From: Asterias rubens | Taxonomy: Eukaryota | Direction of reading: 5' to 3' | Length of the DNA: 64,000 nt | NCBI RefSeq assembly: GCF_902459465.1 | Contig: NC_047071.1 | Coordinates: forward strand, 992,001 to 1,056,000 | In this document: positions 1-64,000 of the stretch, in pieces | Layout: every line of letters starts with the position of its first letter | Numbering within the stretch: position 1 is the first letter of the stretch | Notes under the pieces: generated by a model | Databases searched by the model: none | Seen by the model: the letters and a program-made list of their open reading frames with translations, nothing else | What the model was told of the DNA's origin: nothing | Made by a program: the position numbers and the translations under genes

Positions 1-93
1 GCCCTTATGACCAAGCATATGATTTAGCAATTAGTATGTGAGCTATGTGGTGGTACTCGCAGATTTGAATTACGTAGAACAACAATCAATTTA

Positions 94-581
94 ATAGATG
101 TTAAATTTGCATCGGGATAAAGAGTATTAATTTTTGGTTTTACCCATATACACCGATGTGTGTAGCACTGTATACTCAGTACTTCCCCGAGTCCTGTGAA
201 AAAAATCACAGGCATTTTTACTCGGGTGGGATTCGAACCCACGACCCTTGCCAGGGGAAGTACTGAGTATACAGTGCTACACACATCCGTGTATATGGGT
301 AAAACCAAAAATTAATATTCTTTATCCCGATGCAAATTTAACATCTATTAAATCGTTTGCAGTACCCGCTGCTAAAACTTAGGATTCGAACTGCCTCTAG
401 CTACCGGGCAATCTCGGTAGTCTAGTTGGTATGACATTGCTCTAGAATTGCAAGGGTCGTGGGTTCGAATCCCACCCGAATAAAATGCCTGTGATTTTTT
501 TCACAGGACTCGGGGAAGTACTGAGTAGACAGTGCTACACACATCGGTGTATATGGGTAAAAACCAAAAATTAATAATTAA
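94..581. mobile_element. Insertion of a 258-bp tandem-unit repeat with internal tRNA-like module; 5' part inverted; 13-bp TSD
   Basis: 94-251 is the reverse complement of the unit. 254-576 is 1.25 forward units (ggggaagtactgag at 254 and 512). AACAATCAATTTA occurs at 81-93 and 582-594. Confidence 0.85.
411..483 (+). repeat. tRNA-like module (A box TAGTCTAGTTGG, B box GGTTCGAATCC) inside the repeat unit; not a functional tRNA
   Basis: Near-cloverleaf with perfect T arm GTGGG-TTCGAAT-CCCAC, but mismatched acceptor, D and anticodon stems. Embedded in a repeat. Confidence 0.8.
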
Positions 582-1474
582 AACAATCAATTTACTTTTT
601 AAAAATGGCTGCCATTTTTGTTGTAGGGCATACAATCTGCGATGGCAAAATATATTGATCATGACATTCTCTATAGGTGCCAAGTGCCACGATTCATCAG
701 TCTTTAATATAAGCCCGTCGATGCTGTTTCAGGATCTCAGTCCCCGAACCGTCATGGCTCGCCATGTCGAGTCTAATGTCAACTCTGGTTCTTTGCAGAA
801 CCATCTTTCCCTCTAAAGAAGATATTATTGGTGGTCTCCCGTAAGCTATAGTTTATGTAGATCTCATTTGCACTCGTCTCTTGTAAGACTTTCTATACTC
901 GATTTGGCTGACTCGAAATTAACAAGTCGTCAATGATGTGGTGACTCACCATCCAATAAACAAAATTGAGTGTTTCTTCGTCAGACTGTGTCGTACACTA
1001 AACATTGATTGATATTGTTTTCGTTCAAAGTCGCAAAATGAAAGGTCATGACTTCATCGACACTATCAAAAATGACATTTAAACATTTCAATCATTGTGT
1101 TTATTCTCTGCCACTCACTCGGCAAAAATTAGAGCGCGGCATCTGCCTCGAATTCGGAAATATACTAAGGCGATGATACGTAAAATCGATTTGTAATCCT
1201 TTAAGTGTAGCGTTTCCAGCACTTGAGTTTATAGCTTAAAGAAGATTTCCACACACATCTGGCAGATGGTAGGGAAAAAAACTGGGGAGGGGTGTCCACT
1301 AATTGTAATGATTGTGTTTCTGTGTAGTCGCGTAATTTTTCGTTCATTTTCGGCACAGGGATAGCATTTTTGCCTTTCCTAAATAATAACAAAGGTGCGA
1401 TAAAGGGATGGCCTGATCAGAAAATTTTAATAAAATTACAGATTTTTTGTGCAATAAATAATTAAATGATTTAA

Positions 1475-1816
1475 ATGCACTGGACCGTCAATTGGTAATT
1501 ACTCAAAATAATTGCTAGCCTTAAAACTGTATTGAGCAGTGGAGAGCTGTTAATATTCAACATTGTAAGTAATGCCTCCCTCTGAAGTAACGTAGTTTTT
1601 GGGAAATTTAACTCACTCATATTAAAAAGACTTCAGGCCTGACGCCTTTTATTAGACATCTGAAAGCCGCAAGTTTGTGCAACAAGTTTGTTTTTCTTTC
1701 ATTGTTCTCTTGGAACTCCGACGAATTTTCACAGGTTTTGTTAATTTATTCTTTCGTTTGGATACACCAAGTGGACATACTGGTCTTAGACATTTTACCA
1801 AACTTGTCCAATGCCT
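1475..1816 (+). mobile_element. TTAA-flanked Kolobok-like MITE family A (older subfamily), diverged full length
   Basis: Degenerate TIRs related to AGGCAGTGGACACTATTGGTAATT, TTAA on both sides, family internal motifs (ctccctctgaagtaacgtag). Confidence 0.75.
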
Positions 1817-2123
1817 TTAAAAATAACTAACCCTTACAAGATTAAAAAATCCTGACGCATACAACAAAAATGACAGCAAAATTGATTTTTGCTGGCCTTT
1901 TTTAACGCTCACATCAATCCTCTCTCGCGTAGGCAATTTTCAAACTATCGCTAAAAGGAATTTTGTTTATTTTGTTTTGACATTCGGTGGAGAATTTCAC
2001 GGCTGAATAAGTTTGATTTATGAAGCTGGTTGGGTGCGACCAGTAAATATTATTTGGCCTATTTTTCCCGCACTGTAGATGGTGTGCTGTAATATGTTTT
2101 GACTGGATCTTTCGTATAGTTAA

Positions 2124-2400
2124 AGGCTCTGTACACTGTTAAATATCACCCAAACTAATCGTTAGCACACACACAAATTACTCCGGGTTATGAGCAATGA
2201 GGTGGATAATTATTGAGGGTATAAAACCATGTGAGAAACGACTCCCTTTGAAGTAACGTAGTTTTTGAGAAAGAGGCATTTCTCTCTCTCAACAAAAATA
2301 ACTTCGGGCCTGAGGCCTTTTAGGCATCTGAAAGCACACTATATTGTGCAACGAGGGTGTTTTACTTGCAACTTCGATGACCAATTGATTCCAAACAATT
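2124..2400 (+). mobile_element. MITE family A fragment
   Basis: ttaa|aggctctgtacact start; gtgagaaacgactccctttgaagtaacgtag; gcaacttcgatgaccaattg. Confidence 0.7.
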
Positions 2401-3593
2401 TTGTTCCTCATAATTTGACGTCTGGTAATTAAGTGTCGGATACACCTTCCACAATTAAGCATATTTGAGAAGCAGATCGCGTTGTGGTATAAACAGTTGG
2501 CTAAAAGGAGTTGGTGTTTATCCTTGTTCCAGTTAGTCTTGTGTTCTCAAAGCAATTTCCCGTTTCCATTTACACAGGAAAATGTATGTGGGGCGTGGAA
2601 GTGGAGGGGCACTTTTCCCCTGGCTTAGCCCCGATCTCGGAACCGTTTTAGGAATTCCGGGAGCCGGATGATCAGGGGTATCGTATAATACACTTCGAAG
2701 GTTCTTCTCGGCTTTCAAATGTGCTTAACTGGTACACAACTCTAACTTTACACCAAACACAATAATTTAATCCCAGTTATTGATTGTTCTAAATCGTGTC
2801 CTATAAACATAAATCTATACACACGTACCCAACGTTACGGTAGTGTAGCCAGGATTCTATTGTGCGCTCCCATCTTCAAGTGGGCTATGACGTAGCCGGC
2901 CTGCTAGTCATGTTGTCAGGGCCGGGCTAACACAATAGACCAAAACCTTTTGTATCACTCCCTGACTTGTGTTAAGGAAAGTGCACCCTGTGTGATTTGT
3001 AATGACATAGTACGGTACATGTAATGTTATGTATGGTAACACTTTCACATGGTAGTAAGGTAGACATACTTGTGGTTTACTTCCGTGTTACGTGTACTGG
3101 ACCATAGAGGAAGTCCAGAGCTCGAGAGGGTTTGATGTGGTCCACGAACCAGTTGTGGTTTGACCGTTTCTTCATCAGTTGCATTGTGGATCATTTTTAC
3201 ATTTTTAATAAGGAACTTTGGAAACTTTCTGCTGTTACCGGACTGTCCGGGTGTGAACATTTGTACAGGTAAGTGCCAGAACTCGCTGATGATGTAGGTT
3301 GAATTGTCATGATGCAATGTGTACACAAAACATGCCATCGGTTGGGTATTGAATTATACATGGTCGCGGCGGACGGAATGTTTAAGTACCCCGGTCGAAA
3401 AATAGTGTACGAATGGTGTTTTTCTGTTTTATCTATAGAAGCAGATCATAATTCTTATAAGAACTTGTACTCAAAATGTCACTGGGCCTAGTACCGCGGA
3501 AAATCTTCAACACACCCTCGTTTAGTTGCTGAAAGGCGTTGGCGAGGACCGGCATAGATGTAGATGTAGATACGGGGGAGGGTCGGGCCAGAG

Positions 3594-3765
3594 ACTGACC
3601 AAAGTCTGACATGGGTCTGACAAGGGTCTGACCAGGTCTAACCATGTTCTTATTTCTCCATGGTCCGAACTGGGTCTGACCAGGGATTAACCAGGGGACC
3701 GTATTCCATGGGTCTGAACAGGGACTGAGCAGGTTCTGACCATAGTTTAACAAAGGTCTGACCAA
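3594..3765 (+). repeat. Degenerate minisatellite of ~11-nt GGGTCTGACCA units
   Basis: About a dozen variants (ggtctgac, ggtctaacc, ggactgagc, ggttctgacc). Confidence 0.7.
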
Positions 3766-4665
3766 ACTTTGAATCAAACTGCTTCAAAGGTTGGAGAAAA
3801 CTGACTGTCACATTTCAACCCTTTATGACCAGACTTAATATCTTTACTCTGTTGTTGAGATGATTGTTTGTTTGTGAAAGGTGTCAGTCACAACACTCAT
3901 CTTCCTAAATGCAAGTTTCCAAGCATGGTTGATGAGACGGTCCTAAATCTTACGAGCACACACAATATCAAAGCGCAGAAATTGAGGGGTGTGCGCTGAT
4001 GTGCGATGTATTCCTAAGAACACGACAGGGTAACACCATAGAGCAAGCTTGCTCATGGTGACACCTACTGCAAAGATCAGTCCACTGGTACTTGCTCTAT
4101 GGTTGCACGTTGCGATCATTGAAATCTAGTGCATAAGATTGTATACTAATACCCCACCTCTTCTGAAAGTCTTCTAGGATTGTGTCCTAGACCCGAAGTG
4201 TGCCACAACATTTAGCATAAGGGATTGCATACGTCATGCGAGAGGGTTTGCATATTGAGTGCGGTTGTGTTTCTCAGCAAGACTCCAAAAGCACCAAAGT
4301 GTCCTCGCTAGACCGAGAAGAAATGCGACTTCAATATTGAACGTAATATACAGTATGTAAACAAACCCTGTATGGGTAACCGTAAAGCCTACCGTATATA
4401 TACAAATATAGCATGCCTATAATTACAAGGTGATATCTTGAAATATTCCGTTTCGCGAGGCAAAGCTAACTCTAATTCATGCAACTGATAAGACAATTCA
4501 AATTCATTATCTCTCACCCCAAAGACTAAACCATTAAAACAACGTATCCATGCCAAACATCAGCTGCTCATCACTGAATTATTCAATACATATACACGGG
4601 TGGAACAATCGATTGAGGCCACAGTCTATTTCTAGCAATGGGACCGTTTAAACTTTGTGTTTTAA

Positions 4666-5026
4666 AGGCGCTAGACACTGGACACGTTTGGTACTTGTCA
4701 AAGAGACCATTGTATACCGCAGTATTCTCACTAGGTATATCCCAAAAATATGCATAAAATATTCTGTGAAAATTTGGGCTCAATTTGTCATCGAATTTGC
4801 TAGAGATTACATGCATATGAAAGAAAAACAGCCTTGTTGTAGTACTTTGTGGGCTTTCAGATGCATAACAAAAGTCATAAGTCATAATAACTGAAGTCAT
4901 TATTATTTGAATGAGAAATTACCCTTTTCGCAAAAAGTTAATACGTTCTGCTCGGTAATGCTCATTACCAAGTAAGTTCTTATGCTAGCAATTATTTTAA
5001 ACATTTACCAATAGTGTCCAGTGCCT
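4666..5026 (-). mobile_element. MITE family A, diverged, reverse orientation
   Basis: TTAA flanks; ends accaatagtgtccagtgcct|ttaa. Confidence 0.75.
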
Positions 5027-5472
5027 TTAAGTGTTACACGGTGGATGCTTTGCAATGTGGTAAAGAGTCGTCATTTACAGAATTTTATGAAGCGATTGTT
5101 AGGCGGTTAACGCTACCCCCTAAGCATGTTCGATCCAGTATCGACTGCTGCGGCACCTGGGTGCCGGGTAAAGACGCTGCAATCCCCGTACATGTGATGG
5201 GGTCCATAGTCCCCCTATAGTCCCCTTACCGTGGACACAAGTTACGGGTATTGATTTGATGTTCGTCCTCCCACCATTCTCTATTTAAATATTACCTTTT
5301 CTATGTTAAAGGTTGTAGTTCGATCGCGGAGGCTCTTTCGACTGAAGGGAGTCATTCACTGAAGGTGTGAAGGATAACGAATGGTACTTGTCTGTCAGCA
5401 CTCATTAAAGCCCTTTACACACCACTCATATAACTCCTTAATGCATTATGCCATCTGTCACGTAGGCCTTAA

Positions 5473-6195
5473 AGACACTGGACACTATTGGTAATTGTCA
5501 AAGACTAGACTCCACAGTTGGTGTGTCTCAGCGTATGCATAAAATAACAAACCTGTGAAAATTTGAGCTCAATCGGTTGTCAAAACAAATGCAAAAGACT
5601 GAAAAGGCACTCTTTAAAGAGCCAATGAGGGACAACTCTTTTTCGAGTGGTCTTCCACTTTTTTAGATTGAAGTTTGCATCTTTTTGAGCGATTTTTCAC
5701 TCTGTCCTGGAGTGAAACCCCTCTAAAAGAGTGAAATAATCACCAATCCTTTTAAAGAGCCATTGATGGACAACTCGAAAAGTAAAGAGTTGTGTTTTTA
5801 CTCTTTTACATTTAGAGAGTACCTTTGGTTGTTGGAACCGTTCGAACTGTTGGAATCCTAAATGTGGTGTATCTCAACATATATACATAAAAAAAAAAAA
5901 CCTGTTAAAATTTGAGCTCAATCGGTCGTCGAAGTTGCGAGATAACAATGAAAGAAAAAACACCCTTTTCACACGAAGTTGTGTGGTTTCAGATGCTTGA
6001 TTTCGAGACCTCAAATTCTTAACTTGAGGTCTCGAAATCAAATTCGTGGAAAATTAATTCTTTCTCGCAAACTAAACTTCAGAGGGAGTCGTTTCTCAAT
6101 TTGTGTTATACCATCAACCTCTCCCCATTACTCGTTACCAAGTAAGGTTTATGCTAATAATTATTTTGAGTGATTACCAATAGTGTCCACTGCCT
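5473..6195 (-). mobile_element. Composite of two family A pieces (5473-5582 and ~5863-6195) separated by ~280 bp of a CACTA-like fragment
   Basis: Both outer TIRs with TTAA are present. About 63 bp (ggtgt.tctca...caatcggt.gtc) occurs twice with several differences. The spacer has actcttt/aaagagt motifs and ends tttagagagta. Confidence 0.75.
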
Positions 6196-6493
6196 TTAAA
6201 GCATTACTGGCAATTGATCGAACGCAAACGAAGAGTAATTTCATGGAACCAATTTCGACATTTACTACGTCAAGTCACTGTCAATGCTTCATCGTCCATC
6301 AAAATACATGGCGTAATTAAAAAGCAAAACCTAGTGCAGAATTTTGCTTAAATGTCATTCTATTAATCTATAATAATTGATGTTAGGCTCCAGTGTGTCT
6401 TGGTGTTTACGCATACTAAGGGGGATGAACTGTGTATTATCAACCCCATTGACTTTTTCAATTATCGTAAACTTCGAAACAGGTGGAAACAAC

Positions 6494-6730
6494 TCTTCTT
6501 TACCCTTGATGCAAACTTAACATATTAAATCGTTGCTAAAACATGTGTTTCGAGCTGCCTCAAGCTACCGGACAATCTCTATGGTCTTGCTTCTAAGAAA
6601 TCTGCTCTAGGTTGGTAAATGTCATGGCTTCGAATCACGTCCAATTAATGTGTCCGGGATTTTTCACAGAACTCGTGAAAGTACCGAATAGCTTATACAT
6701 TGCTTACACACATCGGTGTGTAAAACCAAT
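6494..6730 (+). mobile_element. Diverged monomer of the 258-bp tRNA-like unit
   Basis: Colinear with 320-575: gatgcaaa..ttaaatcgtt..gctgcctc.agctaccgg.caatctc..cttcgaatc..ttttcacagaactcg..cacacatcggtgt..aaaaccaa. Confidence 0.75.
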
Positions 6731-7812
6731 TTTTGTGTCTTAGTTCCCCATAACAAGTTTAACATATTTTAAGAGAAACTACTTTGTGAATATACCAAAC
6801 TGAAATGAAAACACTCCCACAAGCATGAGATACCCTTCGGTTTTAAGGATGCCACATCAAACAATATTTCACTTTAACAGCACTATCGGACTACAATATG
6901 TTACGGTTCCTTGCTCCTTGATCTAACCATAAAGCAAAAACCTTTCTCTATGCTACAACTGATGCATCCCACGATCACACACACTCGGATGCCCCCATTA
7001 ATCATTGCCTTTCCCTGATGAAGATTAGTTTAATTAAACCATGGACCCCTTCCACTGATGACAGCCGCCTCGATGGCAGTTGCAATTTAGTGTCACTGCT
7101 TGATCTATGATCGCGAAGAGTGCATGGCTTGTTAACAGATTGAACATGATGGATAGACGCCTTAACTGACTTAGTGTGATTCCCCTCGAAGTGTAATTCA
7201 AAGCACTCTAACAATTCCCGGGTCAGCAGAGTTAATCTAGAACCGGATCAGTATTTTGGGTCAGGATGATTCGCATTCGGTGTCAAAATGACCCAGAAAT
7301 GAGCCAATACTGACCATTAACACTGTTGTATCCGTCAATCATAGATATGTTGATCAGCGATCACTGGTCTCTACCTCACTGACTAAGTTTACCGTGTATC
7401 ATCACCCAAGTTTTAATTTCAACATTATGACGGATGCTGGACATGTAGAATACTATCGTCCCCCCCCCCTTAAACTCGTAGCGGTCATATCTGAGATTTG
7501 TTGGCAAGATGGAAAGCACACGGTGTGAATTGCCCATGGAGCTATGATGACATCACGTTAACCCTACTCTTACAAAATTTCCTCGATCCCAACGGCTCTG
7601 AATCCCGATGCACATTCTGTCTCCACAGTTTTTCACCTGCACACCTGGAAAGGAAAAATTTACACGCGGGTGATGTTTTTCGAGTTGAAAGGGAAAACGG
7701 TCTCGAATTTCAATCTAGGGTTCTCGAAATGTCCCCCTTTAAACCCTTGTTTACTAATCGTTGCAAAGCCTACAGGTTGCCTTGTGGTGTTTCACTTTGT
7801 ATATTGCTTACA

Positions 7813-8156
7813 AGGCAGTGGACACTATTGGTAATTACTCGAAAATAATTGTTAGCATAAAACTTACTTGGTAATGTGCACTGGAGACCAGTGACAGTGA
7901 ACAACATTGTGAGAAACATCTCTCTGAAGTAACTTATTTTTTGAGAAAGAGGTTTCCCACTCAAATAATAAAATACTTCAGATAAAGCCTTTTATTTATA
8001 TCTAAAAGGACACAAAGTATTTTGTATACGACAAGGATGCTTTTCTTTTCATCATTTTCTTGCAACTTCGATGACAATTTGATCCAAAAATTCACAGATT
8101 TATATTTTATGCATTATGTGGGGATACATTAAGTGAGAATACTGGTCTTTGACAAT
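7813..8156 (+). mobile_element. MITE family A, right end truncated
   Basis: AGGCAGTGGACACTATTGGTAATTACTC start; ends gagaatactggtctttgacaat. Confidence 0.8.
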
Positions 8157-8582
8157 AAAATTAAATAAAAAAATTACCCGGTTAAGCACAATAATATTTC
8201 TTTTTATACTTAACAAACTGAGTATAAGAAGCGTTACCAGTAACAAAAGCAAAACAAAAGGTATACAATGCAACTTAAAAATACCATCAATAGCAATTCG
8301 ATTTGTTCAGCGATGCATTAAATACTTTTTGCATGTATTATCTTTTAACTCTGTAGATTGACGTCATTACGGTTGCCATTAAATCCACTGGTATTGTGGG
8401 TACACATAAAATTACTATAACTTCTCTCCGATCTCACAGAAAAAGACAACCCGTAAATAAATAAAAGAGTGGGCCTACATTATAAAGTAATTATTTTGTA
8501 TATTTATTACTTTTGGAAGAGTAAAACCTTAGGAAAATGTAACATGGGCGTCACACAGTCAGTTTCCATTGTGGTTTATTAA

Positions 8583-8959
8583 AGGCAGTGGAGACTATTG
8601 GTAATTACTCAAAATAATTGTGAGCATGAAACCTTTCTTGGTGACGAGTATGGGGAAAGGTTGACAGTATAAAACATTGTGAGAAACGGCTCCCTCTGAA
8701 ATGCCATAGTTTTCGAGAAAGAAGTAATTTTCCACGAATTAGATTTCGAGACCTCAGATTTAGAATTTGAGGTCTCGAAATCAAGCATCTGAAAGCACAC
8801 AACTTCGTGTGACAAGGGTGTTTTTTCTTTCATTATTATCTCGCAACTTCGATGACAGATTGAGCTCAAATTTTCACAGGTTTGTTATTTTATGTATATG
8901 TTGAGATACACCAACTGTGAAGGCTAGTCTTTGACAATTACTAATAGTGTCCACTGTCT
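8583..8959 (+). mobile_element. MITE family A, young subfamily, full length
   Basis: TTAA|AGGCAGTGGAGACTATTGGTAATT ... AATAGTGTCCACTGTCT|TTAA; internal hairpin gatttcgagacctca..tgaggtctcgaaatc. Confidence 0.9.
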
Positions 8960-9640
8960 TTAAAACATGTGTGTGTACATTTGTATCCCTTTCTGCAAAC
9001 AACAAAGTTCAGCATCCAGAGTTAAGACAAATTATTACGCATGTTTTTACAAAACACCAGATCAGAAAATACATTTCACTAACGATTATTCACTAACGAC
9101 TATCATTCAGGACATCACATGCGTAATGTACCACACTAAACACTTCATACATTCAATCTTAAGGTGTTTATTCCATCAGTGTGGAGTTTTTATTAAAAAT
9201 CAAAACGTAGAGGGCCTGAGGTGAATCTGATTGTAGCGCAAGATGATTGCAAATACTTCTAGTTGCTTGAGGCAAATTCCGGGCAAAATGTTTCATCCGG
9301 CCTCTGCGTTATAATATCGGCCATGGTTCCGGGTGTTTTTAGCTTCCCTCTATTCTTCACCTTCTATTGCATAGATTTTATCTCAGTGTGCCCATCTCTC
9401 TCTGGCTTCCTATCCAGGGTAATGGTTGTAGTTGTATGTACTTATAAAAGAGCCTGGCTATTCCTCATCCACTAGCCTGTATTCTGTCACACTGATTTGA
9501 AGGATAAATTGTTTCCGTAATTACAAAGTAGGCGGACACATCAAACCGTTTTCATTCCCAAATGCTAACTTTGTAATTTTTTGTTTTATATGAAAGTTGT
9601 TTTTAAGTTATGTTTCAGTAATAAAAGCACCCTTTTTGAA

Positions 9641-9879
9641 CTTAATTTCATAGAGCTGCTTAAGCACAAAATTTGGCTTCAGCAAAACAATCCTTACCTA
9701 GTAAAATCAGATTACCGGCCAAGACTCTACAATTGTTATGCTAAGTAAACAACAGCTAAGTACCAGTCACAAGCAATGCAAATGGCATTACATTTTTGCC
9801 AGTAACATGTGTAAAATAAGCGAGCTATTTTCGTGCTTAAGCATTGTTTTTTGCTTAAGCAGCTCTATGAAATTGGCCC
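9641..9879. mobile_element. Harbinger-like MITE family G
   Basis: TIR aatttcatagagctgcttaagca / tgcttaagcagctctatgaaattggccc|ctg. Confidence 0.8.
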
Positions 9880-10373
9880 CTGGGAGCTTTTAGAGTGAGT
9901 ATTGGTAAACCAAACTACTGATGAATTTTCTCTTTCGGATGTAACGTTGAAACAGAATTTAACGGTCCGTTCCACCATTTCACGTAAAATACTAAATAAT
10001 TTGTGACGTGAACCCTCTTACTAATGGTCAAAGATCTGGAACAACTTGGTCAGATGGTGGATTTGTTATTGATGAATGCCGTCAGGTTAAGCTTTAGCTG
10101 GAATGATGCGAAGTGTAGGTGACGTGAAAACAGCGTCAATTATAAAACGTTAATGCACATTGAAAGACACACAGCCACAACTCAGGGGTGTACCCAACTA
10201 AATAAACTCATAACCACAGAGTGCAAAATGCTTAGTATGTTATTAGTTGCCTCCCAAATATTGCGTATAATATCCGTCGACTACGTTTGAATTACGAGAT
10301 CTACTCCTTTCACACAGCACCATGTACAAGTAATACAAGGTGCTGTGGCGCAATATGCTGCCAATCAGACCAG

Positions 10374-10517
10374 CCGTCGATTTCACCAAACTCTTCCTAA
10401 CTTAGGATCAATCCTAGGACTTAGGACGAGTTCAATTCCGAAGACGTTAGGACGCATTGAGTAACTCGTCCTAACTCGAGCTAAGACTTAATCCTAGCGT
10501 TTCGTGAAATCGGCTGC
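10374..10517. mobile_element. Harbinger-like MITE family D
   Basis: TIR gccgtcgatttcac / gtgaaatcggc; internal ttaggacgag/ctcgtcctaa motifs. Confidence 0.75.
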
Positions 10518-10713
10518 AGGAAGACCGGGGCGAACCCCCTTCTCTTTTCGATAAGTGCACTGGGTTCTTTTACTAGCGTTACACAACGCACGAGACCAAC
10601 GGATTTATGTCACATTCGGAGGACGAAACATAGTTAAGTGTCTTGCTTAAGGAAACAGGTGTCACGACTGGGACTCGGACCCACACTCTGCTGAAATCCG
10701 ATGCTCTTAACCA
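10518..10713 (-). mobile_element. tRNA-derived SINE, partial
   Basis: Reverse complement has gtgggtccgagtccc (B-box-like), ccttaagcaagacacttaac and gtgcacttatcgaaaagagaaggggttcgccc, colinear with 55700-55910. Confidence 0.8.
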
Positions 10714-11392
10714 CAAGGAAAACATTATTCCTCGAGGCTTGAACTGTTATTCTCCCCACAAGTTTTACACAACGTTGGTCTTACCAGTTTTCATTTATTC
10801 TGTGCTTAGCAGATAGTAATTTCTGCTTAACAGCTTTATATACATTTGGGCCCAGGACGGTGCATAATTTGCCGATGTTAAAGATGTTATTTTTCACTCC
10901 CGCCCCTCGCTTTATCTGTCTTATTATTACCCACCGAGTGATTCCATTCCCCTCCCATTCCCGTTCCCCTCAAACCAAACTTGAACTCTGAGACACGAAT
11001 GCCGTCAGGGTAAGCTTTAGCCGGAATGATGCGAATCGCAGGTGACGGTTATCAAACGTTAATGCACCTTGAGAGATACACAACCGAAACTCATTATGGT
11101 TTCTGAATGTCGTGTGAGGGGGAAAATGTAGGGTAAATTACGAGGATGAAGACGTCGTGTTTAAAGTGAATTCAAAAGGTCTGACAGCTGAGATGGTTTC
11201 GAAGAAAAGTGGGGGGGGGATAGCGGGTGGCAGGCAGACCACCTTTTTCGAAAAAGTAGTGCACTACTATAACTTATTATATGTAGTTATAATTTGGCCC
11301 ACTATAGTAGGCCAAATTATAACTATAATAAGTTATAACTTATTATCAATGTTATTTAGTAGTAGTAGTAATATTATTATTTTAGTAGTAAT

Positions 11393-11580
11393 ATTGTCAA
11401 AGACCAGTATTCTCAATTGGTGTATCCCAGCGTAATAATGATACATTATCGAAGTCTTATCTTGATTCAAATGTTTTATAGTGAGAAGATACCTCTTTCT
11501 CAAAAACTTTACTTCAGAGGGAGTCGTTTCTCATAATGTGTTATACATCAACAGCTCTCCATTGCTCGTTACCAAGTAAT
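11393..11580 (-). mobile_element. MITE family A internal fragment
   Basis: tgtcaaagaccagtattctca..; cttcagagggagtcgtttctca; ctctccattgctcgttaccaagtaa. Confidence 0.7.
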
Positions 11581-11924
11581 TTGTTGTGCTGATCCAAAGA
11601 ATGTCCATAGCCTTGGTAATTTTGTTACTTGTCCCTGTATATAAGCATGATTAAAATGCTAAACTGGAAAATAAAACCAATGCTATAATGAAACAAATAT
11701 GCAAAACAAGCACCGACCCGGATCAAAATAATAATAAATGGGTGCAATTACTTACTGATGTTAAAAGACACACTAATAGGCATTTTTAAAGAAGTCACGA
11801 TCCAGTATTAAACCATTCATACATATTTTTGTTTAGCCTGACCGTTCAGAATCATGATTTAGTGCTGTTCACCACCTTAGAGAGACCAATAACAAGACGG
11901 AAAAGGGAAAACAAAGGGTCCCTA

Positions 11925-12102
11925 CACTGTAAGAAATATCCATTTTTTACGGACTCCGTAAAGTAAAATGTTCCGTAAATTTTGTCGTTATTTTACGACT
12001 TTCCGTAAATGCAAATGTTAATTATGCTAATAAGCGTAATTACCATTAACCACATTAATGCCCAAACACCTACACATAAATTTACGGGCATTGTTAACAG
12101 TG
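11925..12102. mobile_element. CACTA/EnSpm-like MITE (CACTG...CAGTG)
   Basis: ta|CACTGTAA...TTAACAGTG|ca with repeated subterminal ccgtaaa/tttacg motifs. Confidence 0.6.
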
Positions 12103-12666
12103 CATAGGAGAATTCTAAAGAGCGGGGTGATCCACAGGGAATTTTGTACACAAAAGTCTATGGAAAGTTCTTATCTACAGTGAAAAACTAAAGATGTCAC
12201 TATGGGTATGCAAAATATATTATGATGATTTTTAATTCACTACGTTATGGAGACTAAGAACAAAACAGAAAAGAGAACACAATAGGGGATGTGTGCTCCA
12301 AAATGATTTATGTGTACAGAGTCTATGGCTACAGGGAAGAAGAAAGGAACAAAATCTGTCTCCACAGGAAGCAAAAAATAGAGTGCGTGTTGAACTTCTT
12401 TTTCAATGACGTCAATTAGAGGATAGAAATCTGAAAAGAAGCCGAAATAAATGAGCGAAAAAGATAAAGGCCCGGGACGGAGCGTCTGATAAGCCTGACC
12501 TCGTAACTGTTTGAACATTTTGAGACAAATCTTTGTGGGATCTGAACTAGATATTCTCTAACAGTCTGAATGCCTACAACCTAAAAAGGGTCTTGAGTAT
12601 AGAGATTTGAAATGAAAGTGAACTTTAAGATTTTCATAAAAGCTTTTAGTAGATCCTTGTGATTGT

Positions 12667-12760
12667 GGATGACGTGGCCGAGCATCCTAGCGCATCGAAC
12701 TCGAATTCTGGTGGCTCAGTCATCGGGGTGTGGGTTCGAGTCCTGTTCGTGACATTTGTG
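12667..12760 (+). mobile_element. SINE 5' head (tRNA-derived)
   Basis: gtggccgagc A-box-like, gtgggttcgagtcc B box, then cgtgacatttgtg. Confidence 0.7.
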
Positions 12761-12949
12761 CAGAGACATTTACATAACCAATTGCTTCTCATCATACCGG
12801 AGCTAATTGTATGGTATGAAGGTACAGATTTGCTGGTACGAATGATTTGCAATAAATGAGCGTCCATTTGGTTGCCAATGCTCACTCCTATAAGGGGATG
12901 AGATGGTGCCCGGAAAGCTTGGCGCACATGCTTATAAAACGTGTATTTA

Positions 12950-13260
12950 AACAATTGTTTAAAGAGTTTTATAAAGGATACAAACATCAGCACAAGAGCT
13001 GTATTACATTATGGTCCTGTGTAATAAAAAAAAGGAAAAAGAAAACATTACTTTAATATATATATATATATATATTCATATACATACAAACAGTCGGAGT
13101 AAAACAAAATTTACATAAAAAAAACAGAAGAACAACACGAGAATTAAACTATACCTAAAAACTGATTTGTTTATACATATTTTTAAAACTAAAAATAGAC
13201 GATGCATTTTGGGCCTCAGTAGGTAACTTGTTCCATATCAATAAGGAACTTTGGGTTCCC
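12950..13260 (-). pseudogene. Decayed CR1/L2-group LINE 3' end
   Basis: Minus strand GTQSSLLIWNKLPTEAQNASSIFSFKNMYK* (13259-13155), resembling the G..WN.LP...S..SFK motif, followed by an AT-rich 3' UTR. Confidence 0.6.
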
Positions 13261-13722
13261 TAATAATGACCTTCAACAATCTTGTAACTTCCACTAATTG
13301 ATTGATTTAGGAGACGATTGTTTGAACTCCAAGATTAGGTGATTAATTACAATTAAGTATGTTTGACTTCTTACAATAAAATGGTTCAGAATTAAATGTA
13401 ATTGTATCGTTTGAAAAGAGCACCTGACACTTTACGTACCTTTGCATTGAAGACATTGTGTTTGAATAAATTCATATTTCTCATGGCTTCAACTGACTGC
13501 AAGGAAAAGCACAAGAAATGCTTGAAAGCAGATTGTTACTTAAGTTTGAACGAACAATCTTCTCGTGGCCCAAGCATGGCACATTAGTCGATGACAAGCA
13601 AAAGAGAAATTAAATAGTAGTGTTGAACCTTTGAAACTTGTGAAACTTTGAATATACATGTACTTGTTTGCCAAAGGCAGTTTTGTTGTTCAATCGAGGG
13701 TAACATTCCTAATACAGCAATA

Positions 13723-13767
13723 GCGCCCTCTTGTTGTTAAATTGCACGACCTGCCGCTAGAGGGCGC
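13723..13767. promoter_or_regulatory. Divergent pair of CTCF-like motifs
   Basis: CCGCTAGAGGGCGC (13754-13767, +) fits CCASYAGRKGGCRS-type core; reverse CAACAAGAGGGCGC (13723-13736). Confidence 0.55.
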
Positions 13768-14255
13768 AATTACTGATCATGGCGGTTATCACACGATAGA
13801 GCAGTTGCCGCCGAGAGCAGGTTCAATCGAAGTCAACAGTAACCGTTTAGGAGGAAAAGTTATTAATAGTTTTCCCGCTCTCAGAGAGAATAACGTAATT
13901 ACCATGAAAACAAAACTGTTGGAAATTCAATATTTTGAAATTGGACTGTCTGCTCGATAAGCAACTATTTTTCGGTCTGCCATAAAACATTATTCATCAC
14001 CTCGACATGAATCACGTGAAGTCTACTTCCACACAATTATTAAAAAGGAGACAGAAACCAACGCCAGAGTGCTGCTCAGACTAAATTTAGAACCGAATAA
14101 TTTGTAGAAACACGAGACCATGGCAGTTGAAAGCGCCCTATTGACAGTTTGAATCTGCGTTATTAACTCAGTGACTGGAACTCTTATATATCTGTCTATC
14201 TATCTTGTGGGATATACATGTCGCGAGCAATGGGTAAAATGGCTGACCTCATTAA

Positions 14256-14606
14256 AGGAAAACGTTGCCTTGGATCGGACGAGTTGGTCTATAAAAAGCG
14301 TTTGTAACCCTTTTTATAAAATGCATATGGTTGGAAAGATGTTTTAAAAGTATAATACAATGATCCACACAAGTTTGCCTCGAAATTGCGCGGTTTTCCT
14401 TTTACTGTGCGAACTAACACGGTCGGCCATTTATGGGAGTCAAAAATTTGACAAGGTAAAAGGAAAACTGTGCAATTTCGAGGCATGTTTGTGTGGATCA
14501 TTGTATTCTACTTTTACAACATCTTTCTACCCATATGCATTTTATAAAAAACGGTTACAAACGCTTTTCAAAGACCAACTCGACCGATCCAAGGCAACGT
14601 GTTCCT
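14256..14606. mobile_element. TTAA-flanked Kolobok-like MITE family B
   Basis: Long TIR AGGAA(A/C)ACGTTGCCTTGGATCGG.CGAGTTGGTC at both ends; TTAA flanks. Confidence 0.9.
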
Positions 14607-14659
14607 TTAAATATGCATCTAGCTCTCTAACGGCAGGTCAATGACGTACAAATTACTTT

Positions 14660-15027
14660 AGGCACTGGGCAAGTTAAAAAAAAAAAAAAGGGAAAAAAAG
14701 ACCAGTATTCTCACTTGGTGTATCCCAACATAATTTGAATAAAATAACTAACCTGTGAAAATTTTGGCTAAATTGGTCATCGAGTTTGCAAGAGACAGAA
14801 AAAATCATCCTTGTTGCATTACTTGGTGTGCTTTTAGATCTGTAATAAAAGGTTAAAGCTGATTAGTCTTTTATTATTTGAGTTGGAAATTACCTCTTCC
14901 TAAAAAAATACGTTACTTCATAGAGAGCCGTTTCTCACAATTTGTAATCACAATACTATCAACAGCTCTCCATTGCTCGTAACTAAAAGTATGTTTTTAT
15001 GCTTTTATGTTTTTAGTAGTTACCAAA
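14660..15027 (-). mobile_element. MITE family A, diverged
   Basis: gaccagtattctcacttggtgtatcccaac; gagagccgtttctcacaa; acagctctccattgctcg. Confidence 0.7.
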
Positions 15028-15310
15028 AGGGTACATACAAATAAAATATGTTAGTTTTTCAAGAATTAAAAATGAGGTATACCATTCTACATAAAATGAT
15101 GTAAATACGAAATTAATTTAGGTTTGTAAACTAAGAACCGTGGATTTATTTGGCATGGCGCCCCTGCTTGCTGCCATTGGTTTTGTTGTTGATTAATTGC
15201 ATTTTTGTTATACACTGCAGTCTGTGATACTACTCCGAACGAGGTTCCTGTCTTGTTATATGAATCAACAGGTTGAACAATATAGTTGTACGAATAATTA
15301 TTTAATTATT

Positions 15311-15618
15311 TCTTGCAAGAAAACCGTCAAGTGATCAGCATGGCAATATTTACAGGAATGAAATAAAGGTCAACTTAAATTGTCCTTGGCAATGTAAATT
15401 GTTCTTGAAGTGCACTCAATGGCGAAACAGGCCATTATGACAAAAACGTGATCTGGTTACCACCTTCATTGTTGTTCAGGATATACTTCTGTTGTCTTGC
15501 AAGAAAACACTCAAGTGATCAGCATGGCAATGAATATCGGGATGATATTTGTAATTTTTTCTTGATGTGCACTCAGGCCAGTACGAAAACAACGTGAACT
15601 GGTTACCATCTTTATTGT
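15311..15618 (+). repeat. Diverged tandem duplication, period 184 bp
   Basis: tcttgcaagaaaac..caagtgatcagcatggcaat at 15311 and 15495; both copies continue to aacgtga.ctggttacca. Confidence 0.8.
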
Positions 15619-15619
15619 C

Positions 15620-15742
15620 ATAGAAAGGTTTGCGGAAACACCATGTAATGATAATCTTTAAACGAGTTGGGGTGGTTCTGAAAAGAACCATTGGTTTCAA
15701 CTCGACGTTTCGATCAGTATGTTCTGATCGTCTTCTGGAGAA
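15620..15742 (-). mobile_element. Penelope-like terminal fragment containing a minimal hammerhead-like motif
   Basis: Minus strand ctc-CAGAAGA-c-gatcag-aacata-ctgatc-GAAA-c-GTC-gag. A second partial copy at 51436-51483 shows it is dispersed. Confidence 0.65.
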
Positions 15743-16425
15743 ATTCATACTTATCTTCATTTGTGTTTCCCCTTTGCCCTTCACTCAAAAACCTTCACCC
15801 ATCCACGTCCCATAACAATCCCTGGCAATAGTTCCTCTGTGATGTTTGCTTTTTTTGACGTTATTTTTTCAGGCCGTGGTATATAGCTAAGGCTGGCCTC
15901 TCACACAATCGATTATCGTGTATGTTTTTTTCTCTGCCGCAGCAACGCAAAAAAAAGCGCCATAACATAATTTGTAGCTGTGCCTCATATTCGCGAAGTG
16001 ACTTAGTTAAGGTTGATGCCAAATTGTACCTGTATTAGAAAAATGGACCCATAGATAGCTACTCGTATGGTGAGGTCTTCGCTACGAAAAAGTTATTTCC
16101 CTACGGACTAAATTATTTTGGTCTTTTGTCGACACAAACAAATGTTGCAAACCTTTGATGAAATTTGATTTGCGTGAGAAGATGTATCCAAAGCTGTTGT
16201 ACTTCTTAGGGAAGCAAGTTTGTATAGCCATGACTTTTAACCTTCTTGCCTTGTTTACATGATTTCATTTGGAACATGTCTTCGGGAGTTAAAAAAAATT
16301 AAATTCTGCTTTGCATTTTTGTACGAATTGCGATACCAACTGAAGAGGGCTTCAATTTCAACTGTAATGATCTTTTTTTCAATAGAGAGAGTCCTCATGT
16401 GAGTAATGAACAAATTTTCTCTAAA

Positions 16426-16744
16426 CTCACGTTAAAATGGTGCACAGAATGTCATTTTAGTCGATAATTGTTCATCGCAAAATTTGAAACGTGACGTCAT
16501 CGAACATCAACAAAAAATGGCGCTGTACATTTATACAAAGATGACTTTTTGGGTCGGTCGCAAAGTGGAAAATGGTGCTGTTTTGATTTACCAACAATTT
16601 AAGGATATTAAAAAAGTTCTTTCTACACAAACGGAGATACCATTATCTGAAATGTGACGTCATCTGAACGTTTTGGGTCTAGTGACAAAAAGTGTACACA
16701 AACAAACATGACCACAGTGTCATTTTACACCGCTTTAACGTGAG
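16426..16744. mobile_element. Unclassified MITE with CTCACGTTAAA terminal inverted repeats
   Basis: ctcacgttaaaatggtg at 16426 and caccgctttaacgtgag ending at 16744; single copy in window. Confidence 0.55.
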
Positions 16745-17349
16745 GCTAAACAGACTTGCAAGTCCCCCCCCCCCCCCATCATTTGCATTAGGACTCTTTC
16801 TATTGGAAAATGAGTGGATCGTTAACCTTAATTTGGCCTTGGGCCCCTCTTTAACTTGAAGTATTACAAGTTATAACTGCCCATATTCGGTACCAATGTT
16901 CGATGATAAAATGTATACATCATTATGAAATATAATTTTAGAATTTTACTCAGAAAGTAATTTTTTGTTACAAAAATGTTCGGCTAAAATGTCCGTGACT
17001 CGAAAAAAAATTGTTCCCCAATTCGCATATCTTATTTTCTCACGGCCGTTTTGCCAATTCAAAAAACCACCTGTATAAGTCCGCACCAAATCCCATAAGC
17101 CTTTACCCTTTTACGGTACCACCTGTTTCGGTAAAAAATTCCCACATGTTGATTGATTTCTTGTTTTGTTCAAGCTGTGGGTAATGATACACAGTATGTA
17201 GTTTCAGAAAGAAGACACAATGGAACAAGGAAAAAACAACCAATGATGCATTTCACCATTTTACATAGCCAAGCAGGGATCAGAATGTTGATTTGATCTA
17301 GTTCACATAACGTGTATAGTATTCCTTGCCTTTCTCAAGCTAGTTCGGT

Positions 17350-18274
17350 CCAATGAATGACGTCATCCGATGTCAAATTTATGATAATATTTGCTGATTT
17401 ATAGATGGCAAAACCAAACCCGTTACCCGAGCCGAAACAAAACTGCGGGGACAAAATATGTTAATAATAAATAAATTAGTCAGAAAATGATAAAGAACGA
17501 ATAATGACTGTAGATTAAGTGAATTCATAAATAACCTAAATTGGGAACATTTAATGGGAAAATAACAATTGAGTAAAATAGGAACTTGTAGGACAAAGGG
17601 CAAACTCATTCAAATACATGAATAACGCAGAAGCGAACAGAAAAATTTAAAAACACAGATAGAGGCAGGTTTATGAGTACCAACAAACCATCCTGGCAGC
17701 TGCATGTGTGTATACATAGGGAGAGTTTAAAGATAGGGGCAATTATGGGATTGAACGAGCGATTTCGACAGTGCCGGTTGTTTACTCGCGTTATATTTTT
17801 TGCAAGAGTTATGGGGAGGAGGACGTGGTGTTTGCAGTGCGGGGACGGACTGAGGTCGAGTGCATAATGCATTTGGTGAGCTCGAGCATGATCGTGAACC
17901 TCTTTTTACTTGTGCGAGTTTATAAGCCACGTTGTCCCGGCGGGATTGTAACACACACACACACATACTCGAGGAATGCAGTTAGATATGAGAGGAGCAG
18001 CCCGGACGCATATGGGCCGTTTTTGTTGAGCTGGCTGGTCTTCATTTTTTCCTCACAATGCGACTTTTAAATCCCCGTTTATGTTGCATTTACGCGTAAT
18101 GTACATCGTCGCCCACGGACCATCACCTCATGCGAGAGATCTAGCCGGTTCAAATTGTAAATGCAGTCAGAGTAAGCACGGGATATTTCGGTCCTTTAAC
18201 CTTTACGAAGTCCCGTTTGTATTCAACAAAAAGTGGACTAAGCCCACACGCAGCTGCACAGACTGCTTCATCCG
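17350..18274 (+). promoter_or_regulatory. Candidate distal promoter and non-coding first exon
   Basis: CCAAT (17350) next to TGACGTCA (17358); CpG-rich, repeat-free 17760-18274; ends CCG|GTAAGT. Confidence 0.4.
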
Positions 18275-20299
18275 GTAAGTGTTATTTATTTCAACAAGTG
18301 TTTATTAAGTTCTGTGATTTTGAATCTTCATTACATGCAGCATAAAAAGAGGTATATCTACACAGAATATAACAAGTGTTCTTGACGTCCCATCATGGTT
18401 CAAGGAACCATGTCATCCATGCCCAACCTTTTTTTCTTTGTATTTTGTAAAAACGGAAAATTAATGAAGTGGTCTTCTTGATGCTTTATTACCGCCGAGC
18501 ACGGCTATTACGGATGCGTGTAATAGATCATTGTGGTCATTTCTCGCACGACGCTGTTACCCGTTTTTAGCCTCAAGGGGCGTACATTTTTCACTTTCAT
18601 GGTGATTACTCACGGCTCGCATATTATCACATTACGGCTTTCTAGAAATGATTACCTTTAAATTGCAAATCTGCTGTGCGAAGATGTTGTCTTTTATCAG
18701 CCCCGTTTTTCTGTTTTTTTTCCCCTCCATTTCTTACAGCAACCTGTAATGCTAATTATAATGTGCTATTGATCTTATAAATAGATCAAGAAGTCTATCA
18801 ACGAGGGTATAACTAAAATACTTCTGATTTGAATCTAACTCGAGTACAGCATATATATATATTACGGGCATGTTCTTGTGTATGTTAGACTCAGAAATAG
18901 GTAATGCGTTGTTTTGATGATGTACATACAATGACCGCACTAGTATTTTTTTGGAGAAAAATATACATTTCTTGGAACACCGAAAAGGTCAGTTTGTGTT
19001 GAAGAAACACTACTGAAGCCAATATATACATATATAAAGATCCTGAAGTGCAAGGAACCGTGCATGATAAGTAGAAAATTAGTTGCAATAACGTCATTGG
19101 GAGAAACAATATGCCCGTCGTCTCTGTATGTTTTCAACTGTTTGGTTTCCCATATCAGTCTTCTTGGGTCAACCATATGGTGAAGGTCTCACAAGAAAAC
19201 AGTTGCTACATAATTTAGTAGGCAATCAGGAACAACTTTAATGCAACAGAACTCTGTGCATGAAAGTGTTTTATTGGTTAGTTTATTCATTTTGAAATTT
19301 TAAAAGGATTTTTGGTGGGAGGTCATGTAAGAATTTTGTTCTGGATCTTGTGTAACAGATATGTTTTAAATGCGGTGTTAAAAAAATACACAAAGGCTGG
19401 AGTATTCTCGAGCCGCCATTTTTAATCTAAGCAGATGGCTAATTATGAACTCATGGCTGCTATTTTATGAAATAATTAGCCTTCGATGATGACTCGAAGC
19501 AGTTTGTAACAGCTAATTATATATATTTTTTTTCATTTTATGAACTCATGAACATGTGAACTTATGCTGGAACAATGCCCTCAGTGTTACTTCCCTTTTG
19601 ACAAAGACATTGCACAAGAAAATATTTCCCCTTGAATTTGTTTTAGTTCAAAGTTATCACTGCATCAGAGTTAAAAACAAATAAATGAATAAATAAAACA
19701 AAATAATAAAAGCACTCTTGACGGCTTTCTTCAAGAGAGGGTGGAGAGGGGACCGCTCCCCCCCCCCAAAGAAAACAAAACAAAAAACTAGCACCCCAAC
19801 AATCAAAACGTGGGCCCTCTATTACAACTTGATGATCATTTCCACCGGATAGATGCACGTGTATACTGAAAACCAGCATTTTGTAATGAATCTGCCCTTC
19901 TCAAAAAACATTAACGTTTCGTATTTTTGTTTCAAGGACTCATTTTTGGCATCAAATGCCCACAATTCGATAACAGACCATTGATCGGCTGCTCTGGAAC
20001 ATAATTTATTAAAATATTTTTTTGTAATGTGTTTTTTATGCATTTTAGAATACTGTTCACCACCTTCTGTCCTGTGCAGCTTGAAAAACAACCTGTTGTT
20101 TGATGAGGGGCCCTAATTGAAACGGCTGTATAATTTAAATGCTAATGAGGGCCCCATTTCATATCAGATGCTATCACGGCAAGATACACAGTCGCGATTG
20201 TATATTTTTGGAATGGTATTTTTTTAAATTAGCTACCCTATTCTGGTTAAACATGTAATTTGAATGTGCTTAGCTACATTTTATGTGTTAATCAGCTCT

Positions 20300-20600
20300 A
20301 CAAATGGGTATAGCTACTTAACATGATAAATCATGTATATTGCTTATAATTATGGCTCGGTCCTCTTTTTTTCTATTATTTCACTTTATGAGCAGTTGCA
20401 TATTATACTTAGGGGACTACATAGGACCGTTATGCAGTAATTGGGCCTCGATGGTTCCAACATTGTGGTTAACAGGTTTGAATGATGGGCACAAATAGAT
20501 ATAGCTAAAAATGCTAAATGATGTATATTGCTTATGGCTTGATTTTCTTTTTGTATTATCCACTTTGTATGAGCAGTTGCATATTATACCTGGCGGGACT
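20300..20600 (+). repeat. Diverged tandem duplication, period ~188 bp
   Basis: atgtatattgctta at 20333 and 20521; tatgagcagttgcatattatac occurs twice. Confidence 0.75.
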
Positions 20601-21105
20601 ATTTAATGGCCTGTCCCACCTTAGCGGCTCACAGGTTGCTCATGAACGTTAATCGGTAATACATTACATGGGGTGATGTAAATTAGTAATAGCTTCGGAA
20701 ATCATATGGTTATTAACCTATATGCATCTTTGATGTATAGAATGCTGATGTATGTGATTAATGCTTAGCATGTTACACCCCACCTCATTTTCAGCGGTCA
20801 AGGATCGGTGGAATGCCATTCATTGTTCAACATACAACAATGTTAATGCCTCGGTTTAGTTGAATTGAATGTATGTTAAGAAAACACACATTCTGTATGA
20901 ATCTGATTGAGACATTGATGTGTGAGTCCATGGTCCATTCTACTGACCTGTCAAATAACAATATTAATTGTTAAAAATGGTTTAATAATATCAGGGTTTG
21001 CGCCGGGAGACAGTGTGAAATGGTCCATAAAAACACACACAGTCCTTATTTACATAGAATTATTGATAACAAACTGTCCGGAATGGTTTTATGCTTCATT
21101 ATGAA

Positions 21106-21119
21106 GTTGCCGTGGCAAC
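21106..21119. promoter_or_regulatory. RFX X-box-like palindrome GTTGCCGTGGCAAC
   Basis: One mismatch to the canonical GTTGCCATGGCAAC. Confidence 0.45.
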
Positions 21120-22080
21120 GGCCTCACGGAATATGACCGCGGATGTAATCAAGCCGGTCGTGCCTGAGGAATCTCCACCCCCCCCACCCTATGTCGTCAT
21201 CAACGACGTGAATCCGTATCACACAACACAACCCCTATGCCAAATTAGATGGCTTCAAATTGATATAGTATAAACACGGAAAATGCGGCTGTACCGCTTC
21301 TCCCTTATTAGGCCTTGTTAATATTTCATTTGCGTGTTCTCCCACACAGTCGCATTACATACCCATTGACTAATTAAGGACTGAGGTAGTCTTGACCTTG
21401 TACACGGAGCGCTGAGGAGTAATTTTCCAGGTTGATTATTTCAAGGAGGGAGGGGGAGGGGAGTTGGTTGGTCTGTTGCAGCTCCCTGAGGTTGGTGTTG
21501 TTGTTTTTGTAATTGGGGTATGCTTTGATAAGGATGTGCAGTTATTAAATGAAGATGGGAATGACAATTTCGAAAGCATCTTTAAAAAAAAACTACTTTG
21601 AAGTCGAACGCGATTTGACATGGGAATTAGGCTTACGCTTGGTTATCACTCTTCAAATTTTGTGGTTAAGTTTTTTTTTTTCATCGTCACTTCGTGTGAA
21701 TGAATTTCCCATTCAATCAATTCAAGAATTTTTTTTTGTATTAATTTAAATAGAAACACAAATCTCTTTCCTAAATTTGTTTGTGTATTTTTAATTTAAT
21801 ATTATTTTTGTTTAAACACAACAAAAGATGAGAGAGTGGAACAGGATATCGCCCTATACACACTTGGTGCACTTTAAACGATTGTCTCTTTTCGTGGAAC
21901 GGCCAGTACTGTATCGGGATAATTTTCGCCAGTCTTCCGTCTACCGCCGCCGGGGTGTGTATCCCCAAACCCATTAGAGCTTAGCAGCTACATTAACACT
22001 AATGCAATCCCATTAGATTCATTGTCTTAATCTAATGACAGGCGCTAATCAAATAACTTGAGTCTGTGAATAAATATCAG

Positions 22081-22395
22081 GTTACGTAATGGGGCTTTAT
22101 ATATTATTTCGTATAAAGTGTTACTATTGGTTCTGTCTTCGAGCTAGGCAGCTCCATCGTATATGCCCCAAGTGGTTTTCATTGTGCGTCTGTGTCACGC
22201 TGGGTTTTCGCAGTCAGGGTGTGTCGCCGTGTCTATTCAAGTTCAAGAAATTTCTTCGCGCTCTTTTTTGTTCGTCTTCTTCTTCTTGTGGAGTTTTAAT
22301 AAGGGTCTATTGAGGATGTTGTTATGAAGGTGGACATCTGAGACGTACATGGGATGAAGGGAAGCATGTGAAATCTCTTGATATTGCTAGCAAAG
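22081..22395 (+). promoter_or_regulatory. Candidate second promoter and non-coding first exon
   Basis: GTTACGTAAT (22081-22090), TATAAAG (22112-22118), then AAG|GTAAGG donor at 22395/22396; no ATG-initiated frame reaches the donor. Confidence 0.4.
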
Positions 22396-23286
22396 GTAAG
22401 GTGCGAATTACGGCTCTCTTTTTGCGTGGATTGTGTACCGTATCTTTACGCGAACGGGACGTTCTTGCGATGCACGAAACAAAATTCAATAGCCGTTCCT
22501 TTTTAATATCAAAAAAAGTATCATCTTTTTTTTATGAATAAAAAATTTCTCCCTATGGTCAGATTGCGTTTTTATTTATATATATATATAACTTATATTG
22601 GAATTGTTGCCACGCACAAAGCAAAATCCAGTCTGAGATCCTGTTAATATCAAAATGCTGTACTTAGGGTTCTGGAAACAATTATTTTCCCGATGGTCAG
22701 TTTACGTTAATATATATTTTTGTGTACGTCAGTAAGTGCTATTGTGACTGTCTATCAAAGTCACGTTTCGCAATTAATTTCTGAACAGCAAAAAAAAAAA
22801 AGACAAAGTGAACAAACACACTCAATGAAAATACACTCGTCCTACACTACCGTATAAGCATAAGCGATGAATAACCTGCCGTTTTTCCTCACAATAAATT
22901 TGCAAAAAAATAGTTAATGGCCTGACGTTTTGACTGACCTAGCAGAGTCTTTCTCGAAGGTTAAAGAACAATTTAATTGTAAAGTTGTCCATAAAGAGAG
23001 GTTCATCGTTTGGACACAGGGCTTGTATTCTAATCAATGGCACCACCAACAAAAGGACAGGTTCAAAGAAAAAAAGGAATCACAAAACATCTGATAATAA
23101 AAGACGTTGTGGCACTGCAGGTCACCATATCACCTCGGGGTTGATTTTACGTTGACCGTCATTTGAGTAGTTAAGAAGCAGTACATTGAAAAGTACATCA
23201 TGGAATAATTAATTTGAGAAAACAAGAAGAGGAAAAAATGTAAGTTCTAAAATATTGCATGCTTACTTGCAAACGTGAATGCTTCA

Positions 23287-23627
23287 AGGCAGTGGACACT
23301 ATTGGTAATTGTCATAGACCAGTCTTCTCACTTGGTGTATCTCAACATACGCGTAAAATAACAAACCTGTGCAAATTTGAGCCTAATTGGTCGCCGAAGT
23401 TGCAAGGTAATCATGAAAGAAAAAACACCCTTGTCACACGGAGTTGTGTGCTTTCAGATGCTTGATTTCGAGACCTCAAGTTCTTAATCTGAGGTCTCGA
23501 AAGCAAATTTCTTGGAAAATTACATTTTCTCGAAAACTACTCCACTTCAGAGGGAGCCGTTTCTCACAATGTTTTGAGAGATACAGCAACTGTGAAGACT
23601 AGTCTTTGACAATTACCAATAGTGTCT
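23287..23627. mobile_element. Chimeric family A MITE with the same ('gtcaaagact') end at both termini
   Basis: Left end ggtaattgtcatagaccagtc; right end gactagtctttgacaattaccaatagtgtc; switch at ~23573-23576. Confidence 0.8.
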
Positions 23628-23846
23628 TTAAATGAGTGTGAAAAAACACATATTATATTAGTCATTTATTACTCAGGACTACAGCACGTACGCCCTGTAA
23701 CCTAAAGTGTCACTGCCGGTCTTTTTTGTAAAGTTGCATGAACTTCATTGGTCAGAGCTACGTGCGTGGCGGGAAAATACACTCGGCGTGTAATATGACG
23801 GAACGTTTACCTGTACATCCGTCAAGGAGTCATGTCTGATTCTAAA

Positions 23847-23960
23847 CGGAGGCAACGAAGGCGATTTCCCCCATGCCCAATGGTCATTGCCTTGGTGCCC
23901 TTGAAATTCTCCAGTAGAAATTTACAATATCCTCAAAGGGTGCCCTTTAGGGGAAAATGT
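23847..23960 (+). mobile_element. hAT-like mini-MITE family I
   Basis: ggaggcaacgaaggcgatt..gtcattgccttggtgcccttgaaat..agggtgcccttta, shared with 4 other loci. Confidence 0.75.
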
Positions 23961-24020
23961 ACTCTAGCGGAAGTTCATCGTCAGGGATTGTCTTTAGTGA
24001 TTACATTCATGCATGAATGA

Positions 24021-24402
24021 CACTGCATTGGGTCCCAGTTAAGTTTCTTACAGTTTTATAAATTTCTTTTGTTAACTTTCAAAGCTGAAACTTCTCAATC
24101 ACCTGCTTATTTATCTGAACTTTTCCACAATTATTCCCAATCGGACTTTACGATCATCTTAACAGTCATTGCTTTCAACTACAATTAGAGCTTCTTCCAT
24201 TGTTCTCTGTTTCTTTGGAATAGACTTCCTGTGCATCTTCGCCAGGCTAGTTCTTTATACCATGTTTTTAAGTCTCTGTTAAAAACTCATTGTTTGAAGC
24301 TGCTTATTTGTAATCTGCTTCGTTTCACTCATTGTATATTTTATTGTTCTTTTTATCCGCTTACATACGTTTTTGCATTAGGCGCTTTACAAATTAATTA
24401 TT
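24021..24402 (+). pseudogene. Decayed L2-clade LINE 3' end (ORF2 C-terminus plus 3' UTR)
   Basis: Frameshifted peptides LHWVPVK / YKFLLLTFKA / SPAYLSEL / PNRTLRSS / LWNRLPVHLRQASSL..FKSLLKTH match the L2 ORF2 C-terminal pattern; ends aggcgctttacaaattaattatt. Confidence 0.85.
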
Positions 24403-25113
24403 TGGTGTTACGTCATTCCTCTTAAAATGTTATGTGCACGTATTTCGTGGAATACTTTCTAATTATCCAGTGCTCTTTGCAAAACGAAAGCCGGGATGAT
24501 ACTGTACTTTTCCCTTTTAAAAGTACACCTTGTTTCCAATTACAAGATCTATCCAGTGACTGCACGACTCTCGTCTTCAAAGCCAATCTTAGACTGAGTA
24601 CAAATTGGTGGATTTAGTAACGACTGCGCCTTGATGATTGGTTAAGCCAGACAGAGGAACCTCAAGAAACGCTATAGCGTCGGACAGTGCTGTAGATATA
24701 CAGATGGTTGCTGGCACATAGGTGACCCCTTCCAATTAATCCACATCTCAACGAGTAGACCGTAGAATTGAAAAATCACCGTCATCATGTAGACAAAAAG
24801 ACATATCCCATCAACTATCTTCTGGAATTTTATCATAGATAGGTTGAAGTAGCCGTGTTGCTTTGAATGATATGACGCCATAACAAACAAACCGAGTGCC
24901 ATCCATCTTGGTATTGTATATTTCAAACGTGTAGTTGGTGTTCCTTTTCGCTCACGCATCTAAATAATTTCCTGCTCAGATTTTGTCCCCGTGTTTTATA
25001 GTCATTCTTATATTGAGTACATACTCTCTAGTGGAGTTTACAAATGTACAAATTACACAAAAACAACCAACCATTTCGGGATATTGCCAAAACCGAGCAA
25101 ATTTGCATCAGGT

Positions 25114-25280
25114 CAGGGCTGATGTTTCACAGAGGCAATTTGGGCGATCAATGCCCACTGGCCATTGCCTTGGTGCCCTTGAAATTGCCAATATAGTTTT
25201 ACAATTTCCTCATAGGGTTCCCTTTACCAAGGATAAAATGCCTTGTTTCCCGTGCCCCTTAAAAAGCGAAGCACGGGCCA
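25114..25280 (+). mobile_element. Mini-MITE family I
   Basis: cagggctg..ttcacagaggcaa..cattgccttggtgcccttgaaat..gaagcacgggcc. Confidence 0.75.
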
Positions 25281-25801
25281 GAGAGATGTCCTGAACAACA
25301 CGAAAGAAGTAAACAGAAACATGATAATACTTGTTTTTTAATCAGTAGCATAATTAGGGAACAAACTCATACGAGACATTCAGACACTACGTTGTCACTA
25401 CAATTAGCTTTACCTTTTTTTAAATGCCCATCTCCGAAACAACTTGTCGAACTAATATCGAAGGAGAAGTAGCTTCGGGAGAAAAAAAACATTGTTTCCA
25501 TCCTGAGTTTTAACTAATCACTCCTGTGGCTAATTCTCACACTCTCTGCCAACTTTGGCTCGACGGGTTTGTAACGAGAGTTTCTTTAGCTTTCCAATCT
25601 TCCCTTATTGTCATTCTTGCCTGGCTGTCAGGTCCTTTAGCGTCCTACGGAATGAGAGATGGCGCGCATTACTTCAATGAGCTTGACGATGAGTGAGATA
25701 TGCTCCAACGCCTCGCTATCTTAAAAAAACAAAAAACTAAACTGAGACTGGAAAGAGGGAAGAGTCTGAGAGAGGAAAACAACTAAACAGAACTCTCTTA
25801 A

Positions 25802-26168
25802 AGGTGTAGGACACTATTGGTAATCACTCAAACTACAAACTCAAACTCTTACATTCTAACGAGCAATGGAGAGCTGTTGCATTGTGAGAAACGTCTCCCT
25901 TTTCTGAAGTAACGTAGTTTGTGAGAAAGAGGTAATTTCTCACTCAAATAGTGAAATACTTCAGGCCTGAAGCGTTTTATTATGTATCTGAAAGCACACT
26001 CATTAATGCAATAAGGTTTTTTTTTCCTTTCACTATTCTCTTGCAACTCAACTGCGATGACCATTTGAGTCCAAATTTGCACGGACTTGTTATTTGTATA
26101 CGTAATGTTGACATACACAAAGTGAGAATACTGGGTCTTTGACATTTTACCAAAAGTGTCCGGTGCCT
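25802..26168 (+). mobile_element. MITE family A, diverged full length
   Basis: ttaa|aggtgtaggacactattggtaat ... ttttaccaaaagtgtccggtgcct. Confidence 0.8.
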
Positions 26169-27386
26169 TTCAACGGTACTATACATCAATCCGGGAGAGC
26201 CATTTAGAGTGGTCTCCCTCTCCATTGCGTCTTTCCTTCTCTCATGGCAGGCCCGATCCGGTGACGGTATAGATGATGGGTTCGAAACAACGGGCCTACA
26301 CTACACCCAAATCTCTCTAATTGCCGCCGCGCGACTTGGTTGAGCCTTAGCCGGAAATTGCTGTCGAATTAGTGAACGACGAAAACACGGAATTTGGATG
26401 GATTTATGGTAAAAATTTGAGTGGCCTTATTGTTTATTTTGTCCATTAATTAAATGTTAGAGATGACCTTTAGCTTGAGACAGTTTTATTAAATACTTTT
26501 GAAATGTACTTGCCGTTGTGTTGGAAACCTTCTTTGTTACGCAAATAAGTTCAGTCACACACTTATGCAGTTCTACATCGAAACCAATGTTACCACCAAT
26601 GGTACTTTTAAACCTGACATTCATGTGAAATTGGCCCTGTAATTGCCCTTGTGTACAAGTAAGTACGGGCATTTCCTAGTTCAACATTAGAGTAATCGAT
26701 TAGACAACTAGGGAAAGGTACCCTTGGTGATCATATGCAGTAAATCTAAACGCCAGTTATAATTGGGACTGTAATTCAAATAACACGCTTGATTTCCTTT
26801 GGTAATTACACTTTTTTATAATTACACGGGTAATTTTAGTTAAAGGTTTAAGGTCACAGATTGTTTTTTTGCCAATTTGTTTGATTGATTGGAGGCAAAT
26901 TATCCAGAACGATACAAGAAAAGTCACCTGTGAAAGTTCCAGTGAGCTAAATACTGTGCCTATATTTGTTAAGAAATTTATAGCAAACAAAACTGTCGGA
27001 CATTCTGACGGATACCTAAACCTACATGAACATCCATATGGATTGTAAAGGGCAAATTCATTTTTGCTCTGGTTGTGTATTTTTTTCTTCTCCTTTTTTT
27101 CTCTACTTTTTTTAATTCCTTGTAATGCGCAGTAGAGTATATTTATATAGGTCACTGCGAAATATAAATGTTCGTATTATTATTATCATCATAATAACAC
27201 TGTTTTAGTAAGTTGTACTAAGATCGCTAGGACCAATTAGTGACTAGTAAGAATACATTAGGACTGCATTATGGTGTAGTGTGGATGAACTCTAGTGAGG
27301 ATACGGTTTGTTATCGGGCTGCAAATTGGCTTCAGGTTCCACCAAAGTCTTACAATGCAAAAGCTGGAGTGTCTATATGACACCAG

Positions 27387-27542
27387 TGGTCGATTTCACA
27401 AAGAGTTAGAACTCGTCTTATCTCGAGCTAGCCTAACTTTTAGGATTAATCTTAAGGTCTGAATGCTACAGTGCAGGGTTGGGACTCGTCCCAAGTCCTA
27501 AGATCAGTTTTAAGTTAAGAAGAGTTTTGTGAATACGACGGC
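27387..27542. mobile_element. Harbinger-like MITE family D
   Basis: cag|tggtcgatttcacaaagag ... gagttttgtgaatacgacggc. Confidence 0.8.
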
Positions 27543-28115
27543 AACATAGATACAGAAGTAAGAATCAAAATTAACAGCATAAGGTGTTTCAACATAACAC
27601 CAATATGATTTTGTTTGCAGAACTTTGTGTTACTTTAACACCCTGTTGTGTAAAGTTTGTTCTCTTTTTGGTATCTTTATGTGACAATACTCCTCGTGTC
27701 AATTTTAACACCCAAGTTTTTGCAGTGTACAAACAATATGATATCGTCATATCCTGTGATAAGATTTTTGTCATAGCCAGTGATGTATTCGTTTAGATCA
27801 ACCTGCGTGCCATCGGGATTGTAATCGTTTAATTAAATATCCCAGTTCATAAAAATAAACAACATGCATCAATTATCCGAGGAGACCACAAAATGGACGA
27901 AACTGTGATAAAAAAAAACCAACATTTACTCCAATCCTGCCAAATTCCGTCAGCTTCGGGTATGTTCTAATAACTCAACGTTCATTTTCGGCACACAGGG
28001 AAAGCATTCTTGCCTTTCCATGGTGTTATACTAAATAATAACAAGTGTTTAGCCAGAAAAAGAAAAACAAATGGAAGGTGTGATATAGGGATGGCCTAAT
28101 TGGAAACTCTTAATT

Positions 28116-28486
28116 AGCACTGGACACTATTGGTAATTACTCAAAATAATTGTTAGCATAACAACTTAGTTGGTAACGAGCATTGGAGAGCTGTTGATGG
28201 TATAAAACATTGTGAGAATTGGCTCCCTCTGAAATAACGTAGTTTAGAGAAGAGGTATTTTCTCAATCACATAATAAAAATAATTCAGCCGAGGCATTTT
28301 ATTATGCATAATGAAAGCACACACATTTGTGCAACAAGGGTGTTTTTGTTTAGTATTATTCTTTTGCAACTTCAAAAACCAATTGAGCCAAAATGTACAC
28401 AGGCTTGTCATGTTATGCATATGTTGGGATACACCAATAAGTGAGAATACTGGTCTTTGACAATGTACCAAACGTGTCCAGGGCCT
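28116..28486 (+). mobile_element. MITE family A, full length older subfamily
   Basis: gcactggacactattggtaattactc ... gtgtccagggcct|ttaa. Confidence 0.85.
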
Positions 28487-29378
28487 TTAAGAGTACGCGC
28501 AACACCAACAGAAATTAACAGTACGAAAAAATGTATCCATATCAACCCAGAAACATATGACGTTCTGGCAACGTTAAGCTAGATGCATTTATTATCACGC
28601 TGGTATGACATTGTGTTCAGTTGGACTTTGGTACTCGGAGCGTTGCAGACTCAACCAGTGATGGGACAGGCAATACGGACAGAGACAAGTGCGCATTAGT
28701 CGTGACGACTCACACCAAAGGTGTGGCGAGCAAGTGAGTTTGATGATGTTTCAAATTAGTTTTGTTGATTTTTTATATCTATTTCATCTTTACTCGATTT
28801 TCTTTTAGTGTCGAGGTTGTCGCACAAGCGTGGACGCACCTGTCTTTTTTTACGCGCCTGTGTTTCAAGCACTTCATCGGTCAAGTTGCAAGTGTATAGA
28901 TGTATCGTTAAGGGGAAACACATGCAGATTCTATCGTGTACTTTAAATTGAACATACTGTACAGACTCTTTGGTGTACTTGAAATTGAACATCATTGTCC
29001 TGGCACTGCCTTTTTGCACTTGGCTAATTCAAAGACACCTTTAACGGAAATTGAATTATACTGCTATTGAACATACCATTGCTATTTCTATAATAAGGTA
29101 TACACTGGAGCAATTTTACAGACGCAAATACGGGCGACCGTATCCCCCCCCCCAACTATAAATAGAACCTGGCATAGTTCAAGCGTGGTTGATGCTGCAG
29201 AGGTTCTGTGCACGGTTACCGATTATGGATCAGTTAGGTATAAAGGTACAATGTAACGGAATAAATAGAAAAGCTTGAAACAAAATCTACGGAATTGGCA
29301 GCCGTTTAGACCAACCCAAATTTGCGTACACCTCTCATTATGGATATAAAGGTGGGCCTACAGTGTAACTGATTACTA

Positions 29379-29727
29379 AGGAACACGTTGCCTTGGATCG
29401 GTCGAGTTGGTCATTGGAAAATGTATGTAACCGTTTGTTATAGAATGCACATGATTAGAAAGATGTTTTAAAAGTAGAATATAAAAGTTCACACAAGTAT
29501 CACTCGAAATTGTGTGGTTTTTCTTTTACCTCGTCGACAAACACGGTCGGTCCTTTATGGGAGTCAAATGTTTGACTCACATAAATGGCCGACCAATTTC
29601 GATGCAAATTTGTTTGGATCATTGTATTTTATCTTTTAAACATATTTTTAACTATATGCATATTATAACAAACGGTTACAAACGCTTGTCAAAGACCAAC
29701 TCGACCGATCCAAGGCAATGTGTTCCT
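29379..29727. mobile_element. MITE family B (opposite orientation to 14256 copy)
   Basis: aggaacacgttgccttggatcggtcgagttggtc ... gaccaactcgaccgatccaaggcaatgtgttcct|ttaa. Confidence 0.9.
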
Positions 29728-29731
29728 TTAA

Positions 29732-30038
29732 AGATGCTATGTCAGATTTTTGGCCCCAAACATTAAAAAATTGATTTTTTTTTAGTGAATGGTATTTCAA
29801 AGAGTATCATCGCTCTAACGAAAAGAAGTTTAACTTTTACTTTTAATGGTCAGGAACCATGACAAAAATTTAAAACGTTTCTTATAAAACACATAAGAAT
29901 TGTTCACGTGATATATTGTCGAGCACTTTATTTCACTGCTACTAATAATTGACGGACTTTTTCGAGCAATCAAAATACCTTTTGAATTTTAAATCAAAAT
30001 GTTTGGGTCAAATCGGCCAAAAATCTGACATAGCATCT
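29732..30038. mobile_element. TTAA-type MITE family C abutting family B
   Basis: TIR AGATGCTATGTCAGATTTTTGGCC / GGCCAAAAATCTGACATAGCATCT; shares TTAA 29728-29731 with family B. Confidence 0.85.
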
Positions 30039-30387
30039 TGAAACACATGAATGTAAAAGCATGAAACAACAATACTTGCTTTGTTTGTTCGGAATTGGCA
30101 GCCGCTTAACCAGCCCAAAGTTTTAGTTCTTCTGTACACATTTGATTATGGATCATGTATAAAAGTACAACGTAACTGAATAAACAGATGAATGTAAAAG
30201 TTTGAAACGAATCACTTTCTTTGGCTGTTCGGAATTGGCAGCCAACCGTTTAACCAGCCCCAAATTTAGTTCTTATTTACACCTTTGATTCTGGTTCAGG
30301 TATAAAGGCACAACCTTACTAAAATAACCGATGAATGTCAAAGCTGGAAACAGAATACTTGCTAGTTTGGACTTGGCAGCCGCTTAA

Positions 30388-30766
30388 AGGCAGTGAACAC
30401 TATTGGTAATTACTCAAAATGATTATAAGCGTAAAACCTTTCTTTGTGACGAGTAATGGGGAGATGTTGATGGTACAAAACATTGTGAGAAACGGCTCCC
30501 TCTGAACTACCATAGTTTTCGAGAAAGAAGTAATTTTCCACGAATTTGATTTCGAGACCTCAAGTTTAGAACTCGAGGTCTCGAAATCAACTATCTAAAC
30601 GCACACAACTTCGTGTGGCAAGTGTTGTTTTTTCTTTCATTATTATCTGGTAAGTTCGATGACCGATTGAGCTCAAATTTTCACAGGTTTGTTATTTTAT
30701 GCATATGTTGAGATACACAAACTGTGAAGGCTAGTCTTTGACAATTACCAATAGTGTCCACTGCCT
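30388..30766 (+). mobile_element. MITE family A, young, full length, inserted in a 140-bp tandem unit
   Basis: ccgcTTAA[element]TTAAccag versus the empty-site unit ccgcTTAAccag at ~30102-30113; perfect TIRs apart from one base. Confidence 0.92.
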
Positions 30767-31191
30767 TTAACCAGACCGTGTTTTCATTCTTCTGTATACT
30801 CCTTTATGATATTATGTTGAATTAAATAATACCCAATATATTCGTGATACCATGGGGATGTGCCTTGTTTATCTTACGCTGTCTTTGCGGTTTACACGGC
30901 GTGCAATGTTCAAACAAGGCGTACCTTTCAAAGCCCGTTCCAATCAGGTCCCAACTTAAGCTCTGGCCGCCATTTTGAATCTCATCCCGTTAAGCAAGCT
31001 TCTTTACTCCTTAGAGAGAAAAAAAATATAGCTGGATGCATGGTGAATATTATTGACATAATCCAGCCTAAATAATCACGACTTTTTCAACATGGGAATA
31101 GCGGTACACTCTTGATTTGCAGGGCAATATATAAGTTCTCGAGTTGTGTGGTTTGAATTTTGTATATAACATCATTACTACATTATGTTAA

Positions 31192-31539
31192 AGGGTACTT
31201 TTGACGTGGACAATGTCCACAGATTTACATTTTCTGTTTGAAGATAATGATGGTGGAAAGTTTTCCCTTTAAATATTACTTGCTGAGGTGCTGTAGTGTT
31301 TGAGAAATTTGTAAAAACAATGTCACGAAAATAAGTTTCGTCTCAGGGATGATTTAAAAATAAAAGCATGTACAACGTATTTACCATTACCCGTGTACTG
31401 GTATTTTGAGCAACTCTCTTGAAAACATTGCTCTGTAATTTTCATAGTTCTCAAAAACATGACGACTTTAAACGAAGCTGAAACTTCTACAGGTTATCTT
31501 CACATTCAAAAACTTGATCTACAAAAGTTATAAAAACCT
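31192..31539. mobile_element. TTAA-flanked MITE family K
   Basis: ttaa|agggtac...aacct|ttaa; the core gctgaggtgctgtagt..tgagaaatt.gtaaaa recurs at 51140-51190. Confidence 0.7.
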
Positions 31540-32133
31540 TTAAACTTGACTTAGCTGAAATATTTTATTAAAAAAGTCTCGGAAATTATGTGTGAATTGT
31601 ATTTTAAATCTATATTTTTTGGTAAGACAGTTTAATGATATAGTCCCTGTCTTGGAAACTCACTCCGTCATAAAACGAACTGGCCCAATTTCTTAGCCAC
31701 TCACATTAAACCACGGCAATTTGGAGTCAATTTGGAGCCAGCATTGATTGTATTGTAAGCCCGTTCCAAATAGGCCTACCCGATTTGCCTCCCAATCAAG
31801 CCTTGTGCAGAATATAAAATGCCCATCTATACAATTTCCGAAAGTGCAGTCCAGGGGCGCATTGCATTCACTTTCAGCCATTGAAGCCCCCCAAAAACCC
31901 CAAAAACAAAAACATTGCTTTTTAGCTTAGTTCGGTTTACCAGTTGAATTTACATATAATTTTTGCGACTGTTTCCTCGTGCAGTGTCCCGTAATGCAGA
32001 TACACTTTTTACTTATTAGTTTCTTTCTTCTTCATTTTTCCTTTTTTTTATTTACTAAAACCCGTATATAAAACATTACCCGCATTGGGTTTCGTAATTG
32101 TTTTTTTTTACAAGATAAATAAGTATAGACCCT

Positions 32134-32421
32134 ACTCTAAAAGAGTGTGCCTCAATTCTTCCATGTCCTTTTTCTATGATTCTTTGGTCTTTGAAATGAC
32201 ATACACCGAAACAAAATGACCGTGCTCCTGGTCTTAAGGGGGCCTGAACCCTTCAAGTCAGGTTGATCCGGAAAATGGTCCAAAAGAAGTGTTTTCAAAC
32301 CGGATTTTACGTCATTTTGACCCATATTTTGATATAGATTCCGGGTCATCCTGACACCGAAACTAGTCAGGTCACACAGGACCCGGAGCCGGGTCAATTT
32401 TGACCGAATTGTTTTAGGGTG
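32134..32421. mobile_element. CACTA-like MITE family H (actctaaaa...ttttagggtg) with gaccc/ggtca subterminal repeats
   Basis: Termini plus repeated tgaccc/gggtca. Related pieces at ~7215-7320 and 47280-47464 (ends ttttagagtg|ta). Confidence 0.55.
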
Positions 32422-32429
32422 TACTGCTT

Positions 32430-32895
32430 AAGATTACACAAAGAGTTAAGACTAGTCTTATCTCGAGCTAGAGGAGGAGTTACTCGTCCTAACTTAGGAC
32501 TAGCCTTGAGTTTTCAATATCGGACTAGTCCTAAGTTAGAACTAATAATAATATACAAATATTGACTGCTTCGAGTGCTATGGTTAAAACTATGACTCCC
32601 GAGGTGATCCCCGGAGCGTTCTATTTTCCTGAGGCGGGACTATTAATTTATCATCCTCGTACACGCAACGGACGTCTGGGTACTGCACGTCTAGTAAAAC
32701 TAAAACATACCATGTGACGCGCTCTAAACCAATGAAAAGGCAGAATATTGGTAAGGGGTGTTATAATCAATCATAATAGTGAACCATTTTTGTAGAGCGC
32801 GTATCACAATCACAGAGAAGTCTCTATGCGCTTTAAGATGAAAACAAAAGAGAAGTAAAAGTTTATAGTCCTAACTCTTTGTGAAATTGACTCCG
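32430..32895. mobile_element. Family D MITE interrupted by a 321-bp TA-flanked, TIR-less insertion (32545-32865)
   Basis: D halves rejoin as gttagaacTA|gtcctaactctttgtgaaattgac; TA lies on both sides of the insert. Confidence 0.75.
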
Positions 32896-35800
32896 GGACA
32901 CAAAACAAATTTTACATGGAAAGCACACGTTTTCCGCGGAGAAGTAGGTGTCGCTGGGCGGGTCCTTTTAAAATTGTTAAACAATATTTTGGACTAACCG
33001 TCTTTATTAAATCCGCACAGGGTGGAATAACACACCGCTTTTGTTTGATCCAACGTAACCAGTTTGTGAAATATACTACAAGGACATTTTTCGTAAAACC
33101 CTCGATATACAACATGGGCTTGGCAAATCTCGTATATCTGCAGCAATAATAAAGTTGGCTTAAATGGATCAAAACCCCATGTCTGTTGTAACAGGTGTTG
33201 GCAAAAATAATATGAGCCACACTACACGCTAAATTTACCATACTGTCTGATGTCAGATCCAACAAGCATATAGTGTTTTTAATCTTTAAGCTGTGTTGTT
33301 TACCAATGTGCACATCGTGCTATTATAGAACATTTTGCATTAATTTGATAGTAATTGAAGTTTTATTCTGTTTTAATGTTGGTTTATAGCTTGCATATCG
33401 AAACATATGGATTGATATAGCATATTAATGGGTCTACATTATGTGTAAAGTCTGCTTTTTGAAGTGAAGTCGTGACTGGAATTTTGTTTAGGAATTTACC
33501 ATAGACACTGGTACCCTAATCACTATGTTTAAAACCATAATTATTTGATTGTTTTTAAACCATAAGAATAGAGCGTGGTGAATATTTGGGGTGATGTGGC
33601 CTACAGTCAACCAGCAATCTTTTACATCAATTGAGTCTTTGCAAAGCCCAAGCCGTTTATGCAAATATGCATGATTGGAAAGTATTGTAAACAAATAAAT
33701 GAAACAATGAAATGAAAAAAAAAAAAATATATATATATAATAATTATCGTGCAAACAACCCCTACCCACCCCCTCTAAAACATGATTACGTTAAACAATA
33801 AAAAATAACCTTGTATCTCTGAAAGATGATTTTCTTTAGTAATACCAGTAATACACCTGTGGAAAATTTTCTCTAACCCCCCCCCCCCACATTATTCAAA
33901 GTCTCGATTTTGTCCCCCATTATTCAGCGGTCCAGCGAGAGCAGTAGAGTCACGTGAGAGACATTCTGTGACAAAATTTAGCAACTTGTCCAAGAATCTA
34001 ATCTGAGGTGTTACTCGCCCCCCAAAAAATTACGAATGCAACACAAAATCCTACACAAATTAAAACAATACTTTGAAGATGTCCAATTTTCAAAAGCGGG
34101 CCCACCATCTTTTTTCCAAAAACCAAAAATATACAATTATTGAGAAAGTATTTGACGTGTTATCTGTTTTTATGTTAAAAGATAAGATGACTAAAAAATA
34201 TACATCTTTGTGATTACTCATTGACAGAGTATTTGGATATCATTTCGCAAACTCAATTTTTAACCATCAATTATAAATAGTGCGCGCAGTCAGCATTCAA
34301 GACCCGGTTGTCATGTAAACGAGCCTTGGCATGATCAGTTGGCGATTTTCGGACCTGAGTGTTTATGTCCCTTGAATGGCAAAGAAGCAATCATGATTGA
34401 TGCGTAATAGGGTCATGCTTCTGACATTTAGACCTACTACACATCTCTCTCTCTCTCTCTTTTCTTTCGTTCCCCTTTTTTTCTTTTTTTTTGGCTCGTA
34501 TTCAGAAAATTCTGCTCGTTAAATATCAAGCCCATTATCGCGACTCATTATGGCAGGAACACTTTTCCACATGATCAGTAACGATTAGATTGCCGCTGGA
34601 AAGGTTTGGGGTGTAATTAAACAAAATCATTATCATAATTATTCTGCTGTCTCTGGAATGTAGTTATATTATCTTGCCATTTATAACGGCGGTCGGGTTT
34701 TCTCTGTGTTTTTGTATTTTTGTTTTTTAATAATTAACGAACTTGCGCGGTTCGTGTTGACATTTTGAGCAAAGTGTCTTTATTGTGGGTTCGGGAGAGT
34801 TACACGTATCGCGAATCGATCAGTCCAGTTCAAAATATTTACTCTTCATTTCAGGAAGGGATAGAATTGCAAAATGTAGCCTAAGCAGAAATTGTCACAA
34901 TTAAATTGAATTAAATTCACATTCTGGTAATGTTGTTTGTCTGTTTGTTTGTTTGTTGGTCCTTATTGATGTTTTGTTGTTGTTGTTATTGTTGTTGGAC
35001 AGTTGTTTTTCTTCGTGTTTTGTCGTAATTGTTGTTGTTGTGTGTCTATGTCAGTGTTTGTTCGAGTTGTTTCGGGTTATGTTTTTTTCGGATCATGCAG
35101 ATGATGGCATCCGTATCTATGTCCGGTTGATATATGGATGGTTTCCACCTACGTACGAGTTGGATTTATATAAATGCAAACCACTCAGTAGCAACTTAAT
35201 ATTATAGTAATTATCAAAATCTGTATCGATATCTCTTGAGATGTTGAAAATACCGAAAGCATACATCACTCATCATGAGCCGTGTTTTCAACAAGGGCCG
35301 AAACAGCTTCTCTGGTGTCATCACCATTTGGTCACCAATGGTGAGATGTTTGATCTGAAATTGCGATCCATGTTGAATGTCGAAACACGAGTCAAGTGTT
35401 GGGAAACTGTACTCCTTTTATGTAGACTAGAATTAATGCGAATCTTTACAAAAATAATTTTCCTTGATAAAAAGTAGCTGCATAAAAATGTGTTGAAAGT
35501 AAACGTTCATAAAATCACGTGCATTTCCCCATATAAATTAATGTAAAATAAAAAAGTATAAGAAAGGCCCGGCTAGAATAATGCTACTGTTTTATGCATG
35601 TGGTTTGATGTGAAAGCAACATTTGTTTCATGTATGCCATTTGGCTTGAGGGCAAACAGACCTAAAATATTCTCCATACACTTTGTAGCTGAAAAATAGG
35701 TTTGTTTTGTCCAAGTTGTTTACCCTTAAAGTGTCCATATCTTGTCACAACATGGAAATACTTTGACTGTTGGTCAGCATTAATAATACATGCATATAGC

Positions 35801-36022
35801 TTCAGTTGTGTATGGTTGAAAATGCATCCGTCAAAAGATGACCTGATTCTAAGCTACTTTTAGTTTCTTGTTATCATCAATCACACCCGCATGTCCTCAT
35901 TAACTTTTCCAATACTGATCACAAGCACCTCAGCATGACGAGTTCCAGCTTCTGATTTATTTTTTACTATAAATACCAAGACAACTTTAGCCTTCCTCGT
36001 TCGGTCTTTACTCTCATCTTAA

Positions 36023-36579
36023 AGGCACTGGACACGTTTGATAATTACTCAAAGTAATTATTAGCATAAAATACTTAATTGGTAACGAGCAATGGAGAGC
36101 TGTTGAACATTGTAATGGCTCAGTCTGAAGTAATGTATTTTTTGAGAAAAATGTAATATCTCACTCAAATATTAAAAGGCCCGAACTCTTTTATATTGAA
36201 ATCGCACAACGTTGTTCTTGCATTATTCTCTTGCAACTTCGATGACCAATTGAGTCGGGATATACCAAGTGAGGACACTGGTCTTTTACAATATTGTTAC
36301 CAAACATGTCCAGGGGTGGATTTCACAAAGAGTTAAGACTAGTCTCATCTCGACTTAGGACGAGTTACTTGTCCTAACTTAGGACTACCCATACGTTTTT
36401 AATATCTCCTAGGACTATTCCTAAGTTAGGACTAGTCCTAACTCTTTGTGGAATCGACCCAGGGGCCTATTTCACAAAGAAGAAGGACTACAGTAGTCCT
36501 ATAGGATATTTTTAAAACTTCAGGCTAGCTCTAAATTAGGACGAGTTACACTAACTCGAGATAAATCCACCCCTTGCCT
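36023..36579 (+). mobile_element. MITE family A with two Harbinger-like family D copies nested in its right TIR
   Basis: ttaa|aggcactggacac start; ...catgtccag [36314-36572 insertion] tgcct|ttaa end. Confidence 0.8.
36314..36572. mobile_element. Two family D MITEs in opposite orientation (36314-36460 and ~36463-36572)
   Basis: gggtggatttcacaaag...gtggaatcgaccc, then gggcctatttcacaaag...aaatccaccc matching the reverse complement of the family. Confidence 0.75.
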
Positions 36580-37952
36580 TTAAACAAATGGCACGAGTCA
36601 ACAAACTTTATCGCTGAAGACAATTTTTTTCTCATCTCACAATCCAGAAGGGCAAGTGAAAGTACAAGTACATTTATATTGTTATTAATGACATTACCAT
36701 GCATGGGTGTTGATTGGTGGTTGATGTAGCTGGATAGACTATTAAGTCTTCACGGTCGAGTAATCGGCCGTCATGCATTACGATATGCAGTGGGGGCTAA
36801 CTGACCCCCAAGTGTTCCATGGTCCAGTTACGAGTAACTCACCGTTGCTTGTTTGTATAGCACCGCAGGGAAAACAAAACAATATTTGCAGTGTATAGGT
36901 TTAACTGTCTCAACAACCCCTTTGTTTTACCACATAGAACCCACCACATTGTACACAACATATACCCCCCCAACAGGCAGTAAAGAAAATTGATATTTTT
37001 GTATTAATCTCCAGTTTTAAATTAAAAATATTTATACGAGTGTTTTGTTTGGCTGTGGACATTGATATTGGTTTTCAATCTTAAATCCATTGAAAAAATA
37101 AATTCAGTTTAATTTAAACACGCATTCAAATGTACATGTTTTTTCCTTCATTTTGTGGATTCTAAGATATCATTTCGTTAATAAGTTTGAATGGATGACC
37201 AGCATCTTGATGACGTTTTGGCTACTGAGAAAAAGTTTAAAAGATTTTTGTGACCTTATGAATTTGAATGATCTTCCAAACTACATTTTTCTTCTGTTGA
37301 ATTTCTACTACCTATTTACAATTGATGTAACTGTATGACGCCGGACAAGAAATCATAAATTTGAATAATCTAACTTGACCAGTGAATGCTAAACTGCCCC
37401 CAAATAATTTATTTTTACTCTTGAATGCTATGTAACGGAACATTCACATGCTCAGATGAAAGTGGAATAGCCGGATGTTAAATTGAACTCATTTTTTTTC
37501 TGAAACTGCCAGAGAAACCCAGAGAAATGTCTGATTTGTGTTCTACTGTGCTTCCTGTTCTATTTCTTCACTGCGAGGAGGAGGGGAGGGGATGGCGTGT
37601 GGCGTTTTATCCTTTAATCAGTATTTACCTTCGAGTATAAAACCATGTACGATCGAAGATCGTTGCTCTCTTTTACAATTTTTTTTCCGTTCAGGGAAAA
37701 ATTAGGGCAAGCCTACACTATACAATGCGCTCGTTGTATCGAGTTGGCCACGAATCTTTATTTTTATATGGCTACGACCTACCAGCATTGAACGGGCAAT
37801 ATAGAAAGGCCCCTTTTACTCTCTCTCTCTCTCTCTGGTCAATATTGAATGAGTGGCTAATGCCAGCGAAGCTCCCAAAAGAGAAAGCATTATAGGTTTT
37901 ATTTCCCAGGGACGCCTTCTATATCCAAAGACTAATAGGCAATGAATTTTAA

Positions 37953-38716
37953 AGGCACTGGACACTATAAGTAATTGCTCAAAATAATCGTAAGTATTTT
38001 GATAGTAAAACCATTGTGAGAAACGGCGTCCTCTGACGCAGTGTAGTTTTTGTGAAAGAGGTGATTTCTCAGTCAAAATGATAAAAGACTTTTGGCCTGA
38101 AGCCTTTTATTAGGCATCTGAAAGCACATCAATTAAGTGCAACAACTGTTTTTTTTTTCTTTAATTGTTCTCTTGTAACTTAAATGAACATTCATAAATA
38201 CCTCGGACAGTTTCGCTATTCCTATTGGTGGAGAGCGCGTCACGTGGGTGTGTATAAACCTTTGTTTATGACCGGTAAAAAGTGTTAATTCATGGGCGTG
38301 ACACGCGACCTTGCACCTGTTCTTATAAGACATTTTCTCCATTCCTATTGTTCGAGAGCAACGGCTGAAACAGTGTTGTGCCACATCACGCGATACGCGC
38401 GACGCGCACAGCAATCCCTTATAAGGAGTTGTTTACCCGAGGGCGGTGGAGGGTTTTACCATTTAATAGCTGGAGGGGTTTTTAATGTTTGCATTTATTT
38501 TACTTTTTGACCAAAAAGTGTTGATGTTTTTGCCCGAAAAGGTTTTTATGAATGGGCATCAAAGTGCGTTGAATCGGTTTTCAACTAGTGGTTTAAACCC
38601 GCCAAAGATTAATCTTAAGGTCTGCATGCTACAGTGCAGGGTTGGGACTCGTCCTAAGTCATAAGATTAGTCTTAAGTTAGGAAGAGTTTTGTGAAATCG
38701 ACGGCCTGCAGTGTCT
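37953..38716 (+). mobile_element. Nested stack: family A left part (37953-38187), unrelated repeat F (38194-38603), half family D (38605-38705), family A terminal remnant cagtgtct|ttaa
   Basis: Each segment matches copies elsewhere in the window, except F, which I recognise only as a repeat-like block. Confidence 0.7.
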
Positions 38717-39034
38717 TTAAGTCTCAACCAATGCTGTTGTTCTAAGATGTGATTATTTCTACTCACTGACGACAGTTCTGTTCTTGAATTAGTGACCTGG
38801 TTGTCCTCAGAGGTTGGTGATGTAATCCGCCCTTGTCAGATCAAGCAGCTAAAGTGAAATGTGTGAACATGTTTGTGCGCACCTGCGCCTAAACATTTAA
38901 ACTTTACAAGAAAAGTAAACGTTAAGTTTTTGGAACCGTTCAGTTGAGTTTAATGCTTTATGTAGACGTATACAAACCTGTGAAAACTTCATTTCAAAAA
39001 TATTGTTATGATTCAACTATAGTTTTAAAGATGC

Positions 39035-39146
39035 TTCTTGTTAAATCTAAACATACCAATTGAGATGTAAAACTAAATATACGCCTACCATGATTCTTGT
39101 TAAATATAAACATACCAATTGAGCTGTAAAACTATACGCCTACCAT
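39035..39146 (+). repeat. Tandem duplication, period 59 bp
   Basis: ttcttgttaaat.taaacataccaattgag.tgtaaaact..tacgcctaccat occurs twice. Confidence 0.9.
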
Positions 39147-39604
39147 TAGAAAAAACAAAAATCTAATTTGGATGAATATTAAAAAACATTATTATAACAC
39201 CGCCAATACAGATCCTAGTCTTGGTTGTTGTAACACGATTCATTTATGCTGTCTGTGTGGCAGACAATTTCTGTCACCCACCTGCCGGAGATGTTGTCCC
39301 CCCCCCCCCCCAAAAAAAAAAAAAAAAAAAATAGTAATCTGTGTACAGTCTACTTCTGATAGCGCCCTCTTTTGAATCTTACAGCCCACGTTTGTTTCCC
39401 ACAATATGGAGGGGTGGGGCGGGGGGGGGGGAGAATATCCGGCGGAACTTAACCCTGGGACACCTGGACTCCCCTGAAATATTTTGTGGAGTCCTATATG
39501 GATAATTATAGGACGCCTAAGACGCTTCGCTGCGTCGTTTCCAAAATGAGTGTTCCCAACCGTTTGTCTTAATGAAGCGTCGTTTTACGGCGGACAAGGC
39601 TGGT

Positions 39605-39605
<1 letters not shown>

Positions 39606-39669
<64 letters not shown>

Positions 39670-39720
39670 CGGCACTTAAAATACGCTCTACTAAGAAAAC
39701 TAAACCACAGCGCTTACAAA
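39606..39720 (-). mobile_element. LINE/SINE 3' tail ending in a long (ATT)n tract
   Basis: Reverse complement gtaagcgctgtgg..agagcgtattttaagtgccgttt(att)n; about 21 perfect TAA units at 39606-39668. Confidence 0.65.
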
Positions 39721-40633
39721 AATATTTAGTACAGGAAAATAAATAAATAAATTCATGAAAAGTCAATTGAATTCAAAGAAGTCCATGTTGTTTTGAAAGG
39801 GTATTTCGAGTGTTTGAATGGACATTGTTTTTCCTTTTTTTTCAAATGACAAGGCATTATGAATAAGTTGTATACTAATAATCCTTTTCATAATTTTTAC
39901 ATTAATTTGAGTTGTACCTTGGGTTCACATAATATTAGTTCGTTGTCGAAACCTGTCTTTGTCATTTTCTTTTATACCTTCGACTCGTGAAATTGAATAA
40001 TTGTTAACCTCTTTACTATAATCTCAAAAAAATGTACTAAAATGCATCAAATTCTTGCATACCATAGCACTAGCCCTTTAATAATAAGTACCGTATGAAT
40101 ATTCATTTCATTGCTCACTATTTTGACAGAAGCTGGTTTGATTGATGAACCATTTATGTCACAGGCATCTATTCTTAGTTTGGGCCGATAATGTGGGCAC
40201 CAATTGTTATTTATAGGGCCCATCTTTGACTTTCTTCTTATTTCTGTTGATGTACAGTAATTGGCAATATATAGCATTAGTTTAAACCCCGGACTGATCC
40301 TCCGGAATATTTGGTTTTGTTTTATAAGATATGATTTGCACGCATTTGTTTTTAAACAGCACACTTTTAATACCAATGACGATTTAGAATGCATGCATAC
40401 AATTTGAATGCGGACCAGTGTAGCACACAGAATATAATTGAATATCAAAAATCCATTTCAAAAGGGTGTTAAATTGTAGAGTTATTCCAAAGGTTTCACA
40501 CAGCAGAGGTCAAAAGTTGTTCTCTCAGTAGTTGTTTCTTCAGTGTGTCCTAGATTGGTGTTACTAAATCTATGTCAAAACCCAATAACGCCAATAAAAA
40601 AAATGGAAAAAAGTCTGTACACGCAATTATTAA

Positions 40634-41011
40634 AGGCAGTGGACATTATTGGCAATTACTCGAAATAATTATTATCACAAAACCTTACTTGATTACGAGT
40701 AATGGGGAACGGTTGACAGTATGAAACTTTGTGAGAAACGGCTCCCTCTGAAGTAATGTAGTTTTCGAGAAAGAAGTAATTTTCCACGAATTTGATTTCG
40801 AGACCTAAGATTAAGAACTTGAGGTCTCGAAATCAAGCATCTGAAAGCAAACAACTTCGTGTGACAAGGGTGTTTTTTTCTTATACTAATATCATTAACT
40901 TTGACGACCGGTTGAGCTAAAATTTTCACAGGTTTGTTATTTTATGCGTATGTTGAGATACACCAACTGTGAAGACTAGTCTTTGACAATTACCAATAGT
41001 GTCCACTACCT
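40634..41011 (+). mobile_element. MITE family A, young, full length
   Basis: TTAA flanks, TIRs and internal hairpin. Confidence 0.92.
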
Positions 41012-42102
41012 TTAACTGATGACAATATCAACGCGCGGTTCGGGTAATAATAATATAAGGGCTTCATACTCTGGTGGTTTTCATAACGAATCAAGTGGCC
41101 CATGAACTCCACATCCACATTTCTCTATCGCTTCAGTATTATATTTTTTCCTCTCGGCAGATCAAAACCGACATATTAATACATGTCTTGTTTTTTCATT
41201 TTCTTCCCCCACCACAGTTTCTTCGCCTGCACTTGAAGAAAAACTACGTCTCGTCTTCGTTTTTTGGAAAGACACCGGCCTTTTTAATGGATATTCTGTG
41301 AGAACAAACCGCTCCGAGGAAGAAGTGGATTTTAGTTTCAAGTGGACAGCCCCCGACTATCTGACGCTGTCGTGAATTAGAAATCAGGTGATTGGAGCAG
41401 CTCAAGTGGTTTGAGCGCCATTTTGTGGATCGTGCTGAGCAACACTGATGTTTGGGGAGAGGGGTTTCTGTGAGAGACAAGAGACAAGGAACATGCCAAA
41501 ACGGGACAAAGTCACCGAAACCTGAGGATTTCATCGGGGAATGAAATATAAAAAAAGGCTGCCTCAGCAAATGTGTTTGGTCAGTAGTCTGGCACACTGC
41601 GGTTAGAGGCTGACAGGCTAGCATCAAGCACGGTGAGATTAGCGTAATTCCAGTGGATATAACCCATTCCCAGTCTTTGATGAGTCGCCGTGATCCTGAG
41701 GATTTTTCCTGACGCAGGTGTCTTCGTATCTTAGCGACCCAACTGGCTTCCCCAGAGCTTCCAAAGTCCTGAGCTTACACCACACTATAAAAAAGGACCA
41801 AAATATATAACCAAGATTTACCGATGACGAATCGTGTCCACTGGAGTTTGCCGTTAAACGCGCCGTGATTGAATGTATCCATGTCGAGCAGCGCTCTCTC
41901 GCTCTCTCCTTGGGATATTTATGTTTGGACGTGATTTAGCGAGAAACGCATAAATTCTCGCGTTAAACAGGAGCAAAATGTCAACAAATCGACGGGAGGT
42001 AACATTTGTCTCGGCGGGGAAGCTACAACTTGGAAGGAAAATCGCGCCGTTTAAAATTGATTTATTGATCGCGTAAGGACTTCGTCAGTGTTCTCATCTT
42101 AG

Positions 42103-42225
42103 ACCGAACAAAACCGTGGAAATTTACTAATTAAGTATCGCAGAGAGACAATAGATTTTTGGGCAAACACAATGAAATGGAGGTTGGATTAATATGCATT
42201 GTATGGCATCACCCTGAAGGTCGGC
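42103..42225 (+). promoter_or_regulatory. Candidate SK 5' leader beginning at splice acceptor gtgttctcatcttag|A, containing four upstream ATGs
   Basis: Pyrimidine-rich AG at 42101-42102; ATGs at 42172, 42177, 42194 and 42203. Use of the acceptor is inferred. Confidence 0.45.
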
Positions 42226-43065
42226 ATGGCAGTGGTAATGGTTTCGCCAGCCAATGAGCAATCATGCATAGACTCCACAGAGCAGTTGCTCTGTCAGACA
42301 GACGAGGTGCCGGCAGTGTGTGCAGGCGTGCTGGCGCCCTCATCTGACCGTCGCAGTACCCAGGCCGATGTGGTAGAACAACAGCTGCATGAGGCTACCG
42401 GAGGCGGCGAGAGCATGGAATACCATGGCCGTGGTGGAGGTTGGGAGCCACTCCGCAGTCAACACGCTGGTGAAGAGTACGAACTGCAGGCGCGGGATGG
42501 GTCTACACCGGACTCACCTCAAACAACAGCTCACACAGGATTATTGCAGAGTACAGCAGACAATGATGCACACGACAGAACACCAAAAGAAGAATTGTAT
42601 TTTATCGGTGGGAGTACGAGTTACAAACATCAGCACCAGGGACCGACGAGTGCCTCGAGCAGTAGCAGCAGCAGCAAGAAGCCCATACAAAAACGGAAAC
42701 TTCTCGCCGAGCCGTCCAGCGACAATCGCTTCGTCAACCTGGCACACAGGTCGGCTCTCGTGAACGGTACCATCCCCCGGTTCACCCCGCTTCAACTGCA
42801 CCGATCGGAGCGGTCAGGACCACGCTCCTCGGTGTCGGACATGAAAGGCAATGGGGCTGCCGAAGGATCAAGCCGAAAGAGTAGTAGCGGTTCGGGGAAG
42901 AAGAAGACGCATTACAGTCATGCGAACACTGGATACAGACTGGGTCTAAGGAGATCCCTGTTTGAGCGCAGGAAACAGCTCAGTGATTATGCTCTAGTTA
43001 TTGCTATGTTTGGAATTGTTGTCATGATAGTAGAAACCGAGCTTTCCTGGTCCTTCTACAGCAAG
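42226..43065 (+). CDS. KCNN: First coding exon of small-conductance Ca2+-activated K+ channel (SK/KCNN family); 280 codons, N-terminal tail plus S1
   Basis: Translation ends ...[57 protein letters not shown], matching the conserved SK pre-S1/S1 block (vertebrate [47 protein letters not shown]). Followed by AAG|GTAATG donor at 43065/43066, phase 0, the same position as in vertebrate KCNN genes. First in-frame ATG is 42226 (ggcATGG), with an in-frame stop at 42190-42192. The exact start codon is inferred. Confidence 0.95.
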
Positions 43066-44448
43066 GTAATGTATACCATTGTTAAAAACATCCATATTAT
43101 AATAAATAATATCATTTTTTTCCAGGGATCTGCACCTGTTTCGTAAATTAATAATTGACCCATACATCCCCGGGCTATTGTTTTTTTGTAGTATAGACTA
43201 TTTTACCATATTCGTATTTTACTGATGAAAATGCTATGCAAATAAAGGTGGGCTGTTAAATTTATTTAGCAGTGCGGCTCATTTAATTTACGACGAGCCC
43301 ATCTCCGCTCTAGCAATGCGTTGGCTTTTACCATCACACATTATGACCCCTTCCTCCTCCGTGGTACTACACGCAACATGGCGGAGTTTTTATGCACAGG
43401 TATCGTCTCCATGTAGCAATTGGCGACGATACACTATGACTATGAGCAGTGATCTCCGTTGCCCAAAACCCCTATGCTTGTTAGAGAGCACACCATAGAG
43501 GATGTACACACGATGTGCATATTAGATTACACTATGTCTTTGCGGCTGTTGTGGATATTAATACCATTGGTATAATATGCACCACTCCGGTAGCTGTTTC
43601 ACAGTGGGCAGTGGTACACGAAATACCGCAAATGCTTGCACGATGTCAAATTTTTGTTTTGTTATAGTAGAAGGGAGCCCCAATAGTATGTGAAAGAATA
43701 GTCCGTGATAGCCTTGGCTGATATGTAAAGAAATTATTTACACTTAACGCATGGTCTATGCTCCATGGTCTGTGTTTGTCAATGGGCCATCCACGGTTGC
43801 TTTACATTCGTTGTGTTGACTTTCCATTTAGACTAGCACCAATTGGCTCTTATCATACCATACCATCGAAAGTAATGGCTGGACTTGTTAATCCCATCGA
43901 CTGCTTTACACTAAGGCTTATGTCATCGTAGGTGTACAGTAATTGTGTACCACGGGATCCGGCAATACTAGAGACCCGCAATCGTACAGAGTCCTATGGG
44001 GTACGGTTTACTATATAACACGTGTCTTAACAAATTTTATATCTAAAAAACTGTATTTACTTAAAAAAACGTATTTAGAGTTCAAACACATGTTGTACCC
44101 TCGTATTAAATAGATAAACATGTTTATCATTGACACCTCCTCACATGGTTTATCATGTGAACAAAGTGGGTACAAAATGTGTGCTTTAAAATACGTTGAA
44201 AATCTGAACACTGTTCTTTAGTGTATACATCTCTATCCATCTCTCATGTCTCCCTTCCTTGTCTCCCCGGAAGCTCTAAATGTTGAAACCAAACACATTT
44301 ATCTCGACATATTATGATAATTGCATGACACCACGTACGAGAAGCACCCTTGGCGTTGTTCATCATGCTATCTAGCTATCTTCAGTAGATAGCAACGCTA
44401 ATGGCGTCGCTCATGCGATATCCGTGTGTTCTACAGTCGAGGTACATT

Positions 44449-44904
44449 AGCAGTGAACGATTTCCCTTGTATAGCAAGAGCAAAATGCGACTCAAATTTT
44501 AATTTCTCGGTTTCTGCTCAAAATCATCATTTACTACAAAATATTATACTATGTTTAGTATATATATTTTGCTACACAACTTTGCTGGATGAAATGTTTC
44601 CTTGACTAGCTATACAACGCTCTCCCCAAATAGTATCGCATAGAAACACAAAACACTTAGAAATACAAAACACAAGAAAGAACAGTAGCAGTGAAAGATT
44701 TCCCTTGTATAGCAAGAGAAAAATGCTACACAAACTGTCTCAGTTTCTACTCAAAAATCATCATTTGCGACTCAATATTTGCATTTTAGACTTCACACAA
44801 AATATGTTAAGAAAGTATACATGTTCTGCTGTACAAATTTGCAGGATGACAACGTTCCATGACTCGCTATATAACGCTCCCTATAGTATCGCATAGAAAT
44901 ACAA
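44449..44904 (+). repeat. Diverged tandem duplication, period 238 bp
   Basis: agcagtgaa.gatttcccttgtatagcaagag at 44449 and 44687; both end atagtatcgcatagaaa.acaa. Confidence 0.85.
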
Positions 44905-46213
44905 CCCCCCCCCCAAAAAAAAAAAAAAATAAATAAATAAATAACTATTGGTAGTTCGTAGAAACAGTTCTAAAAGTCATGTGTAATATTATTCGACGCT
45001 CATTTCTAAGCAGACATTCTCCTCTCTAATAAAAATATAACAGTAAACTGACTAAAATTTACCATTGTAAGTACTACCTGTGATATGCCATGGCCACGAG
45101 TACGTATTACGTGGCCATCAGTTGGAAAACGTACTAATATTATAGGTGTTCTGTGGTTATTTAAATGGGATGACCGCACATCGAAAACCATACCTACACC
45201 CTCAGGGCATGTTCAGCTTTGTTTGGGTAAATACATCCCCTCCCTCCATCCATCACCTCTCCCCTCTGCCTCGACCTCAACCCGCCCACCATTGAAACAA
45301 CCTCAACGGCAAAGGTTTCTCGCTAACAAACAACTCGAACAAAACAAGTCTTTTTAAAAACATCTGTATTCAAAGCAGGACTTGGTGCGGATAGCGCCAT
45401 GGGAATCTCAAGGGATAAGGTTTCCTGATAGAGCAAACCCTCCATTTCCAAAGGCCACTTCTTGAGAAAGAAAAATGGCGGATTTTTGTAAGCAAACTAC
45501 ATGTCAAACTGAAAAGGTTACTGAATGCCAGGCTAAAATATGTAGACGCGTGGTTTGCCTGCATGACTTTAGCGGAGCGCCTGTTTCACTTCGACATTTT
45601 CGAAGGATCAAATGAATGTTCCTATATGTCGTCACATAATTGCCAAATGCTAATCACTTTACCCTCCATGTTCCATGACTCTGTACGATACCAAGTACAA
45701 GCACCAATCTAAGGAAAAGTCAAGGATCAAACAAACATTATGATGTCATTTTGTGTTGTCAAACCTTGCTGTAAAACAATTCCATTTGGGTGTTCACATT
45801 CCAATGTTATAACAGAAACGGAGTCCAGGCTTTAAAGGCAATGATTGGTTAGGATAACTTTTTTAGACTGGGGTAGTTGTACACCTATATAAAAGTCTAA
45901 ATGCTTACTGATGATTACGTCCAAATGCTAGAACAATTTTGTATGCGAAATGTTTCCCACTGAAACAAAGTCTTCAACAAAACCTTTTTTGTTTTTTTAA
46001 ATACGCAACAGTTGATTTAGGTTAAGACAATTTTCCTTGCTGGTAATTTTGCATGGTTTTCCTCAAATTTTCCACCAACTCATACAGTGGATTAAGAAGA
46101 AAAACAATTCACAGTATTGTTACGTCATATTATAAAGGTTGATCGCATAACACATGAATACTTTCTGCGACTGTCATGTCAGCTCAGCTAACAATCCTGC
46201 ACAGTTCCTTTAA

Positions 46214-46591
46214 AGGCAGTGGACACTATTGGTAATTGTCAAAGACTAGCCTTCACAGTTGGTGTATCTCAACGTATGCATAAAATAACAAACCTGTGAA
46301 AATTTTAGCTCAATCGGTCATCGAAGTTGCGAGATAATAATGAAATAAAAATAACCCTTGTCACACGAAGTTGTGTGCATTTAGATGGTTGATTTCGAGA
46401 CCTCAAGTTCTAAATCTGAGGTCTGGAAATCAAATTCGTGGAAAATTACTTCTTTCTCGAAAACTATGGCACTTCAGAGGGAGCCATTTCTCACAATGTT
46501 TTATACCATCAACCTCTCCCCATTACTTGTCACCAAGTAAGGTTTTATGCTAAAAAATATTTTGAGTAATTACCAATAGTGTCCACTGCCT
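46214..46591 (-). mobile_element. MITE family A, young, full length, reverse orientation
   Basis: TTAA|AGGCAGTGGACACTATTGGTAATTGTCAAAG ... AATTACCAATAGTGTCCACTGCCT|TTAA. Confidence 0.92.
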
Positions 46592-47279
46592 TTAACCTTA
46601 AGAAAAAATACACTAATTTGGTTGACAAGCAGTGTTGACGTAAACCAAATCCAAGCACAGTTTATTTTAACTAGGCCTATACCCTGGTTAAACAAATGAT
46701 AGATATGGCACCAAGAAGGGGTCGACATGACATGCGACTATTTCATGTTATTAAGACCATTGCTAATTCCAGTAGCATGTTCGCACACACATTCGCAACT
46801 GTATCAAATATCATTGTTTTTGGAGGCGGATACAGTGAAACGAATACGTAATTTATTCTTTTAACGATCAGAAAGAGAACAAATCGATTTTGATGTATGC
46901 GGACCCCGTGTTTGGTTAGTATCGAAAAACAAGGATGGATAAAGGGGGAGGGGCAAAGGGGAGGGGGAATTGCAAAGCTGGACCGAGTCCAGGCTTTAGA
47001 TTGAGAGAGGTCAATTGTCCGTTGATGAATAATTCCGGAATTCATTACAAGCTTTCGAAAGTCGTGACAGAACGTTGTGCTGAACACCCAGCCGCCTTAG
47101 GGATCCCCCCCCCCCAAAAAAAAAAAAGCAGCGATAAATCATTTTGCAGTTAAACACATTTTAGTTCCACCATAAAAAATATTAATAAATGATTTCAAAA
47201 TATTTATACAGATCGAAATAATTGTTCGCCGCACTAAGCTAAACAACGTTGTGTGGAAATTCTAAAACTCTCCACTTAC

Positions 47280-47464
47280 AGTTGACCCGGATCCAGGTCA
47301 TGAGTTATGACCTTTTTGAAGTCAATATGTGACCCAGAAATTGGTCTAGTTGACGTAGAATCTGATTCTGTTTATGTCCAGTTTCCGGGGCAGCATGAGC
47401 CAGAAATGAGTCAACGCCCCTGACCTGAAATACAGGTCAATTATGACACAATAGTTTTAGAGTG
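47280..47464. mobile_element. Family H fragment
   Basis: tgacccgga..ggtca..gacccagaaat..ttttagagtg|ta. Confidence 0.55.
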
Positions 47465-48384
47465 TATGGATAGGCTCCTAAACGTGTGAACATACTTCGT
47501 CCCATGTGAAGTGATTAAGCAGATTAAATTCAAAAGAGTTCTGTGCAACGGACATGTTATTTCAAATCACACAGCAGTGTTTGCAAAGCAGCTATATCAA
47601 ACCTCAGCTGTACTTCTCTCATAACCCAACAGTATAGACTTCCCAAATTCCAACCCAACCTTGACGATCATTTCCTTTTGTTAAATAGCTTAGAAGGGTT
47701 GGACGAGTACAATAACTGTTTGCGAACACGCATTGGACAAAAGCATAACTTCACATAAAAAACCAATAGCTGCTGGCGGCTTTGATTCTTAATCTCAAAA
47801 TGACATATGGACATTGCGCTGCTATATAAAAAAGAAACAAACACAGTATGAACTAGGAGAAATGTGAATTAAAATTGTATCTGTGAGGTCACTCATAATT
47901 TGCACACTTTGACATCTTCACCAATGCATTATTTATTACACAGCCTTAGACTCCGATGCAGGCTGTGCAGTGTTGAGAGTATGCATTCTGAAGCTGAGAT
48001 TTGCATTAGTTCGGCTGAGCTGCGAATAAGGAATGCCTTTTTATGCATCATCTCGTAACCACCATGGTGGTAATTTACTATGCATATTTTTCTTGACTGA
48101 TTGGTCTTTTACTGATTTGCTCGGCTCATTTTGTTGGATGATCTTGATGCTTGATCGATTGATGAGAGAGGGGGGGGGGGATCTGCTATCTCAGATTTTC
48201 TCTCTTTCTGTTCGTGAATGTTGAAACTTGTCCCAGTTTTTTACACTTTGCTGACTTTCTGAAGGTTCCAGTGAAAATAACAAAAATGATTTTTCCAGTT
48301 CACATCCTGAAGCAGCCCTTTACAGAACGGACATTAGAAGTTGAAACACTGAACATAAAAACCAAACCAACAGCAATAACAAAA

Positions 48385-48402
48385 TAACAACAAAACAAAA
48401 AT

Positions 48403-48433
<31 letters not shown>

Positions 48434-48510
48434 TCAACAGCAGCAACAGCAATAAGAAAAACATCAACATCAACAGCAAAAGTAGCAACACCAGCGACAG
48501 CGACAACGAC
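48385..48510. repeat. (AAC)n microsatellite with degenerate flanks
   Basis: aacaacaac run 48404-48431 grading into agc/atc variants. Confidence 0.9.
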
Positions 48511-49864
48511 CGTACCGCAGCAACATAACTGATGTAAACTGTTTGTCATTGGGAGTTAAAAACAAGACAAACTGACAGCAAACTTGGTTTGCCACACTTT
48601 CAACACCACCATTATTATTTAAATTCCTACATCAGGATTATAAGTGGGGAAGACCTTTGTCCTTCGTTGCTGAAATGTCAAAAGGTCGTTCCAGTAAAAA
48701 ACATGTTGCTTGAATAGACTCCCCTTAACAACACTATTCAGACCATAATGGCGAAAATGAACGCTTTACTGGGTTGCTGTGAGCTTTATTGCAACGTATC
48801 TCACGATGCAGTATACATGTATACTTTTTTCAATGGAGGACATTTTGGAAAGACACAATAACGTTGTGGGATGTTATTACAAATTGATAATATTAAATTC
48901 TGGGTTAAGAAGGGAAGTTTACTAAATATTGAAAATGATTGTCTAATAACATGCCCTTTCGGTCTTAGTGGTCAGTAGTTCCTTGTGACACATTTTGTCT
49001 TGTCTATTTTATGAACAACAGTTTGAAAACAACAGATGTAGCAGTTATTTATATATCAATTAACAATCGCAGTTTCAGTGATGAACAACAAGTGTTTGAG
49101 TTTGTCGAATACAAGATCTGCAAAGAGTTACTCAAATTTTGTCTGTTGTTCATGTCTGTGTACAAAAAAAAATGTACATTATAATTGTGGCTATATGCAC
49201 ATATATTTCATAGTGTTATGAAAGAAAGGGTACCAATCTTAGAAATGCGTCAATGTATACCTGACGCAGTAATTAATGGCAAAAAAATATTATCAAATGA
49301 CAGGAGCCTTTTGAATGATGCCTACAGCAACCTTTTCTAGATAGACAGTCGATCCAGGCGACGACTATTGCATGTCGATACACAAAACTTGCGCAGCGAT
49401 AACACTGGCAGTCATTTTTTTAAACACATGAAGTTGTCGTACAGTGGAGCTCGTCATCAATGAAGTCGCAATGAATATTACTTGTATTTATTAGGGGTTC
49501 ATAATACATTATTATCTTGATGTTGTTACCCTCTTGATATGGACGATCTTTTTCTTATGCACGCCTATAATTTCACAGATATACTCTGATTTAGTATCTT
49601 CAACATGAACTTTCTAATGATAAATTATATATTGTTCAATGATTTATTGTAGAAAAAACATGTTTTTAGAAACTGCTTTTAGATTAAGCGCATCATAGTC
49701 GAAAATACATTTTTCCCCCAAAAATTCTGTTTAAGAATTTAACAAAATATTTAGGAAAATTTCAAGGCAGTTGCAATGCGGTATAACGCGCAACAGCTGA
49801 TTTCGGTTGTAACAACCAAAATCAAGGACTGTGTGGTAACATCCTGAAAATTGTGCAAGATTTA

Positions 49865-50169
49865 ACTATTGATAATTACTCAAAACAATTGTAAGAAACG
49901 GCTTCCTCTGAAGTAAATTCGGTTTTTGAGAAAGAGGTTATTTCTGACTCCAATAAAGAAGACTTCAGCCAAAGTCTTGTATAATGCATCTGAAAGCGTA
50001 GATGCACAAAGTTTTTTTTTCTTTTTTTTTCTCTCTCTCGTTATATATTCTTGCAACTTCAATGACCAATGGAGCCCAAATGTTCACAGTTTTGTTGTTT
50101 TATGCATGTATTGTGATATACGTAATGAGAATACTGGTCTATGACAATTACCAAAGGTGTCCAGTGTCT
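49865..50169 (+). mobile_element. MITE family A, left end eroded
   Basis: ctattgataattactc..gaaacggcttcctctgaagtaa..gacaattaccaaaggtgtccagtgtct|ttaa. Confidence 0.75.
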
Positions 50170-51059
50170 TTAACAGTTCACGGTTGTAGGTCAGATAAGT
50201 AGCTTCAGGCCTATCTTCCTCCAAGAGAGAACCATGAACGTTTCCTGTATAAGTCTACCCGCTGCTTTACGTTATTAACGGACACAAGATTGACATAATA
50301 TATCTTTCTAAATTATTTTTCAACATTATTTTTAATTTGTTTATTCGAAGTATGTTTCTTTCCCCCTATAAAGTAATACGATGTACCCGTACAAATAGTT
50401 CGGTCTACAGGTTTCTCGTGTCGCTTTTTAAAATGATGCGGGTTTTAATAATAATAATAATAATATTTTAAAAATCGAAAAAAAAAATAGAAGATTATAA
50501 TGTGTATCAATGATACAAGTGCCGTCAAACATAAAGGCTATTTAACCTACAAACTGTTTTTTAAACTCTTGACGTGAAGAAGAGAGCAATATCTTAAAAC
50601 TTGTTCAGCGATTATTTTAGTAAAGTTAGTGGTTAATGTTACAGACACTACAGCATTTACAAATTAGCATGTCCAATATAATGCAACTTTTGCCAGCCAC
50701 AAAATGCACTGGACTACCTAATATACCTTGTATATCGTTAACTAGGTGACTTGGTCTATCAACCTCAATTCATTATTTAACCTAGCAATTTCTACTCGGG
50801 AAATAAAACTTCCCGTGCAGGCATGAATGTTTATAATGACATAAGGAAATTGAACGATGTTTAATTTGAAAACTTATTGTCGTTAGCACCTCGATACCGG
50901 TTCCAAATGTCATTAGAAATATTGGACATGAAGTGTGCAAATAAGTGCCCCCCCCCCCCCCCCAAATCTATCCTTTCCTGAGCATTGCTCGAATTATCAG
51001 CTAACCAAATTGTCTTTGCACAATATAGAGTTATAAGGGTTTGGGTTAATTGCGTTCGA

Positions 51060-51362
51060 CCACACACAACACAATGTTCATAGATTTATAATATGGTTTG
51101 AGGATATTGATAGTAGAAATCTTATCTCAAAATATTTCTCGCTGAGGTGCTGTAGTTCTTGAGAAATTGGTAAAACAACGTCACGAAAATAATTTTTCAA
51201 ATATCGCTCTGTGATTTACAGGGTTTTTTTCTCCTCAAAAACTTGAGTACAAATAAAGCTTAAACTTCCGCAGGTAAATTATATTACATACATCTTCATT
51301 CACAGTGAGTATGGTGTCATGTCATGGCTGAAAACTTGATCTACTAAAGGTACATGAACCAT
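51060..51362. mobile_element. MITE family K, second copy
   Basis: Colinear with 31210-31539 (aaaacttgatctac..aaag); ends ccat|ttaa. Confidence 0.7.
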
Positions 51363-51435
51363 TTAAAGGTGGCTTGGCTGCAGTTGTTGTTTCTATCGTT
51401 ACAAAGGAGCACTCCTTTTGACTAAAACACGAGTT

Positions 51436-51483
51436 ATAGAAAGGTTTGCGGTAACACCATAATCTCTAAATAAGTCGGGGTGG
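51436..51483 (-). repeat. Short piece of the same Penelope-like repeat, without the ribozyme part
   Basis: atagaaaggtttgcggtaacaccat..tctaaataagtcggggtgg matches 15620-15675. Confidence 0.7.
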
Positions 51484-51817
51484 TATTTATTTTGCATGGT
51501 ACCTCCATGGTGACAGTAAGAGTTGAAACTGCTTGTGTCGATCCTTAGAGAGGGGATGGGCCTGGTTGGGATAAACAAATCCAGCTTCTCACCCGCAGCA
51601 CAATTGCCCCTGTGATGGCTATGTGATCTTTTTTTCCCATCGCCCACCCTATTTGATAGAATCCCATCCAGTGAGGTATTGTAATACAGCTGTTGAGAAC
51701 CAAAGTGATTCTCCGAATTCAACTCAATGGCTTTGTGTATCTTTGTTCTGGATACATCTCATCTTGGTATTGTTCACCCACTGCTTGAATGTACACCTGT
51801 ACATGTAATATACCTCT

Positions 51818-52345
51818 GTCATATTCCTTGATCTTAGCCTTTTCCTATCTGGGCCAGTTTGATCTTCAACATGTTATCCCCCCATCTTGTCTCTGGTCTA
51901 CCTTTGGATCTTTCCCCATTACTCTAAATTGCCATTCTTAGGCTCTTATTGCAGACATATGACTACATGCTGAGATACATCGATTCTAGTTTTCTATTCT
52001 CATGAACACTTGTGCAGACGCCCCCTCCCATACATGCTGACAATAAAGACCATACACATTATCTTATTCTAGGCAGCAGCATTAACTATAACGAAGGATT
52101 ATATAGGTACTTCAGACCATGGAGGAAGAAAATTCAGACCAGTTTTTATAAGAGGGATTCTTCAACGAGGAAGGTCCCCGTTTTATCCCCATCTCTTTGT
52201 GCAGACAACTTGTGACGTCTCAGAAACCAGTGTGCACAATGAACAATGAAGGTTCATTCATCTTTATGCATAACTTGCCCATCTTCAGTCACACTGTAAT
52301 CCCCAAATTCAAGACGATTGCAACAAGCTCACAGCAGGGGCATTT
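51818..52345 (+). pseudogene. Highly decayed non-LTR reverse transcriptase fragment (CR1/L2 type)
   Basis: Ordered motif remnants VIFLDLS.F (51818), RGILQ..G..VLSP.L (52151), HLYA* (52259-52273) and IQDDCNKL (52307); spacing of the last three is typical. Confidence 0.6.
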
Positions 52346-52375
52346 TGTGTTTTGTATGACTCTCTATTAGATATT

Positions 52376-52516
52376 CAGGCCTGTATGCTTCATTTTTGAA
52401 AAGGCAAGTGTGCCAAATTGTAAATTTCTACTGGAGCTTTTCAAGGGCCCCAAGGCAGTGACCAGAAGGGGCATGAAGGCAATCGCATTCGTTGCCTCCG
52501 TAATGTATCAGGCCTG
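52376..52516 (-). mobile_element. Mini-MITE family I with CAGGCCTG at both ends
   Basis: caggcctgtatgcttc ... cgttgcctccgtaatgtatcaggcctg; no 8-bp TSD retained. Confidence 0.75.
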
Positions 52517-53017
52517 GACCATCTTAACTCGGTGCTCGCATAAGTGTGTTTGTTCCCTGTGTAATCCCATTCATGCTTTGCCAGAACATGGAGGAATAAC
52601 ACGGTCAGAAACATAGACGATTGTGTAAAGATGTGTAGCGACTTGATCTGTCGTTGGGGAAGGACCATGTGAGGCTCGATTGCCAAGTGCAGACATACAT
52701 CACATCATTCAAGTTTTATATTTATGGGAAAACTGATACAGACACCCCCCCCCCCACCCTCCCTCTCCCGCCCATGATACAATCACGATGTGACAAACCA
52801 AACGAATTATCCTGAGTTGTTGATGTCTGCTTATCTTGGCCTTTTTCTACCTCCATGGTTCGGTTATGATTTGGTATGAATATAGTCCACGAACAAGTCG
52901 TCTGCTCTTGTACATGGAGGGGGCTAGGGGTGGTGGGGGGGGGGGGGGCGGGGCGAGGAGGTATTCGTTCTCTATTCAGACCCTTTCCACATCGTGCCCA
53001 CGCTATATGTTGACTAT

Positions 53018-53181
53018 CAGGCTTCGTTTTTGAAAGGGCAAGGACACCCAAGTCTTTTTCCTTGGTAAAGGGTACCCTATGAGAAAAGTGTAAATTTCAA
53101 CTGGAACATTTGAAGGGCACCAAGGCAATGACCAATGGGCATGGAGGCAATCGCCTTCGTTGCCTATGTGAAGTTTTAGGC
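53018..53181 (-). mobile_element. Mini-MITE family I
   Basis: gcttcgtttttgaaagggcaagg..aagggcaccaaggcaatgacca..gcaatcgccttcgttgcct. Confidence 0.8.
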
Positions 53182-55196
53182 ATGTGTTGTTCCCGTGTAG
53201 TGTGCGAACGACAAGGGTCCAGGCTGTGACGTCAAACTCTTACTGATGCCTAACTCATCAAGAAATTCATTAGTATGATTACTTTATGAAATGCTCTTGC
53301 GGTTTGTGGTCGTTTCCCTGCAAGAATTCAAGGTGTGAGTGCTATAGCCAGTATGGTTTAATTGACATCTAATTATACGGGTTTTAGTTAATGTAATTAT
53401 AATGTAGTCGCTGTTCAATGCAAGTTGTAACTTGTTGACGTCATGCGCGTATGGTTGACTTATTTGCAATATATATAAGGTACCCATGGCACACACTATC
53501 CGTCTGAATTTCTGGGCAGGCTCTGTAAGATTATGGTCACTTACAAACTGTATGCCCAGAAATGCTAGCTTGAAGACCAGAGCCCTTAATCGGGATCCCC
53601 TAGAGAGATATTTACTGAGTACCAATATGTGGTTATTATAGGTACCCGACATATGATAAAGATATCAAGTTACAACATTATACGAGTCCAATGACTGCAT
53701 TAAGGACCATTTCACGAAGTTATCAGACTTTTTCATGAAAACCAATGGATAAACTGAACATTAGTGGACTAATATCGAAGTGATGACCAATACCCATTCT
53801 AAGCATTGGTTTGGCTCGCAGTACTGAAATTGTTTTATTATTCCATACCGGGTAACTTTAATCAGCACTTCGTTATAGACTTGGTACAAGTTAGGGTTGA
53901 TATTCCTAACACTTTGTTATTATATGCGCTAAGTTTGTTTGAAAGAAATGCATTTCGCTTATTTTTTTTAGACTAAACAGAAGACTGTATAAACTTGAAC
54001 ATGTATGATACTATTCATAATTCCTGACGCAACCGTGTGGCATAGTAAACATTAAGCCTCCTGGGTTATCGCCTGTCATTAATATTCATGCAAACATAAA
54101 AATAAATTCATATTTTTTCATAAACAGCACGTCCCTCTGGGGAGTGTTAGATGAACGTGCAGTGTGCATTGTGCGCTGAGAATCTAGTATTTGGACAGAA
54201 TTCTGGGTTGAACAAAAATATGACTTTTAAATTTGAACCCTTTGGGGTCCTTGCTTCGCTAGTCGCGGGCTAATCAATGTGCCTTCATCTGGATGCTGTG
54301 GGACTTTGACTTGCAAATGGCCCTGGGTAGAAAGCCTGGTTCGAGCTCGAAGGGCTGGGATGCAAAGTTGGGGCTCGCAGGCTTTGTAGTCAATATAAGC
54401 ATAGAGTAATAAGCAGTTCATTTAGAGGGGAGAGACAAAATGGTGTGTGGGTGGGGGGGGGGGGGGGGTATGATGAATATGCTGCCAGGGGGGCCTACTA
54501 TCTAGGTCTCTGATGTGCAGCGGATTGGAAAGCGACATTGGCTCAAAATGAGTGTGGGTTAGGGGAGATATATGCATGGTTCAGGTGAGGTGATCTGAAA
54601 GGCCTTGGCATTGGGAAAGGCCGCATTGTCCGCTCAACTTCTCGCGAAGATGAAAAATAGATCAAGGAATTAAGGTATTTAATATAAAAACTGGAGAGCT
54701 GTCCTGTTGATCGGGTTCTTTTTTTTCTTCTTCTCTGTCTTCTGTTTTGTTTTCTTCTTGGGAAATAATGATGAACCTTTCGCACCGTTCATCACGCATT
54801 CATGGGAGAGGATAATTATCTTTTGCATTCCTGATGTTGTTAATCATCGGGCAATCACTCGTGTCACCTCCGAACTTTCTGATCTGGGCGACCGAGGGGC
54901 CAGGCCGTGTTGCACGCACTTTGTGTCCCGTCACACTGCTGCTTGCTGTTCTGACATTCAGTGGAAATGTCAGGCCGGCTGACTGCTGTTAAATGCAGCC
55001 TATTATACCTATCTCACATATCATGCTTCCTTGACGGGAAGGAAATAACTGGGTTATTAAACTAAAGGTGCAGTGCAATCTGCATTTGCAGACGTATTAA
55101 TCTAGCAATGTTTCCGTTTCAATTTCCAGTTTTCAAAACTGTTTAAATCTTTGAAATTGAAACATCTTATTAAAATAGACAATGTTTTATTCTCAA

Positions 55197-55370
55197 AGGC
55201 ACGATAAACTTTTGGTAATTGTTACAGACCACTATCCTCACTTGTTGTATCCCAAAACTAAAAGTACAAGCCTGTGAAAACTTGGGCTCATTTGGTCATC
55301 GAATATGCAAGAAAATAATGTGAGAAAAATACACCGATTGCATGGATTGTGTGCTTTTAGGTGCCTGAGA
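55197..55370 (-). mobile_element. MITE family A fragment
   Basis: aggcacgataaacttttggtaattgt..ctcacttgttgtatccc..cctgtgaaaacttgggctca. Confidence 0.6.
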
Positions 55371-55699
55371 AAGGGTTCATGAAATTGGCCCTGGTGAAAT
55401 AACCCAAATAAGGAAATGCGTCTTCAGCTCATGGAAGTGCAATGACTGAGATGTTGTCTGTTGATTACCGGCTTCCTAACGGGATAAAGAACGTTCCTTT
55501 TGACGCATCTTGAATTCTGCATAATTCAATGCTGCTCATCATCTTGAGGGACCCTTGCTCTATGGTTGAAAGATGTGTGATATACAGTATTATGCATTCA
55601 GGATTTGAGGATGTCTTTCTGTTTTCTCTTCGTAACATTTGCCTGTCCCTCTTTGTTGCTTTATTGTTGTTTGAAGAGATGCAATTTCCAAATTACGTC

Positions 55700-56047
55700 G
55701 TGTCGTGGCCAATGTGTGTGAGAGCACCGGACTCAAATGTGTGTCTGTTTAGCATAGTAACATGGGTTCTAGCTCTTGTCGTGGCACTTATGTCCTTAAG
55801 CAAGACACTTGCTGTGTCCTTCGGATGGGACGTAAAGCCGTTGGCTCAGTGTGTTGTGTAATACACGTCCAATAATCCAGTGCACAGGGAAGGGGTTCAC
55901 TAAGGTGTTCCTGGTTTGATTGGCTGCATTTTGCGCCATCTTTGATTCCTTGTAAAGGAATTTTTATTATACAAAACCGTAGCTCCACAAAACCATAGCA
56001 TGATAATGCTGAATGATGAACCGCCTTGAGCGCTATGTGAGCGATAT
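55700..56047 (+). mobile_element. tRNA-derived SINE, near full length, with LINE-like tail cut by MITE B
   Basis: gtcgtggcc head, gtccttaagcaagacactt core, ccgccttgagcgc tail directly before the TTAA of MITE B. Confidence 0.75.
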
Positions 56048-56051
56048 TTAA

Positions 56052-56545
56052 AGGAACACGTGGCCTTGGATAGGACGAGTTGGTCAATAAAAAGCGTTTG
56101 TAACCATTTTTGTAATAAAATGCATATGGTTGGAGCTGAGAAACATTAAAAAGGGATGTTATTGGCCGTATGAACAGGGCACTAATGTAAAGCGCATTGA
56201 TGCGATTATTGTGAAATGCGCTATATAAGAATTGGTTATTATTATTATTATTAAAAGTAGAATACAATGATCCACACAAGTTTGCCTCGAAATTGCGTGG
56301 TTTTCATTTTACTGTGCGAACTAACACGGTCGGCCATTTATGGAAGTCAAAAATTTGACTCCCATAAATGGCCGACCGTGTTAGTCGACGAGGTAAAAGG
56401 AAAACCGTGCAATTTCGAGGCATGTTTATGTGGATCATTGTATTCTACTTTTACAACATCTTTCTACCCATATGCATTTTATGAAAAAAACGGTTTAAAA
56501 CGCTTTCCAAAGACCAACTCGACCGATCCAAGGCAACGTGTTCCT
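56052..56545. mobile_element. MITE family B carrying an inserted LINE 3' tail
   Basis: TTAA flanks and TIRs; about 140 bp longer than the 14256 copy because of internal insertion(s). Confidence 0.9.
56161..56252 (+). mobile_element. L2-type 3' tail inserted into MITE B
   Basis: gtaaagcgcattga..aatgcgctatataagaattggtt(att)5; absent from the 14256 and 29379 copies. Confidence 0.75.
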
Positions 56546-57711
56546 TTAAGAAGCAACTGCACTTACTTTTTGTATCTGACCATGCACAGTATAGCTCTTG
56601 AGATCATGTTCTTTGTGGTTCTAACTAACCTATTGTAAAGCGCAGCAGTCGATTAGTGAATACACCGCTACAGAAAGTGGAGGTTGCTGGTTCGAGTCCC
56701 ATCAGAGATTATCATTGTTTTAGAGACAGTGGCCGTCTAGCTCTGTATGCTGATAAAAAGACACGTCACGGAGTCAGTGGAAAATTGAAATATTATTATT
56801 TTAAATTTCATGTGAAATATTATTTCACATGAAATTGTTGTTAGTCGCTATTGCTTGTATCCTCCGTAGTGTTAAAGTCCTGCTTAAAAAAAATGTATAA
56901 CAAAAATGGGTTTTTACTATACTGGTTTATTGTGGGACGGGTTCAAGCAGCTGTATACGACAGTGAAAATTTAAAATAACAATAAACAACAGTTTTTTAC
57001 CAACAGTATATACAATACGCAAACAGTTGCAATATTGAAACATATATCTTTAATGAGCTTATTCCAATACTAATGTAAAGCAATTTGATGTAATGGCATG
57101 TTTGACCTTGTACCCGCATTAACTCTCGTTTTTTTTTGTAATCTCGTCAAAGAGTGCGAACAATAGACAAAATGAATGAGGACTGACCAGCCAGTGCGTA
57201 AATAAAGGCAGCCTGTGTGTATTAATGAATACAGTAATATATAGCTTTGCATGCTTTGCAATAACATCTTATGAATTGCCTGTCAATTTATCGACCGGTC
57301 CGTATTTTGGATTAAAGGCCAGATGGTTGGTTTATAATATACACGGTGTCTTTATTGGACCGGCCTTGAATGCATGTCCATGGCGTTTGTTATTAATTAA
57401 ATTGATGGCCCCATCATTTTGATGATAATAAGTTTCTTTTAACTGACTCATGGAGGTATATATTTTTCGACTCATCTTTTATCTTTTATAATGTTGTGTG
57501 TCACCCGGGGGAGGAAGTCTTTCTTTTTATTGACCATTGTTCCTCTGAAATGAGATGATTTGGTATGAATCTTTTAGATGTTGTCAATGATTCGATGTGC
57601 CATATTCAATATACACGATCGTGCGTATTTTAGGATTAGTAGATTTTAACGTACCAACTATACACAATATTACCAACTTCCATAAAACTCATTAATTTTT
57701 AAAAATTGCGC

Positions 57712-57940
57712 TTCAATTCAAATCAGTTCAGTTCAACTCAACATTTATTCCCATATTGGTGAAAACAAAGAAGAGAAAAATAAACACACTTTTTAGGTCA
57801 ACGACAATCAAGAACTGGTTGAGAAAAATAATTAATGAAAAAAAAAAAAAGGAAACAAAATAAAATAATAATACTAATACTGACATGAAAATTATCGCAG
57901 GCAGTTGATTCAAATCCTTATACATATATTCATTTAGTTT
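57712..57940 (-). mobile_element. Possible CR1-like 3' end
   Basis: Minus strand KD(L/W)NQLP remnant, then aataaa and degenerate (ttgaa)n tail. Confidence 0.35.
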
Positions 57941-58198
57941 TACAAATAGTCCAAAGCCTTTACATTATTTAATGAGGTTCAACACAGACGTCTCGATTCC
58001 CCCATCCAGCTAGTGTATTTTAAACTGAATGCTGAAGCAATGTAACAATATTGGGTCATTGTGTGTAAACGAGTACATGATTGTTCCCCTGAGAGCCAAT
58101 TCCTTTAGAACATGTATAAGTGTCCAGATGAATGAACAAACACAGTTTAATGTCTTCACATCCCTATAAAATATTCTTTCCTTTGTCTCCGTAGTTAG

Positions 58199-58558
58199 AG
58201 GCACCGGACACTTTTGGTAATTACTCAACATAATTTTTAGCATAAAAACCTTATACTTGGTAAACGAGTAATTGAGAGTTGTTGATAGTATAAAACATTG
58301 TGAGAAACGGCTCCCTCTGAAGTAACGTAGTTTTCAAAAAGAAAGTTATTTTCAACGAATTCGATTTCGAGATTGATTTTCAAGCATTTGAAAGCACACA
58401 ACTTCGTGTGACAAGGGTGTTTTTTCATTCATTATTATCTCGCAACTTCGACGACCAATTGAGGTGAAATTTTCATAGGTTTGTGCATTTAGGGCCTACA
58501 TATTGAGACACACCAAGTGAGAAGACTGGTCTTTGACAATTGCCAAGTGTCTAGGTCT
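58199..58558 (+). mobile_element. MITE family A, near full length
   Basis: aggcaccggacacttttggtaattactc ... gactggtctttgacaattgccaagtgtc..ct|ttaa. Confidence 0.85.
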
Positions 58559-58875
58559 TTAAGAACCTCCCTCCAACTTGGACACAGAATTCTTTGTTGA
58601 GCACCCCAACCTTTATATGAAGATACCTTAAGTGTTCCCTTTTATATTTTGTTATCTGTCTCCACAAGGTAGTGAACATGAAATCCATAAAACTGTGTCT
58701 AGCTTCGTGAGAATCCGACGGTGAACCACATTTCTCTTACTTTGTTGACACGCTCTGCACATTTGAAAACCTTGCAACCTCCAACCTGTCAAGGTGGCCT
58801 CCAACATGTACGTGTTTTGCTTACCGCCTTCGTCTGCTCTGCCGAATCCCGTAGTTGTCACAACAAATACATTAA

Positions 58876-59233
58876 AGGCACTGGACACTTTTGGTAATTG
58901 TCATAAAACCAGTTTTCCCACTCGGTGTATCCCAACGTATGCATAAAAACCTTTGAACATTTGGGCTCAATTGGTCGTTGAATTTGCAAGAGTATAATGA
59001 AATAAAAAACCTCCTTCTTGCTTTACTTTGTGCGCTTTCAGATGCATACAAAAGGCTTCAGCTGATGCATTTTGTTATTTGAGTGAGAAATTATCTTTAT
59101 GAAAAACAACATAACTTCAGAGGGGCCGTTTATCACAATGTGTTATGCTATCAACAGCTCGATATTGCTCGTTATCAAGTAACTTTTTATGCTAACAATT
59201 ATTTTAAATTATTACAACTATTGTCCAATGCCT
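58876..59233 (-). mobile_element. MITE family A, full length older subfamily
   Basis: TTAA|aggcactggacacttttggtaattgtc ... gtccaatgcct|TTAA. Confidence 0.85.
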
Positions 59234-61083
59234 TTAACTTTTCCCTTGTAAAGGTGTAGGGTACAGCAATTAACAGGCATCGGTGTCTAAACACAGTCGA
59301 GGCCGTCGCAGTTGCCGTAAACAGGATTCTGCTCCAGCCCACATGTTTTCCTGTGAGATCTGTTGCTCTTTTATGTTAGGTGCTTCTGCGTTTTCCCTCC
59401 CTTCCCCAGTCTAGGAATACACCTTGCAGGACAGGAAACTTTAGGCGGATATCAAACCACATGTGCATATCGATAAAGCAGATCCTTCGTTAGAATTATC
59501 CTGATAAGAATAACGGTCATATCCGTCATCGGAATATATTGGTACAGGAAACAATTGTCATAGTTGAACGAACTTTTTAAGGACGCATTTTTCAGTAGTA
59601 TAAAATTGCCATTCTCAAAAACAAATTCCTGATTTTTTTTTTTTACGGATTCCCCTTTTTGAATCGGTTTAGATAAAAAACTAAATTCTCTCATGAAAAG
59701 TACCACGGCAGTGGCAATTTTTATGTAGAGAAAACAAAATTGCTTTCAGGACAGAGTATTCGGCGTCATAATCTGTCATTTATGCAAAATGTCTCTCTCA
59801 TAAGAACATTATGTAATAATGGACGACTTTTGAACGCTAGGTGGCGGCAGACTAACCAAGTAAATTTCTACCGTTTGCGTCAGTCTGAGCATGCTCACTT
59901 CCCCGAGAACGACAGCGGCAGTGCTAAAAATTAATGACCATACAAACTGACTTGACCCTGTGGAGTATACTCAGCGCATACTCAACAGGGTCAAGTCATT
60001 TTTTGTTAAGGTCATTAATTTTTATAGAGTATTTACCAAGACCCTGCCTTTAAAGGAAACTTAAATATATTCTCGCCGCAGGAAAAGCATGTTACTCTAG
60101 TGGGAGATTGTTTGCACGTCACCTATCCCGAACACCTTTGCAGGTGGTTGCAAATAAGGCTCTCATCGCATTTCATTACCCTCGGAATTTTTTTCAAGCT
60201 TCCCCATAACCAATGAGATGGAAAATTGCAACTTAGTCTTGTCTTGGATCGTTGCATATAAATACAAAACATTTTGATAATCTTCGCTTGCAATCAAATA
60301 TAGTTTATTTAGGGGAAAATGTTGTGTTTTAGATTTTGCTCTTTGAATGTTCACGGCACATTTAATTTGGAGAAGAATATCAGCTTTTACTGTAGAGACA
60401 TAAGTGGGCTATATTTCGCCACGAGCGTCTGTAGTTGAGTTTTTATAGCGTCATCCATGAGTCATAAATGAAATGGTATGTAAACACTTTTGTCGCAAAT
60501 TATGTTTGTATAAACTGTCTTTGGTGGCGTATAGCCGCTCACTTCAAACGATGATACATGTATAGGTTTCCTATAAAATTAAAGTCATACTATATCGAAG
60601 CATGTATCGTCTGGTTGACAGTCAAAACAGAGTCCCATCTTGCTTCGGGACTATTTTCATATACGGCAGCTCTTCTGCACCCCTTCCTTCTAAAAATAGG
60701 TCTGCATTGCAGCTCAACCAGAGTGCAGCTTTTCCATAAGCAATATTACGCGTCCCAATCCTTGTGGTCATTTTTTAAGCTGTATGATTTTTAACCGCTG
60801 AATAAATATACCCCCCTTTTGAGAATTATTAAGAAGAAGTAGAAGGCGGCCGGTCGGCGGAGTGCGTATATACGTCGGTTGATACCGGGGTGCTCGTTTA
60901 CCCTGCGGGCAGTTGTCGATTGCTCAGTGAGGAAACTATGAGCCAGACTTGAAACACCAGGAAGACGGGGTCTAACAGACTGACATGGCCTGGCTGTGTA
61001 CAACTGTTGCCAATTGTCGTCTGGAATTTAACGGTTCCCAACGCTGTAGAAAAAAGAAAAGAAAAAAAAAACTTTCCATTTGC

Positions 61084-61232
61084 GGGCCCAATATACTTCA
61101 CAGAGGCAACTAAGGCGATTGCCTCATCGCCCCTTGTCATTGCCTTGGTGCCTTAGTATAAAACATCACCAAAGGGTGCCCTTTACCAAAGAGAAAATGC
61201 CTTGACGCCCTTTCAAAAACAAAGCCTACATG
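61084..61232 (+). mobile_element. Mini-MITE family I
   Basis: cttcacagaggcaactaaggcgattgcctc..tcattgccttggtgcc..ccctttcaaaaacaaagc. Confidence 0.8.
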
Positions 61233-61887
61233 CAACTGCCGAAAGTTGAATGGCTGGAACAAGAAGAGCCAAGGTTCATCTGATTAAAATTGTTTTAGAG
61301 CGAATGAAATGCCGATACAACTTCTTCTAAAATTAAAACCGTCCTAAATGTCGATTGATATTATTTGACGCATATTAAAAGAACGTGCAAAAAACGCAAC
61401 GGTATCCAACTGCTAGCTCTGTCGAAAAGCTTACCCTCTGGAAGGAGAAGGGCCAATATTCATTTGATTCAATTGTTTTTAGAGCGATTGGAATATCGAC
61501 CAAACCACTTAACAAAATTAAAACCGTCCCAAAGACATCGTTGATTATTATATTGTATCTCTTTAAATTAAGTGGACAGAAAAATGAATTACGTTTTTAT
61601 AAATATATATATTGCCTTCGAAGTGAGTGCTTTGGTGACTGAAACGAGTTCGATGTGAAATTAATGTGATTGGAAATATTTCCTATAGAGAAAACGAGTC
61701 ACATAAATATCCATTGAAAGTGTGTGTTTTTGTGTAACTTCATGTCAGAGCACTGTTCGCTATTTTGTAGCACTAAATTATTGACTCCACAAAACCGCAA
61801 ACCTTATGTTCAGCCCAGTTTCCCAGAGGCAAATTGATGTTTTTTAATCACCACAGGACACCACATCAGACTGTGTTTGAATGACCT

Positions 61888-62038
61888 GCCGTCAATTTCA
61901 CAAAACTCTTCCTAACTTAAGACTAATCGTAGGACTTAGGACGAGTCCCAACCCTGCACTGTAGCATGCAGACCTAAAGATTAATCCTAAGTTAGGAAGA
62001 GTTACTCGTCCTAACTCACTCTTTGTGAAATCGACGGC
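61888..62038. mobile_element. Harbinger-like MITE family D
   Basis: gccgtcaatttcacaaaactc ... ctttgtgaaatcgacggc; interior is the reverse complement of 27387 and 38605 copies. Confidence 0.85.
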
Positions 62039-62041
62039 TGT

Positions 62042-62218
62042 GCCCAGCTTCATAGAGCTGCTTTACGCCGAAATTACTGCTTAACAATTTGTTGGTTAGC
62101 AGAAATGAGCAAGATACTAGTCACACATTGTACAAGTGACATGGTAGCTTGGCTGGTAAACTTATTCTGGTAGCATATTTTTCTTGTGCTTAGCTAGTTT
62201 TTGTGTGAAATGTGGCCC
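62042..62218. mobile_element. MITE family G abutting family D
   Basis: gcccagcttcatagagctgc ... gtgaaatgtggccc|ag. Confidence 0.7.
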
Positions 62219-62718
62219 AGGCCTTATGATGGGTTAATTTGTTAGATATTTAAATAAAATATGCCCCTTTAAGGTCCCTTAGCGCATGCCTGTCTTCCCT
62301 TTAAAGGTCATGGTTCAAAGTTGATCACGTCAGCTATAAATGATGACATTTCACAAGGGTTCACATCCCATCACATACTTTGATTTAGCATTAATTTCCT
62401 TCGTTGACTACAACATTCCTCTCGTTTCAATATGTCAACCAAACTTCAGCAAGTGGCGCATTAAAATGCTGACTCGCTGTCTGCGACTGTGTCAAACATG
62501 TGAAATATTCATCTAGTGCTAATCCAGTACCTGGTTAACCCATCCGTCAAATGCAATCGTGTTCCCTTGCTCGACCCCAGAGAAAGGCTTGCTAGGCAAT
62601 GACTATTCAATGACTAGGATTATTTGGTTATTATTGGAAAGAAAAACCCTCCTTCCCTGCGAAGTGTTGTCTTTGATGTTCACCGCGGGCGCTAGATTAG
62701 GGTGCTGTCCCAGATCTG

Positions 62719-62909
62719 GGCCCATTTTCGTAGAGCTGCTCAAGCACAAACAAGTAAAACACAAAGCAATTTTGCTCACCAGAATAAGGTTACCAGCCAA
62801 AATGTCCAATTTACGTAATGCATTTTGTGACTGGTTTCCTGCTGAATTTTGCTTAGCATCTTTGTTTTAGCTCCATGATCTGTTTAAGCAGCTCAATAAA
62901 ACTGTAGGC
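62719..62909. mobile_element. MITE family G
   Basis: ctg|ggcccattttcgtagagctgctcaagca ... tttaagcagctcaataaaact. Confidence 0.7.
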
Positions 62910-63644
62910 ACCGCCCAGACAAGCACAACACAACTGGCAAACCTGCCTAAGTCATCACTGGAACTGTTTGTGACCACGGATCCCCGCTTATTTTCTCATA
63001 GCAAAATGTTTGTTTAGCAACCATTAGACCTTAGTTCTGATGATGTCACAGTTTGTTTACCACTTTTTTGGAACAATGGTAAACCATTGTGTCTCTGCAC
63101 AACTGTTTGAAATGCAATGCCCAGTTTCAACACCTAAACTGTCCGATGACGTCATAGTACGGGGTATTATTGCCGGTTTTGTAGCTCTGTTGAATTTGGC
63201 CTTGTTTTCACCTTTTTGTCGTAAAATTTTAAGGAGGGACACAGCCACTATTGTACAAAGAAGTTGTGACAAAGTAGGTTCGTTTACACTGCCGTCAATA
63301 TGAAAAGAAAAGCAAAAAACAACTTTAAACCAAGAGTACAGGATTTCAAATGCACACGTCTCATATCACAGCCGTGTACGTAAACTGTACGTGTATTTGG
63401 TGCCACAATGATGCGATATTCAAGAATATGCAATGCAGGTTTCGCTTGGCATCCTTTTTTGAAGGTTTTAGGGCCTGCTAACAATGAATCAAAACGCACA
63501 ATCACAATCACAACTAGAAAGCACGGTAGCTGTATTTGAGCAAATACGGGTATCTCTGCCCGGCGGGGGGTGGAGCATAATATTCTGCATGGTTTATGTT
63601 GCACTTGGAGAAATGAAAATTGTGTGTGTTTTGGGGGTGATACA

Positions 63645-63900
63645 GAACAATATTCGCATACGTTACTCGCGAATACGAAATCCGACCATACGCAAGCGCA
63701 TACGTAAGCATGCGCACATATTCCCAAATATTTTCACGACATACATGTACGTATGCCGACAAGTTTACAGTTATGCGATGTGCTTTTGGGCCACCGTACC
63801 TTTTTGATTGCATACGTTTGCGATGTCACAAATTTATTCGCAAATGTTTGCGCATACGTATGCGGTGTCAAGAAATTATTCGCGAATAAGTATGATGTCG
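63645..63900. repeat. Motif-dense low-complexity block (cgcatacg, attcgc, tttgcg), probably a transposon subterminal region
   Basis: Repeated short motifs in both orientations; overlapping ORFs on both strands are a side effect. Confidence 0.5.
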
Positions 63901-64000
63901 CGATCAGACTGGATGCTAAAAATCCACAGATATATATTAGAAATTTTAATTAAACATATGCGACAAAGTATAATAAAATTTTCGACAACTCAAACATATT

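What the first reader, a model, noticed from the sequence alone, without database searches (positions are those of the whole stretch)
81..594. TSD-flanked, 5'-inverted insertion of a tandem tRNA-like unit
Seen: an exact 13-bp direct repeat (AACAATCAATTTA, 81-93 and 582-594) brackets 488 bp. The first 158 bp are the reverse complement of the unit, then a 2-nt filler, then 1.25 forward units of period 258. The inverted arm overlaps the left TSD by 5 nt (attta), and there is no poly(A) tail. Established: TSD plus 5' inversion plus junction microhomology is the signature of twin-primed L1 insertions, and inverted or tandem terminal pieces typify Penelope-like elements. Inference: this is a young retro-insertion of a multimeric (read-through or circular) RNA rather than a simple SINE.
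Basis: partly seen in the sequence, partly recalled or inferred. Interest (0 to 1): 0.7.

Follow-up and report, generated by a model that had tools for sequence, protein, structure and literature searches.

The report
Penelope-style insertion of tRNA-bearing tandem retroposon
The 488-base insert is one copy of a short mobile repeat with a tRNA-like gene inside, found in thousands of copies in this starfish genome, and its scars match those left by Penelope-like jumping genes, although it lacks the self-cutting RNA of its nearest known relatives.

Summary
An exact 13-bp direct repeat (81-93, 582-594; 0.02 expected by chance) brackets 488 bp made of two opposed arms of a 259-bp unit that carries a tRNA-like gene (411-483).

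The unit is a dispersed family with thousands of candidate sites. I dissected 42 insertions. They are 5'-truncated head-to-tail multimers, and 24 have 8-15-bp target duplications. They use two fixed termini: T1 (...AATTAATA) and T2, 35 nt further on (...CTATTAAAT), which forms a "tail".

Nineteen of the 42 are inverted composites like this one. In 15 of the 16 whose two ends both lie at canonical termini, one end is T2 and the other is T1.

Partial tandems, an adjacent inverted truncated copy and a 30-40-bp tail at one end are the published hallmarks of Penelope-like element (PLE) insertions. A PLE with intact reading frames lives in this genome. It shares no sequence with the unit, so the driver is inferred, not shown. 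No hammerhead ribozyme is present.

L1-type twin priming does not explain the fixed outer end.

No empty allele could be tested. The scan already reported this 258-bp family on other DNA of this genome.

The parts
81..93 (.). Left copy of the 13-bp target-site duplication (AACAATCAATTTA)
   Evidence: Exact repeat of 582-594; two matches in the window against 0.02 expected.
89..124 (-). The 'tail': the first ~36 nt of the next unit (u1-36), ending at terminus T2 (...CTATTAAAT). Its last 5 nt overlap the target duplication.
   Evidence: Aligns to u2-42 on the minus strand (L061 1298-1338 = window 83-123). The same 33-41-nt tail ends most of the 42 insertions.
125..251 (-). Partial unit u133-259 on the minus strand. 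This arm carries the tail. It holds the 3' part of the tRNA-like gene and the hairpin with its A/T run.
   Evidence: 97.7% identical to the consensus.
252..253 (.). 2-nt filler (CA) at the junction of the two opposed arms
   Evidence: Other composites show 1-17-nt fillers or 1-6-nt microhomology at this junction.
254..317 (+). Partial unit u195-259, the inner part of the plus-strand arm
   Evidence: 95.4% identical to the consensus.
318..576 (+). Full unit u1-259, ending at terminus T1 (...AATTAATA, 569-576)
   Evidence: 97.7% identical to the 259-nt consensus built from 37 units.
411..483 (+). tRNA-like gene inside the unit. It has matches to the A and B boxes but is not a credible functional tRNA.
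   Evidence: Rfam tRNA 47.9 bits. ARAGORN reads anticodon AGA, yet the variable loop is short and the acceptor stem has mismatches.
488..507 (+). Hairpin whose loop is a run of 7 T (495-501), 12 nt after the tRNA-like gene. It reads as a Pol III terminator and is a hot spot for the 5' ends of insertions.
   Evidence: Sequence. 11 of 42 forward arms start at u171-183.
577..581 (.). 5-nt filler ATTAA between T1 and the right target duplication. It repeats the terminal ATTAA.
   Evidence: In tandem junctions the unit continues TTCTTT after T1; it does not do so here.
582..594 (.). Right copy of the 13-bp target-site duplication

Best explanation
Window 94-581 is one insertion of a non-autonomous retroposon. 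Its 259-nt unit carries a tRNA-like gene.

Proposed mechanism (inferred from anatomy):
1. The target was nicked on both strands, 13 bp apart.
2. Each free 3' end primed reverse transcription of sense RNA of the element.
3. One cDNA started in the A/T-rich site T2, 35 nt into the next unit, using 5 nt of homology with the target.
4. The other cDNA started at the unit's terminus T1 after a 5-nt false start.
5. Both cDNAs stopped early and were joined head to head with a 2-nt filler.
6. The template was longer than one unit. It was either a read-through transcript of a tandem copy or a circle.

The most likely source of the reverse transcriptase and endonuclease is a resident Penelope-like element (PLE), because the scars match PLE insertions. 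The tRNA-like gene with its own T7 terminator cannot by itself produce the transposed RNA. Its role, as promoter, processing signal or passenger, is open.
For: Shown:
- The exact 13-bp duplication lies at the element boundaries.
- The family has 4675 first-look candidate sites and also forms arrays.
- Among 42 distinct insertions, flanking repeats of 8 bp or more occur in 24, against 6% in cross-locus controls. They occur in 16 of the 19 inverted composites, so each composite is a single event.
- 3' ends are fixed at T2 or T1, while 5' ends are variable.
- 19 of 42 insertions are inverted composites. The outer end of the second arm is at T1 in 16 of 19. 15 of the 16 composites whose two ends both lie at canonical termini pair T1 with T2, and none pairs T2 with T2. 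By my own calculation this is about 1e-6 or less if the two ends were chosen independently.
- T2 junctions show 1-6 nt of homology with the target. At least 11 T1 junctions abut the duplicated target directly, with no filler and with varying preceding target bases (read by eye).
- Arm-to-arm junctions have 1-6 nt of microhomology or 1-17-nt fillers.
- Private variants are shared by all arms of one insertion, for example TTTATA in L020 and L024.

From the literature: PLE insertions are 5'-truncated partial tandems, often with an adjacent inverted truncated copy and a 30-40-bp tail at one end only (PMC8557442).

Resident PLE: it encodes RT plus a C-terminal GIY-YIG domain, has many open frames of up to 921 aa, and makes target duplications of about 9-15 bp.
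Against: - No sequence similarity between the unit and the one PLE family I could inspect, covering 30 loci and its 3' end. Published non-autonomous PLE derivatives usually share the 3' end of their partner.
- Neither an RNA intermediate nor an empty allele was observed.
- Units within one insertion differ by about 2.5%, against 3.7% between insertions. The data therefore do not separate a circular template from a multimeric one.
- Target duplications of 8-15 bp and A-rich starts also fit several LINE clades.
Confidence: 0.68

Rival explanations
1. An ordinary tRNA-related SINE mobilised by a LINE (not a PLE). The inversion arose by L1-type twin priming, and the tandem units came from read-through transcripts.
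For: Target duplications are 8-15 bp, and 14 of 19 start with A. T1 is an A-rich single-stranded tail in the predicted fold. There is microhomology at T2 and at the arm junctions. No PLE with a matching 3' end was found.
Against: The tRNA-like part is internal (u94-166) and insertions do not begin at it. The 5' ends are scattered. There is no poly(A) or microsatellite tail. The outer end of the inverted arm is fixed at T1 in 16 of 19 composites and is not chosen by homology. The 35-nt tail at one end only and the regular partial tandems are not features of LINE-driven SINEs, but they are described for PLEs.
Confidence: 0.17
2. A DNA-level event: a satellite-like tandem repeat spread by reintegration of extrachromosomal circles, by templated repair, or by a rolling-circle DNA transposon.
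For: Long arrays exist: 14.6 units with a 7-unit higher-order period, and a second array of 7 units. Every head-to-tail junction is precise.
Against: The ends are fixed at T1 and T2 with the other end variable, which is the polarity expected of reverse transcription from a 3' end. Target duplications of 8-15 bp occur at most loci, including around both arrays. Circle reintegration would give random break points. Helitron-type elements make no duplications.
Confidence: 0.08
3. An assembly artefact: a palindromic chimera made from long reads.
For: Near-perfect inverted arms with a short spacer are a known artefact shape.
Against: The same architecture recurs at 19 independent loci, each with its own flanking duplication. 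The arms are unequal in length and differ at several positions.
Confidence: 0.02

Closest known systems
Penelope-like elements (PLEs): pseudo-LTR, inverted-copy and tail architecture (Craig et al. 2021, PMC8557442)
   Same: 5'-truncated partial tandems. An adjacent inverted 5'-truncated copy. A 30-40-bp extension made of the start of the next unit and present at one end only (here 33-41 nt). Target duplications of variable length.
   Different: The unit is 259 nt and has no reading frame. It carries a tRNA-like gene. It shares no sequence with the resident PLE family I examined. It has no hammerhead motif.
Animal non-LTR retrozymes (Cervera and de la Pena 2020, PMC7229834; Li et al. 2026 preprint, 10.64898/2026.07.22.740005)
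   Same: Short non-coding units of about 170-400 nt in head-to-tail tandems. Low G+C. Target duplications longer than 4 bp. Thought to be mobilised by PLEs.
   Different: Retrozymes are defined by a type I hammerhead in each unit, which cuts the multimer into monomers that are then circularised. No hammerhead or other known self-cleaving motif is present here. A tRNA-like gene is present instead.
Non-autonomous Chlamys elements such as MRC1 in Chlamydomonas (PMC8557442)
   Same: Non-coding PLE dependants that produce pseudo-LTRs and multicopy head-to-tail insertions without needing a hammerhead.
   Different: Those share their 3' ends with autonomous families, which was not shown here. They have no tRNA-like module.
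Schistosome Sm-alpha SINE-like repeats
   Same: A tandemly repeated, SINE-like unit with tRNA-type Pol III promoter boxes, linked to PLE biology.
   Different: Sm-alpha carries an active hammerhead ribozyme. This unit does not.
L1 twin priming (from my own knowledge)
   Same: A duplication flanks a composite of two opposed cDNAs, with microhomology or filler at the internal junction.
   Different: The outer end of the second arm is a fixed terminus used without homology. There is no poly(A). Composites make up 45% of this sample, which was partly selected for the tail.

Membership tests
PLE-type insertion (PLE-dependent non-autonomous retroposon) | 5'-truncated copies organised as partial head-to-tail tandems (pseudo-LTR) | tested here: met
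   Most of the 42 insertions have the form [partial unit][0-4 full units][tail].
PLE-type insertion (PLE-dependent non-autonomous retroposon) | An inverted 5'-truncated copy directly adjacent, inside the same target duplication | tested here: met
   19 of 42 insertions; 16 of the 19 have flanking repeats of 8 bp or more.
PLE-type insertion (PLE-dependent non-autonomous retroposon) | A 30-40-bp tail (the start of the next unit) at one end only | tested here: met
   A tail of 33-41 nt (u1 to about u36) at one end. 15 of 16 composites pair T1 with T2 and none pairs T2 with T2.
PLE-type insertion (PLE-dependent non-autonomous retroposon) | 3'-end sequence shared with an autonomous PLE of the same genome | tested here: inconclusive
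   No similarity to the one PLE family sampled, the 921-aa family with 30 loci.
PLE-type insertion (PLE-dependent non-autonomous retroposon) | A potentially active PLE present in the genome | tested here: met
   RVT_1 plus a C-terminal GIY-YIG domain. 118 GIY-YIG matches, many of them in open frames of up to 921 aa.
Animal non-LTR retrozyme | A type I hammerhead ribozyme in each unit | tested here: not met
   No hammerhead or other ribozyme family at E up to 10 over 60-620 on both strands. No CUGANGA...GAAA core on either strand of the consensus dimer.
Animal non-LTR retrozyme | Expressed as small circular RNA | not testable with these tools
tRNA-derived SINE driven by a LINE | The tRNA-related head forms the 5' end, and full-length copies start at the Pol III start site | tested here: not met
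   The tRNA-like gene is at u94-166. Insertion 5' ends are scattered, with a hot spot at u171-183 downstream of it.
tRNA-derived SINE driven by a LINE | The Pol III transcript spans the whole element up to its 3' end | tested here: not met
   A run of 7 T lies 12 nt after the tRNA-like gene, upstream of both termini. That this run stops Pol III follows from established knowledge and was not tested.
tRNA-derived SINE driven by a LINE | A poly(A), microsatellite or LINE-derived 3' tail | tested here: inconclusive
   There is no poly(A) or microsatellite. LINE 3' ends of this genome were not surveyed.
L1-type twin priming | The outer end of the inverted arm lies at variable internal sites chosen by microhomology | tested here: not met
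   The outer end is at T1 in 16 of 19 composites, and at least 11 abut the target with no filler. Only L085 (u207) and L090 (u103) are clearly internal; L080 starts in the A run near T1 (u246).

The most novel reading that the evidence does not exclude
These units are ribozyme-free counterparts of retrozymes. In this reading the tRNA-like fold takes the place of the hammerhead. Host tRNA-processing enzymes cut read-through multimers into unit-length RNA, and a host ligase may circularise them. A Penelope-like reverse transcriptase then copies that RNA, starting at two defined sites (T1 and T2), one from each nicked strand of the target.
Probability: 0.15. Interest if true: 0.8.

Novelty: new variant of a known kind. 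Interest (0 to 1): 0.5.

Why it matters
How Penelope-like elements integrate is unknown. The published accounts call the tandem, inverted and tail structures unexplained. A 259-nt dependant with thousands of copies gives many complete, easily read insertion scars, and these yield concrete rules that any model of PLE integration must explain:
- Two fixed start sites lie 35 nt apart.
- One start site is used with homology to the target, the other without.
- In inverted composites the two are almost always paired, one at each end.

The family also shows that a hammerhead is not needed for this retrozyme-like way of life. It raises the question of what the tRNA-like gene contributes. For this one locus the practical consequence is small: it is a repeat insertion with a 106-bp inverted repeat.

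Tried and rejected
- Second allele in the assembly: searches with the window's right flank and with two insertions on small contigs found none, filled or empty.
- Paralogous empty site: I compared the flanks of all loci and found none. The comparison only turned up an unrelated, abundant ~390-bp repeat.
- Partner search: BLAST of the unit against 30 loci of the resident PLE gave nothing. Its 3' end (...CATTATAT, with a mini-hammerhead) is unrelated.
- Full-length PLE copies and further families could not be fetched.
- Ribozymes: the Rfam scan at E up to 10 gave only tRNA and chance matches. The Sarbecovirus 3'UTR match at 24 bits, against a cut-off of 180, is an effect of the long hairpin.
- Circle versus multimer template: within-insertion and between-insertion divergence (97.5% and 96.3% identity) do not discriminate. 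An apparent heterogeneous case (L004) lies at a palindromic junction and may be an alignment effect.
- Literature: four searches found no description of tRNA-bearing PLE dependants or of this starfish family.

Full report
**Observation**

The description is accurate. AACAATCAATTTA occurs exactly twice in the 64-kb window, at 81-93 and 582-594. Shuffles give 0.02 expected.

Between the two copies lie 488 bp:
- 94-251 is reverse-complement unit sequence.
- 252-253 is a CA filler.
- 254-576 is 1.25 forward units.

The arms 83-188 and 254-359 are 96% complementary. A tRNA-like gene sits at 411-483 (Rfam tRNA 47.9 bits).

**The family**

The window is G000:C11:992001-1056000 of a 417.6-Mb genome. 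An earlier follow-up of this scan calls it a starfish; I did not verify the species.

A search with one unit gave 4675 first-look candidate sites. It also found tandem arrays of 14.6 and 7 units and many dispersed copies. A consensus of 37 units is 259 nt long.

I number the consensus from the first base after ...TTAATA. On that numbering:
- Window 318-576 is u1-259.
- The tRNA-like gene is u94-166.
- A hairpin whose loop is a run of 7 T is u171-190.
- The unit ends in an A-rich stretch, ...AATTAATA. I call this terminus T1.

**Insertion catalogue**

From 60 fetched loci I obtained 42 distinct insertions. The common form is [5'-truncated unit][0-4 full units][first 33-41 nt of a further unit]. 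That last piece is a "tail" ending around ...CTATTAAAT, which I call T2. A minority of insertions end at T1 without a tail. In the sample chosen with a whole unit, the ratio was 18 T2 to 8 T1.

Flanking direct repeats of 8 bp or more were found for 24 of 42 insertions. Left and right flanks paired across different loci gave 6%. Read by eye, the repeats are mostly 9-15 bp. Both long arrays also have flanking repeats.

The 5' ends are scattered. There is a hot spot in the T run (u171-183) that accounts for 11 of 42.

Fixed 3' ends, variable 5' ends and target duplications together are the polarity expected of target-primed reverse transcription. This is an inference: no RNA was observed.

**Inverted composites**

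Nineteen of the 42 insertions have the window's architecture (two short arms were seen only by eye). Sixteen of these have a duplication of 8 bp or more around the whole composite, so each is one event.

- The outer end of the second arm is at T1 in 16 of 19.
- In at least 11 of these, T1 abuts the duplicated target directly, with no filler, and the preceding target bases vary from locus to locus.
- The T2 ends wander by a few bases and overlap the target by 1-6 nt. In the window the overlap is 5 nt, or 9 of 11 nt if two mismatches are allowed.
- Of the 16 composites whose ends both lie at canonical termini, 15 pair T1 with T2. None pairs T2 with T2.
- By my own calculation, if the two ends were chosen independently at the 18:8 ratio, the probability is about 1e-6 or less.
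- The internal junctions fall at variable positions. They show 1-6 nt of microhomology, a 20-nt overlap at the palindromic hairpin in one case, or 1-17-nt fillers.

In the window the tail-bearing arm is therefore the left one, on the minus strand (251 down to 89). The right arm (254-576) ends outward at T1. Strictly, both outer ends are element 3' termini.

**What it is not**

- No hammerhead or any other Rfam ribozyme matches 60-620 at E up to 10 on either strand. The consensus dimer has no CUGANGA...GAAA core. It therefore fails the defining feature of retrozymes.
- It is not a standard tRNA-SINE. The tRNA-like gene is internal, and insertions do not start at it.
- The T7 run lies 12 nt after the tRNA-like gene. 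By established knowledge of Pol III termination, which I did not test here, it should stop a Pol III transcript before either terminus is reached. The transposed RNA must therefore arise by read-through or from another promoter.
- ARAGORN reads anticodon AGA, but the fold has a short variable loop and acceptor mismatches. It is a tRNA mimic, not a credible tRNA.
- The unit RNA is predicted to be strongly structured (z = -5.6). A leader segment pairs with the T-arm region, and T1 is left single-stranded. The antisense strand folds almost as well, so this says little about function.

**Link to Penelope-like elements**

Craig et al. 2021 (PMC8557442) describe PLE insertions as highly 5'-truncated partial tandems. 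They are often accompanied by an adjacent inverted 5'-truncated copy and by a 30-40-bp tail at one end only. The authors state that this is not seen with LINEs. [quoted passage not shown] All three structural hallmarks are met here.

[quoted passage not shown] It gives 118 GIY-YIG matches, many in open frames of up to 921 aa. Its target duplications are about 9-15 bp, with A/T microhomology at the 3' junction.

Its 3' end (...CATTATAT, preceded by a mini-hammerhead, often inserted into TA repeats) has no similarity to the unit. The driver is thus inferred from scars alone. A different PLE family, or a LINE, remains possible.

**Nature of the template**

- All T1|u1 junctions are identical, with no added bases.
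- All arms of one insertion share private variants.
- Units within an insertion are 97.5% identical, against 96.3% between insertions.

These facts fit either a read-through transcript of a homogeneous tandem source or repeated copying of one unit, such as a circle. I cannot separate the two.

**Limits**

- No more genome sequence could be fetched.
- The assembly has no second allele of this locus.
- The sample of 42 was drawn with two different queries. One of them required the tail, so the 45% share of composites is not a genome-wide rate.

**Novelty**

Four literature searches found no description of tRNA-bearing, ribozyme-free PLE-type tandem retroposons. Within this scan the same 258-bp family and two sister families were already reported on other DNA of this genome, with the same reading.

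- the two-terminus rule (T1 and T2) for composites;
- the contrast between T2, used with homology to the target, and T1, which usually abuts the target directly;
- the corrected orientation of this locus;
- the negative test against the resident 921-aa PLE.

Noticed in passing
window 6496-6722 (+): An older, diverged relative of the same unit (74-85% identical). It again shows a T1-to-tail junction followed by unit body, so the family or its ancestors have been active for a long time.
   Followed up: partly
window ~1470-1800; also L004, L006, L009, L010, L018, L020, L021, L076, L086 and others: An abundant ~390-bp repeat (5162 first-look candidates). It lies within 1.5 kb of about 20 of 44 retroposon loci and abuts the insertion in L086, L020 and L009. 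Whether this reflects a shared target preference or mere abundance is unresolved.
   Followed up: partly
window ~15600-15760 (-): A Penelope-type mini-hammerhead-like motif followed by a histone-mRNA-like stem-loop (GGTTCTTTTCAGAACC). It has no similarity to the 3' part of the 921-aa PLE family.
   Followed up: partly
G000:C3:14039000-14042807 (L014, L029, L030): An array of 14.6 units in which a deleted unit variant recurs every seventh unit. This 7-unit higher-order period points to later DNA-level amplification or to a 7-unit template. The array ends at T1 and is flanked by a direct repeat of about 10 bp.
   Followed up: partly
L031-L060 (resident PLE family), e.g. L056:898 (-): The PLE 3' end is ...CATTATAT, preceded by a minimal hammerhead-like CTGAAGA...GAAA motif. 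Many copies sit in TA microsatellites. Several loci (L035, L045, L051, L053, L058) show complex tandem or inverted 3' fragments.
   Followed up: partly
L006, L011, L080: Long homopolymer runs of 20-30 T (and a C run followed by an A run in L011) sit at insertion ends that fall within the element's own T or A runs. This suggests slippage of the polymerase on these runs.
   Followed up: no
L008 (C23:7733111-7733490) and L028 (C144:11171-11550): The same filled insertion with the same flanks on two contigs. C144 looks like a duplicate or haplotig of part of C23.
   Followed up: no
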